A DNA stretch of 64,000 nucleotides, from assembly GCA_963825135.1 (NCBI GenBank), contig CAWGRW010000009.1:1376001-1440000 (forward strand), in the 5' to 3' direction. Made by a program: the position numbers and the translations under genes. Below are positions 1 through 64,000 of the stretch, in pieces. The DNA is from an uncultured bacterium. Lineage in GTDB: Bacteria; Desulfobacterota_D; UBA1144; Nemesobacterales; UBA2774. Numbering within the stretch: position 1 is the stretch's first letter; each line of letters begins with the position of its first letter. Below the pieces are notes generated by a model. It saw nothing but the letters and a program-made list of their open reading frames with translations, did no database searches and was not told where the DNA came from.

Positions 1-2
1 TT

Positions 3-746
3 AGGTCCAAGATGAAGATTTTTGCGAACCAGACCGAGGAAGACTGGTGCATCTACAAGTCGGACGACGAAGAGATAGGCCGGTACGTCCGGGACATAAG
101 ATCGAAGAAGATACCGTTCGGCGTGGGCGAGCGGGAGAAGGGGGTGTCCTACGACGGGCGCGGGATCAGGTACGGGGGTGAATATTACGATCTCGAGGGG
201 ATAAAGCTCCCCGGTTATCACAATGTGGAGAACATCATGGCTGCGGTCGCGGCCGCTACTGCGGCGGGATGCGACCCGGCTCGTATACGCGAGGCGGTAT
301 TGGAATTCGATCCGCTCCCTCACAGGATCGAGTACATAGGGGAAGTACGCGGTGCGAAATTCTATAACGATTCCAAATCGACGAGTCCCGGCGCCACCCT
401 ACGGGCCCTCGAAAGCCTCCCTCCCCCGATTATTCTCATAGCCGGGGGGAAGGATAAGGGCGTCGGCTTCGGCCCTCTCAGGGAGACCATAGAAAGAAAG
501 GTTAAATTAATGGTGCTGATCGGTGAGTCGAGGTTCAGGATGCAGAAGGAGCTTGGCGGAAATACAGGGACCGCTCTTGCGGGCTCCCTTGAGGAAGCCC
601 TGGATAAGACGCTCGAGAACCTGACTCCCGGGGACACGGTGCTCTTCTCCCCCGCATGCTCGAGTTTCGATATGTTTCAGTCGTATGAAGAACGAGGAAG
701 GAGGTACAAGGACATTGTTAGACATATTCAGCTCATCGAAAGGTAA
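3..746 (+). CDS. murD: UDP-N-acetylmuramoyl-L-alanine--D-glutamate ligase (5' truncated by window edge)
   Basis: Frame open from base 3. Motifs HRIE, FYNDSKST, LIAGGKDKG and FSPACSSFDMF. Position before ftsW. Confidence 0.95.
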   Translation, partial: RSKMKIFANQTEEDWCIYKSDDEEIGRYVRDIRSKKIPFGVGEREKGVSYDGRGIRYGGEYYDLEGIKLPGYHNVENIMAAVAAATAAGCDPARIREAVLEFDPLPHRIEYIGEVRGAKFYNDSKSTSPGATLRALESLPPPIILIAGGKDKGVGFGPLRETIERKVKLMVLIGESRFRMQKELGGNTGTALAGSLEEALDKTLENLTPGDTVLFSPACSSFDMFQSYEERGRRYKDIVRHIQLIER

Positions 747-1830
747 GGCCTACGATATAGGCATTCTCGTCGCAGCCGTCTTTTTGACTGCGGTAGGCGT
801 TCTCATGGTTTACAGCACGAGCTCCGTGTATTCCATGGAGATATACGGCAACGCCAACTACTTCCTCATACGTCACGCGATATACCTTGCGATAGGCCTC
901 GCGTCTATGATCGTGCTCATGAGGATGGATTTCAGGCTGCTCAGAAAGTTCGTGTACCCCGCCTATCTGCTCGGCCTCGTGCTCCTGGTCGCGGTGCTCG
1001 TTCCGGGCGTAGGCAAAGAGGTGGGGGGAGCGAGGAGGTGGATCGACGTCGGCTTTCTCAGTTTCCAGCCCTCCGAATTCTCGAAATATATACTCGTCCT
1101 CTATCTCGCGCATTCGCTTACGAAAAAAAGGGACAAGCTCGATAACTTCATCGTCGGATTCGCTTCCCATATATTGATTGCGGGCGTTTATGTGATACTC
1201 GTGCTTCTCGAGCCCGATTTCGGCACGGCGACAATTATGCTCGTCACTCTGTTCTGCATGCTGTTCATAGGCGAAGTCAAGATGAAGTACCTGGTGCCGG
1301 TGGGCGTCGTTTCGATCGTATTCCTCTGCCTGGCGGTTATAACGAAAGGCTACAGGATGAACCGCGTGATGTCCTTCCTCGATCCCTGGCAGGACCCGCT
1401 CGGCTCAGGCTACCAGGCCATTCAGTCCTTCGTAGCCTTCGCTTTGGGCGGGGTTTACGGGACCGGGCTCGGCGACAGCTCGCAGAAGCTGTTTTTTCTC
1501 CCGCAGGCGCATACGGACTTCATATTCTCGATCATCGGCGAGGAGCTCGGATTTATCGGCATCGTGCTCGTCCTGATCGGTTTTGCGGTGCTTCTCGTGA
1601 GGAGCCTCAAGGTCTCTCTCAGGGCTACCGACCTCTTCGGCTGCTATCTGGCGTTCGGCTGCGTGATACTCATCGCGCTTCAGGCCGGAATCAATATGGC
1701 CGTCGCCGTAGGCCTGTTTCCGACGAAGGGCCTCACCCTCCCCTTCATCAGCTACGGGGGGACGTCTTTGATAGCTACCCTGTCCGCGGTAGGGGTAATC
1801 CTTAACGTATCCAGATCCGGGATAAAATGA
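715..1830 (+). CDS. ftsW: SEDS peptidoglycan polymerase FtsW
   Basis: GARRWI, FQPSEFSK, EPDFGT, LPQAHTDFIFS, GLTLPFISYGG. Likely TTG start at 715 after GGAGG at 700-704 (ORF track starts at 685). Confidence 0.95.
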   Translation: MLDIFSSSKGKAYDIGILVAAVFLTAVGVLMVYSTSSVYSMEIYGNANYFLIRHAIYLAIGLASMIVLMRMDFRLLRKFVYPAYLLGLVLLVAVLVPGVGKEVGGARRWIDVGFLSFQPSEFSKYILVLYLAHSLTKKRDKLDNFIVGFASHILIAGVYVILVLLEPDFGTATIMLVTLFCMLFIGEVKMKYLVPVGVVSIVFLCLAVITKGYRMNRVMSFLDPWQDPLGSGYQAIQSFVAFALGGVYGTGLGDSSQKLFFLPQAHTDFIFSIIGEELGFIGIVLVLIGFAVLLVRSLKVSLRATDLFGCYLAFGCVILIALQAGINMAVAVGLFPTKGLTLPFISYGGTSLIATLSAVGVILNVSRSGIK

Positions 1831-2897
1831 AGGTCATAATCGCCGGGGGAGGCACGGGGGGGCACATATTCCCGGCAATCTCGGTTGCCGAAGAAATTTT
1901 AAAGCGAAGCGGGACTAACGTGGTGCTTTTCGTGGGTACAAAAAAAGGGCTGGAAAACGAATTGCTCTCAAAAAGAGGTTACACGGCAGAACATATCAGC
2001 GCTCAGGGGATTAAGGGAAAAGGAGTCGGCAAAAGCATAGCCGCCTTATTCTCCGCCTGTAAGGGCGTCTCCGATTCCATGGCCGTGATAAAGCGGTTCC
2101 GCCCCGACGTCGTTCTGGGCGTCGGGGGTTACGTCTCCGGTCCCATGGTGCTTGCAGCCTCTCTGAGAGGCATACCCACCGCGATCTGCGAGCAGAACAG
2201 CTATCCGGGCATCACCAACCGCATCCTCGGGAAATTCGTGAAGAGGGTGTTCGCGACCTTCGAGGAGAGCGCGAGGTTCTTCCCCCGGGGAAAGGTCGTT
2301 ATCACAGGGAACCCCGTAAGGGAAGATATATTGCGGAAGGAGAAGGCAGCAAAGGGTTCGGAGACGGTCAGGATACTCGTATTCGGCGGGAGCCAGGGCG
2401 CGCACAAGCTGAACGAATCCGTCCCGGAAGCGCTTGCGAGGCTGGGGAGAGGGGATATCAGGGTCATACACCAGACCGGAGACAAGGATTACGAGCTTGT
2501 AAAAGATTCCTACGCGCAAAAGCGTATCGAAGCCCGGGTGCTCCGGTTTATCGACGACATGGCGGGCGCATACGCGGAGGCTGATTTTATAATCGGAAGG
2601 TCCGGAGCCGGAACGATTGCCGAGATCACGGCGCTCGGCAAGCCCTCGCTCTTAATACCTTATCCTTACGCTACGAATAACCATCAGCTCGAGAACGCTA
2701 AGGCGCTTGAGCGCGCGGGCGCCGCGTTAATTGTAGAGGACAGGGACGCCGGTCCCGAAAATCTTTACGCGGCATTGACCAAACTGCTCCTGAAAGACAA
2801 ACTAACTACGATGGCGTCGAGCGCTGCGGCTCTCGGCAAACCGTTTGCCGCGGCTCGGATAGCGGATGAAATATCTGGACTCGCCGGAGAGAATTAG
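1827..2897 (+). CDS. murG: MurG N-acetylglucosaminyltransferase
   Basis: AGGGTGGHIFP, GGYVSGP, TGNPVR, FGGSQGA, RSGAGT. Confidence 0.97.
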   Translation: MKVIIAGGGTGGHIFPAISVAEEILKRSGTNVVLFVGTKKGLENELLSKRGYTAEHISAQGIKGKGVGKSIAALFSACKGVSDSMAVIKRFRPDVVLGVGGYVSGPMVLAASLRGIPTAICEQNSYPGITNRILGKFVKRVFATFEESARFFPRGKVVITGNPVREDILRKEKAAKGSETVRILVFGGSQGAHKLNESVPEALARLGRGDIRVIHQTGDKDYELVKDSYAQKRIEARVLRFIDDMAGAYAEADFIIGRSGAGTIAEITALGKPSLLIPYPYATNNHQLENAKALERAGAALIVEDRDAGPENLYAALTKLLLKDKLTTMASSAAALGKPFAAARIADEISGLAGEN

Positions 2898-4264
2898 TGT
2901 ACGGAAAAATTAAAAGGATACATTTCGTCGGTATAGGCGGCATAGGCATGAGCGGTATCGCCGAGGTGCTTCTGAACATGGGTTATTCGGTCTCGGGCTC
3001 GGACCTCAAGGATTCGGACACCGTAAAGAGACTCAGGGACCTGGGAGCCTCGATCGCGATAGGCCACAGCGGCGAGAACGTCCGCGGCGCGGGCGTGATA
3101 GTCATATCGTCCGCGGTGAACGACAGGAACCCCGAGGTCATCGAGGCGAGGAACTTGAACATCCCCGTAATCCCGCGGGCCCAGATGCTCGCGGAGCTTA
3201 TGAGGCTCAGATACGGAATCGCCGTCGCGGGGAGCCACGGCAAGACCACGACCACTTCTATGATCTCGACCGTCCTTTCGCACGGGGGCCTCGACCCCAC
3301 CATAGTGGTCGGGGGCAAGGTCAAAACGCTCGGGACAAACGCGCGCCTCGGCAAGGGCAGCTTCATGGTGGTCGAGGCCGACGAGAGCGACGGCTCTTTT
3401 CTCCTTCTCTCTCCCGTCATTTCGGTCCTGACCAATATCGACGAGGAGCATCTCGATCATTACAAGGACCTCGGAGAGCTGGAGGCCGCGTTTTCGAGCT
3501 TCGCCGACAAGGTGCCTTTTTACGGGCTTTCGGTTTTCTGCGCGGATTGTCCGAGGGTAATGGGGATCGCCGCAAAATTTAAAAAGAGATCGGTCACCTA
3601 CGGTTTTCACACCGGAGCCGAATTAAGGGCTGAAAACGTTAATATTTCGGGGTTCAGCACCGAATTCGAAGCCGTGCTGAACGGCTCAGCGCTCGGTAAA
3701 GTCGCCCTCCGCGTCCCGGGCAGGCATAACGCCCAGAACGCGCTTGCCGCCGTAGCGGTCGGCCTCGAGCTCGGCATGAGCTTCGGGGATATAAGGGACG
3801 GTCTCGGCGAGTTCAGGGGAATCGACAGGAGGCTTCAGATAAAGGGGAGGGGCCGAGACATCCTCGTCCTCGACGATTACGCCCATCACCCGAACGAGAT
3901 ACGGGCGACGATAAGCGCGGTGAGGGACTCCGGGCTCGGCAGGATCGTAGCGATTTTCCAGCCTCACAGGTATTCGAGAACGAAGCTCCTCTTCGAGGAC
4001 TTCGCCAAAGTGCTCCTCGACATAGACGTGCTTTTCCTCATGGATATATACCCCGCGGGCGAAGACCCCATAGAAGGGGTAACGTCCAAATCGCTTTACC
4101 AGTCTGTAAAGGAGCATGGACACAGGAACGTGTTCTACTCGAACGGGAGCGACAACCTGGTCTCCTCGGTCCTGAATACTGTAAAGCCCGGCGACGTTGT
4201 GATAACCCTGGGGGCGGGCAACGTTTGGGCGGTCGGCGAGAAAATAGCGGAGGAGATCGGATGA
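2897..4264 (+). CDS. murC: UDP-N-acetylmuramate--L-alanine ligase
   Basis: HFVGIGGIGMSG, GSHGKTTT, VEADESD, DDYAHHPNEI, FQPHRYSRT. GTG start. Confidence 0.97.
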   Translation: MYGKIKRIHFVGIGGIGMSGIAEVLLNMGYSVSGSDLKDSDTVKRLRDLGASIAIGHSGENVRGAGVIVISSAVNDRNPEVIEARNLNIPVIPRAQMLAELMRLRYGIAVAGSHGKTTTTSMISTVLSHGGLDPTIVVGGKVKTLGTNARLGKGSFMVVEADESDGSFLLLSPVISVLTNIDEEHLDHYKDLGELEAAFSSFADKVPFYGLSVFCADCPRVMGIAAKFKKRSVTYGFHTGAELRAENVNISGFSTEFEAVLNGSALGKVALRVPGRHNAQNALAAVAVGLELGMSFGDIRDGLGEFRGIDRRLQIKGRGRDILVLDDYAHHPNEIRATISAVRDSGLGRIVAIFQPHRYSRTKLLFEDFAKVLLDIDVLFLMDIYPAGEDPIEGVTSKSLYQSVKEHGHRNVFYSNGSDNLVSSVLNTVKPGDVVITLGAGNVWAVGEKIAEEIG

Positions 4265-5166
4265 GCCTCGAGCGCGAGATCGAACGTATCGGCTGCGCTG
4301 TCGATCACAATTATCCGATGAATAAATACACCTCTCTCCGAGTGGGGGGTATTGCGGATCTCGTAGTCACTCCTAATAACATTGAAGAGTTCAAGAAGCT
4401 TCTCGGTCTACTCGAGCGCGCGGGCGCGCCTTGGGTGGTGCTCGGGGCGGGCTCCAACACCGTCGTTTACGACGCCGGTATAGAAGGGGTCGTCGTCTCC
4501 ACGAGGAAGCTGAAAAATATCGAGATTACGGATGACGATAAGGTTTATGCCGAGACAGGAGCGGTGCTGGGCACGATTCTCAACAAGACCATTAAGGCGG
4601 GCCTTTCAGGTTTTGAGTTTGCCGCCGGCATCCCGGGCACTGTCGGGGGCGGCGTATTCATGAACGCGGGCGCTAACGGGGGAGAGATTAAGGACGTGTT
4701 GGAGACGGTTTGGGTCTGGCAGGGCGGCGAGGAGATACCGATCGAGAGAAGGGATTTAAAGTTCGAGTACCGTAAGAGCTACCTCCCCGGGGGCAGCGTA
4801 ATCACGAGGGCGAAGTTCGGGCTCAGGCGGGGGGACCCGCAGGAGATCGAGCGCAGCGTCAGGGAATATATGGATAAAAGGAACCGCACCCAGCCGATAA
4901 AGATGTCGAACACAGGGTCTATATTTAAAAACCCGCCGGAAATTCCCGCCGGCAAGCTCCTCGACGAGCTCGGCTTTAAGGGCCTCGGCATCGGCGGCGC
5001 GAAGTTTTCCGAGCTCCATGCGAATTTTATCGTCAACGCCGGATGCGCGAGCGCGAGCGACGTGCTTGGGCTCATAGAGAAAGCAAAGCGGGAAGCGCTC
5101 GACAAGAGGGGAATAACCCTCGAAACAGAGGTAAGGGTCATAGGAAAGGAAAAAGTTGGCAAATAA
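4261..5166 (+). CDS. murB: UDP-N-acetylenolpyruvoylglucosamine reductase
   Basis: GAGSN, GIPGTVGG, MNAGA, GSIFKNP, HANF, LETEV. ATG at 4261 overlaps the murC TGA. Confidence 0.95.
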   Translation: MSLEREIERIGCAVDHNYPMNKYTSLRVGGIADLVVTPNNIEEFKKLLGLLERAGAPWVVLGAGSNTVVYDAGIEGVVVSTRKLKNIEITDDDKVYAETGAVLGTILNKTIKAGLSGFEFAAGIPGTVGGGVFMNAGANGGEIKDVLETVWVWQGGEEIPIERRDLKFEYRKSYLPGGSVITRAKFGLRRGDPQEIERSVREYMDKRNRTQPIKMSNTGSIFKNPPEIPAGKLLDELGFKGLGIGGAKFSELHANFIVNAGCASASDVLGLIEKAKREALDKRGITLETEVRVIGKEKVGK

Positions 5167-5914
5167 TAATAGAAATATTCCCTATCGCAAGTTAATCATC
5201 CTGTTTTCGGTCCTCGTCGTACTGGTCCTCCTGGGGGTATCGTCCTTCATATCGCTTAAGCTCGGCATGTTCACCGTGGAGGAGGTGGATATAACGGGGA
5301 ACAAAAGGATCGTGGGAAGGGAAATACTCAAAAGATCCGGCCTTAGAGAGGGCGAGAGCAGCATATTCTTTTTCGAGAAAACGGTAGAGAACGAGATCAT
5401 GACGAACCCCTGGATTAAAAGGGTATCGGTTCACAAGGAGTTCCCCAAGAAGGTGAAGATAGAGGTGGAGGAAGAGGAAGTGTATTGCATCATGCTCTCC
5501 GACAGCGGAAAGCCCCTCTACATGAGCAGGACAGGCAGGATGCTGGGCACCGGAAATTTTGATCTGGGCCTTGATTTTCCGGTTCTGATAGGCGATGGTA
5601 TAAGAGACCCGAAGCTTTTGGAAGAGGCCCTCGAGATCTTGGAGTTATCTAAAAACAGCACCGTTCTGAAATGGGACGATATTTCAGAGGTCCAGATCAA
5701 TTCTGTATACGGAATCACCGTATTCACGAACGATAACCGCCGCATTGAATTCGATAGAGACAATATTGTTGATAAGTGGGGCAAAGTGGAAAGGATTATG
5801 AATTATTCGAAGTCCCTCGGCCTGGTCGAATCCTATATAAACGTTTCCTCGGGCAGCATGGGAGTCGTGAATTTCGGAAAGCCGGCGGTGAAATCCGGAG
5901 CACAGGATGGGTAA
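5156..5914 (+). CDS. ftsQ: Cell division protein FtsQ/DivIB
   Basis: Single TM segment, then a POTRA domain (PWIKRVSVHKEFP). Lies between murB and ftsA. TTG start. Confidence 0.85.
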   Translation: MANNNRNIPYRKLIILFSVLVVLVLLGVSSFISLKLGMFTVEEVDITGNKRIVGREILKRSGLREGESSIFFFEKTVENEIMTNPWIKRVSVHKEFPKKVKIEVEEEEVYCIMLSDSGKPLYMSRTGRMLGTGNFDLGLDFPVLIGDGIRDPKLLEEALEILELSKNSTVLKWDDISEVQINSVYGITVFTNDNRRIEFDRDNIVDKWGKVERIMNYSKSLGLVESYINVSSGSMGVVNFGKPAVKSGAQDG

Positions 5915-7139
5915 AGAGCAGAATTTGATTATAGGGCTCGACATCGGAACGACAAAAATATGCGCGATTGTGGGTGAATTGAATTCAAAAACGGGGGAAG
6001 TCGAAATAATAGGCGTAGGCACTTACCCCTCCTACGGACTCAAGAGGGGAGTCGTCGTAAATATAGAGAATACGATACAGTCGGTTAAGCACGCGGTCGA
6101 GGAAGCGGAACACATGGCCGGGTGCGAGATACGGACCGTATTCGTGGGCATAGCGGGCGGCCACATCAAGGGCATAAGCGGTCACGGGATGATAACCATC
6201 AGGGAGCGCGAGGTCGCGAAGCGGGACATCGACAGGGTAATCGAGTCCGCAAATGCCGTCCTTATACCCGCCGACAGGGAAATCATTCACGTAATACCCC
6301 AGGAATACACGGTCGACGGGCAGAGCGGGATAAAGGACCCGGTGGGAATTTACGGGATAAAGCTCGAGACCAAGGTGCACATCGTTACGGGTCAGGTAAC
6401 CGCGGCGCAGAATCTGGTTAAGTGCATTCACGGCGCCGGCATGGACGTAGCCGACATAGTGCTCGAGCAGCTCGCTTCGAGCGAGGCCGTGCTTACCGAA
6501 GACGAAAAGGAAATAGGCGTCGTGCTCATTGACTGCGGCGGAGGGACGACCGACATAGCCATCTTCGTCGGCGGCAGCATACGATATACGGAAAACGTTA
6601 CCCTCGGCGGCGATAACATAGACAGGGATATAGCTCTCGGACTTTCGACGCCGCTTGCCGAAGCCAGAAGGATAAAAGAAAAATACGGCACCGCTCTGGC
6701 CGAGATGGTTTCGCCCGACGAGACGATAGAGGTCCCGAGCGTGGGCGGAAAGCACTTTAGAAAGATATCGAGAAGAGACCTCGCGATGATTATTGAGCCG
6801 CGCATGGAAGAGATTTTCGCCCTGGCGAAAAGAGAGATAAAGAAGTCGGGGTTGGAAGACCTGATCCCCGCCGGCGCCGTTATCACGGGCGGAAGCGTAA
6901 TCATGAACGGCACTGTCGAGCTTGCCGAGCACGTTCTGGAAATGCCCGTGAGAATGGGCATCCCGACGGACGTCGGAGGGCTGACGGACATAATCGCGAA
7001 CCCGGTTTATTCGACCGGAGTAGGGCTCGTTCTATACGGCAGCGGGTACAAGGGCGACAAGAAGCTGCGCATTCGAGACGAAAATGTTTTTAAAAAAATA
7101 TTTGACAGTATGAAAAACTGGTTTCAGGAGTTTTTTTAG
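5907..7139 (+). CDS. ftsA: Cell division protein FtsA
   Basis: GLDIGTTKI, DCGGGTTD, amphipathic C-terminal helix FKKIFDSMKNWFQEFF. Confidence 0.97.
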   Translation: MGKEQNLIIGLDIGTTKICAIVGELNSKTGEVEIIGVGTYPSYGLKRGVVVNIENTIQSVKHAVEEAEHMAGCEIRTVFVGIAGGHIKGISGHGMITIREREVAKRDIDRVIESANAVLIPADREIIHVIPQEYTVDGQSGIKDPVGIYGIKLETKVHIVTGQVTAAQNLVKCIHGAGMDVADIVLEQLASSEAVLTEDEKEIGVVLIDCGGGTTDIAIFVGGSIRYTENVTLGGDNIDRDIALGLSTPLAEARRIKEKYGTALAEMVSPDETIEVPSVGGKHFRKISRRDLAMIIEPRMEEIFALAKREIKKSGLEDLIPAGAVITGGSVIMNGTVELAEHVLEMPVRMGIPTDVGGLTDIIANPVYSTGVGLVLYGSGYKGDKKLRIRDENVFKKIFDSMKNWFQEFF

Positions 7140-7178
7140 GTTAAAATGATTTAACTATACTGGAGGAGGGTGTTAAAT

Positions 7179-8252
7179 ATGGCAAACTTTGAGCTCGAAG
7201 ACACAAGTATAGAACAAAAGGCCAGAATAAAAGTTATCGGTGCCGGTGGCGCGGGCGGTAACGCGATAAACGCAATGATACAACAGGGACTGCACGGTGT
7301 TGATTTTGTCGTGGCTAACACCGATGCCCAGGATCTGAGAAAGTCCCTCGCATCCACAAAAATTCAGATCGGCAGCAGAACTACCAAAGGTCTCGGTTCC
7401 GGCGGCAACCCGGTTTTGGGCAGGGAAGCCGCGATCGAAGACCAGATTAAAATCGCCGAAGCCATCGAAGGGGCCGACATGGTGTTTATCACCGCGGGCA
7501 TGGGCGGGGGCACGGGGACCGGGGCTTCACCCATAATCGCCCAGGTTTCAAGAGACATGGGCGCTCTCACGGTCGGCGTCGTCACGAGACCATTCGGCTT
7601 TGAAGGACCGAAGAGAAACAAACAGGCGATCGAGGGCATCGAGAGCCTCGAGAAAGAAGTCGATACACTCATCGTGATCCCTAACGACCGCCTCACCGAG
7701 GTGCACAAGATTACAATCCTCGACGCCTTCAAGAGAGCCGACGAGGTGCTCCATCAGGCGGTACGCGGAATCTCCGACATCATTACCGGAACCGGTTATA
7801 TAAACGTGGACTTTGCCGATGTTAAGAGCATCATGGGCGAGAACGGCGGGAAAGCCCTCATGGGCACGGGTTTTGCCGAGGGCAGCAACAGGGCGGTCGA
7901 GGCAGCCGAAGCCGCTATTACGAGCCCCCTCCTGGAAGACATATCGATCGACGGCGCCACGGGCATCCTGCTCAACGTAACCGCCTCTCCTGACTTTGGA
8001 ATCGAAGAGCTCAACGAGGCATGCAACTATATAAAAGACCGGGCTCACGAGGACGTAAACCTCATTTTCGGCCTTGTATTCAATCCCGAGTTCAAGGAAT
8101 CGGTTCAGATTACAGTTATAGCGACCGGGATACAGAGCATCAGGAACCAGAATATAAAGAAGCTCGTGACCAAGCTCCCTACCGATATAGGCGAAGACGA
8201 GTTCGAAATCCCCGCATTTATAAGAAGGCGCGGATTCAAAGAGGGACAGTAA
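7179..8252 (+). CDS. ftsZ: Cell division protein FtsZ
   Basis: GGGTGTG tubulin motif, NVDFADV, C-terminal EIPAFIRR. GGAGGAGG upstream. Confidence 0.98.
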   Translation: MANFELEDTSIEQKARIKVIGAGGAGGNAINAMIQQGLHGVDFVVANTDAQDLRKSLASTKIQIGSRTTKGLGSGGNPVLGREAAIEDQIKIAEAIEGADMVFITAGMGGGTGTGASPIIAQVSRDMGALTVGVVTRPFGFEGPKRNKQAIEGIESLEKEVDTLIVIPNDRLTEVHKITILDAFKRADEVLHQAVRGISDIITGTGYINVDFADVKSIMGENGGKALMGTGFAEGSNRAVEAAEAAITSPLLEDISIDGATGILLNVTASPDFGIEELNEACNYIKDRAHEDVNLIFGLVFNPEFKESVQITVIATGIQSIRNQNIKKLVTKLPTDIGEDEFEIPAFIRRRGFKEGQ

Positions 8253-8302
8253 GTAACGGCGGATACATGGTATGGAATTCCCGGGAGGACCTGAAAGAGG
8301 CG

Positions 8303-8345
8303 AAGGGGTCACTCGGGGAATATATTATTCACCCCGATTCCCCTT
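8303..8345. terminator. Imperfect hairpin between convergent ftsZ and rsfS, possible terminator
   Basis: Nested arms aagggg/cccctt, tcggg/cccga and gaata/tattc. Confidence 0.4.
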
Positions 8346-8393
8346 AACCTATATTTTCCTGTTTGTTCCGGATTGCGCCGATTGCGGGATGAT

Positions 8394-8792
8394 TCATTCG
8401 GCGGCCTGCATTTCCCGAAGCTCTTCCGATTTTTTCTGAATTTCGTTTTCGAAGGCTATCTTTACGCGCGGGGCGTCTATCCAGAGGCTCTCGATGTCGT
8501 AGAATTTTCTGCTCGGTTCGTAAAAGACGTGCGCGACGACGTCCGCCGAATCGATGAGCACCCAATTCCCATCCGAATACCCTTCTATCCCTATTATCTT
8601 CTGACCGGCTTCCTCGAGGGTCTTTTCTATGTTGTCCACTATCGTCTTTACGCCCCTTGTCGAATTCGCGCTGCAAACCAGAAAGAAATCGGTTATGTCG
8701 CTTGTGGTGCTGACGTCCAGCAGCACGGGGTTATCCGCGTTCTTATCCCACGCCGCATGAGCTATGGAGATTGCCTTGTTCTTGGAATTTAT
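8394..8792 (-). CDS. rsfS: Ribosome silencing factor RsfS (Iojap), probable AUA start
   Basis: WVLIDSADVVAHVF, FYDIESLW. The frame extends upstream to ATA 8792-8790 (INSKNKAISIAHAAWDKNA), with GGAGG upstream. Follows nadD. Confidence 0.9.
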   Translation of the reverse strand: MNSKNKAISIAHAAWDKNADNPVLLDVSTTSDITDFFLVCSANSTRGVKTIVDNIEKTLEEAGQKIIGIEGYSDGNWVLIDSADVVAHVFYEPSRKFYDIESLWIDAPRVKIAFENEIQKKSEELREMQAAE

Positions 8793-9469
8793 CGGGAGCC
8801 CTCCGTTCTGTAAATGTGGTTTTGCAGTATGTACTCCTCGACCGGGGCGGGGACAAGGTACTTTACCGACCTCCCGGCCTTAACGAAACGCCTGATTTCC
8901 GTAGAGGAAATTTCCAGGCCCCTGATCTTGGGAAAAGCGATAAGTTTGGAGTTGTTATCTTTGTAAAATATCACGTTATCTTTCTCTTTATCATAACTAA
9001 AATCGTTTTTCAGGGCAAGCGGGAGTGTCGCTGCGCCTTCGTCCGGGTATCCGGGCCTCGTAATCACTGCGAAATTAGAGAGCTTGAAGAGCTCCCTGTA
9101 CTCTTTCCATGTCTCTATCTCCCGGAATAGCTCGCTGCCTACTATAAAATAAAATTCCGTATCCGGATATACGTCATTAAGGTGCCTGAGCGTCTCGACC
9201 GTGTAGGAAGTCGTCTTTTTCCCAAGCTCGTAATCGCAGATGTCGAAGCAGGGGTTTTCGCTCACGGCGAGTCTCAGCATTTCGAGCCTGTGGCGAGAGG
9301 GTGTGGTATTGGTCGATTTTTTATGCGGCGGGAGCGCGGCGGGAATGAAATATACCTTGTTTAACGACAGCTGCTCCCTTATTTCCTCGGCAGCGCGGAG
9401 GTGGCCGAGATGCACCGGATCGAATGTGCCGCCGAATAGTCCCGCTCTCTCTTTCTTCTTGTTATCCAT
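8789..9469 (-). CDS. nadD: Nicotinate-nucleotide adenylyltransferase
   Basis: GGTFDPVHLGH, PPHK, SYTVETL, ISSTEIR. Confidence 0.96.
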   Translation of the reverse strand: MDNKKKERAGLFGGTFDPVHLGHLRAAEEIREQLSLNKVYFIPAALPPHKKSTNTTPSRHRLEMLRLAVSENPCFDICDYELGKKTTSYTVETLRHLNDVYPDTEFYFIVGSELFREIETWKEYRELFKLSNFAVITRPGYPDEGAATLPLALKNDFSYDKEKDNVIFYKDNNSKLIAFPKIRGLEISSTEIRRFVKAGRSVKYLVPAPVEEYILQNHIYRTEGSR

Positions 9470-9486
9470 CGCTACAGGAAATCATA

Positions 9487-10617
9487 TCACTTCTTTTGGC
9501 GATTTGATTCAGCTATATATCCTTCGACCATGAACTCGTCCCCGAATTTTCTTATCCTCACCCTCTCTATAACTATCGAGTCTTCGATGCGGGAGAACCC
9601 GAGCCCGCCCACCATGCTTAAACCGTCGGCCCCTATCAGCCTGGGCGCGTAAAAAAATACGACCTTATCCACGATTCCGCTCCTGAGGGCCCCGGCCGCC
9701 GCAGCGCTCCCGCCCTCTATAAGTACGCTCGTAATCTCGTTCTTTCCGAGCTCCCTTGCGAGATCTCTCAGGTTGAGGAGCCCGTCCCTCTCGAATCCGA
9801 CCCCGATTATCCTGGCCCCTGCCGCTTCGAGCCTCTTTACCTTTGCCGGGTCCGGCTTTCTCCCGGTCGCTATTATGACGCTATCGTGGGCGGAGAATAT
9901 TTTCGATTTCACCGGGGTCCTGAGCCCCCTGTCGAGCACCACGGGCACGGGCTGCCTCCGGGCATTCTTGAGCAGCCTGACATCGAGTCTCGGGTCGTCC
10001 TTCAAAAGAGTCCCCGTCCCGACTAAAACGGCGTCGGCCAGGTTTCTCAGTCTATGGGCCAACTTTCTCTGCCTCTCGCTCCCTATCCATTTCGAGTCGC
10101 CCGTGCGGGTCGCAATCTTTCCGTCCATCGTGGCCGCGAGCTTGAGCGTGACAAACGGCAGGCCCGTCGTGATGTACTTGTTATAGGCCTCGTTTAATTC
10201 CCCGGCCCCGGCTTCGAGCACGCCCGTAGTCACGCGGATACCCGCGTCCTTGAGGGTTTTCACCCCTTTCCCGCTCACCTTCGGGTTCGGGTCGAGCGCA
10301 CCGACTATAACTTCCCTGATCCCCTTCCCGATTATCGCGTCCGCGCACGGCGGGGTCTTCTTCTCCTTATGACAGCACGGCTCGAGGGATACGTATAGAG
10401 TCGAGCCCCTGACGTCGTGCTTTTTCCTCTCCGCGTCCGTGAAAGCCTCGATCTCCGCGTGCGGGAGCCCGGCCATACTGTGATATCCCTTCCCTATGAC
10501 CTTGCCTTTTTTTACGAGGACCGCCCCCACGAGCGGGTTCGGGCTCGTCATGCCCTCCGCCCTTTTCGCGAGACGGATTGCGAGGGACATGTATTTTTCA
10601 TGCGTATCGTTTTTCAT
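9487..10617 (-). CDS. ribD: Riboflavin biosynthesis deaminase/reductase RibD
   Basis: PNPLVG, HAE, LEPCCH..TPPC, KLAATMDG, IEGG. Confidence 0.96.
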   Translation of the reverse strand: MKNDTHEKYMSLAIRLAKRAEGMTSPNPLVGAVLVKKGKVIGKGYHSMAGLPHAEIEAFTDAERKKHDVRGSTLYVSLEPCCHKEKKTPPCADAIIGKGIREVIVGALDPNPKVSGKGVKTLKDAGIRVTTGVLEAGAGELNEAYNKYITTGLPFVTLKLAATMDGKIATRTGDSKWIGSERQRKLAHRLRNLADAVLVGTGTLLKDDPRLDVRLLKNARRQPVPVVLDRGLRTPVKSKIFSAHDSVIIATGRKPDPAKVKRLEAAGARIIGVGFERDGLLNLRDLARELGKNEITSVLIEGGSAAAAGALRSGIVDKVVFFYAPRLIGADGLSMVGGLGFSRIEDSIVIERVRIRKFGDEFMVEGYIAESNRQKK

Positions 10618-10667
10618 GGCTTTATGGGATTACTGTTTTTATCCATAGAGGGAGCTCCGTCGGCTTA

Positions 10668-12038
10668 TCAATGCACGCTCCCGTCCCCCTGATAGAAAAG
10701 GGCCTCGACGAATTCCTCAGCGTCGAATTCCCGGAGGTCGCTCAGGCTCTCACCGATCCCGATGTACCTGACCGGGATATTGAGCTCGTCGGCAATGGCC
10801 ACTATGACGCCTCCTTTGGCAGTGCCGTCGAGCTTCGTAAGCACTATGCCCGTAATATCGAGGGCTTCGTTGAACATCTTCGCCTGCTGTACAGCGTTCT
10901 GACCGGTGGTCGCGTCGAGCACGAGTAGGGTCTCGTGTGGCGCATGCTCTAGCTCCCGGGATACGACTCTCTTCATCTTTTTTATCTCTTCCATGAGGTT
11001 TTCCTTCGTGTGGAGCCTTCCCGCGGTGTCTATTATAAGGACGTCCGTCCCGCGCGCCTCCGCCGCTTTTACGGCGTCGAACGCGACCGAAGAAGGGTCC
11101 GCCCCGCTCTGCCCCCTTATTAGATCGGACCCTACGCGCTTTGACCAGATTTCGAGCTGCTCCGTGGCCGCCGCCCTGAACGTATCCCCCGCCGCGACCA
11201 TCACGCTCAGGTTCTCCTTCTTGAGCCTGTTCGCGAGCTTTCCTATCGTGGTCGTCTTTCCGACCCCGTTTACCCCGGCGATCATTATAACAAAGGGTTT
11301 CGCGCCGATGCTGAGCGGCTTCCCCTGTGCAGTTTTCAGGATCCTCAGTATCTCCTCCTTAAGCGCATCCGTGATGGCGTTTGCGTCCCGGAGCGATTTT
11401 TTCTGAATGGCCGCCCCTATCCTTTCCCTGAGCTTCATCGTCGTCCCGACCCCTATATCCGCCATAATGAGCGTTTCCTCGAAATCGTCCCACACGCCTT
11501 CGTCTATCTCACGCTTCGAGAGGACCTCGCCGAGCCTGCCGAAGAGCCCCGTATGGGTTTTGGACAGGCCCTTCCTCAACCTCGCGAAAAGCCCTTCCTT
11601 TGTTTCCTCAGGCTCTTCTACCTCAGCCGCTGCCTCTTCCGCTAAGGCGGGCGCCTCGGCTTCGGGCTCAGCCTCAGGCTCGGCGGTTTCTACGACTTCG
11701 ATTTCTTCAATTGTCGATGTTTCGGGAGCAGCCTTTTCGGGCTCTCTCGCCTGCCTTGTCTCCAGGTGTTCTGCCGGGGTTTCAAGGACTCTGGGAATCG
11801 CATCTCCTGCGGGCGGGGCTTTAAATACGTCGAGTTCCGGCGCGGCCAAAACCTTTTCAGTCTCTTTATATGCCGGTTTCCCGGGTTCCGGCTTTACGGC
11901 TTCTTTTTTCGGTCTCTCTTCGAAGAGGAATGCGATTGCGAGCGACAAGAGCAGGAGTATCAAAAAGATTACGCCTACCGCCGCCAGGTCCGAATACGGG
12001 CTCGGTATTGTATTCAGAAGTGATAAGATATCTCCCAT
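10668..12038 (-). CDS. ftsY: SRP receptor FtsY with N-terminal TM segment and acidic linker
   Basis: GVNGVGKTTT, DTFRAAA, DTAGR, TKLDGTAKGG. AAGGAGG upstream. Confidence 0.96.
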   Translation of the reverse strand: MGDILSLLNTIPSPYSDLAAVGVIFLILLLLSLAIAFLFEERPKKEAVKPEPGKPAYKETEKVLAAPELDVFKAPPAGDAIPRVLETPAEHLETRQAREPEKAAPETSTIEEIEVVETAEPEAEPEAEAPALAEEAAAEVEEPEETKEGLFARLRKGLSKTHTGLFGRLGEVLSKREIDEGVWDDFEETLIMADIGVGTTMKLRERIGAAIQKKSLRDANAITDALKEEILRILKTAQGKPLSIGAKPFVIMIAGVNGVGKTTTIGKLANRLKKENLSVMVAAGDTFRAAATEQLEIWSKRVGSDLIRGQSGADPSSVAFDAVKAAEARGTDVLIIDTAGRLHTKENLMEEIKKMKRVVSRELEHAPHETLLVLDATTGQNAVQQAKMFNEALDITGIVLTKLDGTAKGGVIVAIADELNIPVRYIGIGESLSDLREFDAEEFVEALFYQGDGSVH

Positions 12039-12309
12039 TATATTTAAAGCCTCCTTGATAACGCCTTACTATAAGCAACCGGACATCGTTCGGAATAATA
12101 CGCCGTGATCAAAAGATATTTTTGCCGATTCTCTTTTTATGTTTTACGTTAATATACTTTTCAGGGAATTCTTTTCAATACACGGGCCTTTCCGCGTTCT
12201 TATTACGGGGCCGGAACGATGGATTTACTCCTCATGTAACCCGCATGAAACAAATGATGTTTTATAAACCCTTGAACTGCTCGAACCTTAATGGATATAC
12301 TAAAAACTG

Positions 12310-15300
12310 ATGTCTAAAGGTTTTGTCCATCTTCACCTCCACTCGCAATACTCACTGCTGGACGGCGCGATAAAGTTCGAAGACCTCTTCCCACTTGCCA
12401 AGGAATTCGGCATGGAAGCGGTCGCTCTCACCGACCACGGGAACCTCTTCGGCGCGTACGATTTTTATAAAAAGGCCAAGGAAGCGGGAATTAAGCCCAT
12501 TATAGGGTGCGAGCTTTACGTTACGGCCAAGATCAACCCCGATAACCCGTCCGAGGGCAAGACCCATCACCTGACTGTCTTGTCCATGAACTGGGCCGGT
12601 TATCAGAACCTTTCGAGACTAGTGACGAAGGCTTATTTCGACGGGTTTTACAGAAGGCCCAGGGTCGATCACGAGCTCCTCGGGACGCACAACGAAGGGC
12701 TTATCGTGTTAAGCGGATGCCTCAACAGCGAGCTCTCGAAGGCGATTTTCAGCAAGGACATGAAGGCTGCGCTCAACGTCGCCGCCATGTACAGGGAAAT
12801 ATTCGGCGACAGGTACTACCTTGAGGTCCAGGCAACGGGTCTGCCCGAGCAGAAGAGGGTCAATAAAAAAATCAGAGAGATAGGCGAAAAGCTGAACATA
12901 CCGATTGTGGCGACGAACGACTGCCATTTCCTGAGGCAAGAGGACTCGCGTCCCCATGACGCGCTCCTGTGCATACAGACGGGGTCGTCGCTCCAGGACG
13001 AGAACAGGTTCAAGTTTCAGGGAGACCAGTATTACCTCAAGTCCGAAGGCGAGATGATGAGGGACCTCGAGGGGTTCGAGGACGCGATCAAAAAGACTTC
13101 AGAGATCGCCGGGAGATGCAATTTCGAGTTCGAGAGGAACGGCTACAAGCTTCCCGTTTTCGAGCCCGAGGGAGGCAAAACGCTCGACGAATATCTGGCC
13201 GATCTCGCGAGGGAAAAGCTCGATGAAAGATTAACGGAAAACGCGATTCCCGACGAAAAGCGGGGACTGTACGAAGACAGACTCGAGACAGAGATCGAGA
13301 TTATTCAGAAGATGGGCTTCTCGGGATACTTTCTCGTCGTTGCGGACTTCATCAACTACGCAAAATCACACGGCATTCCGGTCGGCCCCGGCAGGGGCAG
13401 CGCCGCGGGGAGCCTGGCCGCTTACGCGCTCGGCATCACAGAGATAGACCCCATACCCTATAACCTCATCTTCGAGAGGTTTCTCAACCCCGAGCGTATC
13501 AGCATGCCTGACATAGACATAGACTTCTGCGCCGAGGGGAGGGACGAGGTAATCAGGTACGTAACCGAAAAATACGGCGCCGACAAAGTCGCCCAGATAG
13601 GCACGTTCGGGACCATGTCGGCAAAGGCCGTGGTCAAGGACGTGGGCAGGGTGCTCGGTATACCATACGCGGATGTCGACCGGGTGACGAAATTAATCCC
13701 GTCCTTCAGGGGCAAGGTCTTCAGCATAGACAAGGCTATGGAGAGCGTGTCCGAATTAAGAAAGCTCATCGAGGACTCCCCGCAGCTAAAGGAGATGATA
13801 GAGCTCGCGAAGCCCCTCGAGGACATGGTCAGGCACTCCTCGACCCACGCTGCGGGGATCGTAATCGCGAACGAGCCCCTCGCCGATCACATACCGCTCT
13901 GTAAAGGCTCGAAGAACGAGGTCGTAACCCAGTTCGATATGAATTCCATTGAAGAGCTCGGGTTCGTGAAGTTCGATTTCCTCGGTCTTAAGACCCTCAC
14001 GGTCATAAGCAAGGCCCTCGATCTGATAAAAGAGAACTACGGGAACGGAGACGAAGTCAGGCTCAACATCAACAAGATACCGCTTGACGACAAGGCGGTC
14101 TACGCCCTTCTATCTACCGGGAGGACCCGCGGGATCTTCCAGATTGAGTCCTCGGGCATGAAAGAGCTCATGATTAATCTCCAGCCCACGGCGTTCGAAG
14201 ACATAATCGCCGTGCTCGCCCTCTACAGGCCGGGACCGCTCGACAGCGGCATGGTCGACGAGTACATAGAGCGCAAGCACGGGAAGAGAAAGACCCAGTA
14301 CCCGCTGCCCGAGCTTGAGGACATCCTGCGCGACACGTACGGGCTCTTCGTTTACCAGGAGCAGATAATGAGCACCGCCAGCGTCGTGGCGGAGTACAGC
14401 CTCGGCGAAGCGGACCTCCTCAGGCGCGCCATGGGGAAGAAAAAGCCCGAAGAGATGAAGGCCCAGAGGGAAAGGTTCCTCGAGGGCGCGAAGAGAAAAG
14501 GGATAAAGGACAAAAAGGCCAAAGAGATATTCGACGCGATGGAGAAGTTCGCCGAATACTCCTTTAACAAGAGCCACAGCGCGGCCTATGCGCTCATCAC
14601 ATACCAGACCGCGTATCTTAAGACCCATTACCCGGCCGAATTCATGGCAGCGCTCATGTCCGTGGAATCGAGCAATACGGATAAAGTCATATCGAGCATC
14701 ACCGAATGCAAGCAGATGGGCATACCGGTGCTCGCGCCCGATGTGAACGTGAGTCTGGCGGGCTTCACCGCTTACAACGGCAGCATCCGGTTCGGCCTTG
14801 CGGCTATAAAGAACGTGGGCGAGGGGACCGTAGAGGCGATAATTAAAACCAGACGGGAGAAAGGGAACTTCTTATCGATATACGATTTTTGCGAGCGCGT
14901 CGAGGCCAGAAAACTCAACAGAAGGACGTTCGAGAGCCTCATAAAGAGCGGCGCTTTCGACTCTTTCTCTGTGGGCAGGGCGAAGCTCATAGATTCCCTC
15001 GACACCCTTCTCAACTACACGTCCTTAAAACAGAAGAGCTCTGTCGAGGGGCAGCACTCCCTCTTTGCTTTAAACGATTCGATTTCCCTCCCCAGGCTTT
15101 CCGAAGCCGAGGAATGGGGCGAAAAAGAGATGCTGAGGTTCGAGATGGAGGTCCTGGGATTCTACGTTACGAGCCATCCGATGTCGAAATACGCGTCTGA
15201 AATATCGAGGTCGACGGAAAACACCGATACGGAGGCCCTGGCCGAGCTCAAGGAAAGGCGCGACGTCTCGGTCGTGGGGGTCGTGCGCTCGCTCACGGTC

Positions 15301-15750
15301 AAACACACCAAAAACGGCTCCGGCATATTCGGCAACATGGTGCTTGAGGATTTAAAGGGCTCGATCGAGGTCGTGATCTTCAATGACCTTCTCAGGAAAT
15401 CGCTCACGCTGCTCGAGGATAAGGTAGATCCCGTGGTCGTTAAGGGGGTGCTTGAGCCCGGAGAGGACAGGGTCAAGATGAGGGCTACGGAGATTCTGCC
15501 CTTAAAGGCGCTGCGGAACGGCTCCACGGTGCACATCAGTCTCGCCGGGGAAAAGTCCGGAAGGGATAACTTCATTCATCTGAGAGAGATATTTTCCAGC
15601 TACCCGGGTGACTCGCTCGTACACATACACATAGCGACCGATGACGGCGAGGCGGTGATAGAGGTCGGCGACGCCAGGGTGGATGTGCGGGACGACTTTA
15701 TTCACGACGTCGAGCGGCTCTTGGGAGGGAATTGCCTGAGGCTTCTCTGA
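12310..15750 (+). CDS. dnaE: DNA polymerase III alpha subunit
   Basis: PHP domain HLHLHSQYSLLDG, GPGRGSAAGS, FERFLNPER.SMPDIDIDF, YSFNKSH. Confidence 0.98.
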   Translation: MSKGFVHLHLHSQYSLLDGAIKFEDLFPLAKEFGMEAVALTDHGNLFGAYDFYKKAKEAGIKPIIGCELYVTAKINPDNPSEGKTHHLTVLSMNWAGYQNLSRLVTKAYFDGFYRRPRVDHELLGTHNEGLIVLSGCLNSELSKAIFSKDMKAALNVAAMYREIFGDRYYLEVQATGLPEQKRVNKKIREIGEKLNIPIVATNDCHFLRQEDSRPHDALLCIQTGSSLQDENRFKFQGDQYYLKSEGEMMRDLEGFEDAIKKTSEIAGRCNFEFERNGYKLPVFEPEGGKTLDEYLADLAREKLDERLTENAIPDEKRGLYEDRLETEIEIIQKMGFSGYFLVVADFINYAKSHGIPVGPGRGSAAGSLAAYALGITEIDPIPYNLIFERFLNPERISMPDIDIDFCAEGRDEVIRYVTEKYGADKVAQIGTFGTMSAKAVVKDVGRVLGIPYADVDRVTKLIPSFRGKVFSIDKAMESVSELRKLIEDSPQLKEMIELAKPLEDMVRHSSTHAAGIVIANEPLADHIPLCKGSKNEVVTQFDMNSIEELGFVKFDFLGLKTLTVISKALDLIKENYGNGDEVRLNINKIPLDDKAVYALLSTGRTRGIFQIESSGMKELMINLQPTAFEDIIAVLALYRPGPLDSGMVDEYIERKHGKRKTQYPLPELEDILRDTYGLFVYQEQIMSTASVVAEYSLGEADLLRRAMGKKKPEEMKAQRERFLEGAKRKGIKDKKAKEIFDAMEKFAEYSFNKSHSAAYALITYQTAYLKTHYPAEFMAALMSVESSNTDKVISSITECKQMGIPVLAPDVNVSLAGFTAYNGSIRFGLAAIKNVGEGTVEAIIKTRREKGNFLSIYDFCERVEARKLNRRTFESLIKSGAFDSFSVGRAKLIDSLDTLLNYTSLKQKSSVEGQHSLFALNDSISLPRLSEAEEWGEKEMLRFEMEVLGFYVTSHPMSKYASEISRSTENTDTEALAELKERRDVSVVGVVRSLTVKHTKNGSGIFGNMVLEDLKGSIEVVIFNDLLRKSLTLLEDKVDPVVVKGVLEPGEDRVKMRATEILPLKALRNGSTVHISLAGEKSGRDNFIHLREIFSSYPGDSLVHIHIATDDGEAVIEVGDARVDVRDDFIHDVERLLGGNCLRLL

Positions 15751-15753
15751 CGC

Positions 15754-16056
15754 TCAGTCTCCCTGCGTGCTTTCGATTGTCCCTTTAAGGCCATCGGGGT
15801 CGCTCGTAACCACGAAGACCTCCTGTACGGACGTCCCGCTCCTCGCTATCAGCTTTGCCCCGCTCACCGTGCTGTATTTGTAGCGGACGACGAGGTTTTC
15901 TCCGGGTTTTTTCCCGACCTTGATCTCTCCCGGTATTATCGAATCTACGTGAGCAAGCGGCGAAATATGCGTTTCGAGAAAGCTCCCGAGCCCCTTTATA
16001 ATGCTGTGCTGGCGCTTTATTTTATTCTTCCTGTGCTTCATTGAACCTTTAGGCAT
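15754..16056 (-). CDS. Small basic protein, DUF2103-like
   Basis: Pattern HS.I.GL / IIPG.I / G.KLIARSGTSVQEVFVVT recalled for DUF2103. Confidence 0.65.
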   Translation of the reverse strand: MPKGSMKHRKNKIKRQHSIIKGLGSFLETHISPLAHVDSIIPGEIKVGKKPGENLVVRYKYSTVSGAKLIARSGTSVQEVFVVTSDPDGLKGTIESTQGD

Positions 16057-16151
16057 GGCGGCGTCTCATCGGCAAGTCGTGCCTGAATATACTATGTTCG
16101 ACTTACCGTTTCTTTGTCCCTATAATACACGTAATTCCGGTATAACTCTTT

Positions 16152-17624
16152 ATGATGCGAAAATTAAACGAGCTCGAGTTCGATAACACGTACAGAAGGC
16201 TGCCCGGGGATTTTTACGACCTCGTGCGCCCGACCCCTTTCGGGAACCCTCACCTCGTCGCTTTTAACCCGGACGCAGCAGGGCTCATAGGGCTTGACCC
16301 GGACGAGGCCCATAACCCCGATCTCGTAGAGTACTTTTCCGGCAGGAGGCTCCTTCCCGGCTCCGAACCCGTCGCGATGTATTACACTGGGCATCAGTTC
16401 GGTGTTTACAACCCGCATATAGGGGACGGGCGGGCTATTCTCCTGGGCGAGGTCAGGAACGGGCTGGGGCGGAAATACGACCTCCATCTCAAAGGAGCGG
16501 GGCGCACGAAATACGCGCGCACCTTCGACGGCAGGGCCGTGCTGAGATCGGCCGTCAGGGAGTACCTCTCAAGCGAGGCGATGCACGGGCTCGGGATTCC
16601 GACGACACGCGCCCTCTCGATTATCGGGAGCGACGAGATAGTCGAGCGCGAAACCCCGGAGAGAGGGGCGATGATGGTCAGGCTCGCCGAAACCCACGTG
16701 CGCTTCGGGTCGTTCGAGGCTTTCCACTACACGGACAGGCCCGATTACGTGAAGCTCATCTCCGACTACGTGATAGAAAACCATATGCCTCACCTCACGG
16801 AGGCCGACGATAAATACGGAGCGTTTCTCGAAGAGGTCGCGGCAAGGACCGCGAAGCTCATCGCCCTCTGGCAGGCCTCAGGATTTACGCACGGCGTAAT
16901 GAATACGGATAATATGTCCATAATCGGGCTCACGATAGATTACGGCCCTTACGGATTCATCGAAGAGTACGATCCCGAATACATTCCGAACCACTCTGAC
17001 CATTTCGGCAGATATTCATATGTCAACCAGCCCCCCATAGCGCTCTGGAACCTCCGGAAGCTCGCCTTCTCCCTCGGCAGCCTCGTGTCCTCCGAAAGCT
17101 CGGAGGAGATTGTCTCCGGGTGGAGGGATGCATACGCAAAATTCTATACGGACATCATGAGGAGGAAGCTCGGTTTGATGGAGAACCTCCCGGGCGACGG
17201 TGCGCTCATACGCGACCTCCTCGAACTCATGAGTGAAAGCAGGGTGGATTACACGACTTTCTTCAGGCGTCTCGGTAATTTTTCGACCGCAGGGCAGGGC
17301 GGGAATAACGACGCTTCTCCATTATTCGCTGAAGTGTCGAAATTCGGCGAGTGGTCGGATCGGTACGGGAAGCGTTTGAGGACGGAAAATAGCGCGGACC
17401 CGGCCAGAAAAGCCGGAATGGATTCCGTCAATCCGAAATACATACTCCGTAACTACATAGCAGAGGGAGCCGTCAGGAAAGCTGTCGATGAGGACGACTA
17501 TTCCGAGATAGAGCGCGTTCGCACGCTTCTTAAAAATCCCTTCTTGGAGCAGCCGAGATCGGAGCACTACGCGGCGCCCGCTCCCCCATGGGCGCGGAAC
17601 CTCGTCATAAGCTGCTCGTCCTAG
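16152..17624 (+). CDS. selO: Protein adenylyltransferase SelO/YdiU
   Basis: GHQFG, GDGRA, LKGAG.T, DGRAVLRS.VRE, HGVMNTDN, C-terminal SCSS. Confidence 0.95.
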   Translation: MMRKLNELEFDNTYRRLPGDFYDLVRPTPFGNPHLVAFNPDAAGLIGLDPDEAHNPDLVEYFSGRRLLPGSEPVAMYYTGHQFGVYNPHIGDGRAILLGEVRNGLGRKYDLHLKGAGRTKYARTFDGRAVLRSAVREYLSSEAMHGLGIPTTRALSIIGSDEIVERETPERGAMMVRLAETHVRFGSFEAFHYTDRPDYVKLISDYVIENHMPHLTEADDKYGAFLEEVAARTAKLIALWQASGFTHGVMNTDNMSIIGLTIDYGPYGFIEEYDPEYIPNHSDHFGRYSYVNQPPIALWNLRKLAFSLGSLVSSESSEEIVSGWRDAYAKFYTDIMRRKLGLMENLPGDGALIRDLLELMSESRVDYTTFFRRLGNFSTAGQGGNNDASPLFAEVSKFGEWSDRYGKRLRTENSADPARKAGMDSVNPKYILRNYIAEGAVRKAVDEDDYSEIERVRTLLKNPFLEQPRSEHYAAPAPPWARNLVISCSS

Positions 17625-17661
17625 TTTCCGGGACCGGCCCCGCTGCGGTATTCCCCGCGCG

Positions 17662-19848
17662 TCACCCTTCGAGATAGCTCGCGATAATTTTTTTTATACC
17701 GTACCCCGGAAAGGATACCGTAACCTTGGCTTCGTCCCCTGTCCCCTCTATACCCTTTATGGTCCCGTGCCCGAACGACGGGTGCTCTATCCTCTGCCCC
17801 ACCCTGTACCTGCTTCCGTTCCCGGCGCGCCTGCTCTGTCCGGGTTGTTCCGCACGGTCTCTTTTTTCCGCCGGATAATTGCGCTCTCTCTGCGCGGGCT
17901 CGTAATCCCTCGCCGCCGGCTCCCCGTATGAAACGCCGAAATAGTTCTTCCATTCGATGAGCTCTTTCGGTATATCCGTTATAAATCTCGACGGCGCCGA
18001 CCTCTCCTCTTTGCCGAACACCCTCCTTTTCACGGCGCTCGTGAGGTGTATCTTCTCCTTCGCCCTCGTCAGGCCCACGTAAAAGAGCCTCCTCTCTTCC
18101 TCGATATGCCCCTCTTTCGCGGAATTGAAATGCGGAATCAGGTTCTCTTCGAGCCCTATGATAAACGTCATCGGGAACTCGAGCCCCTTCGCCGAGTGGA
18201 GCGTCATGAGCGCGACCCTGTCGTCCTTTTCGTTGTAGCTGTCGACGTCGCTTGAGAGCGAGACCGAATCGAGAAAATCGGCGAGCGTGGCCCTCTCCGC
18301 CTCTTTCTCGAACTCAGCCGCGAGGTTCAGTATCTCTCCCACGTTTTCCCTCTTCTCCTCCTCCCTCTCCAGTATGTCGAGGTATCTGGTCTCCTGGAGC
18401 ACGAGGTCGAGGAGCTTCCCTATTTCGTACTTTTCGGCGTACCCGATCAGCCTGTCCGTCAGGTCGAGGAATTTCCCGAGGCTGAGCGCCGCCCTCGGGG
18501 GCAGGATATTCTCGTTCACCGCCAGGCGCATCGCGCCCAGGAGCGAGACGCCCCGGTCCTTCGAAAGCTCCTCCATCCTGTCTATCGTCCCCCTTCCGAT
18601 CCCTCGCGGAGGCACGTTCGCGATGCGGCGGAGGCTGAGATCGTCGAGTGGGTTAGCGATTACCCTCAGGTATGCGAGGATGTCTTTTATCTCCGCCCGC
18701 TGGTAAAACCCCGTCCCGCCAACAATCGCGTAGGGGATGCCTTTTCTGACGAGCTCCTCCTCCATTACCCTCGACTGGTTGTTGGTCCTGTAGAATACGG
18801 CCGCGTCTTTGTATGAGCATGAGCGCGACAACATCCCGGACTCGATCTGCGACACCACGTACCTCGCCTCGTCCCTTTCGTCGTGAGCGACATAGTAGCT
18901 GAGCTTCTCCCCCTCCGGGTTCTCTGTCCAGAGGTTCTTGTCGTGCCTGTTCGAGTTCTTCAGGATGAGACCGTTTGCGGCGCCGAGTATGTTCCCGGTC
19001 GACCTGTAGTTCTTCTCCATCTTGACGATCCTGGCGTCCGGGTAATCCCTTTCGAAATTGAGTATGTTCGCGATGTCCGCTCCCCGCCAGCCGTAGATCG
19101 ACTGGTTGTCGTCCCCGACCACGAATATGTTCCTGTGCTTCCTCGAAAGGAGCTCGACGATCCTGTACTGCATATGGTTCGTATCCTGGTATTCGTCGAC
19201 GAGTATGTGGCGGAACGCCTCCTGGTAATGGCGCAGGACGTCCGTCCGTTCCTTGAAGAGCCCGACGGTGACGTAGAGCAGGTCACCGAAATCGAGCGCG
19301 TTTAACCTCCTGAGCTCCTGCTCGTAGAGCTCGTAGATCTTGGCGACCTTTTCGTCGTAAATGTCCCCGCGGATCTCCCCGGGATTGAGTCCCTTGTTCT
19401 TCGCGCCGTCTATCTTGCCCCTTACGGACCTGGGCTCGATCTCCTTCTCCCCGATGTTGAGCCGCTCCATGCACTGCTTGATGAGCTTTATCTGGTCCCC
19501 GTCGTCGTAGATGACGAAGTCCTGCCTGAACCCCTTCATGTGGTGTATTTCACGCTTGAGCACTCTAAGGCATATGGAATGGAACGTGCCCAGCCAGAGG
19601 CTCCTCGTGGCGGGGCCTATAAGCCGGTTGAGCCTCTCTTTCATCTCGTTTGCGGCTTTGTTCGTGAAAGTGACCGCCAGTATATTGGCGGGGTGTTCGC
19701 CCTTCTCCTTTATAAGGTGAGCGATCCTCTCCGTGATGATCCTCGTTTTCCCGGACCCCGCCCCTGCCAGAACGAGGAGCGGTCCTCCGGGGTGCCTTAC
19801 GGCTTCAGCCTGGGACGGATTTAGGTTGTCGGTATTGCCTGATGTCAT
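17662..19848 (-). CDS. pcrA: UvrD/PcrA family DNA helicase
   Basis: AGAGSGKT, VDEYQD, GDDNQSIYGWRGA, MTLHSAKGLEF, EEERRLFYV, C-terminal HPSFGHG domain. Confidence 0.93.
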   Translation of the reverse strand: MTSGNTDNLNPSQAEAVRHPGGPLLVLAGAGSGKTRIITERIAHLIKEKGEHPANILAVTFTNKAANEMKERLNRLIGPATRSLWLGTFHSICLRVLKREIHHMKGFRQDFVIYDDGDQIKLIKQCMERLNIGEKEIEPRSVRGKIDGAKNKGLNPGEIRGDIYDEKVAKIYELYEQELRRLNALDFGDLLYVTVGLFKERTDVLRHYQEAFRHILVDEYQDTNHMQYRIVELLSRKHRNIFVVGDDNQSIYGWRGADIANILNFERDYPDARIVKMEKNYRSTGNILGAANGLILKNSNRHDKNLWTENPEGEKLSYYVAHDERDEARYVVSQIESGMLSRSCSYKDAAVFYRTNNQSRVMEEELVRKGIPYAIVGGTGFYQRAEIKDILAYLRVIANPLDDLSLRRIANVPPRGIGRGTIDRMEELSKDRGVSLLGAMRLAVNENILPPRAALSLGKFLDLTDRLIGYAEKYEIGKLLDLVLQETRYLDILEREEEKRENVGEILNLAAEFEKEAERATLADFLDSVSLSSDVDSYNEKDDRVALMTLHSAKGLEFPMTFIIGLEENLIPHFNSAKEGHIEEERRLFYVGLTRAKEKIHLTSAVKRRVFGKEERSAPSRFITDIPKELIEWKNYFGVSYGEPAARDYEPAQRERNYPAEKRDRAEQPGQSRRAGNGSRYRVGQRIEHPSFGHGTIKGIEGTGDEAKVTVSFPGYGIKKIIASYLEG

Positions 19849-19894
19849 ATGAGTTCACGAATGAAATTAAGGCAGGGAACAGCTCCGCTGTCAC

Positions 19895-19968
19895 TGGCTG
19901 GGGCGGGTGGACTCGAACCACCACAGCAGGCTCCAAAGGCCTGAGTCCTACCGTTAGACGACGCCCCA
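19895..19968 (-). tRNA. tRNA-Gln(UUG)
   Basis: Reverse complement folds as a cloverleaf. Anticodon arm CAGGC-CTTTGGA-GCCTG, GGTTCGAGTCC T-arm, encoded CCA. Confidence 0.95.
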
Positions 19969-20145
19969 ACTGCTACCCGTAATGTTACCAAGACTTGGCT
20001 GTTATATCAATTAAATAGACCCTGTCCGAGCCTCCCGGGCGGCACGCGTTCGTGATTATTGCGATTGAGACTGCAAATACTGTTTTTAACCGGGAGCGTC
20101 GTCGAGAATAATGAGTGGACTTGATAGCCGGCATCCCCTAGAATA

Positions 20146-21081
20146 ATGATTTCGGGGAACAAAATCGTCGTGAAGAAGCCGAAAGTCATAGTCGTTTACA
20201 ATCCTATGTGGCACGATCCCCTGGTTTATCCGGAGAATGAGCTGCCGGAGGGTCATGTCATTACTATGGAGAGGCGTTTCATGGACGAGGCCGCGGCGGT
20301 CGTATTCCATCTGCCTACGCTCCCGCCCGGCCTGTTTACGGGAGGAGAAATTGAGAAAAAGAGCGGACAGGTTTGGGTCGCCTGGTATATGGAATGCGAG
20401 GCTCATTACCCTCAACTGGACGATCCCGTCTTTATGAGCCGCTTCGACCTGACTATGTCGCATCGTCAGGAGGCGGATATTTTTTCCCCGTATCTTCCGC
20501 CTGACTTCGGGGAGCTTTCACGCAGGCCGGTCCCGGAAAAGGAGCCCGGGAAAATCTTAAACGCCTTCATCTCGAGCCATATTAATAAAAGCGGGAGGGT
20601 GCAGTACCTGATCAGAATGATGCGGGTGCTCGATATCCATTCGTACGGGAAGATCATTCCGAACATGCCGGCCGGCGACGATTACGGACACCGGTTCAAA
20701 CTGGATACGATTTCGCGCTACCAATTTACTATAGCCTTTGAGAACGCTATAGCGCGGGACTACGTGACGGAAAAATTCTACGACCCGCTGATCGCTGGTT
20801 CCGTGCCAGTTTATCTGGGCGCTCCCAACATCCGCGACTTCGCCCCCGGCGAGAACTGCTTTATCGACGCCTCGGAATGGGAGGACCCGGAGTCCCTTGC
20901 CCGGCACATTCTCGACGTGTCCGGGGACGAAGCGTCATACCTGAGCTATTTTGAATGGAAGAAAAAGCCGTTCCCGCCGAAATTCGCACGCTTGATCGAG
21001 ATTAAAAAGGTGCATCCCTTCGTCAGGCTCTGCCGCAGGATCGATGAGATGATGGGGTCTCGGGGCATTCGCGGGCAATAG
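20146..21081 (+). CDS. Glycosyltransferase family 10 (alpha-1,3-fucosyltransferase-like)
   Basis: YQFTIAFENAIARDYVTEKFYDPLIAGSVPVYLGAPNI is the GT10 motif. Confidence 0.88.
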   Translation: MISGNKIVVKKPKVIVVYNPMWHDPLVYPENELPEGHVITMERRFMDEAAAVVFHLPTLPPGLFTGGEIEKKSGQVWVAWYMECEAHYPQLDDPVFMSRFDLTMSHRQEADIFSPYLPPDFGELSRRPVPEKEPGKILNAFISSHINKSGRVQYLIRMMRVLDIHSYGKIIPNMPAGDDYGHRFKLDTISRYQFTIAFENAIARDYVTEKFYDPLIAGSVPVYLGAPNIRDFAPGENCFIDASEWEDPESLARHILDVSGDEASYLSYFEWKKKPFPPKFARLIEIKKVHPFVRLCRRIDEMMGSRGIRGQ

Positions 21082-21134
21082 GCCGGGCGGAGCGGATTAT
21101 ATAACTATTACAACAAAATAGCCCCTTCCAAATC

Positions 21135-21163
21135 TTGACAGCCATTATTTTATGTAAGAGAAT
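21135..21163 (+). promoter_or_regulatory. sigma70 promoter for tRNA-Val/thrS
   Basis: TTGACA-17 nt-GAGAAT, 20 nt before the tRNA. Confidence 0.6.
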
Positions 21164-21183
21164 TAAGGGTTCTTGTAACTTTA

Positions 21184-21258
21184 GAGCGCGTAGCTCAGGG
21201 GGAGAGCGCTTGCCTGACACGCAAGAGGTCGCAGGTTCAAATCCTGCCGTGCTCACCA
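21184..21258 (+). tRNA. tRNA-Val(GAC)
   Basis: Acceptor GAGCGCG/CGTGCTC, anticodon loop CTGACAC, GCAGG-TTCAAAT-CCTGC, ACCA end. Confidence 0.95.
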
Positions 21259-21274
21259 CATTTAACCGGAGATT

Positions 21275-23209
21275 ATGAAAGAAGTACAAATAAACCTTCC
21301 CGACGGTGCGGTAAGAACCTTTCCCGCGGGCACTACCGTGGGGGAGATCGTCAATACTATCGGGATACAGAACGGGACCGTGGGCGCCGTGGTCAACGGC
21401 GCGCTGGTGGATTTCTGGTTCGAGATCGATTCCGACTCAACGCTTGAGCCCGTAAGGACGGGCTCCGTGGAGGGCCTCGCGCTCATAAGACACACGGCCG
21501 CTCATATCATGGCCGAAGCGGTCCAGTCCCTCTTCCCCGACGCGAAGGTCACGATAGGCCCCGTCATAGAAAACGGTTTTTACTACGACTTCGATTACCC
21601 GCGCGGATTTACTCCCGAAGACCTCGAAAAAATAGAGGAAAAGATGCGGGAGATAACGGAGCAGAAAAAGCCGCTCGTCAGGAAAAAAGTATCGAGAGAA
21701 AACGCAGTCGATATCTTCAGCTCGGAAGGCGAGAATTACAAGGTCGAAATAATAAACGGCCTCCCTCCCGATCAGCAGATAACCATCTACGAGCAGGGCG
21801 GCTGGCACGACCTCTGCAGGGGGCCGCACGCCCCCTCGACGGGTTTCGTTAAGGCGTTCAAGCTCTTGAGCATCGCCGGGGCCTACTGGAGGGGAGACGA
21901 GAAGAACCCGATGCTCCAGAGGATTTACGGCACCGCGTTCTGGGACAGAAAAGAGCTGAAGGAGTATCTGGACAGACTCGAGGAAGCGAAAAAGCGCGAC
22001 CACAGAAAGGTCGGCAGGGAGCTCGACCTCTTTTCCATACAGGAAGAAACAGGGGCCGGGCTCGTGCTATGGCATCCGAAGGGCTCGCGTATAAGGCGAG
22101 TGATCGAGGACTTCTGGCGCGCGGAGCACGAGCGTTACGACTACGAGCTCCTCTATACCCCGCACATAGCCAAGATAGACCTCTGGAAAACGAGCGGCCA
22201 CCTGGAATTCTACAGCGAAAACATGTACCCCCGTATGGAGGTCGAGAATACCGAATTCCAGATAAAGCCCATGAACTGCCCCTTCCATATAATGATATAT
22301 AAAACGGGCATAAGGAGTTACAGGGACCTGCCCTTGAGATGGGCCGAGATAGGGACGGTCTACCGCTACGAGCGCTCGGGCGTGCTCCACGGTCTTCTCA
22401 GGGTAAGGGGGTTCTCACAGGACGACGCCCACATATTCTGCAGGCCCGACCAGATGGAGGACGAGGTCCTGGGGGTACTCGACCTGACTATCATGTTCTT
22501 GAAGACGTTCGGCTTCGACGAATATGAGATATATTTATCGACCAGGCCCGAGAAGTTCGTCGGGCGCGTCGAGGTATGGGACAGGGCCACGGAAGCGCTC
22601 AGGACCGCTCTCGATAAAAAAGGGCTTAAATACGAGGTTGACGAAGGCGGGGGGGCGTTCTACGGCCCCAAGATAGACCTAAAGATAAAGGACGTTTTAG
22701 GCAGAGCTTGGCAGTGCTCTACAGTTCAGGTAGATTTTAACCTTCCCGAAAGGTTCGATATGAGCTATGTCGGGGAAGATAACGCGCGTCATCAGCCCAT
22801 TATGATACACCGCGCTATCTTCGGGTCTATGGAAAGATTTTTCGGTGTGTTGATAGAGCATTACGGGGGGGCGTTTCCCCTCTGGCTCAGCCCCGTGCAG
22901 GTGCGCATAGCTACAGTAGGGGACGAGCAGGGCCCTTACGCGGACGGGCTTTATAAGCGGTTGAGAGCTCAGAAGATAAGGGTCGAGAAAGATACGAGAA
23001 ACGAAAAGCTCGGATTGAAGGTAAGGGAGGCTCAGCTTGCGAAGATCCCTTATCTCCTTGTGGTCGGAAAGAATGAAGCGGAATCGGGGACTGTGGCTCC
23101 CAGGAAGCTGGGCGGCGAGAATCTGCCTCCGATGACGATGGACGAGTTCCTGAGCCGCATAGAAATCGAGCGTGATCCTCAAACATGGAGGGAGGTTAAA
23201 CGGCAATAG
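21275..23209 (+). CDS. thrS: Threonine--tRNA ligase
   Basis: RHTAAH, DLCRGPH, RDHRK, KPMNCP, AFYGPK, HRAIFGSMERF. Confidence 0.98.
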   Translation: MKEVQINLPDGAVRTFPAGTTVGEIVNTIGIQNGTVGAVVNGALVDFWFEIDSDSTLEPVRTGSVEGLALIRHTAAHIMAEAVQSLFPDAKVTIGPVIENGFYYDFDYPRGFTPEDLEKIEEKMREITEQKKPLVRKKVSRENAVDIFSSEGENYKVEIINGLPPDQQITIYEQGGWHDLCRGPHAPSTGFVKAFKLLSIAGAYWRGDEKNPMLQRIYGTAFWDRKELKEYLDRLEEAKKRDHRKVGRELDLFSIQEETGAGLVLWHPKGSRIRRVIEDFWRAEHERYDYELLYTPHIAKIDLWKTSGHLEFYSENMYPRMEVENTEFQIKPMNCPFHIMIYKTGIRSYRDLPLRWAEIGTVYRYERSGVLHGLLRVRGFSQDDAHIFCRPDQMEDEVLGVLDLTIMFLKTFGFDEYEIYLSTRPEKFVGRVEVWDRATEALRTALDKKGLKYEVDEGGGAFYGPKIDLKIKDVLGRAWQCSTVQVDFNLPERFDMSYVGEDNARHQPIMIHRAIFGSMERFFGVLIEHYGGAFPLWLSPVQVRIATVGDEQGPYADGLYKRLRAQKIRVEKDTRNEKLGLKVREAQLAKIPYLLVVGKNEAESGTVAPRKLGGENLPPMTMDEFLSRIEIERDPQTWREVKRQ

Positions 23210-23769
23210 CTAAGGGAATTAGAACCAAAGAAGCAGAAATACGGATTAATCAGAGGATAAAGGCGCGGGAAGTGAGGCTGGTTTCCGATACGGGGGAACA
23301 GCTTGGTGTGGTTCCGATACGGGATGCCCTCGTTATGTCCGAGGAAAGGGGCGTCGACCTGGTCGAGGTCGCGCCAAACGCGAACCCTCCCGTATGCAGG
23401 TTGATGGATTACGGAAAATATAAATACGAATTAAAAAAACAGGCGAACGCAAAAAGACAGAAGACTCAGACTATAAAAGAGTTAAAATTTCGCCCCAATA
23501 TAGGCGATCACGACCTCGATGTTAAAATAAACCGCATCAGGGAGTTTTTGGAAGACGAAAATAAAACGAAAATAAGGATATTTTTCAGGGGCAGGGAAAT
23601 AGTGCATCCGGAGCTGGGCAGGGTGCTCGCAAACAGGATTATTGAAAGGGTGGCCGATATCGGCGGTGTGGATATGCCTCCGAGGCTCGAAGGGAAAAAT
23701 CTCATAATGGTCATATCGCCCAAGAAAAGTCCGCAGGGCGGGAGGGAAAATGCCAAAACAGAAAGTTAA
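23206..23769 (+). CDS. infC: Translation initiation factor IF-3, AUA start
   Basis: DLVEVAP, PPVCRLMDYGK, FRGRE. In-frame ATA at 23206 (IAKGIRTKEAEIRINQRI) after GGAGG. Confidence 0.95.
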   Translation: MAKGIRTKEAEIRINQRIKAREVRLVSDTGEQLGVVPIRDALVMSEERGVDLVEVAPNANPPVCRLMDYGKYKYELKKQANAKRQKTQTIKELKFRPNIGDHDLDVKINRIREFLEDENKTKIRIFFRGREIVHPELGRVLANRIIERVADIGGVDMPPRLEGKNLIMVISPKKSPQGGRENAKTES

Positions 23770-23953
23770 AACGAACAGGGCCGCCGCAAAAAGGTTCAGG
23801 GTTACGGCGAGCGGGAAAATTAAGAGGCACAGCGGGGGGCACAGCCACTCGAATGAAAAAAAGGGAAGGAAGCGTATGCGGAGGCTGGTCTCGGCTTCTT
23901 ATGAAGCAGGCGGCGAGGCCCGCAGGATCAGGTCCTATATCCCATATAAGTAA
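23750..23953 (+). CDS. rpmI: 50S ribosomal protein L35
   Basis: KTNRAAAKRFRVTASGKIK; between infC and rplT. Confidence 0.93.
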   Translation: MPKQKVKTNRAAAKRFRVTASGKIKRHSGGHSHSNEKKGRKRMRRLVSASYEAGGEARRIRSYIPYK

Positions 23954-24024
23954 TAGTTTCGATAAATAGTCGGTTGTCGCAGGCGTCATTGTGTAAGTGA
24001 CGATTTAAAAGACGGGAGAGAACA

Positions 24025-24378
24025 ATGAGAATAAAAAGAGGGGTAGCCTCGAGAAAGAGAAGGAAGAGGGTTCTGAAGCTCGCTAAGGGGTTTTGGGGCA
24101 GAAGGAAGAATAATATAAGAAGGGCGAAAGAGACCGTCCTTCGCGCCATGGCGTATGCCTTCAGGCACAGAAAGCTTAAGAAGAGGGATTTCAGGAAGCT
24201 CTGGATCGTGAGGATAAACGCCGCGGTAAGGCCTTACGGTCTTTCCTATAGCGCCTTCATGGGTTCATTGAAGAAGGCCGGTATCGAGCTCGACAGGAAG
24301 ACACTATCGGAGATGGCGATTCGCGAGCCCGAGAGCTTCAAGGCCGTCGTCGACGCCGCGAAAACCGGATTGAATTAG
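24025..24378 (+). CDS. rplT: 50S ribosomal protein L20
   Basis: [31 protein letters not shown]. Confidence 0.97.
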
Positions 24379-24437
24379 CCGAAGAATTACTTGCCGCACC
24401 ATCTCACTATAAAATAGCCCAATCACGGGACCCGCAT

Positions 24438-25097
24438 TCACACCGAATGCGGGTCGTATTCGAGCGGACACCCCGAGCATACCGGGTCACGTTTCTTACA
24501 ATGCTCCTTCGCCAGCCTCACTAAAAGCGCGTGATATTCGTTGAACATGCCAGCGTCTTCTTGAAGTGAATCGGTAAAAATCTCCTGAATTTCGCCGTAC
24601 GAAATCACTTCCGGTACGAGTCCGTGCCTATAGAGCACCCTCCACGTATATGCGTCCACGACGAACACAGGCATCCCTCCCGCGTAGAGCATGATGCTGT
24701 CCGCGGTCTCGGGGCCTATGCCCTTCAGCGACAGGAGTTTTTCTCTAAGAATTGATTTGTCCAGCGAGAACATATTATCGATGCTTCCCGAGAATTCATC
24801 CACAAGGAACGATATAAAGTTCTTTATTTTGATCGCCTTCTGATTGAAGTACCCGGAGGGGCGTATGAGCGGGGCGAGCTCGTCCGAGGTTATGGAGTCG
24901 AGCGCCTCTATCGATACGAGGTTTTCCCGCTTGAGGCTGTCAAGCGCTTTCACGACGTTCTTCCACGACGTGTTCTGCGTCAGTATCGCCCCCAGGATGC
25001 ATTCGAGCGCCGTTCCCGCGGGCCACCACCCTTGGGGGCCGAACCTTCTATGGAGCTCTTCGTAGAATTTCTTTATCCGGGCGCTCTTCGTCGTCAT
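24438..25097 (-). CDS. Endonuclease III-like HhH-GPD DNA glycosylase
   Basis: GAILTQNTSWKNV, GIGPETADS, FVVDAY, C-terminal CKKRDPVCSGCP. Confidence 0.88.
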   Translation of the reverse strand: MTTKSARIKKFYEELHRRFGPQGWWPAGTALECILGAILTQNTSWKNVVKALDSLKRENLVSIEALDSITSDELAPLIRPSGYFNQKAIKIKNFISFLVDEFSGSIDNMFSLDKSILREKLLSLKGIGPETADSIMLYAGGMPVFVVDAYTWRVLYRHGLVPEVISYGEIQEIFTDSLQEDAGMFNEYHALLVRLAKEHCKKRDPVCSGCPLEYDPHSV

Positions 25098-25156
25098 GAT
25101 CTAATAGCGTATCTGACAGAGAGATAATATACCGGGGGGCGGTTGCAATCAGGGAT

Positions 25157-26008
25157 TTACTTTGTAATGGGGTTGTTCGGGGCTTTCTGTGCTTTCTCGT
25201 AATACGGCAGGGCTTCTGGCAGCCATTTCTTGAGGTTATTTATCCTCGTCCCGTAGCCCGGGTGTGTCGAGAGGAATTCAGGGGGTTGCGGCTTCCCCTT
25301 CACGGCCGCGTCCATCCTCTCCCAGAACGCTATGGCCTCCCTCGGGTCATACCCTGCCTCCGCCATGTAAACGAGCCCTATGTGGTCGGCTTCCGCCTCC
25401 TGTGTCCTGCTGAAGGGCAGTATGCCCCCGACCGTGACCCCGATGCCGTATGCCTGCATGACGGCGTCCGCCAACAAGGGGTCGCTCCCTCCTAGCGCCG
25501 CGCTCACGCCTACGGCGCCTATCTGGGCGAGCACGTCCGTGGACATACGCTCCCCTCCGTGGCGGGCCGCGACGTGCGCCACTTCATGGGCCATCACCGT
25601 CGCCAGGCCCGCGTCGTTGAGCGCCACGGGCAGTATGCCGGTATATACCCCCACCTTCCCCCCGGGCAGCGCGAAGGCGTTTATCTGCTCGTCGTCTTTC
25701 AACACCTTGAAGTCCCAGTTGTACTTAGGCGTGTCGGCCACCCCCACGATCCTCGTGCCCACTCTGGTAACGGCCTCGTTATACTGCGCGTTCTTCGATA
25801 CCTGCTCGGTCTTGAGCACGTCCTGAAAGGCCGCCAAGCCCATCTGGTTTTCTTCCGACTGGGAGAGGAGAATGAATTGAGACCTTCCCGTAACGGGAGC
25901 TTTGTAGCACGCGATAACGACTGCGCCCGATATGATCAATGCGAGCGCGATTAAGACCGATTTGAATAATCGGGCCTTCGTAATATTTCCGCGGGAGAAT
26001 TTCATCAT
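25157..26008 (-). CDS. M48 family Zn metallopeptidase lipoprotein
   Basis: Lipobox IAC, NAFALPGG, HEVAH, SRTQEAEAD, LSTHP. Confidence 0.9.
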   Translation of the reverse strand: MMKFSRGNITKARLFKSVLIALALIISGAVVIACYKAPVTGRSQFILLSQSEENQMGLAAFQDVLKTEQVSKNAQYNEAVTRVGTRIVGVADTPKYNWDFKVLKDDEQINAFALPGGKVGVYTGILPVALNDAGLATVMAHEVAHVAARHGGERMSTDVLAQIGAVGVSAALGGSDPLLADAVMQAYGIGVTVGGILPFSRTQEAEADHIGLVYMAEAGYDPREAIAFWERMDAAVKGKPQPPEFLSTHPGYGTRINNLKKWLPEALPYYEKAQKAPNNPITK

Positions 26009-26162
26009 TTATCTAGTTTTATCAATACGGCGGCAATTTGCAATAATATTTTGATATCGGAGCGAACCGGAATAAAGGCGGAGACAAACTTCTATCCCCC
26101 GCGCCCGTAAGCGTTAGCACAGCGGGAGATAAAAGCCTGTCTCCGGTATTTCTATGACATGC

Positions 26163-27341
26163 TTATTTTTTAAGGTTGGCTGATTTTATCCTTCTGATGC
26201 CTTCGTCTATGTCCTCGTCCGCGCACGCGTAGGTGATCCTCACGTACCCTTCCCCCTGGCTCCCGAACGCCGTGCCCGCTACTACCGCCACGCCGGCCGT
26301 CTCGACGAGCCTGTCCGTGAATTCCTGCGAGGTCAATCCCGTTCCCGTAATATCCGGAAACGCGTAGAACGCTCCGTCGGGCGTGTCGCACTGTATTCCG
26401 GGTATTGAGTTTAGCCCCGCGACCATCCTGTCTCGCTTCTTCTTGAGGAGCTCCCTCTTCTCGATAGTCCAGTCCTGCGGACCCGCCATCGCCGCGTATG
26501 CGGCCTTCTGAATGAAGGCGGCGACGTTCGTGATCGAGTCCTGGAGGAATATCGACAGCTTGTCGATGACCGGCACCGGAGCGACTGCCCAGCCTATCCT
26601 CCAGCCTGTCATGGCGTACGTCTTGGAGAAAGTATCGATAACGATCGTCCTCTCGGCCATTCCGGGCACGGCGGATATCGTTTTATGCGGCTTGTCGTAC
26701 GTCACGTGAGAGAATATCTCGTCCGATATGACCATCAGGTTCGGGTACTTGAAGCAGAGCTCGGCGATCTCCTCCGGGTTCTCCACGAGGTGTCCGTTCG
26801 GTCTCTGCGGAGTGTTAATAATAAGGAGCTTCGTTTTCGGCGTGATCATGGCCTCGAGCTTTTCCATGTCGAACTGCCAGTCCGGTTTGGTAAGCGGGGT
26901 ATGGTTGATTCTCGCCCTTACGTATTTAGCCCACACTTCGTCGGGCGGATATCCGGGGTTCGGGAAAATCACCTCGTCCCCCTCTTCCAGGAACGTGAGG
27001 AGCGACATGGTGAGAGCGTGCTTGGCGCCGGCGGTTACGATAACTTCTTCCGGTTTTGTCTTTCTCCCCTCCCGGGTCATCTCTGCGGCTATGGCTTCCC
27101 TTAGCTCCGGAAGGCCGGGTCCCGGGTCATACCTGACGTAACCGTCCTTGAGCGCCTGTACGGTAGCTTCCAGAACGTGATCCGGCGTATAGAAATCCGG
27201 ACCCTGATAGTCCCCCTTTTCAAAATGTATAATCTTCTGCCCGGTCTTTTTCTCCAGCTCCCGGGCGACCCTCATGCTGGCCCATTGCTTCGGCGGAACA
27301 AAATGGCTGATCTTTGAGCTGAAAGGATATGAGACTGCCAT
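26163..27341 (-). CDS. PLP-dependent aminotransferase class I/II
   Basis: GLPELREAIA, ISDEI, SKTYAMTGWRIG, GAFYAF. Confidence 0.9.
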   Translation of the reverse strand: MAVSYPFSSKISHFVPPKQWASMRVARELEKKTGQKIIHFEKGDYQGPDFYTPDHVLEATVQALKDGYVRYDPGPGLPELREAIAAEMTREGRKTKPEEVIVTAGAKHALTMSLLTFLEEGDEVIFPNPGYPPDEVWAKYVRARINHTPLTKPDWQFDMEKLEAMITPKTKLLIINTPQRPNGHLVENPEEIAELCFKYPNLMVISDEIFSHVTYDKPHKTISAVPGMAERTIVIDTFSKTYAMTGWRIGWAVAPVPVIDKLSIFLQDSITNVAAFIQKAAYAAMAGPQDWTIEKRELLKKKRDRMVAGLNSIPGIQCDTPDGAFYAFPDITGTGLTSQEFTDRLVETAGVAVVAGTAFGSQGEGYVRITYACADEDIDEGIRRIKSANLKK

Positions 27342-27385
27342 TTGTAATACCTCCTTGTTGATGAATGATTTGTGAATGCTTACTT

Positions 27386-28039
27386 CTACATCCTCGCAGC
27401 TCGGGTCTTTTCATATTGGGGGACCAGGATTCCCCCGGAAATCATAGAAAACACCTCTTCCGCGATACTTTCTGCGCTTTTTTCGGCTTTGTAATAAAAC
27501 ATTACGGACCTGACGAGCCCGAAGATAATGAGGGACGTAAGCTCCGTATTGGAGGGTCTGAAAGACCCCTCGGTTATTCCCTTCTCCAGAATTTTTTGAT
27601 ATAGCCTTATCCTTCTCAGTCGCCAGTGCTCGGTAAATTCGTAGTGCTCCCTTATGAGGTGCGTCTCGTCCCTGCTCAGGATACGGAGCACGTCCAGGTT
27701 CTGGAGGTAGAATTTAAAGATCAGCCCCAGGACCTTTTTTAGCTTCACGGGGGCAGGGTCGCTCTTGGCGGTTTCCTTCTCGAGTATCGACTCGATTTCC
27801 TCGTAAGTATCTTCCATTATTTCAAGATATAGCTTTTCTTTGGAGTCGAAATAGAGGTATATCGTCCCTTTGGCGACCCCCACCTTTTCCGCGATATCGT
27901 CCATGGTGACGTCGTGGTAGCTCTTCTGTGAAAAGAGCTTGGCGGCGGCTTTGATGATTTCGTCCTTACGCCCGCCCTTAGGCATCTGGCCGGCAGGCGC
28001 GCGCGGGTGCTCTCTTATCGATTTACGTGTTTTAGCCAT
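27386..28039 (-). CDS. TetR/AcrR family transcriptional regulator
   Basis: TMDDIAEKVGVAKGTIYLYFDSKE HTH. Confidence 0.92.
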   Translation of the reverse strand: MAKTRKSIREHPRAPAGQMPKGGRKDEIIKAAAKLFSQKSYHDVTMDDIAEKVGVAKGTIYLYFDSKEKLYLEIMEDTYEEIESILEKETAKSDPAPVKLKKVLGLIFKFYLQNLDVLRILSRDETHLIREHYEFTEHWRLRRIRLYQKILEKGITEGSFRPSNTELTSLIIFGLVRSVMFYYKAEKSAESIAEEVFSMISGGILVPQYEKTRAARM

Positions 28040-28063
28040 GTTTAACCCATCACCATGTGTTGA

Positions 28064-28113
28064 ACTGACTAGTCAGTCATTGAGATATTAGTATATCTCA
28101 AATTTTTTGTCAA
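28064..28113 (-). promoter_or_regulatory. TetR promoter with two palindromic operators
   Basis: Minus strand TTGACA (28113-28108), 17 nt, TAATAT. Palindromes ACTGACTAGTCAGT (28064-28077) and TTGAGATAT-N4-ATATCTCAA (28080-28101). Confidence 0.7.
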
Positions 28114-28332
28114 GTAGTTTTTTTCGCGGGATTTGACAATTGCTCCGGTATCGCAAACAGGGGATTTTAGTGCTCTTTCGGTCTCATTCCGGACTCCTTC
28201 CGGTCCCCCCCCGGGCTTAAACGGGGCGACGGGGCCCCGGCTCCTCCGCGAATGATGCAGTTTGTGCTATAATTTTGGCTTTTTGAAAACCGTGATGATA
28301 GAATAATCACTCAAAAAAGAACGGAGGATTTC

Positions 28333-28914
28333 ATGAGGGCTTCGAATCTGCTTTTAATACTGTTGCTTACTGTTACCTTGACATACGTCGGGTGTAAAAG
28401 ATCCGGGAATGAATCCGATACTGCCGATAAAGCTGCAACGACGGAGCGGGCCGACAACGTAGGGGAGAAGGTCGAGGATGATGTAAAAGACGCGGTCGAA
28501 AAGAGTGAAGAAATGCATGCGGCTCAGGTGGCTGAGCTCAACAAGAAAGCCCCGTCCGAGATAGCGACCGAGCTCTGGAACCTGATCCAGACCGAAGAAT
28601 ATCAGCAATGGAAAGAAGTGCCGAGTCACGGTTTGATTACGAGCAACGGCGGTAAAACTAAAACGAATCTGAAGACCTATGCCAACGATCTCGCCTATCA
28701 GGCTATGCAGACAAAGGCCAGGTCTCTCCCCCCGGGCTCGATTATGGTCAAGGAAAGATACGACGATCATGACCAGCTTCAAGCGATATCGGCGATGATA
28801 AACCTGGGCGGGAACGATCCCAAGGATATCAACTGGTTCTGGGCCCAATATTCTCCTGACGGGAAACCCCTGAAAATGGGTCAAACCGGAAAAGGGGTCA
28901 AATCCTCTCAGTAA
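28333..28914 (+). CDS. Lipoprotein with cytochrome P460-like domain lacking CxxCH
   Basis: Lipobox VGC; YAND..LPPGSIMVKE..NWFWAQYSPDGK pattern. GGAGG upstream. Confidence 0.6.
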   Translation: MRASNLLLILLLTVTLTYVGCKRSGNESDTADKAATTERADNVGEKVEDDVKDAVEKSEEMHAAQVAELNKKAPSEIATELWNLIQTEEYQQWKEVPSHGLITSNGGKTKTNLKTYANDLAYQAMQTKARSLPPGSIMVKERYDDHDQLQAISAMINLGGNDPKDINWFWAQYSPDGKPLKMGQTGKGVKSSQ

Positions 28915-29185
28915 AGTCATAAATACATTCGCGAAGTGGGCCTTGCTTGTTACAGCGTGCCGCCTGTTTAGCGGGCTTGGCGCGGAGAGGGTCTCTGACG
29001 CAATCCTTCCGGAACGAAGCCCGGTCGTTGTGCATATTATGAGGGAATTATTCATCGTCTCGGGCTTGCATTTCGTATGAATAATTCCCCCTCCGGGACT
29101 GAGAATGCGGCCAGCTCGCTCAGGTATACTAAGATTGCCGTTGACCGGCTTTTTACGGATATTCTGGTCCCGTTAGCCTGACCCG

Positions 29186-30904
29186 ATGAATAAAAAAAAG
29201 ACCATTTTCACCCTTCTTCTAAAATATAAATATTCTTTTTTAGCGGGTCTGCTCGCGCTCTCTCTCGTGGATATCTGCCAGCTCTCGATCCCCCTCGTAA
29301 TTGAAAGGGTCGTCAACGCTCTGACCATTGAAGGCGCGCGTATCGGCGATATTTCCAAATACGGCCTGATAATGCTCCTCATAGCCGTCGCCATGTCCGT
29401 ATTCCGGTTTTTTTGGAGATACTTTATAATGGGCGCCGCGCGGAAGATCGAGCAGTCGCTCCGTAACGAGTTCTTTTCGCACCTCCAGAGCCTGCACTTC
29501 GATTTCTTCTCGCAGAGGAAGGTCGGGGATCTTATGGCCCATACCGTCAACGATATCGAGACCCTGAAGTTCGCCTGCGGACTGGGGGTGCTTATAGCTT
29601 ACGACGGAGTGTTCCTCCTGATATTTATCTTCGGCGCGATGCTGTACATATCCCCCCGGCTCACCTTATACGCGTTTATCCCATTTCCGATACTTTGTTT
29701 CATAATCCTCAAATTCGGCAGGATGATTGAGCAAAGGTTCCAGAAGGTCCAGGATTCGTTCTCGGAGCTGACTGAAAGCGCAAGGGCGTCGATCTCGGGC
29801 GTTAAGGTGGTAAAGGCGTTCGTTAGGGAGCGGGAGGAGGTATCGGGTTTCGAGGCGTCGAGCGCCGCCTATCTCGATAAGAACCTGCGCCTGGTTAAGA
29901 TATGGGGCGTATACCAGCCGGTCATAACGTACCTCACCGCCATTGCGACAGTGATTTTTCTCTGGCTCGGAGGGGTGGATACCATAACCCTGAATATCAC
30001 TCTCGGAGATTTCGCGGCGGCGCTTCTCTACCTGACTATGCTCGCATGGCCTATGATGGCTATGGGCTGGGCAGTCGATATAATCAAGAGGGGCAACGCC
30101 TCGCTTAACAGGATTAACGATATCCTGCTCGTTGAGCCGCAGTCCCCGGTTGAGTCGGGCACCGTCGAGCTCAATGTCGAGGGCAATATCGAGCTCAGGG
30201 ACCTGAGCTTTTCCTATAACGGCAAAAGAGCCCTCAAAAATGTGACGCTCAGGATACCGGCAGGCAAAGCCGTCGGGTTCACGGGTGCGACGGGATCTGG
30301 CAAAAGCACACTCTTCCAGCTCCTGACGAGAGTCGAGGAACCCCCTGAAAATACCATGTTCGTCGACGGCGTGGATGTGAGGAAGATTAAACGGGACAGT
30401 CTGAGGGAGGGGATAGTCTACGTCCCCCAGGAGACGACCGTTTTCAGCGGTACTGTGAAAGACAACATTTCATTCATGAATCCGGATTTGACGGATTCCG
30501 ATATCGAGCACGCCGCCCGCGTCGCGGAGATATATGACGAGATACAGGATTTCCCCGGGGGCTTTGACGCGAGAGTGGGTGAAAGGGGCCTCAGTCTTTC
30601 GGGTGGGCAGAGGCAGAGGATCGCGCTCGCGAGGGCTATACTGCTCAAGCCGAGCGTCCTGATACTCGACGACGTATTTTCCTCGCTTGACCTCAGGACC
30701 GAGAGCATCGTGCTCAGGAATCTGAGGCAGGAAATGAAGGGAAAGACTCTGCTCGCGATATCGAGCAGGGTGCCGTCGATAAGCGGTTTCGATTCCATCG
30801 CCGTATTCGACAAGGGCAGGCTCGTCGAGTACGGGACCCATGCCGAGCTGATATCCGAAAACGGCATATACGCCGGTCTGTATAAAATTCAGACTTTTGA
30901 ATAG
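29186..30904 (+). CDS. ABC exporter half-transporter (MdlA/TM287-like, degenerate Walker B and switch)
   Basis: N-terminal TMD, GATGSGKST, LSGGQRQR, LILDD, ISSR in place of IAHR. Confidence 0.9.
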   Translation: MNKKKTIFTLLLKYKYSFLAGLLALSLVDICQLSIPLVIERVVNALTIEGARIGDISKYGLIMLLIAVAMSVFRFFWRYFIMGAARKIEQSLRNEFFSHLQSLHFDFFSQRKVGDLMAHTVNDIETLKFACGLGVLIAYDGVFLLIFIFGAMLYISPRLTLYAFIPFPILCFIILKFGRMIEQRFQKVQDSFSELTESARASISGVKVVKAFVREREEVSGFEASSAAYLDKNLRLVKIWGVYQPVITYLTAIATVIFLWLGGVDTITLNITLGDFAAALLYLTMLAWPMMAMGWAVDIIKRGNASLNRINDILLVEPQSPVESGTVELNVEGNIELRDLSFSYNGKRALKNVTLRIPAGKAVGFTGATGSGKSTLFQLLTRVEEPPENTMFVDGVDVRKIKRDSLREGIVYVPQETTVFSGTVKDNISFMNPDLTDSDIEHAARVAEIYDEIQDFPGGFDARVGERGLSLSGGQRQRIALARAILLKPSVLILDDVFSSLDLRTESIVLRNLRQEMKGKTLLAISSRVPSISGFDSIAVFDKGRLVEYGTHAELISENGIYAGLYKIQTFE

Positions 30905-30916
30905 ATGTACAGGCGC

Positions 30917-31660
30917 TCAGACGCCGAGCTTGTCCGCGAGGTCGAGAAAATCGCGGGCGATGATGTCAAAGGGCATCTCCTCCTTAACTTCCGTTCTGTC
31001 CGAAGGGCCGAATTCGAACGGTCTTGAGACAAAGGCCGTCTTAAAGCCGAGCGCCCGCGCCGCCAGTAGATCGTCTGTGTGCGCCGCCGCCATCATGACA
31101 TTCCCGGGCTTGAGACCGAGCAGCCCGGCGGCTGTCAAATAAACCTCCTTATCGGGCTTGTAGTGCCCCGAAAGCTCCGAGGATAGAACGCAGTCCCAGT
31201 TTATCCCCGCGTGCTTCGCCATATCGACCAGGAGCGAGACGTTGCCGTTTGAGAGTGTGGCGGCGATGTATCCTTTGCGGATTCGTTCTATGCCCTCCAC
31301 GGAATCGGGCCAGGGGTCGAGCCTGTGCCATGCCCTGTTGAGGTTATCCTTCTCGCTCTCTGAGAGCCCTTCGATACCGTACTCCCCCAGCAGCCTGTCG
31401 AGCACCATCCTGTGAAGAGAATCTATGCTCATCCACGGGAGCTCGCCCGTGCGGACCATGTTCATGGCCGGGGCGTACCCTCCGCGCCACGAATCCGCGA
31501 ACCGGGACCAGTCGGCTTCGATGCCTTTTGATTTCCCTAACAGACTGCATTCCCGGATGATCGAAGACCTCCAGTCGACGACCGTGCCGAAGACGTCGAA
31601 AGTAAGCGCCCTGACCTCTGATATGTCCCGAACTGGACTCATGCCGGCAGCTTTTTTCAT
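30917..31660 (-). CDS. Haloacid dehalogenase type II family
   Basis: FDVFGTVVDW, WHRLDPWPD, LSNGN, YKPD, AAH..DL. Confidence 0.88.
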   Translation of the reverse strand: MKKAAGMSPVRDISEVRALTFDVFGTVVDWRSSIIRECSLLGKSKGIEADWSRFADSWRGGYAPAMNMVRTGELPWMSIDSLHRMVLDRLLGEYGIEGLSESEKDNLNRAWHRLDPWPDSVEGIERIRKGYIAATLSNGNVSLLVDMAKHAGINWDCVLSSELSGHYKPDKEVYLTAAGLLGLKPGNVMMAAAHTDDLLAARALGFKTAFVSRPFEFGPSDRTEVKEEMPFDIIARDFLDLADKLGV

Positions 31661-31667
31661 GTGCGTA

Positions 31668-32090
31668 TTATACGGGGCCCGCCTTTTTTTCGACCCTGGC
31701 TATGAACCTTCCGGCGTCTACTATGAACCTCTGGTGGGTCCCTTCCGATATCTGGTCGACTCCGTCGTGGGCGACGATGGAAAACGTGAGCTTTTTGCCG
31801 TCGATTTCTACGAGCTCCCCCTTCACGTTCACGGTGAGGCCGGGCGGCGTGGCTGCTGTATGATTAAGCCTTACGTCTATGCCGACCGACTGCTCCCTCG
31901 GCCAGTCGATATGGTTGTTTACGAACCTGACGCACGCCCATTCGATGAGGCCTATCATGAACCCCGTGGAGAACACCTTGGGCATCAACTGGAACTCCTC
32001 CGATTCGGGGTATATGTATGGGACTGTTTTGGACTCCGGTATCTTGAAGTCAAACTCGAATTTCATTCCGGGCTTTAACGAATCGCTCAT
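31668..32090 (-). CDS. FlK-like (fluoroacetyl-CoA thioesterase-like) hot-dog thioesterase
   Basis: YPES.EF, VFSTGFMIGLIEWAC, HTAATPPG, GTHQR. Confidence 0.85.
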   Translation of the reverse strand: MSDSLKPGMKFEFDFKIPESKTVPYIYPESEEFQLMPKVFSTGFMIGLIEWACVRFVNNHIDWPREQSVGIDVRLNHTAATPPGLTVNVKGELVEIDGKKLTFSIVAHDGVDQISEGTHQRFIVDAGRFIARVEKKAGPV

Positions 32091-32359
32091 TTATCGACTC
32101 TCCTGTTACTTCTTTTCTTATTCCGGGCTAATCTCCTTCTGGTCGAGACTCCAATGCCCGAACCCGGTTTTTTTATTATAGCTCAGAAGTTGTGATAAAC
32201 AATCGGTTCAAATCCTTTGTGCATGGTTTGGCCTTCGAATCATAAATAAGAGGGCGGACTCGAACAATTGTTTAGCAGGGTCCGGGTTGAAGTGGAATAT
32301 ATATCAACCTCGCCTTATATTTGTGTATACTGCTGTATACTCGAAATTGGGGGTGAAGC

Positions 32360-32563
32360 ATGGCTGACGAAGTAAAAAAATTACACAGGTCGAGGACTGA
32401 CAGGATGATAGCCGGTATCTGCGGAGGGCTGGGCGAGATGTTCTCTCTCGATCCCACCCTGATCAGGCTCGTGTTCGCGCTGATCGCTCTGTTCACGGTC
32501 GGCACCGCCGCGCTCGTTTATATACTGGGCTGGATAATAATCCCCGAAGCCCCGGCCGAATAA
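32360..32563 (+). CDS. PspC domain protein
   Basis: LHRSRTDRMIAGICGGLGE..DPTLIRL. Confidence 0.9.
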   Translation: MADEVKKLHRSRTDRMIAGICGGLGEMFSLDPTLIRLVFALIALFTVGTAALVYILGWIIIPEAPAE

Positions 32564-32683
32564 GCTTCCTCACGGATTTCTCGTTCATTCTTCAATAACG
32601 TCTCTACCGGAGCGGGTAATGTATGATTACTCGCCGGTTTCCGGGTACGGTTCTTATCGGACGTCCCCCGTAAGGAGTATATC

Positions 32684-33463
32684 TTGATATATATAAATGT
32701 AGCTGAAAAGGCCGCGAGAGAGGCGGGAGAGGTATTAAGGGCGAATCTGGGGAAGGTAAAGGAGATTACGTTCAAGGCTAAAAACAGCCTCGTGACCGAG
32801 GTCGATAAGCTCTCCGAGGGCATCATAATCGACTCTATAAAGAGAAGCTTCCCGTCACATGACGTATTCGCCGAAGAGTCCGGGCGGTCTTCTACGAGCT
32901 CGGAATACGTCTGGATAATAGACCCGCTCGACGGCACCACGAATTACGCTCACGGCTATCCGTTCTTTTCCATTTCGATTGCGCTCGAAATCGAGGGGAC
33001 GGTTAAGGCGGGTTTGGTTTACGACCCTGTGAAGGACGAGATGTTCTCGGCGGAGTTGGGGATGGGGGCTTTTATGAACGGGGAAGCGATACGAGTATCC
33101 GGCTCCGCCCGACTCGACGAGAGTCACCTGGTCACGGGCTTCGTACACGATGATGAAGCTATGGTCGAAGAGAATCTCAGGCACTTCGCGGATTTCATCC
33201 GGAGATCGAGGGCGGTAAGGCGAGACGGGTCTGCGGCGCTCGATCTTTGCTATGTCGCCTGCGGCAGGTTCGACGGCTTCTGGGAGCTAGGCCTCAACCC
33301 CTGGGATACGGCGGCTGGGGTCCTTATCGTTGAGGAAGCGGGGGGAAGGGTGACAAACTTCACAGGAGATGCATACAGTATCTATGTCAAGGAGATACTG
33401 GCTTCTAATAGTGTAATCCACAAAGAAATGATTGAAGTCCTCTCAATGAACCGGTCGAAATAA
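32684..33463 (+). CDS. suhB: Inositol monophosphatase family protein
   Basis: WIIDPLDGTTNY, GSAALDL, WDTAAG. TTG start after AAGGAG. Confidence 0.88.
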   Translation: MIYINVAEKAAREAGEVLRANLGKVKEITFKAKNSLVTEVDKLSEGIIIDSIKRSFPSHDVFAEESGRSSTSSEYVWIIDPLDGTTNYAHGYPFFSISIALEIEGTVKAGLVYDPVKDEMFSAELGMGAFMNGEAIRVSGSARLDESHLVTGFVHDDEAMVEENLRHFADFIRRSRAVRRDGSAALDLCYVACGRFDGFWELGLNPWDTAAGVLIVEEAGGRVTNFTGDAYSIYVKEILASNSVIHKEMIEVLSMNRSK

Positions 33464-33497
33464 AGGGTTCCTTCCTAATCGTCTATGCCTGTCTGGC

Positions 33498-33543
33498 AAA
33501 AAAATAAGGGTGAATCCTAGAATTTCTTCAAAGATTCACCCTT
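33498..33543 (-). terminator. Rho-independent terminator (minus strand)
   Basis: AAGGGUGAAUC/GAUUCACCCUU 11-bp stem, extended to a GAAA tetraloop and followed by AUUUUUUU. Confidence 0.85.
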
Positions 33544-33655
33544 TAGAGGATGGGGAATACGTTATGGCCGCGTTTTGGTAAATCTACAAAATATTCTCAC
33601 AAGTCGTTTCAATGCCGTTCCCATTTACTTGCCCTTAATTTCGTAAGTATTCACT
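33498..33655 (-). ncRNA. Putative sigma54-dependent small RNA (~158 nt)
   Basis: Bounded by a consensus -24/-12 promoter and an intrinsic terminator on the same strand; no long ORF inside. Confidence 0.7.
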
Positions 33656-33665
33656 GAATTTATTA

Positions 33666-33682
33666 TGCAATGTGTGTGCCAA
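33666..33682 (-). promoter_or_regulatory. sigma54 (-24/-12) promoter
   Basis: TTGGCACACACATTGCA with GG at 33680-33679 and GC at 33668-33667, canonical spacing. Confidence 0.8.
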
Positions 33683-33932
33683 ATGCCCTTATATTATGCA
33701 ATATGCTGTTATTATTGTACAATATTTGTTCTGTCCTGATGCGGAGCTCATTCTAATCTGCGTACATAGACAAATATTTTGCAGTTTTTGACAAAAATTG
33801 TCGAGAGTCGGGGTGACGGATTCCGTAAGCCGGCGACAAACGAAGGGAGCGCCGAAAAAATACAATAGGATAATTCGGTTTTATTTATATATTATTGGAT
33901 TGATTATTCTCGATCGAGACCGGGGGCCATAA

Positions 33933-34982
33933 ATGTTCAAAACGGGTTCGAAAAAAGCCGCTTTCTTATTCCTGATTACCGCACTCGGCGGCGTCGGTCT
34001 CCATGCGTCCGCTCATGCTCAGGGTAATGAGGGACGGGAATCCCGTTACTATTATGTCGGAACGATCGGGGATGACCTTCCGGTTCAGATGGAGCTGGTA
34101 ATCGATTCCGGGGACGTTTCAGGGTCGTATATGTATGACAGAGTCGGCATACCGATCCCGCTTACCGGTGATATGGACAATGAATCTCGGAATATATCCC
34201 TGACCGAGCAGGATGATAAGGGACAGAAGACGGGAACGTTTAAAGGCGTTGTACGTAACGAAGGTAAGGGTTTCGGAAAGTTCATAGAAGGCGAATGGTC
34301 GAAGGCTAACGGCCTCGCGAAGCTGCCCTTTAAACTCACGAAGGTCGCCGACTTCGTCTCGGAAAAAGCTGTTAAAGCGTCTAAGTACGAGGCCGCATAT
34401 ATGTATCCTTCTTTAGTTGCCGGTACTAAGGCCTCCCTGGAAATAAATGAAAGTCTTACGAAGGAGGCAGCCGCGGAGAAGAAAAAGTTCACCGATGAGG
34501 CGGAGAAATTTTTCAGCTCTCAGGAATCGGCGGGGGAATGGCAGGAAGACTTCGGCTACTCGATTGAATATTATTCGCCGGAATTGATAAGCCTCTCGGG
34601 AGAGGTCTTTTCGTATACGGGGGGCGCCCACGGCAATACTTCTTACATGTCCTCGAATTACTGGATCAAAGACGACAAGGCGTTGCTGCTCGGTTTGTCG
34701 GACCTGTTCATGCCAAAGTCGAATTATTTAAAAGTCCTGTCCGATTATTGCATCAGTGACCTTGGAAAACAACAGGCGGGATGGGTGCTGAACGGAGAGC
34801 TCAAGGAGCTTAAAGCGGATTACCTGGGCGCGTTCGTAGTCTCGCCCGGGGGCCTGACGTTCGCTTTCGCCCCCTATGTGGCCGGACCATACGTCGAAGG
34901 GCCTTATTACGTTACCGTCGGTTACGGTGAGCTTAAAGGAATCATAAATCCCTCCGGCCCCCTTAAGCAGTTTCTGAAATGA
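33933..34982 (+). CDS. Secreted DUF3298/RsiV-like protein
   Basis: Signal peptide ending AHA; YTGGAHG, L.LSDLF, F.PYVAGPYVEG. Confidence 0.75.
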   Translation: MFKTGSKKAAFLFLITALGGVGLHASAHAQGNEGRESRYYYVGTIGDDLPVQMELVIDSGDVSGSYMYDRVGIPIPLTGDMDNESRNISLTEQDDKGQKTGTFKGVVRNEGKGFGKFIEGEWSKANGLAKLPFKLTKVADFVSEKAVKASKYEAAYMYPSLVAGTKASLEINESLTKEAAAEKKKFTDEAEKFFSSQESAGEWQEDFGYSIEYYSPELISLSGEVFSYTGGAHGNTSYMSSNYWIKDDKALLLGLSDLFMPKSNYLKVLSDYCISDLGKQQAGWVLNGELKELKADYLGAFVVSPGGLTFAFAPYVAGPYVEGPYYVTVGYGELKGIINPSGPLKQFLK

Positions 34983-35184
34983 ACTGGAAGCGGTTAGTTC
35001 GTAATAATCGTCCCCTTTTCGGTTAGCATCCCGCTTAATATTTTAAGGGTACCCCCGAAGCCGGGAACGGTCGCGGAAAATGCTCACACATATTCCGGAA
35101 TAGGCATCGACCAATTTTGCATTACAATTATGATCTATCATCCTTTCTATATGAATAAATCATTCGTTCTCTCTGGAGATTGCT

Positions 35185-36849
35185 ATGACTGTTTCTGATA
35201 ATTTGCGTACTGAAGTTTTGGTTGTGGGTGCTGGACCTACCGGGCTCACTATGGCGTGCGAGCTTGCGAGGCACGGTATAATGCCGAGAATTATTGACAA
35301 GGCCCCGGCCCCTTCGGATAAATCGAAGGCCTTCGGGATCCATGCGCGGACGCTCGAGCTCTTCGAGAGCATGGGCATTGCGGATACCGTGCTCGGGCAA
35401 GGGAATATCTGTAACGGGTTCGATATGTACAATCACGGGAAGCCGCTCGCAAGCGTCTTATTCGACGGCCTTCCGTCCAAATACCCGTATTTTCTGATCC
35501 TCGCCCAGAGCGACACCGAAAAGGTACTTAACTCCCATATGGAATCGTACGGCATCCGGGTCGAGCGTGAGAAGGAGCTCGTCGGCATCGAGCAGAAGCG
35601 GGACTTTATTCGAGCCCGGATCAGGTTGAAGGACGGCTCGGAAGAATTAATCGACTGCTCTTATATAGCAGGGTGCGACGGGGCGCATAGCGCGGCACGG
35701 CATATTCTCAACCTCGAATTCAAGGGCGCCCCTTACCCGAATTACTGGCTCCTTGCCGACTGCGACCTCGACTGGAGGTACCCGCTCCACCATCTCTCGG
35801 TCTTTATCCATCCCTCGGGCGTGACGGCCTATTTCCCGCTTTACAGCGACAGGGGGAGGCTCATGTTCGAGCTCCCGGACGCCACGATAGATATGGAAAT
35901 GGCTGAGCCGACTATCGAAGACGTGAGACGGCTCATGAGCGAGAGGGAAATCGATTACAGGAGCGTCGGGAATCCCAACTGGCTCGCCTATTTCAAGCTC
36001 CACCACCGTATGGTCGATAAATACGGAGAAGGCCGGGTCTTCCTTTGCGGAGACGCCGCCCACATTCACAGCCCCATCGGCGGGCAGGGAATGAATACAG
36101 GGATACAGGATTCTTACAACCTGGCGTGGAAGCTAGCCCTCGTGCTCAAGGGGGAGTCTCCCGATAGCCTCCTCGATAGCTACAATACGGAAAGACACCG
36201 CGTGGGCGAGGGCGTAGTCGGCTTGACGGACATGGCCACGAAGATGATAGGGCTGCACAACCCCGTTCTCGCCGCCGTTCGGAATAAGCTCATAGGCACT
36301 CTGTCGAAATTAGACCCGGTCCAGGAGAAGCTGCTGACGACCCTCTCTCAGATAGAGATAAACTACAGGGAAAGTCCGATTGTGCTCGAAAGGTGGTATC
36401 AGCCGGACTCGATCGAAGGGTTCCACGGATACAGGCGTGACCTCGAAGCCGGGGAGCGGGTAAAGGACTATGCTCTCCTGAGCCTCGACGGAAGCGGCGG
36501 AGCGCAGCTCTACGATCTTCTGAAAGAAGTCAGGCACAAACTGCTCCTTTTCACGGGCGCCCGGCCGGAGGACATGGAATTCGATGAATTGAGAAAAATT
36601 TACCGCTCCATAAAAGCGGAATACGGAGACATGATTGCCGTTCATACGATCGCGGGCACAAACGCTCTGCCGCCCGATTTCATAAAGACGAATTCCCTAT
36701 GGATGGATAAGGATTTGGTAATGCACCGCGATTTCGGAGCCGCGAAATCGAGCCTGTATCTCATACGCCCGGACGGCTACATTGGATTCAGGAACCAGCC
36801 CGCGAGCCTGAGCGACCTCCTCGAATATCTCCCTGTAATATTGCTCTGA
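35185..36849 (+). CDS. FAD-dependent monooxygenase (PheA/PcpB-like)
   Basis: VVGAGPTGL, GCDGAHS, GDAAHIHSPIGGQGMNTGIQD, LIRPDGYI. Confidence 0.92.
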   Translation: MTVSDNLRTEVLVVGAGPTGLTMACELARHGIMPRIIDKAPAPSDKSKAFGIHARTLELFESMGIADTVLGQGNICNGFDMYNHGKPLASVLFDGLPSKYPYFLILAQSDTEKVLNSHMESYGIRVEREKELVGIEQKRDFIRARIRLKDGSEELIDCSYIAGCDGAHSAARHILNLEFKGAPYPNYWLLADCDLDWRYPLHHLSVFIHPSGVTAYFPLYSDRGRLMFELPDATIDMEMAEPTIEDVRRLMSEREIDYRSVGNPNWLAYFKLHHRMVDKYGEGRVFLCGDAAHIHSPIGGQGMNTGIQDSYNLAWKLALVLKGESPDSLLDSYNTERHRVGEGVVGLTDMATKMIGLHNPVLAAVRNKLIGTLSKLDPVQEKLLTTLSQIEINYRESPIVLERWYQPDSIEGFHGYRRDLEAGERVKDYALLSLDGSGGAQLYDLLKEVRHKLLLFTGARPEDMEFDELRKIYRSIKAEYGDMIAVHTIAGTNALPPDFIKTNSLWMDKDLVMHRDFGAAKSSLYLIRPDGYIGFRNQPASLSDLLEYLPVILL

Positions 36850-36896
36850 GCGCGAAACATTATATAATTCGAATATAGGGGTAAAGGAGGTGCGTT

Positions 36897-37433
36897 ATGG
36901 GCAATGAGTCGACAGTTGAGCAGAAAAGCATGGTGGAAATCTGGGATAAGCACACGAAGTGCGAGTTCGAGACTAAGGATACGGATGAAACGATGCGGAC
37001 CATGACCGGGGAGCCTCACGTCAATCACGTCCCTGTAATGACCGGGGGCACCGGCTGGAACGATGTCCGTGATTTTTATTCGAAACACTTTATTCCGCAT
37101 CAGCCTGATGACGTTGAGCTCGTCCTGGTGTCCCGCACCGTCGGGAGCGACATGGTGGTTGATGAGCTGATATTTAAATTTACTCATAACATTGACATGC
37201 CCTGGATGCTTCCCGGCATACCTCCGACCGGGAAAAAGGTCGAGCTGCCGCTCGTCGTCCTGGTCGGGTTTAAGGACGGTAAAATTTCAAGCGAGCACAT
37301 TTATTGGGACCAGGCTTCGGTACTCGTTCAGATAGGGGTATTAAATGCGGACAATCTGCCGGTAGCGGGGGTGGAAACGGCGCGTAAGGTGCTTGACCCC
37401 GCTCTGCCGTCCAATCAATTGATGAGTAGATAA
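36897..37433 (+). CDS. SnoaL/NTF2-like ester cyclase family protein
   Basis: VNHVPVMTGG, VDE..F.FTH, EHIYWDQASVL. Confidence 0.8.
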   Translation: MGNESTVEQKSMVEIWDKHTKCEFETKDTDETMRTMTGEPHVNHVPVMTGGTGWNDVRDFYSKHFIPHQPDDVELVLVSRTVGSDMVVDELIFKFTHNIDMPWMLPGIPPTGKKVELPLVVLVGFKDGKISSEHIYWDQASVLVQIGVLNADNLPVAGVETARKVLDPALPSNQLMSR

Positions 37434-37435
37434 CG

Positions 37436-37822
37436 TCAAGGTAGAGCGAGCCCCGGAAGTAATTCCTTAATAGACTTTTTTAAGAACTCTCTCTCGTAGA
37501 CCTCCTCCTCGACGACCTCCCCGTTCCAGACGAGGATGTCGAGGTCGATTATCCTTGGGCCGTACTTGTCATCCGTTTTTACACGCCCCAGTTCTGCTTC
37601 CAGTTTTCTCAACCACGATTTTAGGCCGCCGGCGTCCGATTCCGTCTCGATCAGGAGGGCTCCGTTTATGAATCTGTCCTGCTCCTTAAACCCCACGGGC
37701 TCGGTCTCGACGAACGAGGAGGACTTTATTATTTTGAATTCTCCGCCTATCGCATCCTTTGCCTTGCGTATGTTTTCTTCGGGATGAATGTTGGAGCCGA
37801 GTCCTATCACTGCCCTGTTCAT
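37436..37822 (-). CDS. folK: 6-hydroxymethyl-7,8-dihydropterin pyrophosphokinase
   Basis: IGLGSNI, ETEPVG, GPRIIDLDIL. Confidence 0.93.
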   Translation of the reverse strand: MNRAVIGLGSNIHPEENIRKAKDAIGGEFKIIKSSSFVETEPVGFKEQDRFINGALLIETESDAGGLKSWLRKLEAELGRVKTDDKYGPRIIDLDILVWNGEVVEEEVYEREFLKKSIKELLPGLALP

Positions 37823-37846
37823 GTTAGTTTCTAAAGCACCGCATGC

Positions 37847-38197
37847 TCATTTCGATTCCGAGTGTATGACGGAAACGGTATCGGCGAAGCGGAGCGCCCC
37901 GGGCTTGTCCACCCTGGCAGTCGCTTTACTCACCCTGGCGTCCTCTAGGATTATCTTCACTACGTCGCCCGCGATCCTTTCTATCAGGTTGAACTCTCTG
38001 CCCTCGACCTCGGAAATGATTCTTTTCGTTAAGGACTTATAATCGACGGTAAGCGCGATATCGTCCTTCTCCACTGCCTCCCTGCCGTCGAATTCGATCT
38101 CGATGTTTATGACGATGTCCTGCTTTACCTTCTTCTCCCACTCGAAGATGCCGACCACGGTCCTCAGTCTCAGGTTCTCGATCTTTATTATCACCAT
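37847..38197 (-). CDS. folB: Dihydroneopterin aldolase/epimerase
   Basis: GIFEWEK..Q, VDYK, LIERIA, KPGA. Confidence 0.88.
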   Translation of the reverse strand: MVIIKIENLRLRTVVGIFEWEKKVKQDIVINIEIEFDGREAVEKDDIALTVDYKSLTKRIISEVEGREFNLIERIAGDVVKIILEDARVSKATARVDKPGALRFADTVSVIHSESK

Positions 38198-38206
38198 ATT
38201 CTCCCG

Positions 38207-38921
38207 TCAGCCCAAGTGCCGTCCCCCGTCGACGAACAGACACTCCCCGGTCACATAACTGTTATCGAGTATATATTTTAACGCCGTTATCACGTGGTCG
38301 GGATGCCCCGGCTTTCCGAGCGGTGTATGCCTCGATATGCGTCTCAGGTATTTCGAGTCCTTCCCCGGGAGGCGGGAGTATGGGTCCGGGGCATATGCCG
38401 TTTACGCGTATTCCGGGTCCGAGCGCCTTTGCAGCCATGAGCGTGAAGTCGCGGAGCGCTCTCTTGCTCAGGCTGTAAACGAAGTGATCGGGTTCGATCC
38501 TGGAAACCCTTGTATCCAGCATGTTGACTATTATTTCGGCTGACTTCCGCCTGCTGAATTCCTGGGACAGGAAGAAAGGCGCCTTGAAATTGAGAGTGAA
38601 TTCCCTGTCGAACGATTCCTCGGTAACTTTCATAAAGTCCCTGTCTTCAAAGATAGACGCGTTATTGATGAGAAGGGAGCAGTAAGGAAACGCGCGGAAT
38701 ACCCGCTCCGTCAGGGTTTTAATGTTCTTTATCTCCGAGAGGTCGGCCTTGAATATTTCACACTTTTTTCCTGCGGTTTTGATCTCTTCCGCCGTCTTCC
38801 CGGCCCCTTTCTCCGAGCTGTTATAGTGTAGTGCTATGTCGTAACCCATGCCGGCAAGGGCGAGAGCCATCGCCCTGCCGAGCCTCCCCCCCGCACCCGT
38901 TATTAGCGCCGCCTTTTTCAT
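38207..38921 (-). CDS. folM: Pteridine reductase-like SDR (FolM), one +1 frameshift near 38363-38366
   Basis: TGAGGRLG, NNASIF, YSLSK. Removing one G restores KDSKYLRR..VTGECLFVDGGRHLG*. Confidence 0.75.
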
Positions 38922-39181
38922 TACCGTTATGTCCCGAGCCTGCCTGAGCCCTTATTTTAAACACGGACAGTATAGCACACCGGGCGCTGGCGGCTAAGCC
39001 GCCGGGACCTGCGATTCGAGGAGGTCCCGATTCGGAATGCTGTCTGCGTCGCCTCCTCAAATCATGTGCAGGAATCCATTCCGATTAAGGGACGGCATGA
39101 AATTATCGATTCTGTTTCATATCTCCCGCCGAATTGGTGTAGAATTAAACGAATTGCATTCTTCCTGGCAGAGGCGGATAC

Positions 39182-39952
39182 ATGGCGAAAAGACCGGTTA
39201 AATCGAAACCCCACGTACTCGGAATAGATATAGGAGGGACGGGTATCAAGTCCGCCCCCGTCGATATTGAAAAGGGCGTCCTTCTGGGGGAGAGGTACCG
39301 CGTCGATACCCCTCACCCGGCGACCCCCAAGAGCATGCTCGCAGCGATAGGTGGTATCGTCGAGCACTGGAAATGGACCGGGCCTCTCGGGTGCGGCTTC
39401 CCGGGCGTGATGAAGAGCGGGGAGGTATATACGGCCTCGAACCTCTCAAAGAAATGGGTGGGCGTGAATATCAGAGACGAGATAGAAAAGATATCCCCCT
39501 GCAAGGCGGTTGTAATAAACGATGCGGATTCCGCCGGGCTCGCCGAGATGAAATTCGGAGCCGCGGAGAAATACAACCGGCACGGCGGCGGAGTAGTCCT
39601 CATGGTCACGCTCGGGACGGGCGTAGGTACGGCGCTCTTCGTCGACGGGCACCTGGTCCGGAATACGGAATTGGGGCATATCGAGATCGACGGGGAAGAC
39701 GCGGAAAAGCGCGCGGCCGAGATCCACAGAGAGATCGAAGGGCTAAGCTGGAAGAAATGGGGCAAGAGGGTGAATAAATATTTAGAGCACATCGAAAGGC
39801 TATTATCTCCCGACCTTATTATTATCGGAGGCGGAATCAGCAAGAAATCGGACAAGTTTTTCCCGTATATAAAAGTCAGAGCCGCGATCGTGCCTGCAAA
39901 GATGCAGAACGACGCCGGTATCGTCGGTGCCGCGCTCGCTTCCGAGCTTTAA
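39182..39952 (+). CDS. ppgK: Polyphosphate glucokinase (ROK family)
   Basis: GIDIGGTGIK.APVD, TPHPATP, NDADSAG, NTELGH, WKKW, IIGGGISKK. Confidence 0.85.
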   Translation: MAKRPVKSKPHVLGIDIGGTGIKSAPVDIEKGVLLGERYRVDTPHPATPKSMLAAIGGIVEHWKWTGPLGCGFPGVMKSGEVYTASNLSKKWVGVNIRDEIEKISPCKAVVINDADSAGLAEMKFGAAEKYNRHGGGVVLMVTLGTGVGTALFVDGHLVRNTELGHIEIDGEDAEKRAAEIHREIEGLSWKKWGKRVNKYLEHIERLLSPDLIIIGGGISKKSDKFFPYIKVRAAIVPAKMQNDAGIVGAALASEL

Positions 39953-40284
39953 AATCAGGCATTTTCTTGCATTCTCGGGTTCGATGTGTGATAATGGCAG
40001 AAGTAATAATCTTTGTTTCCTAAACTTATGATTCCGCATGTCTGAGGTTGCAATTTGTTTCGCAGGGAAGCTCACAGGCGCATTGTAAAAGGGATTGCCG
40101 GAGATGTCCATCAAATAAATCGGTCCTTTCGCTCAGGCGCAGTCATCACATTATTCTGTCCTGGGACCCGTGTAATTCCTGATAAAACAATATCGCCGCG
40201 GATTGCGTTTTCGGTACCGTTCTTTTCCGTCTTAATACTATATTCACATTAATTCTCAAAATTATATATACGAGGAGAAACGAA

Positions 40285-42342
40285 ATGGAGTCGATGCCTA
40301 AAATAAATAGAGACAAACTCGAACAGTTGATAATAAATACCATAAGGACCCTCTCGATGGATGCGGTACAGAAGGCCAACTCCGGACATCCCGGCACACC
40401 TATGGCCCTTGCCCCGGTGGCGTTCACAATTTGGGATAAATTCATGAAATTCAACCCTAAGAACCCCGACTGGCCCAACCGCGACAGGTTCGTTCTATCG
40501 AACGGTCACGCGTCGATGCTCCTTTACAGCCTCCTTCACCTCACGGGATACGACTTGTCTCTGGACGATATTAAGACGTTCAGGCAGCTCCACAGCAAGT
40601 GCGCGGGCCACCCGGAATACGGTCTCACCCCCGGGGTCGAGACTACGACGGGGCCGCTCGGTCAGGGCGTCGCCACGTCGGTGGGCATGGCGATCGCCGA
40701 AAAATGGCTCGCTTCTTATTTCAACAGGCCGGGTCACGAGATTATTAATTACAACGTCTACGCTATAGACGGCGACGGATGCATGATGGAGGGCATATCG
40801 GGCGAGGCGGCTTCTCTCGCCGGGCACCTGGGGCTGAACAACCTCATCTGGTTCTACGACAACAATCATATAACCATAGAAGGGCACACCGCGCTCGCCT
40901 TCAGCGAAGACGTGGCGGCCAGGTTCATGGGATATAACTGGCACGTACAGCGGGTAGGGGACGCGAACGATCTCGAGATGCTGGCCGAAGCGATCGAGAG
41001 GGCGTTTAAGGAGAACGAGCAGCCCTCTTTGATAATAGTCGACAGCCATATCGGGTACGGCAGCCCGAACAAGCAGGACACGTCGGCCGCTCACGGAGAG
41101 CCGCTCGGCGACGAGGAAATAAGAAAGACGAAGATTAATTACGGATGGGACCCCGATAAGAAATTCTACGTGCCCGAAGAGGTAAAGGGATACAGAGAAG
41201 CCGTAATCAGGAAAGGCGCGGTCTCAGAAGACGAATGGGATAAGAAGTTCAGCGCGTACGAGCGCGTATATCCCGACCTCGCCAAGCAGTTCCGGCAGCT
41301 TCAGCAGAGGGAAATGCCCGAGGAGTGGGAAAAGAGCCTTCCGGTATTCCCCGCAAACCCCAAGGGCCCCGCGACACGCTCCGCCAACAGCAAGATACTG
41401 AATTCCATAGTCCACGTGTACCCGTTCCTCCTGGGAGGGGCCGCCGACGTGGGCTCTTCTACAAAAACATACATCGACGGCGCGAACAGTTTCGAGAAGG
41501 GGATTTACGACGGCAGGAACTTCCACTTCGGAATCAGGGAGAACGCCATGGCCGCGGCCGCAAACGGCATGGCGCTCAGCAAGCTGAGACCTTATACGGC
41601 TACGTATTTCGTTTTCTCCGATTATATGAGGGCCCCGCTCAGGCTCGCCTGCCTGATGCGGATACCTGTGATTTTTATATTCACTCACGATAGTATAGGT
41701 CTCGGAGAGGACGGGCCCACTCACCAGCCTATCGAGCACCTCGCATCACTGAGGGCCATCCCCAACCTGGATGTAATCAGGCCCGCCGATGCCAATGAAT
41801 TGAGTGTCCTCTGGAAACATATTATGAACTTGAAGGACCATCCGGTCGCCCTGATCCTGACGAGACAGGACGTGCCGACGTTCGACAGGAGCGTTTACGC
41901 CCCAGCCGAAGGCGCTCTCAAGGGCGCCTACATTCTCGCTGACAGTAAACCCGGGCCGGACGTCATATTGATCGGCACGGGCTCGGAAGTCCAGCTTTGC
42001 CTGGACGCCTACGAGATACTAAAAAAGCAGGGGATCAAGGCGCGCGTCGTCAGCATCCCCTCGTGGCTCCTCTACGAGATGCAGTCGCCGGACTATAAAG
42101 AGGAAGTCCTGCCGTCGGCCGTAAAGGCCAGGGTGTCGGTGGAGATGGGCTCCACGTTCGGCTGGTGCAGGTATGCCGGGTCGGGCGATCAGAGCGGCAT
42201 GATAGGCATCAGCACTTTCGGCGAGTCAGCCCCGATAGGCGATCTTCTTCCCGAGTTCGGGTTCACTGTCGATCACGTCGTCGCCAAGGCGAAAGAGGTC
42301 CTCAACTTAAATGACGGGAAAGTCAAAAAGTCGAAAAAATGA
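40285..42342 (+). CDS. tkt: Transketolase
   Basis: [39 protein letters not shown]. Confidence 0.97.
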
Positions 42343-42412
42343 TGTAGATTTAACATTTGCTTTCACGCTCCGTTTTTATGGAACGAATAACTCTGTGAAC
42401 GGGAGATAGACG

Positions 42413-45239
42413 ATGTCCAGAATAAAGGATTTATCAAAGCTCGGCCAGTCGATCTGGTATGACTACATCAGGAGATCTTTTATAACTTCGGGGGAGCTCA
42501 AGGCCCTGATAGACGAAGGCCTGAGGGGCGAAACCTCCAATCCCTCCATACTCGAAAAAGCCATAGCCGGGAGCTCGGATTATGACGAAGAGCTCAGGGC
42601 CCTGGTCGAGCAGAATAAATCCGTGAACGAGATATACGAGGCTCTCGCTTTGAAGGACATAGCCATGGCCGCCGACCTGTTCAGGCCGCTATACGATAAA
42701 ACGAACGGATGTGACGGGTTTATCAGCCTCGAGGTCAGCCCCACGCTGGCTAACGATACCAATAACACCATCAGGGAAGCGAGGAGGTACTTCGTTACGC
42801 TCGGGCGTCCCAACGTCATGATCAAAGTCCCCGCGACCAAAGCCGGCATACCGGCGATCACGGAGCTCATCGGCGCCGGTATCAACGTGAACGTAACGTT
42901 GATGTTCGGTATCGAACAGTATAAGGCCGTGGCCGAGGCCTATATCAGGGGACTCGAGAAGCTGGCCGCGGAAGGCCCCTCCGTATTCAAGGGACATCGG
43001 GTCGACAGGGTCGCCTCGGTCGCTTCGTTTTTCGTAAGCCGAGTGGACACGGCCATAGACCCCGAGTTGGAGAGGATCGGAAACAGCGCGCTCCAGGGCA
43101 GGATCGCTGTGGCGAACGCGAAGCTCGCGTATGACGAATTCAGGAGAACATTCAAAGGCAAACGCTGGAAGAAGCTCGCCGATGCGGGGGCAAGGGTGCA
43201 GCGGTGCCTCTGGGCGAGCACGAGCACTAAAAACCCGGCTTACCCCGATACGCTCTATGTCGACGAGCTCATAGGGCCGGATACCGTCAATACCGTACCG
43301 CCCGCCACGTATAAGAACTTCAGGGACCACGGGAAGCTGGCCCTCACGCTCACGAGAGGCGTGAAACAGGCAAAGGAGGATATAGATAAGCTCGGCAAGC
43401 TCGGGATAAATTTGAAGGCGGTGACGAACAAGCTGCTAAAAGACGGCGTGGACCAGTTCGCCGATTCCTTCAAGACGCTCATGGCGAGCATAGAGGAAAA
43501 AAAGGAACAGGTACAGTCGGATAAAAAACAGTATACCGCCTCGCTTGGAAAGTATCAGCCCGCGGTCGATAAGGCGCTCGAGAGCATGCGGGATAACAAC
43601 ATCATACAGAAGATCTGGAATTTCGATTACATGGTCTGGGAGGACGACCCGACCGAGATAAGCAACCGCCTCGGCTGGCTCCATATACCCGAAGTCATGG
43701 TGGACGCGCTTCCGGGAATAAAGAAAAGTCGTCGACGAAGTCAGGTCCGACGGTTACAAGAATGTCCTTCTTCTGGGCATGGGAGGTTCGAGTCTTGCGC
43801 CGCTCGTACTGCGGGAAACCTATGGCGTCAGGAAAGGGTATCTGGATGTGGCGGTATTGGACAGCACAGACCCGGGGGCGGTTCTCGAACAAAGAAACCG
43901 ACTCAATATGTCAAAGACGCTCTTTATCGTCTCTACCAAATCGGGGGGCACGGCGGAGACCCTCTCGTTCATGAAATACTTCTACAACGAGGTTTTGAAG
44001 GATGTAGGCAAGAAGGAAGCCGGAAGGCATTTCATTGCCATCACCGACCCAGGGAGCGGACTCCAGAAAATAGCCAAAGAGCTCAAGTTCAGAAAGACAT
44101 TCTTGAACGATCCCAACATCGGCGGACGTTACTCCGCCCTCTCGTTCGTGGGGATACCCCCGGCAGCGTTTCAGGGAGTCGATCTCGATACGCTGCTCGC
44201 ACGCGCCGTCACTATGCTCCACAACTGCGAGAGCTGCAACTGTGCGGTCGACGGGGACAATTCGGGCGCCTGGCTCGGCGCGATACTCGGAGAGCTCGCC
44301 AAGGCCGGACACGATAAAGTGACGCTCGTCGCTTCCCCGCCCATAGAGGGCTTCGGCTCCTGGGTCGAGCAGCTGATAGCCGAGAGCACCGGGAAGGACG
44401 GGAAGGGGATACTTCCCGTCGACAGGGAGCCCATGGCCCAGCCGGAATTTTACGCGAACGACAGGCTCTTCGTATACCTCCGCCTCGCCAATGACGATAC
44501 CTACGACAGGCAGGTCAAGGCGCTTGAAAAGGCGGGCTTTCCGGTGGTACGTATCAACTTAAAGGATATTTACGATCTGGGGGGCGAGTTCTTCAGATGG
44601 GAGATGGCCATAGCCGTTGCCGGCATGATTATCGGCATACACCCATTCAACCAGCCGAACGTGGAAGCCGCCAAGGTGCTCGCGCGCAAGATGATAGCAG
44701 AGTATCAGAAAAAAGGTAAGCTGCCGGTCGTAAAGCCTACACTCAAGGAAGCCGGAATAACGGTTTATTCCGATTTTAAAGCTGCCAGCCTCGAACAGGC
44801 GCTTAAGAAATTCCTCTCCTATGCCAAACCCGGCAGGGACGAATCAAAGGGCAGGAGCTACGTAGCGTTCCAGGCCTATGTCAAGCCCTCGGACGAGACA
44901 TACAACGCCCTGCAAAAGCTGCGTACCAAGGTGCAGCGACAGTACCGCCTGGCGACGACCGTGGGGTTCGGGCCGAGGTTCCTCCATTCGACCGGACAGC
45001 TCCACAAGGGAGACGCGGGTCACGGTCTCTTTATCCAATTCACTTCCGATATGCCCCAGGACGCCCCGATCCCCGATGAGCCGGGGAAAAAGGCTTCGTC
45101 CATAAGCTTCGGGGTGTTTAAAGACGCGGAAGCGCTCGGAGACCGTCAAGCCCTCCTCGACGGGAAGCGCAAGGTCATAACCTTCCACCTGAGTGAAGAC
45201 GTGGTCGGCAGTATAAACAGGCTGTCAAAAATTCTCTGA
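42413..45239 (+). CDS. Bifunctional transaldolase/phosphoglucose isomerase, one +1 frameshift at 43724-43727
   Basis: Tal motifs TSNPS, SLEVSP, MIKVPAT, WASTSTK; Pgi motifs GMGGSS, STKSGGTAET, GGRYSAL, HSTGQLHKG. Removing one A joins them into 941 aa. Confidence 0.88.
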
Positions 45240-46006
45240 TGGAAGTGCAAGTGATAAAGGCTCTGATATTCGATCTTGACGGCACGCTCGTGCAGACAGA
45301 GGTACTGAAGGCGGAGTCTTACGCCAGGGCCGCGGTCGAGCTCGATAATTCATTGACTGAAGACGAGGTCATTGAAGCGTTCAAGGACTACGTGGGACTC
45401 TCGCGTAAAGAGGTCGCAGTAGGGCTTCTCAAGAGATTTAAGCTCGAAAACGCTGCGGGGGCGAGGATGAAGGAATTTCACGTACGTACTCCGTGGCAGG
45501 CTTATGTCGATATAAGGCTCGACACGTATTTTAAAATGATCTCCGACCCCGCGATACTAAAGGCGCACCTCTGCCCTTATAACCTCGGGCTCCTCAAATG
45601 GGCGCGCGGCGAGGGATACCCGACGGGTCTCGGGACGATGTCCCATAGAGAGGAGGCCGACCGAGTGCTGGACGTTCTCGGCATAAGGTCCGAATTCGAT
45701 TTCATAGCCACGATACAGGACGTCGAGCACGGAAAGCCCAATCCCGAGATCTATAATCTTCTTGCGGACGAGTTGAGGGTGCCGCACGCCGATTGCCTCG
45801 TAGTCGAGGATTCGGCTTCGGGTGTCGAGGCCGCTCTCGCCGCGAGTATGAACTGTATCGCGGTGACGACCGATTTTACGAGGGAAGGGGTTCATAAAAT
45901 CCCTCCCGACGGGAACCTGCGTGTGGTCGACGCGCCGCCCATGCTTCTCGATACCGCGAAAGAATTTATAAGCGAGCTTGGCTCCCATAAGGAGAAAGCA
46001 GGTTGA
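45239..46006 (+). CDS. HAD-superfamily phosphatase (beta-PGM-like)
   Basis: FDLDGTLVQT, GKPNPEIY, VVEDS. Confidence 0.85.
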   Translation: MEVQVIKALIFDLDGTLVQTEVLKAESYARAAVELDNSLTEDEVIEAFKDYVGLSRKEVAVGLLKRFKLENAAGARMKEFHVRTPWQAYVDIRLDTYFKMISDPAILKAHLCPYNLGLLKWARGEGYPTGLGTMSHREEADRVLDVLGIRSEFDFIATIQDVEHGKPNPEIYNLLADELRVPHADCLVVEDSASGVEAALAASMNCIAVTTDFTREGVHKIPPDGNLRVVDAPPMLLDTAKEFISELGSHKEKAG

Positions 46007-46728
46007 GCGAATCTCCGTCCCCCGATCAAAAAAAGCTTCAGGACAGACTGAAAAAAGAAGCCGGAATAAGCGCAGTCGATCTGGTACGTCCGGGGATGGT
46101 GCTCGGACTCGGCACGGGGAGCACGGCGAAATACGCTCTCGAGGAGATAGCGGCGAGACTGAAGGACGGCAGGCTCAAGGACATCGCGGGCATACCCAGC
46201 TCGCTCGAGACGGAGAGAGTCGCGAGAGATCTCGGCATACCCGTTATCTCCTTTGACGACAAACAGGAGATAGACCTGACCATAGACGGCGCCGACGAGG
46301 TCGATCCCGACCTCAATCTCATCAAGGGCGGCGGGGGAGCGCTCTTGAGAGAGAAGGTCCTCGCCCAGTCGAGCAGGCGAAACGTCATGATAGTCGACGA
46401 AAGCAAGCTCTCACCCATGCTCGGCACGCACTGCCCGGTGCCGGTCGAAGTAATACCTTTCGCGTGGAAACCGGTTGCGAATTTTCTCAAGTCCCTCGGC
46501 GCAGAGCCTGTCCTGCGTAAGAATGGAAACGGGTCCCCTTACACCACGGACCAAAATAACTATATAATTGACAGTAAGTTCGGCCCTATCCCGGACCCCG
46601 TGGACCTTGCAGCTAAATTGGGGCGAAAGGCGGGGATAGCGGGATACGGTCTATTTATCGGCACGGCAAGCGAGGTCATTGTCGCGACATCGCACGGCAT
46701 ACGCTATCAGAAGCGTAAGGATTCATAA
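46003..46728 (+). CDS. rpiA: Ribose-5-phosphate isomerase A
   Basis: GLGTGST, DGADEVD, KGGGGALLREK. Confidence 0.96.
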   Translation: MSESPSPDQKKLQDRLKKEAGISAVDLVRPGMVLGLGTGSTAKYALEEIAARLKDGRLKDIAGIPSSLETERVARDLGIPVISFDDKQEIDLTIDGADEVDPDLNLIKGGGGALLREKVLAQSSRRNVMIVDESKLSPMLGTHCPVPVEVIPFAWKPVANFLKSLGAEPVLRKNGNGSPYTTDQNNYIIDSKFGPIPDPVDLAAKLGRKAGIAGYGLFIGTASEVIVATSHGIRYQKRKDS

Positions 46729-46759
46729 CGGTCGGTCGGTACGGACACACACGAATATC

Positions 46760-47418
46760 ATGGTGATAATCGAGCCTTCAATATTATCCGCCGACTTTAC
46801 GAAGCTCGGAGAGGCAGTGAGAGCGGCCGAGGAAGCGGGCGCGGGGTGGATACAGATAGACGTGATGGACGGTCGCTTCGTCCCCAACATCAACTTCGGC
46901 CCGGGCGTCGTGGCCGCAATCAGGCCGCTCGTGAAATTAAAGCTCGACGTCCACCTCATGATCGTCGAGCCCGAGAAATATATAAAGTTATTCGCCGAGT
47001 CGGGAGCCGACCGCATAATCGTCCATCAGGAGGTTTGCTTATCACCTCCACCGCGTGCTCGAATCCATCAGGGAGCTCGGCGTACAGTCGGGTGTAACCC
47101 TCAATCCCGGAACCCCTCCCTCGGCAATAGGAGAGGTGCTGGAGCTTGCGGACTTCGTCCAGGTTATGGGCGTCAATCCCGGTTTCGGCGGACAGAAATT
47201 TATATGGAGTCATGCTCGACAAGATACGCGTTATAAAAGAGATGCTCGACCGGAAAGGGCTCGACGTCCCGATAGGTCTCGACGGCGGTATAGACACCGA
47301 AACGGCTCCGGAAGTGGTACGGGCAGGGGCGACTGTGCTCGTCGCGGGGTCGAGCGTCTATAACGATAAAGCCTCCGTCCGTGACAATATAAAAGCTCTG
47401 CTGGACAGTGTGCGGTGA
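46760..47418 (+). CDS. rpe: Ribulose-phosphate 3-epimerase, two +1 frameshifts (~47039, ~47210)
   Basis: PSILSADF, DVMDGRFVPN, DVHLM, then LNPGTP, MGVNPGFGGQKF, then DGGI, VAGS in three successive frames. Confidence 0.88.
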
Positions 47419-47500
47419 GACCCGCCGGTGTTATGATTTAGGCATTAGAATCGGCATCATGAACGGTAAATACAAATAATCAGATCGAGGGGTAAACAAG

Positions 47501-49039
47501 ATGGCACAGGACAACAGTTGTATAATCGCGATATTCGGGGCATCCGGGGACTTGACCAAACGGAAGCTCATGCCCGCTCTCTATGCGTTATTCCGGCAGG
47601 GGCTGCTTCCCAAGAATTTCGCAATTCTTGGCACGAGCCGCTCGCCGTTCACGGACGAGGCGTACAGGAAAAAGATAATCGAAGACGTAGTCACGTACGC
47701 GGGTATCAAAAAATCCGAGCAGAAACAGCTTGAGCCCTTCTCCGAGCACGTTTACTACCTCGCCATGGACGCGACGGACGTGAGCCACTACGATGACCTT
47801 AAGGATAAACTTTCCAAGATCGACGGTGCTGAGAAAACGGGCGGCAATTATATCTTCTACCTGTCCACTTCGCCCAGCCTCTACACGGCGATCTCAAAGA
47901 ATCTCGGCAAGAAAGGGTTGGCGAAGGAGGGGAAGGATTCCTCCTGGCGGCGCATCATAATTGAGAAACCGTTCGGCAGGGACCTCGCGTCCGCCCAGGC
48001 GCTTAACCATGACCTCCAGCGGATCTTTAAAGAAGACCAGATATACAGGATAGACCATTATCTCGGCAAGGAGACGGTGCAGGACATCTTCGCGCTCAGG
48101 TTCTCAAACGGCATCTTCGAGCCCCTTTGGAACAGGAACTATGTGAGCCGCGTGGAGATTACGGCCGCCGAAACGATCGGGGTCGAGGAGAGGGGCGGGT
48201 ACTACGACCACTACGGCGCGCTCAGGGACATGATTCAGAACCACCTGCTTCAGGTCCTGGGCACGGTTACCATAGAGCCCCCGTCGTTCTTCGACGCAAC
48301 CGATGTCCGCAATGAATCCATCAAGATATTCCAGTCGCTCAGACCCATAAAGCCCGAGGACGTGGACAAGTGCGCCGTAAGGGGGCAGTATACGGAGACC
48401 CTGATCGACGGCAGGAAGGTGCCCGGATACAGGCAGGAGAAGGACGTCGCGCACGATTCGATGACCGAGACCTTCGTCGCGCTTAAGCTCTACATAGACA
48501 ACTGGAGGTGGGGAGGCGTGCCCTTCTACCTCCGCACCGGAAAATGCCTCCCGGCCCGTGTGAGCGAGGTCGTGATCGAGTTCAAGAAGACGCCGCATCA
48601 CCTCTTCACGCAGGAGGAGCTATGCTCCGCAAAGCCTAACCAGCTCATCATACGCATACAGCCCGACGAGGGGATACTCCTCAGGTTCGGCATGAAAAAG
48701 CCGGGGGCCGGATTCGATATCGAGGAGGTCGGAATGGACTTCCATTATTCCGAGCTCGCGGATACATACATCCCGGAAGCGTACGAGCGCCTCATACTCG
48801 ACTGCATCACGGGCGACGCCACTCACTACGCCCGAGCCGACGCGGTGGAAGCCTGCTGGAAGTTCGTCGACCCTATTCTCAAGGCGTGGGAGGACGACCC
48901 CGAGGTCAAGCTCTACGGCTATCCCGTAGGCACATGGGGTCCCCCCGAAGCGAGGCACATCTTCAATTCCCCTGATGAGGACTGGAGGTATCCGACCGAC
49001 CATCTGACGACGGACGGGGATTTTTACGAGCTTAAATAA
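47501..49039 (+). CDS. zwf: Glucose-6-phosphate 1-dehydrogenase
   Basis: FGASGDL, RIDHYLGKE, DMIQNH, PFYLRTGK. Confidence 0.97.
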   Translation: MAQDNSCIIAIFGASGDLTKRKLMPALYALFRQGLLPKNFAILGTSRSPFTDEAYRKKIIEDVVTYAGIKKSEQKQLEPFSEHVYYLAMDATDVSHYDDLKDKLSKIDGAEKTGGNYIFYLSTSPSLYTAISKNLGKKGLAKEGKDSSWRRIIIEKPFGRDLASAQALNHDLQRIFKEDQIYRIDHYLGKETVQDIFALRFSNGIFEPLWNRNYVSRVEITAAETIGVEERGGYYDHYGALRDMIQNHLLQVLGTVTIEPPSFFDATDVRNESIKIFQSLRPIKPEDVDKCAVRGQYTETLIDGRKVPGYRQEKDVAHDSMTETFVALKLYIDNWRWGGVPFYLRTGKCLPARVSEVVIEFKKTPHHLFTQEELCSAKPNQLIIRIQPDEGILLRFGMKKPGAGFDIEEVGMDFHYSELADTYIPEAYERLILDCITGDATHYARADAVEACWKFVDPILKAWEDDPEVKLYGYPVGTWGPPEARHIFNSPDEDWRYPTDHLTTDGDFYELK

Positions 49040-49081
49040 CGGGTCGTCGAATTTTTCTGTCTACGAGACGCGGGAGACGAA

Positions 49082-49816
49082 ATGAAAAAGGAAATTTACC
49101 TCTTCGACGATATTACGGCGCTGGCAAAACGCCTTGCCGGAGATTTCAGTAAAGCCCTCGCGGAGAAGGCGGCTTCGGGCGAGTCTTTAATCGTGGCGCT
49201 TTCGGGAGGTCACACGCCGAAGGCGTTTTTCGAGGTGCTCGCGGCTCCGCCGTACGGTGACAGTCTTCCCTGGGATAGAGTAGTTTTTTTCTGGGGCGAC
49301 GAGCGATGCGTCCCTCCTGATAACGACGAGAGCAACTTCAAGATGACGAACCTGTCGCTCCTGTCCCGTATCGATATCCCCGAGGCCAACATACGCCGCG
49401 TATTGGGCGAGAACCCGCCCGATGAAGAGGCCCTGCGATATGCGAAGGAGATACGAGACAACGTCCCGCCCGGCGGGAACGGATTCCCGCGCTTCGACTG
49501 GGTTCTCCTCGGAATGGGTGAGGACGGGCACACCGCTTCATTATTCCCCGGAGCCCCCACATTAAAGGAGAGAGAGAAGATTTGCGTTGTCGCCACTCAT
49601 CCCCAGACGGGGCAAAAACGGGTAAGCATCACGTTCCCCATCATCGATAACGCCCGGAGGGTTTCGTTCCTCGTGGCCGGCAGCGATAAAGAGCCCGTGT
49701 TGAAGGAGATACTGAACAAGGGTTCGCATCCCCTGCCTTATCCGGCGTCCATGGTCCGACCCGCGGACGGCGCTCTCGAATGGTATGTCGACAAGGCCGC
49801 CGCTCCCTGGCTATAG
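49082..49816 (+). CDS. pgl: 6-phosphogluconolactonase
   Basis: LSGG.TP, WGDERCV, LGMGEDGHTASLFP. Confidence 0.95.
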   Translation: MKKEIYLFDDITALAKRLAGDFSKALAEKAASGESLIVALSGGHTPKAFFEVLAAPPYGDSLPWDRVVFFWGDERCVPPDNDESNFKMTNLSLLSRIDIPEANIRRVLGENPPDEEALRYAKEIRDNVPPGGNGFPRFDWVLLGMGEDGHTASLFPGAPTLKEREKICVVATHPQTGQKRVSITFPIIDNARRVSFLVAGSDKEPVLKEILNKGSHPLPYPASMVRPADGALEWYVDKAAAPWL

Positions 49817-49856
49817 GACAGATTCGCGGTTATTTCCCGGCATATGCTCCCCGGCC

Positions 49857-50885
49857 TCAGAACATCTTTGCGAAGCTTCTGGGTTTCCTCTGCTTCCACT
49901 TCCCGGTCTGGTAGGCGTTTGCGATTATTAAAGGCACTACGGTCGTGGCCTCCGCGTAGACCATCTGCTCGTAGACGGTGCTGACCTTGCCCCAGGACGA
50001 GGCTTCCTTGAGCGTGGACGAGCTGCACGCGCCGTCCCTCACGTCGGCGACCGTGATCTGCACGGCGTATTTATGCACCGGCACGTCGAAGCCGAGCACC
50101 TCGGCCGCGACGACAGTGTCCTGGGCGAAGTTCTTTGGCACGCCTCCGCCGATCATGAAGAGTCCGCTCTCCTTGGACGAGATCTTTATCTTCGTGAGCT
50201 CGAGGAAATCCTTTGCGCTGTCTATCGACACGTGCGAGTCGGGATTGTTCCATTGATGGAACACCATGCCGAACCCGGCCGACGAGTCTGTAAACGCCGG
50301 GCAGAATATCGGCACGTTGTGCTCAAAGGCCGCCTGCACGAGGGAATTTCTCTTCTTCGAGTGCTTCGTCAGCCATTTCCCCATCTCCCATATGAATTCC
50401 CGGGACGAATAGGGCCTGCGCTCGAGGGTGTCCGCTATTTTCGCTACGGCTCTGTCGCATGCCTGTAGGTCTTCCTCGTCGATGAACGTATCGTAAATGC
50501 GGTCGATGTAGAGGGACCTGAGCATGCCGTCGTCGATATGGGGCGTGCCCGCGTAGTGCTTGTATCCGAGGGCCTCGAAAAAGTCCATGTCCACTATGGA
50601 AGCCCCTGTCGCTACTATTACGTCCACCATGTTGTTCTCGACCATGTCCACGTACACCTGCATGCAGCCCCCGGCCGAAGTTGAGCCCGCAAGAGTGAGC
50701 CATACGGAGGCGTTCTTGTCTGCGAGGTTCATGTTGAATATGTCAGCCGCCCTCGCCGTATCTCTCGAAGAGAAGGACATGCCGCGGTAGGCGTCTATGA
50801 TCTGCTTGCCGTCGATCTTCTTGATATCGATGTGCTTGATCGATTCTTTCAACAGACCTTTTTTTGTAGTTTTTGTCTTGGCCAT
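49857..50885 (-). CDS. Deoxyhypusine synthase-like protein (probable homospermidine synthase, SpeY-type)
   Basis: DRIYD, PAFTDSS, GGGVPKNF, EASSWGK. Confidence 0.85.
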   Translation of the reverse strand: MAKTKTTKKGLLKESIKHIDIKKIDGKQIIDAYRGMSFSSRDTARAADIFNMNLADKNASVWLTLAGSTSAGGCMQVYVDMVENNMVDVIVATGASIVDMDFFEALGYKHYAGTPHIDDGMLRSLYIDRIYDTFIDEEDLQACDRAVAKIADTLERRPYSSREFIWEMGKWLTKHSKKRNSLVQAAFEHNVPIFCPAFTDSSAGFGMVFHQWNNPDSHVSIDSAKDFLELTKIKISSKESGLFMIGGGVPKNFAQDTVVAAEVLGFDVPVHKYAVQITVADVRDGACSSSTLKEASSWGKVSTVYEQMVYAEATTVVPLIIANAYQTGKWKQRKPRSFAKMF

Positions 50886-51082
50886 TTTCCTGTTTCTCCT
50901 TTACCGTCCCGAATCGAGTTGGATATCCCTCTATATATTCATCTATCAGGGAATATCAAGCAGCCCGGGATGGAATTTATTTTCTTCGTTCGGCAATATA
51001 CTTTTATCGTTCCGGCTTGTAATGACCCGGGAATATTTTATAGCCCTGCGTATCCTTGTCAAAATTCATACAGAATCAAAGC

Positions 51083-52111
51083 TCATTCCGGCTGCTGCTG
51101 CGTCATGCAGTGCAGAGCGCCCCCTCCGTAGATTATGTCGCTACAGTCTATACCCGCGACTTCGCGTCCCGGGAAACAGCCTCGAAGTATTTGAAGCGCC
51201 TCTCCGTCGTTCTCGTCGCCGAAAGTAGCCGCGAGGACGACCGTGTTGCCCACGTAAAAGTTGGTGTAGGAAACGGGCGCCTTCTGCCCGTCGTCGTAGC
51301 GCACGTGGGGCATGGGCAGCTTGAGGACCTCAAAGGGTTTTCCGTTATTATCTGTCGCACGGGATAATGTTATATGATTTTCTTGAAGCGTCCTGTAATT
51401 CTCATCATGAGAGTCGTCTTCGAAGGCGCAGACGATCTTTCCGGGGGCGACGAAACGGGCGAGCTCGTCGATGTGCCCGTCCGTATGGTCGTTCATGAGG
51501 CCTTCCTTGAGCCAGACTGTTTTTCTTATACCGAGATATTCTTCGAGATACTTCTCTATATCCTCTTTAGTCTTACCAGGGTTCCGGTTCACGTTGAGCA
51601 GGCACTGCTCGGTCGTAATGCATACTCCCCCGCCGTTTACGTCGATTGCGCCCCCTTCGATAATAATCCCGGGCCTCTCGACGCGTAATTTTTTCCACTT
51701 GCCTATTTTTTCCGGGATAGCGGAGTCCTTCAGTAATTCAGGAAACTTGTTGCCCCACGCGTTGAAGAGCCATTTCGTGATCACCGTCTTTCCCGAGCCG
51801 TCTTTAACGAATATCGGCCCCGTGTCCCTGAGCCACACGTCGGCGTAATCCGTGATGTGGAAATGTATCCGGGTCATATCTATACCCGCCGCGGCGAGCA
51901 TCCCGTATGCCCTTTCCTTCATATCCTCGTCCAGCACGAGGAGCTCCGCCGGCTCGCTCACGTGTATTGCATTTAGCATCTTTACGAACGCGGCTTCCGC
52001 TTTTTCGACCCTGCCGGGAAAGGTGACCTCGTCGTAAGGCCAGGCGAGCCATACGGCCGAGTGCGGCTCCCATTCGGCGGGCATTCTGTTTGAGGGCTTC
52101 TTCTCTTTCAT
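51083..52111 (-). CDS. aguA: Agmatine deiminase
   Basis: MPAEWEPH, WLRDTGP, EGGAID, TDGHID, GGALHCMTQQ. Confidence 0.92.
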   Translation of the reverse strand: MKEKKPSNRMPAEWEPHSAVWLAWPYDEVTFPGRVEKAEAAFVKMLNAIHVSEPAELLVLDEDMKERAYGMLAAAGIDMTRIHFHITDYADVWLRDTGPIFVKDGSGKTVITKWLFNAWGNKFPELLKDSAIPEKIGKWKKLRVERPGIIIEGGAIDVNGGGVCITTEQCLLNVNRNPGKTKEDIEKYLEEYLGIRKTVWLKEGLMNDHTDGHIDELARFVAPGKIVCAFEDDSHDENYRTLQENHITLSRATDNNGKPFEVLKLPMPHVRYDDGQKAPVSYTNFYVGNTVVLAATFGDENDGEALQILRGCFPGREVAGIDCSDIIYGGGALHCMTQQQPE

Positions 52112-52121
52112 ATACGGCGGA

Positions 52122-53045
52122 CTATTTCTGACGGAGTGCTTTCTTCATGTCTTTATAATGCTTTACGTCTTTTAATTTTTTGGATTTCTTAACCAGCTTA
52201 GAGGAAGCGAGCTTTTTGTACGTATCCGGCCTACGGTTACGCAGGAACCCCCATCCTTCCGAATAGAATTCGTTCCGCTCGAGGTCGAGCGTCAATATTA
52301 TGGCTCCTTCCTTGGTAGCGGAAGCGCGTTTAAGCACCTTTCCGAACGGATCGCAAACGAAGGACTGCCCCCAGAATTCCATCCTGCCCTCGCGCCCGAC
52401 GCGGTTCACGGCCGCAACGTAGAGGCTGTTTGAGATCGCGTGCCCCCTCTGCACGGTCTCCCAGGCGTCGTGCCAGTCCCCTTCGGCGTCATAACCTGTG
52501 ATGCTGCCTATGGCGGTCGGGTAGAAGATTAGCTCCGCCCCCTTCAGGCGCGCCATGCGGGCGGCCTCCGGGAACCACTGGTCGTAGCATATGAGGACGG
52601 CGAATTTTACGTCCCCGGCCTTAAACACGGTGTACCCCGAGCGGCCCTCTTCAAAATACTCCTTTTCGTAGAATCCGGGGTCCTGTGGGATGTGGATTTT
52701 GTTATACCGGCCGAGAAGCTTACCGTCTTTCCCTATCACGACGGCCGTATTGAAATATTTCCCGCCCTTTTTCTCGTAGAACGGCACCACGAGCGTCACG
52801 CCGAATCTCTTAGCCGCTTTCCTCATCTCGCTCACTGTATGACCCGAGGCGCTTTCAGCGTAGTCGTCTTTCTTCTTTTTTTCCCACTGGGGGAAGTAAG
52901 GCGTCTGGAAGAGCTCCTGAAGGGCTATGATCTCGGCCCCTTTCCCGGCCGCCTGTCCGATCTTCTCGATCGTCCTTGCGACGTTTGACCGGACGTCTTG
53001 TGCGACCCTGCTCTGTATTAGCGCTATCGTAACGTTTTTCATCAA
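52122..53045 (-). CDS. aguB: N-carbamoylputrescine amidohydrolase
   Basis: LQELF, HIPQDPGFYEK, ICYDQWFPE, YPTAIG. Confidence 0.88.
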   Translation of the reverse strand: MMKNVTIALIQSRVAQDVRSNVARTIEKIGQAAGKGAEIIALQELFQTPYFPQWEKKKKDDYAESASGHTVSEMRKAAKRFGVTLVVPFYEKKGGKYFNTAVVIGKDGKLLGRYNKIHIPQDPGFYEKEYFEEGRSGYTVFKAGDVKFAVLICYDQWFPEAARMARLKGAELIFYPTAIGSITGYDAEGDWHDAWETVQRGHAISNSLYVAAVNRVGREGRMEFWGQSFVCDPFGKVLKRASATKEGAIILTLDLERNEFYSEGWGFLRNRRPDTYKKLASSKLVKKSKKLKDVKHYKDMKKALRQK

Positions 53046-53120
53046 AATTACATTACATTTTACTCTGAATATCGGAAATAAAAACCGGCTTCATGCGGTT
53101 TTAACAATTCGGGAGGGGCC

Positions 53121-54446
53121 TCATTTGAGCCATATATAGCGGGCGACGAAGAGCACGGCGAATAGATAAAGGAGCCAGTGCACCCTCTTCCCCCGGCCGG
53201 TTACGACTTTCAGGAGCACGTACGAGATAATTCCGAACGAGATGCCTTCAGTGATACTGAATGCGAGCGGCATCATCACGAGCGTGAGAAAAGCCGGTAT
53301 CGACTCCGTGTAGTCCTCCCACTCTATGTGCGTGATGTTTCTAAACATCATGCTTCCCACGATAATCAGCGCGGGGGCGATGACGGGATAGAGCGTTACG
53401 TTTCCGTCCGTGTGGTACCCCGCCCCGATCATATGCACCAGGGGGCTGAAGAATATCGACAGCAGGAATAGTATCGCCACTACTATACCGGTGAGGCCGG
53501 TCCTTCCTCCCGCCGATATGCCGGAGGCGCTCTCTATATAGCTCGTTACCGTGGACGTGCCGAGCACGGCACCGCCGCATATGGCTATGGCGTCCGACAG
53601 GAGCGCCTGCCTCGCCCTTGGCAGCTTTCCCTCCCTCATGAGCCCGCCCTGCTGGCTCACCCCCGTGAGCGTCCCCACCGTGTCGAAAAGGCCCAGGAAG
53701 AGGAAAACGAATATAACGGTGATGAGGTGCGGGTCCTTAAAAATATTCGGGATACTGAGCTTTAGGAGCGTAGGGGCAATAGACGGGGGCGCCGATAGGA
53801 AGCCCTTGAATTCCACGATGCCCGTGATGAGTCCGGCCGCGCCGGCCGCGAGTATGCCTATCAGTATCGCTCCCCTGACTTTTAGGGCCAAAAGCGCGGC
53901 CATTATAACGAGTCCCAATATGGCTACGAGTGTCGGCGTTGACGTAATGTCCCCGAGCGTCACGTACGTCACAGGGTGCGGGGCCACGATTCCCGACCAT
54001 TCCAGTCCCACAAGCGCTATGAGGAGACCGATTCCCACGGGTATGCCGCTCTTGAGGCAGCCCGGCAGCACGTTCATGAGCTTCTCCCTGAGTCCCACCG
54101 TGGAAAGCAGGATAAACACGAGCCCGGCGACAAATACCGCCCCGAGCGCGTTCTGCCAGGAATAACCGAGCGTGAGCACGACTATGTATGTGAAGTAAAA
54201 GTTGTGCCCCATCGCCGGTGCTATGGCTATGGGGTAGTTGGCCAGTAGCGCCATTAGCACGGTGCCGAGAGCGCTCGCTATGCACGTCGCGACCATTACC
54301 GCGCCCGGGTCCATCCCCGCGGCGCCCATGACGGCGGGCTGGACAAAAATGATGTACGACATCGTCATGAATGTCGTTATGCCCGCGACCGTTTCGCGGC
54401 CGGGGTTCGTATCCTGCTCCTTCAGATCGAACAGTCTTTCAAGCAT
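53121..54446 (-). CDS. NCS2/AzgA-type nucleobase permease
   Basis: TTFMTMSYII, APAMG, FDTVGT, YIESASG, GGRTGLT. Start could also be 54458 or 54476. Confidence 0.9.
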   Translation of the reverse strand: MLERLFDLKEQDTNPGRETVAGITTFMTMSYIIFVQPAVMGAAGMDPGAVMVATCIASALGTVLMALLANYPIAIAPAMGHNFYFTYIVVLTLGYSWQNALGAVFVAGLVFILLSTVGLREKLMNVLPGCLKSGIPVGIGLLIALVGLEWSGIVAPHPVTYVTLGDITSTPTLVAILGLVIMAALLALKVRGAILIGILAAGAAGLITGIVEFKGFLSAPPSIAPTLLKLSIPNIFKDPHLITVIFVFLFLGLFDTVGTLTGVSQQGGLMREGKLPRARQALLSDAIAICGGAVLGTSTVTSYIESASGISAGGRTGLTGIVVAILFLLSIFFSPLVHMIGAGYHTDGNVTLYPVIAPALIIVGSMMFRNITHIEWEDYTESIPAFLTLVMMPLAFSITEGISFGIISYVLLKVVTGRGKRVHWLLYLFAVLFVARYIWLK

Positions 54447-54599
54447 TCGGACAGGCATGGGCGATGAAAATTCCAATTTTCATTATCACACGATGACGAG
54501 TATTATGTCAATCACGGATGCGGACAACGGGAATTATTATTAGCCCCGTAATTGCGGTTATATTCTTCTTGTCTCATTAGGTTCGGCTGTGCGGAGATC

Positions 54600-55346
54600 A
54601 TGCCTCAATATCTCGAAATTCTGATTCTCTTCTTTGTGGGTCTCCTCGCAGGAGCAATCAATGTGATGGCCGGGGGCGGCTCGAGCCTTACCCTTCCCGC
54701 CCTCATTTTCATGGGACTCGACAGCGCAGCCGCAAACGGGACTAACCGTATCGGGATTCTGCTGCAAGGCATGTTCTCCACCCTCTCTTACCGGAAGGAA
54801 AAGCTTTCCGAAATTGAAAAGAGCATCAAGCTCTCGCTGCTGACGCTCCCCGGAGCCGTGCTCGGGGCGCTGCTCGCGCTTAAGATAAGCAACGAATGGT
54901 TCGACAGGATACTGGGTATCGTCATGATCGGGGTAATCATATCCATGCTGATTCCCCAATCCAAACTCGAAATTTCGGCCGGCGGGGAAAGAAAATCATG
55001 GCTCATATACCCGGTCATGTTCGCAATAGGATTCTACGGCGGGTTCATTCAGGTCGGGGTCGGGTTTTTAATAATGGCGGCTCTCTATCACCTTTTAAGG
55101 ATCGATCTCATACACGTGAATATGCATAAGGTCTTCATAACGATGATTTACACGGTACCGACGTTGTTAATCTTTATCTGGTCGGGCAATGTGGACTGGC
55201 TCTTCGGGCTCAGTCTCGCTGCCGGGACCAGCATCGGCGGCTGGTGGGCGGTGCGCTTTTCTATCAAGGGCGGGGAGAGGGTTATCCGCTACGTCATGGT
55301 CCTCGCGATCTTTATCATAGCGTTAAAGTTGCTCGGGATAATCTAA
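54600..55346 (+). CDS. TauE/SafE family membrane protein
   Basis: AGGGS.LTLP, ANGTN, GFYGGF. Confidence 0.85.
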   Translation: MPQYLEILILFFVGLLAGAINVMAGGGSSLTLPALIFMGLDSAAANGTNRIGILLQGMFSTLSYRKEKLSEIEKSIKLSLLTLPGAVLGALLALKISNEWFDRILGIVMIGVIISMLIPQSKLEISAGGERKSWLIYPVMFAIGFYGGFIQVGVGFLIMAALYHLLRIDLIHVNMHKVFITMIYTVPTLLIFIWSGNVDWLFGLSLAAGTSIGGWWAVRFSIKGGERVIRYVMVLAIFIIALKLLGII

Positions 55347-55363
55347 AGGGATATAGTTGTGCT

Positions 55364-55957
55364 ATGGATTTCGGAGATATAGTCGGCAAGATCCGCGCGC
55401 GCGCGAAAACCTTTCCTTATATCATAGCCATCGACGGGACTATTGGGAGCGGAAAGAGCTATCTGGGCAAGAAACTGAAGGAAGCCCTTTCTCCCCGCGC
55501 GCTCCTGATCACAATGGATTTATTCGTTTGCGTCCCCAGGTCGGAATGGGACAGCAAAATCGAGGAGGGAAACATACGCCTCCGCGACTGGTACGATATG
55601 GGCAAGGCCAAAGAAATGCTTCTGTCCATACGGTCGAATAAGACCTTCGAAATATCGGGCATATACGACCTCAAAACCGGAAATATCTGCAGCCGGATCG
55701 AGATCGCCCCGGGAAGTTACAGGTACTTCATTCTGGAAGGGCTCTTTTCTCTCGACGATGAGCTCGACGGGCTTGTTGATTTAGGGATTTTCGTGGATAC
55801 GCCCGCGGACGTTGCGCTCACCAGGGCCGAATCGAGAGACGAATCGAAGCGTAATCTCGACCCTAACGGGTGGATTGAAAAGAAGGAGATATACTACGAG
55901 GGTTACCTGCCCTACATCGATAAGCACAGGAAGAAAGCCGATTTAATTCTGGATTAG
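55364..55957 (+). CDS. Uridine kinase-like P-loop protein
   Basis: IIAIDGTIGSGKS, ILEGLF, RD, KADLI. Confidence 0.7.
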   Translation: MDFGDIVGKIRARAKTFPYIIAIDGTIGSGKSYLGKKLKEALSPRALLITMDLFVCVPRSEWDSKIEEGNIRLRDWYDMGKAKEMLLSIRSNKTFEISGIYDLKTGNICSRIEIAPGSYRYFILEGLFSLDDELDGLVDLGIFVDTPADVALTRAESRDESKRNLDPNGWIEKKEIYYEGYLPYIDKHRKKADLILD

Positions 55958-55967
55958 TGCCGGACTA

Positions 55968-56750
55968 TCAGGGCTTGAAAGCAGGTTCTTCTTTTCCCAG
56001 ATAGACGGACATCGCCCCGCCTTCGACGAATATGGTCTGGCCCGTAATGTAAGAAGCCTCATCCGTCGCGAACATCACGGCAGGCGGCACCATGTCCTCA
56101 GGTTTACCTCTTCTCCCCTCGGGGATTCCCCTCGTCATGTAATCGTCGTATTCAGGGTTTTTGGACGCGGATAGCGGCGTGATCGTGGAGCCCGGACCGA
56201 TACAGTTAACCGTTATGTTGTATTGAGCGAGGTCGACCGCCATCACCCTCGTCACGTTGATCAGCGCCCCTTTCGCCGCGTGGTAGGCGATCGAGATCGG
56301 GTGCATGTCCATGGCGCCCGCAACGGAGCCTATATTAATTATCCTTCCGGGAGTCCCTTGCCTGATCACCTGCTTTGCGAAGCTCTGAGAGAGAAAAAAG
56401 GCGCTCTTCAAATTTATATGCATCATCTTGTCCCAGTCTTCAGGCGTTACGTCGAATACGGCCTCGCGCCTCGCGTAACCTGCGTCGTTCACGAGTATGT
56501 CCGCTTTACCGAACGTATTTACGGCCGCATCCAGCAATTCCCGGTGCTTGCCGAGGTCTGAAACGTCGAGCGTAAAATATGCGGCCTTCCCACCCAGGCC
56601 CTCGACCTCCCTTACCGTGTCCCTGCATGGGTCCTCGTGGAGAGACGCGATTATGACTTTAGCCCCTTCCTTGACGTATCCAAGCGCGATCGCGCGTCCG
56701 ATCCCGGACGACCCCCCCGTGATAATCGCTACTTTATCTTTTAGTCTCAT
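55968..56750 (-). CDS. Short-chain dehydrogenase/reductase
   Basis: TGGSSGIG, YHAAK, VNCIGPG. Confidence 0.92.
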   Translation of the reverse strand: MRLKDKVAIITGGSSGIGRAIALGYVKEGAKVIIASLHEDPCRDTVREVEGLGGKAAYFTLDVSDLGKHRELLDAAVNTFGKADILVNDAGYARREAVFDVTPEDWDKMMHINLKSAFFLSQSFAKQVIRQGTPGRIINIGSVAGAMDMHPISIAYHAAKGALINVTRVMAVDLAQYNITVNCIGPGSTITPLSASKNPEYDDYMTRGIPEGRRGKPEDMVPPAVMFATDEASYITGQTIFVEGGAMSVYLGKEEPAFKP

Positions 56751-56954
56751 CCTGATACCCTCATTCTGTGGTTTGTCGCGGCAATCTTGGAAATTAAAAG
56801 CTCAAACCGGCGTGCCGGCTTTGCTGGTTAAAATATAATCGGCGCCCGGCTAATAAAATTCATACTACAATTGCATGTAAAATGGAAGAGTGAATTGTTG
56901 GTGAGGGGAATAAGATAGGCGAGTGCCATATAATAATTAGCCGGAGAGTGAGCA

Positions 56955-57779
56955 ATGAAGTCTGAGCGTTTCAACATCCTAGGTCGCGAGATTTTTATCA
57001 GATACCGCATAAATCAGAGTGGACGAACTCCGATTTTATTTATTCACGGCATAGGCGAGTCCGGCAGGTGTTTCTTTGACGCCTTCGGCATGCCGAAGAA
57101 ATACGATATTATCGTTCCGGATCTACTCGGTTTCGGTAAGAGTGAGAAGGTTAAAGACCAACCCGATTATTCGTTCTCTTTTCAGATTGACATTCTCAGG
57201 GAGGTGATAGGCCTCTTCGATCTCAAAGATATAGTCCTGGTCGGCCATTCTTACGGCGGCGTGCTGGGGACGTTCCTGTGCAGGGATGATGAGAATGGCG
57301 GGATTAAAAAATTCGTGAACGTCGAAGGGTGCATAACGCGGGACACCTTGGTCTTATCGACGAATGCTGTGACGGCGCTCGGGCAATTCAATCACGGCAT
57401 GTCGGAATTTGGTAATTGGCTCCATGAAGGAGGTTTCAAAAAGATTTTACTTGAGGATAATGAGAGCGCTTCGACAATAAAGTATTTCGATTCCGTAATC
57501 GAGTGTGACCCGGTGGCTTTTGCTCAAGCAGCGGAAGAATTGGTAAGGAGGACCGAAGGCGAGGACGAGTCGGGCAATAATGAAATTTCACTCGCATACA
57601 AGGATCTCGAATTGCCCAGAATCTTCTGTGCCGGAACTAGGCCCGTCATGGATTCTACCAAAGGCTTTCTATCCGGAAATAATCTGGAATGGAAGGAGGT
57701 TAACGTGGTCTCCCATTGGCTGATGCTCGACAGGCGGGAGGAGTTTTATGCATTTTTAGATGGTTACATAAGGGCATAG
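56955..57779 (+). CDS. Alpha/beta hydrolase
   Basis: FIHG, PDLLGFGKS, GHSYGG, C-terminal HW. Confidence 0.85.
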   Translation: MKSERFNILGREIFIRYRINQSGRTPILFIHGIGESGRCFFDAFGMPKKYDIIVPDLLGFGKSEKVKDQPDYSFSFQIDILREVIGLFDLKDIVLVGHSYGGVLGTFLCRDDENGGIKKFVNVEGCITRDTLVLSTNAVTALGQFNHGMSEFGNWLHEGGFKKILLEDNESASTIKYFDSVIECDPVAFAQAAEELVRRTEGEDESGNNEISLAYKDLELPRIFCAGTRPVMDSTKGFLSGNNLEWKEVNVVSHWLMLDRREEFYAFLDGYIRA

Positions 57780-57828
57780 GCTGTGAAGGGCTTCCGGAAT
57801 CGAGTATCATTATTCGGAGAGGTTAGTT

Positions 57829-58779
57829 ATGCGTGTAATAGTTGCCAAACCGAGGGGTTTTTGCGCCGGGGTAGACCGTGCCATCGAAATTGTCGAGCGC
57901 GCGCTCGAGATGTACGGGCCCCCGATATACGTCCGCCATGCGATTGTCCATAATAAGCGCGTCGTCGAGTCCCTCAAGGATAAGGGTGTCAGGTTCGTGG
58001 AGGAGCTCGCGGAGATCGACCGCAAAGGGGCGAAGGTGATATTCAGCGCCCACGGTATCAGTCCAGCCGTTCGAGAGGAAGCGGAGTGTAGGAACCTCGA
58101 CGTCGTCGACGCGGTTTGCCCGCTCGTGACGAAGGTCCATAACGAGGTCAAGCATTACGCTGACATGGGCTACACGATTATCCTCATCGGGCATAGAAAC
58201 CATGTCGAGGTAATAGGTACCAGCGGTGAGGCCCCGGAGAGGGTTCTGGTCGTGGAATCGGTCGCGGAAGCCGAGGAGGTCGTCCTGGAGGACCCTGACA
58301 GGGTCGCCTACGTCACCCAGACAACATTGAGCGTCGACGATACGAAAGAGATACTGGAAGTGCTAAAGAGAAGGTTCCCTAAAATAATGAACCCGTCCAA
58401 ACTCGACATTTGCTACGCCACTCAGAACAGACAGGACGCGGTTAAAGCCCTCGCTGGACAGGCGGATATCATCTTCATCATGGGCTCGCCCGAAAGCTCC
58501 AATTCGAACCGCCTCGTCGAGGTGGCTAAATCGAACGGCGTAAAGGACGCTTATCTCATTGAGGGTGCGGACAATCTGAGAAGAGAGATGTTCCGGAACG
58601 ATATGGTCGTAGGGCTGAGTTCGGGCGCCTCGACGCCTGAGACAGTCGTACTCGAGGTGATTTCCCGCCTCAGGGAATTCGGAGCCGACGAAGTAGAGGA
58701 GTTAGACGGCAAGGAAGAGCACACGAGGTTCCCGTTCCCCGATACGATCCAATTCAAATCGGCTTCCAGGGCCGTATAG
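57829..58779 (+). CDS. ispH: 4-hydroxy-3-methylbut-2-enyl diphosphate reductase
   Basis: PRGFCAGV, IVHN, DAVCPLV, QTT, DICYATQNRQ, SSN. Confidence 0.97.
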   Translation: MRVIVAKPRGFCAGVDRAIEIVERALEMYGPPIYVRHAIVHNKRVVESLKDKGVRFVEELAEIDRKGAKVIFSAHGISPAVREEAECRNLDVVDAVCPLVTKVHNEVKHYADMGYTIILIGHRNHVEVIGTSGEAPERVLVVESVAEAEEVVLEDPDRVAYVTQTTLSVDDTKEILEVLKRRFPKIMNPSKLDICYATQNRQDAVKALAGQADIIFIMGSPESSNSNRLVEVAKSNGVKDAYLIEGADNLRREMFRNDMVVGLSSGASTPETVVLEVISRLREFGADEVEELDGKEEHTRFPFPDTIQFKSASRAV

Positions 58780-58853
58780 TTGATCCCGTTAAAGCGGATA
58801 CGATTAGTAAAGCCTCCATTCGCACAGGTTGATTTTGACCGAGCTTTTGATTC

Positions 58854-59363
58854 TCAATCGCAGGGAACTTCGGTAAGCAATCCTGTTTCAATATCATATA
58901 TAAATCCCGAAACCGTAACGTCAGGAGGGGTCAGGGGATGGTCCCTCAGCCTCTTCACGTCGTCTATTATGCTCTGTATCCTGTCGGTGATAGTCAGCCA
59001 GTTGATGTAATCCCCTTCGCTTGTTTTATAGGATTCTCCTGCTTTTTCCGCCATCATTTCATTTGTGAGGTTCTCTATTCCGCAGCCTGTGTGGTGAATG
59101 ACCAGCCACTCGTTCGTGCCCACGAGTCTGTTGGAGATTATTAGCGACCTGACAGCGTCGTCGCTCGCTCTCCCGCCGGCGTTCCTGACGATATGCGCGT
59201 CCCCCGTTTTCAGACCCGCAAGCCGCATGGGCTCTATGCGCGCGTCCATGCAAGTCAGAATAGCGATTTTCCGCGCAGGGGTTATCCCCATCTTCCCCCT
59301 ATCGCCGAATTCCCTGGCGTATTCCCTGTTAGCGATTAATATTCTTGTTACCGTGTCGCCCAT
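58854..59363 (-). CDS. Beta-class carbonic anhydrase (clade D-like)
   Basis: TCMDAR, RNAGG, HHTGCG. GGAGG before ATG 59363. Confidence 0.9.
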   Translation of the reverse strand: MGDTVTRILIANREYAREFGDRGKMGITPARKIAILTCMDARIEPMRLAGLKTGDAHIVRNAGGRASDDAVRSLIISNRLVGTNEWLVIHHTGCGIENLTNEMMAEKAGESYKTSEGDYINWLTITDRIQSIIDDVKRLRDHPLTPPDVTVSGFIYDIETGLLTEVPCD

Positions 59364-59449
59364 CGCGCCTCCGTTAGAGATCCACGGCGTTGCCGGTCCT
59401 GGATTCCCATACAAATAATTTTTTATAGGTTTTTTTAATACAGTGGTGC

Positions 59450-60565
59450 CTAGTTCAGGAATTCTTTTAAAACGCTGCTTCGCTCGGAACCCGCCAACTT
59501 GGAGAGGGCGTCCTTCTCGATCTGTCTGATCCTTTCCCTGCTGAGGCCGTATTTATCCGCTATCTGTTCGAGCTTGTGGTCGTTATCGTAATCGATCCCG
59601 AACCTCATCTTGAGAACGTCCCTCTCCCTCTCGGACAAAAGATGGAGAGAATTCCGTACCTCTTCGTTTATCGATCTTATAGTCAGATAGAATTCCGGCC
59701 TCTTGGCGCCGGGGTCGGCCGTAATATCCAGATGAGATTTGGAATCCTCATTCCCGGGCAGCAGTTCCAGGGGGACCACGAGATCGTTCCCCTTAAGGAT
59801 CGTGATTACGGCGTCGAGAGGGATATTCACCTCACTTGCTATTTGTTCGGGCATAGCGCTTTTATCGGTATTGCGTTCGAGCTTCGCCTTGGCCCTGTAG
59901 ACCTTGGCTGCCAGCTCCTGGAGATAGACCGGAATCAGGATTATATGGGTCTGCTCCATTACGGCTCTCGACAGAGACTGATGAATCCACCATGATGCAT
60001 AAGTGGAAAACTTGAACCCTTTCGTGTGGTCGAATTTCGTCACCGCTTTCATGAGCCCTATGTTTCCTTCCTGAATCAAATCGGTGAGGGGAAGCCCCCG
60101 CCCGGTGTATTTATTGGCGAGCTCGATTACGAGCCTGAGATTGGACTTGATGAACTTTTCCTGAAAGTGCTTGGACCTTGCAGTATATGATCTGGCGAGG
60201 GCATCGAGAATATGTTCATTCCTTTGCGGGTTCCGGTCACTCGCCCTCGGTTTTTTTTGCAGATGTCCCGCTATTTTTTTTGCCCTGCTTTCGCAAAACT
60301 TTATCTTGGCCGCGAGCACCGCCTCGTCACGCTTGGTGAGAAGGGTCTCATCGTTGAGTTCCTGGAAATAAGCATAAAGAAGTCTGTAATTCTGGTCTGT
60401 TATATCTTTCCCTTTCTTAAAAAACCGGCCTTTTGGTTCTTCCTCCTGCGGTTCCTCTTCTTCATAAGCCGTATTATATTCCTCATCCGAAACGATTTCT
60501 GCGGCAAAGTCCGAATCGTCAAGGCTACTTTCCTCTTCCATATATGCGAGCTGTTTCAGTTTCAT
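59450..60565 (-). CDS. Alternative RpoD-like sigma70 factor
   Basis: NLRLV, DLIQEGNIGLMKAV.KFD, KFSTYASWWI, SRERIRQIE. No region 1.1. Confidence 0.9.
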   Translation of the reverse strand: MKLKQLAYMEEESSLDDSDFAAEIVSDEEYNTAYEEEEPQEEEPKGRFFKKGKDITDQNYRLLYAYFQELNDETLLTKRDEAVLAAKIKFCESRAKKIAGHLQKKPRASDRNPQRNEHILDALARSYTARSKHFQEKFIKSNLRLVIELANKYTGRGLPLTDLIQEGNIGLMKAVTKFDHTKGFKFSTYASWWIHQSLSRAVMEQTHIILIPVYLQELAAKVYRAKAKLERNTDKSAMPEQIASEVNIPLDAVITILKGNDLVVPLELLPGNEDSKSHLDITADPGAKRPEFYLTIRSINEEVRNSLHLLSERERDVLKMRFGIDYDNDHKLEQIADKYGLSRERIRQIEKDALSKLAGSERSSVLKEFLN

Positions 60566-60596
60566 GATATCGCTATTCCCGATACAACCGGAATGA

Positions 60597-60625
60597 TTAG
60601 TATACCTAATATTTAGGTTACCTAA
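60597..60625. promoter_or_regulatory. Tandem palindromic operators upstream of the sigma gene
   Basis: TTAGTATACCTAA (60597-60609) and TTAGGTTACCTAA (60613-60625). Confidence 0.7.
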
Positions 60626-60652
60626 ATAATAATACTAAAAAAAATCATAATA

Positions 60653-61270
60653 TCAATTGAGAGTTTTTTTAAAGTGGGGGCATTCTTTGCAGATTTCTTC
60701 TTCGCTCAAGAGTATGTGAAGGTTTTCACAATAGTGGGGTTTGAGTTCTCCTAAGTCTCTGTCTCTTTTGAAAAAACAACAGTCAGTACATATGTCGCCT
60801 GAAAAGATCAACCCCTTTTCTATGAGCTTATCGGAGATTTTGTGTAAGAGCTGCTCGAGTATTTTCTGTTCCTGGGGCTCGAATTCCTTAACTATTTCTT
60901 CTATCTCGTAGCCTATGTTCTCTATATCCCCGACGACCCTTTCACCCTCGGGCGTGAGAGTTAAATGCACCCTTCTTCTGTCCCCGGGGTCCCTAGATCT
61001 CAATATCAGGTTTTTCTTTTCCAGCGAGTCGATTACACCGCTCGCGGTTGCCGGTGTGCAGGTCAGATACCTGGCTATGTTTCCAATGATGATAGCGTCC
61101 TTTCTCGTATAATTGATGAAGAGGAGGGACTTTACCTGTGCTGGAGTAAGGTGCTCCAGCCTGCTCTTGTCCCAGAATAGGTTCTTTACAGCCTGTCCGA
61201 TATGGAACAGGGTTCTTGTAATCTGTCCGCCTATATTATTCTGCCTGTAAACGGGATCAAAAATAGACAT
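60653..61270 (-). CDS. MarR family regulator with Cys-rich C-terminal domain
   Basis: LTPAQ, DSLEKK.LI.R.RDPGDRR..LTLTPEG; tail CTDCC..HYC..CKEC. Confidence 0.88.
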   Translation of the reverse strand: MSIFDPVYRQNNIGGQITRTLFHIGQAVKNLFWDKSRLEHLTPAQVKSLLFINYTRKDAIIIGNIARYLTCTPATASGVIDSLEKKNLILRSRDPGDRRRVHLTLTPEGERVVGDIENIGYEIEEIVKEFEPQEQKILEQLLHKISDKLIEKGLIFSGDICTDCCFFKRDRDLGELKPHYCENLHILLSEEEICKECPHFKKTLN

Positions 61271-61288
61271 GCAATTTTTCCCTCACAT

Positions 61289-61301
61289 TTAGCATACCTA
61301 A
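61289..61301. promoter_or_regulatory. Third operator copy upstream of marR
   Basis: TTAGCATACCTAA, 18 nt upstream of the marR start. Confidence 0.65.
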
Positions 61302-61388
61302 ACATTTATAAAATTCACAAATGTGGAATATGCAGTCTCTCCGCCTGTCGTGAATACGCAAAGCGGCAATCCGATTCTTTCACTCGCA

Positions 61389-62148
61389 TTAAAGAGGGCC
61401 TTCCGATAGAATCCTTTTCGCCCTCTCGTAGGACTCGACCGTCCCTATGTCTATCGCCTCGCCCTCGGCGCGAATTGCATATATATCGTCATGTTCGGCC
61501 AGATACGATATGAAGTATCCGATCTCGTCCCGCGCGTCGGGAGACGACATGTATCCATGAATGCGCTCGAGCGCTCCGGGTTTCAGAAAGTAAAGCGCTG
61601 GGCATGCAAAGTTTGAGGGCGGGTTCTCGGGCTTTTCATGGAACGCTGTAACGCGGCCATCCCGATCGAGCTCGAGCACACCGGTTCTTCTGAGCCTCTG
61701 CGTGTCTTCAGTGGGGAGCGCCAGGACATAGCTTCTATCGCTGCTAAGGAACTTATCCCAAAAGGGCTTGAGCGGGAAGCGAAAGATGTTGTCCCCCGCC
61801 GCGACAACAGACCCGTCGTTCCGCAGCAGAGAATTTACCGCGAATCCCAGGTCCCCCGCCGCCCCGAGCCTTCTTTCCGCACTGCCGACTCCGTCGTTCA
61901 TTATGTAAAGGCTTATTCCCCGCTCCGTTATCGCGTCCCGACTCGTTTCCGCCCAGGCGAGGAAGTGCTTGAAGAATCGGTCGTTTGTCACGATTAGGAT
62001 TGCGTCCAAACCGCTGAAATCCCGGATTTGCCCGATAACGTAGTCGATGACCGGCTTTACCTCCGACATCGAGCAGCGCCTTCGGGAAATCCTTCGTGAG
62101 CGTACCCATCCTCGTAGCGAAGCCAGCGCAGAGTAGTATCGCGTTCAC
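61389..62148 (-). CDS. Sugar-1-phosphate nucleotidyltransferase, one +1 frameshift at 62056-62058
   Basis: LCAGFATRM..PKALL in one frame, then KPVIDY..AGDN..EKP..DIGT in the next. Confidence 0.85.
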
Positions 62149-63353
62149 AGGAGCCTTAGCCCTTCGTCGGATTCTGCGAAATATACTTTCGCGCTCAGGC
62201 CCGGCTCCGGGTGCCGCGCTTTATATCGGTCCAGCATCTCCGCGGCCGAGTCTTGCGAGAAATCCGTCCTGACAAAAGCGCTGACGGATCCGCCGTATCC
62301 TCCCCCGTTAAGCCTGCTCCCGTAAACCCCCTCAGTCGAGCTCATTATCTCATGCAGTGAGATAAGCTCGGGGCTGCCGATTTCGTAATTAGTGAATGAG
62401 CTCTCGCAGGATTCGTTCATGAGACGCCCGAAAGCGTTCATGTCGCCCCTGTTCCATGCCGCGACTCCCATAGTCACGCGTTCGACTTCCGTAAAGTAAT
62501 GAAGAGCCCTTCTCCTCAGGTCCGCGGGGAGCTTTGCCGATTTTTCACGAAATACTACTTCAGGAATATACGACAGGTTTTTTGCCGATCTCAGCCCCCC
62601 CATAATCCCGAGCAGCCCCGCGGCCTTTCTGCATTCTTCGACGCGTGTGTTGAAGCCCGACGCGGTGAGGTCGCGCGGGATGCCCGAATCTACGATCAAT
62701 ATTTTAAAGTCTTCCCAGTTTTTGGGCCTCGGATAAGCCGCAGTATGTCCGGTAACCGTATCTATGTATAAGAGGCTGTCTTTTTTGCCGTAAACGATCG
62801 ACGTTTGGTCAAGGATGCCGTTTGAGAGCCTCAGGTAATCGTTTTCGATCCTCCTGTCGAGCTCGACATACTCATCCGGCTTTAGCTCCAGATCGTTCAC
62901 GCACGCAAGCGCATAGAGGTATGCGAGTCCCGAAGACGCGGACGAGCTGAGACCGCTCGAGGGGAGAGAACCGGATAGTACGCCCGTGAACCCTCTCACG
63001 GCCCCACGGTACTCGTCGAGCGCTTTAGCGGCCCCCATCGCGTATCTGCCCCAGTCGTCCCTCGCGGGGGATTTGATATTGTCGATGCTGAATTCCGAGA
63101 CTCCGGGATAGTTCATGCTGTAGAGCCTGACTCTGTTATCGACGTTCGGTATGAACGCGAGCACCGTCCGTGCGTTGATAGTCATGCCCAGGACGGGTCC
63201 GCCCTGGTGGTCAATGTGCCCTCCCAGGGGGGAGATACGGTAGGGAGAAATCACTACTCCGAGCTGTGATTCGTCAAAGCTCTCTCTTCTCTTTAAATAC
63301 TCCGCGGTCTCTTCGACTTGTTTTTCCAGGGTGGAGAATTCCATTTTGTTCAT
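62145..63353 (-). CDS. GHMP sugar kinase, plant galacturonokinase (GalAK)-like
   Basis: SPYRISPLGGHIDHQGG, GLSSSA, DRRIENDYL..NGILDQ, HYFTE.ERV, GSRLNGGGYGG. Confidence 0.8.
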   Translation of the reverse strand: MNKMEFSTLEKQVEETAEYLKRRESFDESQLGVVISPYRISPLGGHIDHQGGPVLGMTINARTVLAFIPNVDNRVRLYSMNYPGVSEFSIDNIKSPARDDWGRYAMGAAKALDEYRGAVRGFTGVLSGSLPSSGLSSSASSGLAYLYALACVNDLELKPDEYVELDRRIENDYLRLSNGILDQTSIVYGKKDSLLYIDTVTGHTAAYPRPKNWEDFKILIVDSGIPRDLTASGFNTRVEECRKAAGLLGIMGGLRSAKNLSYIPEVVFREKSAKLPADLRRRALHYFTEVERVTMGVAAWNRGDMNAFGRLMNESCESSFTNYEIGSPELISLHEIMSSTEGVYGSRLNGGGYGGSVSAFVRTDFSQDSAAEMLDRYKARHPEPGLSAKVYFAESDEGLRLL

Positions 63354-63372
63354 CCGCCGTCTCAGTGAACGT

Positions 63373-63999
63373 TCAATCCGGCAGCAGCGAAAAACGCTGT
63401 ATCTCGTTCTGAAGCTGATAGAGGTTGTAATATATCCCCCTTCTCGCAAGCAGTTCCCTATGAGTCCCTGTTTCCGAAATCTCGCCCTTATGTATGACCA
63501 TGATCCTGTGGGCGTGCCTCACGTTCGAGAGCCTGTGAGCGATAATGAGCGTCGTCTGCTCCCGGGCTTCGTTCCTCAGCGCCTTTTGAATATTGCTTTC
63601 GATCCGCGCGTCGATATTCGAGGTCGCTTCGTCGAGTATCAGGAACTTCGATTCTTTTGAAAACGCCTGTCCCAGTGAGACAAGCTGTTTTTCGCCGGAC
63701 GATATGGTATTCCCGTTGGATTTTATCCGGTCGATCTGTACGGCCTTCGAGAAATTGTCGGTTTCGTCATCCGATATATCCTTTGCGAAAAGAAACAGGT
63801 CCTGAAATACCGCCGATATATTCCCTCTCAGGAACTCCGGGCTGAGCTCCCTTATGTCCCTGCCGTCGAAGAGTATCTGTCCCCTGTCGGCATCGTAGAA
63901 TCTGAGTATCAGATTCACTATCGTCGTCTTTCCCGACCCCGTTAGGCCGACCAGCGCTACGGTCTCTCCCGGCTCTATCGTGAAGGATACGTCCCTGAG
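63373..63999 (-). CDS. ABC exporter NBD (MdlB/TM288-like), 5' part outside window
   Basis: GLTGSGKT, ISSGEKQ, LILDEATSNID, IAHR. Confidence 0.88.
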   Translation of the reverse strand, partial: LRDVSFTIEPGETVALVGLTGSGKTTIVNLILRFYDADRGQILFDGRDIRELSPEFLRGNISAVFQDLFLFAKDISDDETDNFSKAVQIDRIKSNGNTISSGEKQLVSLGQAFSKESKFLILDEATSNIDARIESNIQKALRNEAREQTTLIIAHRLSNVRHAHRIMVIHKGEISETGTHRELLARRGIYYNLYQLQNEIQRFSLLPD

Positions 64000-64000
64000 C

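Follow-up and report, generated by a model that had tools for sequence, protein, structure and literature searches.

A galacturonokinase-like kinase coupled to a nucleotidyltransferase: a plausible bacterial uronate salvage pair

The window, by which we mean the whole 64,000-nucleotide stretch of DNA analysed, encodes on its minus strand a galacturonokinase (GalAK)-like sugar kinase and an overlapping nucleotidyltransferase, and the two together plausibly form a bacterial uronate salvage pair. We put the probability of the following reading at roughly 60%: a kinase of the GalAK branch would phosphorylate, with ATP, a hexuronic acid in its free form at the anomeric hydroxyl, C1-OH (most likely D-galacturonate, perhaps D-glucuronate), and the coupled RmlA/GalU-type transferase would use an NTP, most likely UTP, to turn the resulting uronate-1-phosphate into an NDP-uronate destined for envelope glycans. 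This two-gene salvage would run parallel to the dehydrogenase/epimerase route. A sequence-only reading of the same DNA had proposed this order of steps, from uronate to uronate-1-phosphate to NDP-uronate; the family of the kinase, the conservation of the pair and its uronate neighbours in other lineages speak for the proposal, but the transferase is frameshifted here as assembled.

Family and residues of the kinase

The kinase gene lies at 62145..63353 (-) and encodes 402 aa when read from MNKMEF, although the start is more likely the MEF at 63344 (399 aa), where related proteins begin. The protein has the domains of the GalK-like branch of the GHMP superfamily, with matches to PF00288 (GHMP_kinases_N, 50.1 bits), PF08544 (GHMP_kinases_C, 33 bits) and PF10509 (GalKase_gal_bdg, 39.9 bits), all above cut-off; an ESM Atlas look-up returned generic GHMP and galactokinase clusters only. 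Its scores fell below the cut-offs of all five NCBIfam galactokinase models: NF003705 (208 vs 385), NF003006 (197 vs 443), TIGR00131 (189.9 vs 226.65), NF003472 (179.5 vs 499) and NF001816 (127 vs 509). The Camellia galacturonokinase (P0163) matched the kinase at 243 bits in phmmer and at 39% identity and 236 bits in BLASTP, whereas the best solved GalK reached 136 bits, far below the plant enzyme, and E. coli GalK is about 29% identical. Galacturonokinase is part of the JGI name of 14 among the 120 homologues listed. A glucuronokinase-type protein, so named by JGI (P0282), aligned with the kinase at 29 bits over 72 residues only, and by sequence likeness the kinase does not appear to be of the glucuronokinase (GlcAK) type.

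Phylogeny had been suggested as a check on the assignment, and two trees place the kinase outside the GalK group. In a FastTree of 121 rows, built with the 113 of 150 representatives that are 340-520 aa long, a 96-row clade with support 100 and a branch length of 0.5 unites the window kinase with plant and streptophyte rows and leaves out every one of the 24 GalK-motif rows, E. coli GalK included. A quick IQ-TREE search on 71 hand-picked rows set 17 GalK-type rows on one side of a branch with an SH-aLRT of 99, and put the window kinase with plant GalAK in a clade of 54 rows. Camellia and Tetracentron galacturonokinase and Spirogloea are the plant-side members of this GalAK-like clade, throughout which the signature P-[LIV]-G-A-H-x-D-H-Q is found. 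These data uphold the earlier grouping of the protein with plant galacturonokinase rather than with GalK. In both trees, however, the window kinase falls in a subclade apart from that of the plant enzymes, and because of this and of the 39% identity, the specificity of the kinase may differ from that of the plant enzyme. Literature searches found no paper on any member of the bacterial GalAK-like clade.

Alignment with GalK also confirmed the motifs quoted in the sequence-only reading. The GalK signature G-R-[VI]-N-L-I-G-E-H-x-D-Y is absent, with Y-R-I-S-P-L-G-G-H-I-D-H-Q instead; YRISPLGGHIDHQGG occupies the site of GRI/VNLIGEHTDYNGG of L. lactis and E. coli GalK, the kinase contains DRRIENDYLRLSNGILDQ, and GFNTR stands at the site of the GalK YNER/YNTR. 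R39 and D182 retain the GalK Arg and Asp positions, which we take to be catalytic. The GalK Tyr of YNxR is presumably the reader of the C4-OH, and its change to Phe may affect the choice between GalA and GlcA. The Phe is not peculiar to the window kinase: the first position of this motif is F in 33 of 78 relatives and Y in 42, the pattern being unmatched in 3.

At codon 45 (63219..63221 (-), GGG) the kinase has Gly where GalK has the Glu that, we assume, contacts the galactose C6-OH, and this Gly had been said to suit a C6 carboxylate. The Gly is unique to this genome. Ala occupies the position in 78/78 related kinases, in the plant proteins and in the nearest protein (P0001, 93% identical), and contigs of runs X1, X2 and X4, which come from relatives, have GCG (Ala), a C>G difference at 63220. 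The family signature P-L-G-A-H-[IV]-D-H-Q is found in the kinase with Gly for the family Ala. Over the whole kinase, 1 of 55 near-invariant columns holds a deviating residue.

The coupled gene and its surroundings

The transferase start lies within the kinase stop (TGA) in a GTGA overlap at 62145..62148 (-), which reads 62148-62145 on the coding strand and is ATGA in relatives; the overlap had been reported from the letters alone and stands. We determined how widely this arrangement is kept from 80 kinase loci, of which L015 was dropped (its contig ends inside the kinase) and L095 had no kinase ORF called, so that counts are out of 78 or 79. In 57/78 loci, from several phyla, the kinase gene is directly followed on its own strand by an NTP_transferase gene, with an overlap of 4 bases in 51 of the 57, and a transferase occurs anywhere in the locus in 63/79. 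In the reverse direction, among the best 80 loci of the transferase family, a GalAK-like kinase ends at the transferase start in 19 and a glucuronokinase-type kinase in 2; 59 have no GHMP kinase within 2.5 kb, and the transferase family as a whole is thus not dedicated to uronates. Both domains occur in one predicted protein in the representative P0205, and a search for longer transferase forms found only 2, which is weak evidence about fusions. Kinase relatives are encoded in 372 stretches among the 185,579 species genomes scanned.

In Desulfobacterales, the pair sits among uronate genes (UxaC, UxaE, KduI and TRAP/TTT transporters). Across the 79 kinase loci we counted UxaC in 7, UxaE in 2, DctP in 5, DctQM in 2 and TctC in 5, and uronate isomerase, tagaturonate epimerase, KduI or carboxylate transporters adjoin the pair in 16/79; KduI, PfkB and SDR genes occur in the same clusters as the uronate genes. 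Two loci (L046 and L049) share the gene order UxaC, GalAK-like kinase, GalU-like transferase and a GHMP kinase, the last sharing 33% identity with the kinase portion of a glucuronokinase, so named by JGI. Neighbours of this kind, found beside the pair in other lineages, support the predicted uronate substrate independently of the motifs. A tblastn search of the window's own genome found no UxaC, UxaE, DctP or glucuronokinase-type gene, so the uronate context is borrowed from other lineages. The genome does have a UDP-glucose 6-dehydrogenase-like gene, so that salvage would supplement the usual route rather than replace it.

Around the pair, the window has a conserved arrangement of other genes. 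Directly upstream of the kinase is the 3' end of an MsbA-like ABC exporter (63373..64000 (-), ABC_tran), which continues past the window, where ABC_membrane follows (L105); for a relative of this exporter the best NCBIfam model was MsbA_lipidA, at 356 bits vs a cut-off of 602. Downstream lies a MarR-family regulator with a Cys-rich C-terminal tail (60653..61270 (-), MarR 50 bits), syntenic in Dadabacteria loci. A scan of 59300-64000 for promoters and terminators gave counts no higher than those of shuffles (6 vs 3.8; 6 vs 4.8) and is uninformative on the limits of the operon. The kinases of Dadabacteria with Phe in the YNxR position lie behind the MsbA-like exporter, in genomes without the uronate isomerase pathway or glucuronokinase.

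Of 24 further genomes from the organism's family, 23 carry the kinase, whereas the transferase was not found in 14. Thirteen of these 14 have the kinase, which is thus kept without the transferase in 13/24 family genomes and has no strict dependence on its partner.

The frameshifted transferase and the competing explanations

As assembled, the transferase is in two pieces. The 5' piece (62060..62148 (-)) follows the GTG frame through codon 29 and two bases into codon 30, translates as MNAILLCAGFATRMGTLTKDFPKALLDVGGK and matches the N-terminus of P0294, an intact relative of 252 aa, at 100% identity. The 3' piece, from KPVIDY to the stop (61389..62058 (-)), is 94% identical to P0294 and matches PF00483 at 69 bits as a 226-aa piece. 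The ORF holds codons 1-31 in the GTG frame, and the remainder from KPVIDY is in another frame. Alignment with six relatives locates the shift to one extra base at 62059 (-): the coding strand reads GGAGG[T]AAAGCC, the bracketed T being the addition. Near-identical metagenome contigs of runs X1 and X2 lack this base, and one X2 contig (171 nt) differs at only 3 other places, the contigs at 62059 and 63220 being those of relatives, as no run contains more than 0.32 of the stretch's words; gaps in the cover by these runs carry no meaning. We considered a homopolymer slip, in which an A was added to the AAA run, and rejected it because the contigs show the extra base to be the T that precedes the run.

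The transferase belongs to PF00483 (101 bits on an intact relative), and its only Pfam matches are to this family and PF12804. Its loop reads A-G-F-A-T-R-M-G-T-L-T against the usual G-x-G-T-R-x-x-P-x-T, Thr replacing the Pro both here and in P0294. All equivalog cut-offs (RmlA, GalU, GlmU, ManC, MurU and HddC) were missed by an intact relative (L002), for which the best NCBIfam model was AglF, a UTP-glucose-1-P uridylyltransferase (88 vs 400), followed by rmlA_long (79 vs 320), galU (47 vs 327) and MurU (44.5 vs 250); the MurU and HddC models match the transferase weakly, far below their cut-offs. P0282, a glucuronokinase fusion, has a transferase domain that shares 28% identity (91 bits) with the window transferase, and wider transferase relatives adjoin a UDP-glucose dehydrogenase gene in 12 loci and an NAD epimerase gene in 12. 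The best model, the UDP-sugar neighbours and the likeness to the fusion hint weakly at UTP as the nucleotide. The NCBI-derived names for the pair are 'galactokinase family' and 'nucleotidyltransferase family', and the JGI name of the transferase, glucose-1-phosphate thymidylyltransferase, is probably wrong.

The frameshift may be either a one-base mis-assembly or a very recent loss of the organism's own transferase. We rate somewhat below an even chance the possibility that it is real and very recent, leaving the transferase as an early pseudogene and the second step lost in this organism. In keeping with such a loss, the extra T lies before the AAA run and leaves the length of the homopolymer unaltered, and rpoC is unbroken over 1368 codons, which is the record of one gene only but argues against an assembly ridden with indels. 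The gene was also not found in 1 of 9 genomes of the genus, besides the 14 of 24 family genomes mentioned above, as would befit a family that keeps the kinase and loses the transferase repeatedly. Where the kinase is over 75% identical to that of the window, a single locus (L006/L024) lacks the transferase, with only a 183-base gap at its place; the kinase, moreover, has an Ala to Gly change that no relative shares, at a site that does not vary otherwise. Save for the one base, however, the transferase is intact, and its conserved columns have no excess of changes (1 of 41 near-invariant columns over the two pieces). This single change (P16T) was discarded as a sign of decay since the intact P0294 has it as well. 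The gene is whole and without stops in all 8 genus genomes where it is present. The 2.79-Mb contig would suggest a long-read assembly, in which single-base indels occur.

Two other explanations dispute the route itself. In one, which we consider unlikely, the kinase would act on some non-uronate sugar, such as galactose, L-arabinose, an amino sugar or a hexose that is 6-deoxy or 6-modified; the pair would then make another NDP-sugar, and the resemblance to GalAK would be no more than a sign of shared ancestry. The distance from the plant enzyme allows for this, as do the size of the GalAK-like clade, with its several deep branches and variant motifs after DHQ, the plain galactokinase name that JGI gives to 11 among the 120 homologues listed, and the UDP-glucose-type context in most loci of the wider transferase family. 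Against it, the whole clade has other residues in place of the GalK signature, its Glu included, no galactokinase cut-off is reached, uronate or carboxylate-transport genes flank the pair as counted above, and in L046 and L049 one transferase is common to the kinase and a glucuronokinase-type kinase. The other explanation, for which we see little chance, is that in Dadabacteria the product is not passed to the transferase at all; the MsbA-like exporter would be the conserved partner, and the sugar-1-phosphate would go to another nucleotidyltransferase or to a lipid/envelope phosphotransferase. The exporter is immediately before the kinase in 21 loci, all of Dadabacteria/Thermodesulfobacteriota type, the family genomes with a kinase and no transferase are consistent with such a role, and the window's own genome has four other PF00483 genes. 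The link between exporter and kinase is absent outside Dadabacteria, however, and the synteny of tsaD, MarR, a sigma factor and ispH around the pair marks a conserved block of unrelated genes. The 4-base overlap, where the transferase is present, argues for joint expression of kinase and transferase.

Uronate activation by the pair is the reading that we prefer. An extension of it, which we regard as a long shot, is that the Phe-type kinases of Dadabacteria are dual GalA/GlcA 1-kinases that scavenge uronates for an outer-membrane glycolipid, for example in decoration of lipid A/core, and that GalAK is an old bacterial enzyme which streptophytes adopted later.

Significance and comparison with known systems

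Bacterial UDP-GlcA and UDP-GalA are, in the textbook account, made by UDP-glucose dehydrogenase and a 4-epimerase. If the proposal is true, kinase/transferase salvage would be a second bacterial route to activated uronates, and a widespread one given the number of stretches that encode kinase relatives. It would tie the uptake of uronates derived from pectin, alginate or EPS to envelope synthesis in Dadabacteria, Desulfobacterota and Chloroflexota. A plant kinase and USP are in current use for one-pot synthesis of UDP-uronic acids, and the compact bacterial pair could substitute for them.

The closest known enzyme is the plant galacturonokinase GalAK of the Arabidopsis At3g10700 type, EC 2.7.1.44 (Yang et al. 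2009, as cited in PMC8636097). It belongs to the same GalK-like GHMP branch as the window kinase and has the same P-L-G-A-H-I-D-H-Q-G-G and E-N-x-Y-L-x-L-x-N-G-I-L-D-Q signatures, with the full-length identity to the Camellia protein given above. The window kinase differs in being bacterial, in its subclade, in the Gly for Ala and in the Phe for the plant Tyr in YNxR, and it is operon-coupled to a transferase of its own, whereas the product of the plant enzyme goes to a broad UDP-sugar pyrophosphorylase encoded elsewhere (PMC4002622). The plant USP/Sloppy enzyme performs the second step of salvage in plants, and its reaction, sugar-1-P + UTP to UDP-sugar, is the one proposed for the transferase here. 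The partner in the window would be a short protein (about 255 aa) of the PF00483 RmlA/GalU type, and USP belongs to a different Pfam family.

Kinase salvage had been described in the sequence-only reading as known from plants, which holds but is too narrow. Zebrafish DrGKUP, a glucuronokinase/putative UDP-GlcA pyrophosphorylase, carries its kinase in one protein with a nucleotidyltransferase of bacterial type, about 260 aa long, and has a reported requirement for UTP (PMC3938481); the Arabidopsis glucuronokinase paper mentions glucuronokinase genes in a few bacteria (PMC2823444). The DrGKUP paper reports that a standard HPLC assay detected no pyrophosphorylase activity and that this activity was also unconfirmed for the Xenopus homologue (PMC3938481). 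DrGKUP and bacterial fusions such as P0282 likewise join a uronate kinase to a nucleotidyltransferase. Their kinase, however, is of the GlcAK type and barely alignable with that of the window, and they are fusions rather than overlapping genes.

The Leloir GalK (E. coli b0757; L. lactis 1PIE) shares the fold family, the Pfam domains and the Arg and Asp positions of the window kinase, which nevertheless has another signature, scores below the GalK cut-offs, lies outside the GalK group and is partnered by an NTP_transferase rather than by GalT. Salvage pairs made of a kinase and a PF00483 protein are known in AmgK-MurU, HddA-HddC and Fkp. These follow the same logic as that proposed here, in which a short nucleotidyltransferase acts after an anomeric kinase, with different kinase families or sugars.

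Family membership of the kinase

The window kinase (62145-63353, minus strand; relatives begin at MEF, window 63344) carries all three Pfam domains typical of galactokinase (GalK)-like kinases and falls short of all curated NCBIfam galactokinase cut-offs. No other GalK-like gene was found in the source genome. Every motif quoted for it in the sequence-only reading was present, and when aligned with solved galactokinases these motifs fell at the GalK signature and at YNxR. Searching 1.84 billion representatives returned 9303 matches. Four of them were identified by look-up: the galacturonokinases (GalAK) of Camellia sinensis (P0163, 243 bits) and Tetracentron, and two proteins from streptophyte algae, Spirogloea and Chara. 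Full-length BLASTP gave 39% identity to the Camellia enzyme, against approximately 29% to E. coli GalK; the best solved GalK scored 136 bits and a protein named glucuronokinase by JGI scored 29 bits. By the last of these scores, the window kinase does not belong to the glucuronokinase type. JGI names include galacturonokinase for 14 of 120 listed homologues; automatic annotation already partly recognises this naming for these kinases.

A FastTree phylogeny combined the window protein with E. coli GalK, six close relatives and those 113 of 150 representatives that were 340-520 aa long. A clade of 96 rows (support 100, branch 0.5) took in the window kinase together with the plants; none of the 24 GalK-motif rows belonged to it. 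In a quick IQ-TREE of 71 hand-picked rows, a branch with SH-aLRT 99 set 17 GalK-type rows on one side. Both trees place the window kinase with plant GalAK and apart from the GalK-type rows, in agreement with the plant-type assignment proposed earlier. Within the GalAK-like clade, all of which shares the signature P-[LIV]-G-A-H-x-D-H-Q, the window kinase belongs to a 21-row bacterial subclade and plant GalAK rows form a separate subclade alongside rows of unknown origin. In both trees the plant and streptophyte-alga rows were nested among metagenome rows, inside a mostly bacterial clade.

From GalK structures and the 2009 GalAK work, we take the GalK Glu to contact the C6-OH of the sugar and the Tyr of YNxR to contact the C4-OH. 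Given that role, loss of the Glu would take away a negative charge near C6, which fits a carboxylate at this position. The Gly reported earlier at the GalK-Glu position (codon 45) is indeed there in the window kinase, but it is atypical, as all 78 relatives examined and the plants have Ala and contigs of three runs have GCG at this codon. The replacement is small for small, the window kinase departs at just 1 of 55 near-invariant columns, and we see no sign of decay in it. At the YNxR motif, the 16 loci whose neighbours include uronate or carboxylate-transport genes all carry Tyr, as in plants, and Phe is found in all Dadabacteria.

Gene coupling and uronate context

ORF and Pfam reading of the window's minus strand gave a series of genes in one direction: the 3' end of an ABC exporter (63373-64000, extending past the window edge), the kinase, the NTP_transferase gene (61389-62148), a MarR-family regulator (60653-61270), a sigma-70 factor (59450-60565) and then a carbonic anhydrase. 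The kinase stop and transferase start share GTGA, as had been noticed from the sequence. The exporter, completed by L105:4-1463 (minus strand), has an N-terminal region of approximately 180 residues ahead of ABC_membrane, and its top scores are to MsbA models, yet below their cut-offs. The MarR-family regulator, which is kept beside the pair in Dadabacteria, has a C-terminal tail of approximately 50 residues in which Cys pairs recur (several, among them CTDCC... and C..C), and it may sense metal or redox state.

A clade-signature pattern search of the species-genome collection yielded 522 stretches, 372 of them encoding kinase relatives, and the best 80 of these 372 were analyzed as loci. They came from Dadabacteria/Thermodesulfobacteriota, Desulfobacterales and kin, Chloroflexota, cyanobacteria, Deferribacteres and spirochaetes. 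After L015 (cut within the kinase) and L095 (no called kinase ORF) were left out, the next same-strand gene was of the NTP_transferase family in 57 of 78 loci, overlapping the kinase by 4 bases in 51 of the 57; with tblastn added, a transferase was present in 63 of 79. In the reverse test, with an alignment of the transferases as query, the transferase family proved far wider than the kinase, relatives being encoded in at least 591 of at least 601 stretches. Among the best 80 of these transferase loci (at least 591), a GalAK-like kinase ended at the transferase start in 19 and a glucuronokinase-type kinase lay there in 2; no GHMP kinase was present within 2.5 kb in 59. The commonest neighbours of kinase-less transferases were UDP-glucose dehydrogenase and NAD-dependent epimerase (12 loci each). 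Phe-type GalAK-like kinases without a transferase were seen in the cyanobacteria Caldora and Symploca (L042, L044, L048), adjoining arginase-family and HypA/HypB genes. A Dadabacteria species with a kinase 79% identical to the window's (L024, the same as L006) cleanly lacks the transferase gene, only 183 bases separating kinase and MarR gene (7209-7392).

In Desulfobacterales-type loci the pair lies within hexuronate clusters, a context that bears on the substrate independently of the motifs. Across 79 loci, UxaC was found in 7, UxaE in 2, DctP in 5, DctQ/DctM in 2 and TctC in 5; further neighbours in the Desulfobacterales-type clusters were KduI, a KduD-like SDR, PfkB kinases, LarA-like proteins and a small cupin. 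Two Desulfosarcina-type loci (L046:4395-9461 and L049:5953-9486) encode in a row UxaC, a GalAK-like kinase, a GalU-like transferase of 291 aa and another GHMP kinase, this one of the glucuronokinase type. The latter shares 33% identity with the kinase portion of a JGI 'glucuronokinase' fusion. Since two uronate-type kinases flank one transferase, as would be expected of a GalA-plus-GlcA salvage unit, these loci may represent such a unit sharing its transferase. In P0197, P0205 and P0211 a partial GalAK-like kinase is joined to DctM, NTP_transferase or UDP-glucose dehydrogenase domains; these are probably merged gene calls, and they show the kinase adjacent to such genes in further genomes.

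The interrupted transferase and other routes in the source genome

The transferase scored under the cut-off of every curated equivalog; it came closest to AglF, a UDP-glucose pyrophosphorylase, with 88 bits where 400 are required. It matched the transferase domain of the glucuronokinase fusion protein at 28% identity and 91 bits, above the 58.6 bits to the best solved RmlA. The gene is split over two frames, with codons 1-31 after the GTG in one and the other 222 codons in a different one. Alignment with six relatives revealed one surplus base. Contigs from two runs, one matching at 94% across 1283 nt and the other at 98% across 171 nt, omit window 62059, which restores the frame. A homopolymer-length change was ruled out by this contig comparison, as on the coding strand the surplus base is a T that precedes an AAA run. 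The nearest transferase relative, P0294, is whole and 94-100% identical to the two window pieces, and shares the P16T change in the transferase loop; the nearest kinase relative, P0001, is 93% identical, and each is on a contig of 9431 nt.

The frameshift may be a real, fresh pseudogene or a consensus error of the assembly, and both are plausible. Of 9 other genomes in the same genus, all 9 carry the kinase and 8 a whole transferase; of 24 in the same family, 23 yielded the kinase and 10 the transferase. The transferase has been lost repeatedly within the family while the kinase was retained, which makes a fresh pseudogene plausible here. Apart from the surplus base the gene is clean, and one contig of the assembly reaches 2.79 Mb, which makes a consensus error plausible as well. 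The rpoC gene reads without a break in this genome. The proposed kinase-nucleotidyltransferase coupling is conserved in many bacteria; as assembled, the window's own transferase is broken by the surplus base.

A UDP-glucose 6-dehydrogenase-like gene is also present in the source genome (subfamily model, 449 bits; best equivalog TuaD), so UDP-GlcA is probably available de novo. Four further PF00483 genes were found: two ManC-like, one GlmU and one AglF/MurU-like, the last adjoining a DIPPS-like gene. At G000:C9:674824-676689 (L103:1498-3364) lies this second short NTP_transferase (257 aa); the gene after it has a nucleotidyltransferase-like start, a membrane part and weak matches to the inositol-phosphate cytidylyltransferase/DIPP synthase model, which would suggest a compatible-solute pathway. 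With Desulfobacterales proteins as tblastn queries, no UxaC, UxaE, DctP or glucuronokinase-type gene was found in the source genome.

Proposed function and known systems

Sequence analysis establishes the family membership of the kinase, its gene coupling and the uronate context in relatives, and supports uronate salvage as well as such analysis permits; in this genome, the reading is qualified by the broken transferase and the atypical residue. The kinase would transfer the ATP gamma-phosphate to the anomeric OH of GalA, with GlcA perhaps also an acceptor for Phe-type kinases. The transferase would turn the product into a UDP-uronate, which glycosyltransferases would then consume. The putative salvage pair is widespread and probably mis-annotated, already half-flagged by automatic annotation. 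The non-subscription literature searched yielded no description of a bacterial GalAK-type kinase, but only reviews and papers on plants or animals. Compared with known systems, the window kinase is a relative of plant GalAK and would work like it, whereas the second step in plants is carried out by the broad USP and here would be carried out by a short bacterial PF00483 enzyme from the same operon. The closest architecture on record is a zebrafish fusion that joins a glucuronokinase to a nucleotidyltransferase of bacterial type (PMC3938481), although the kinase of that fusion is of another family than the window kinase.
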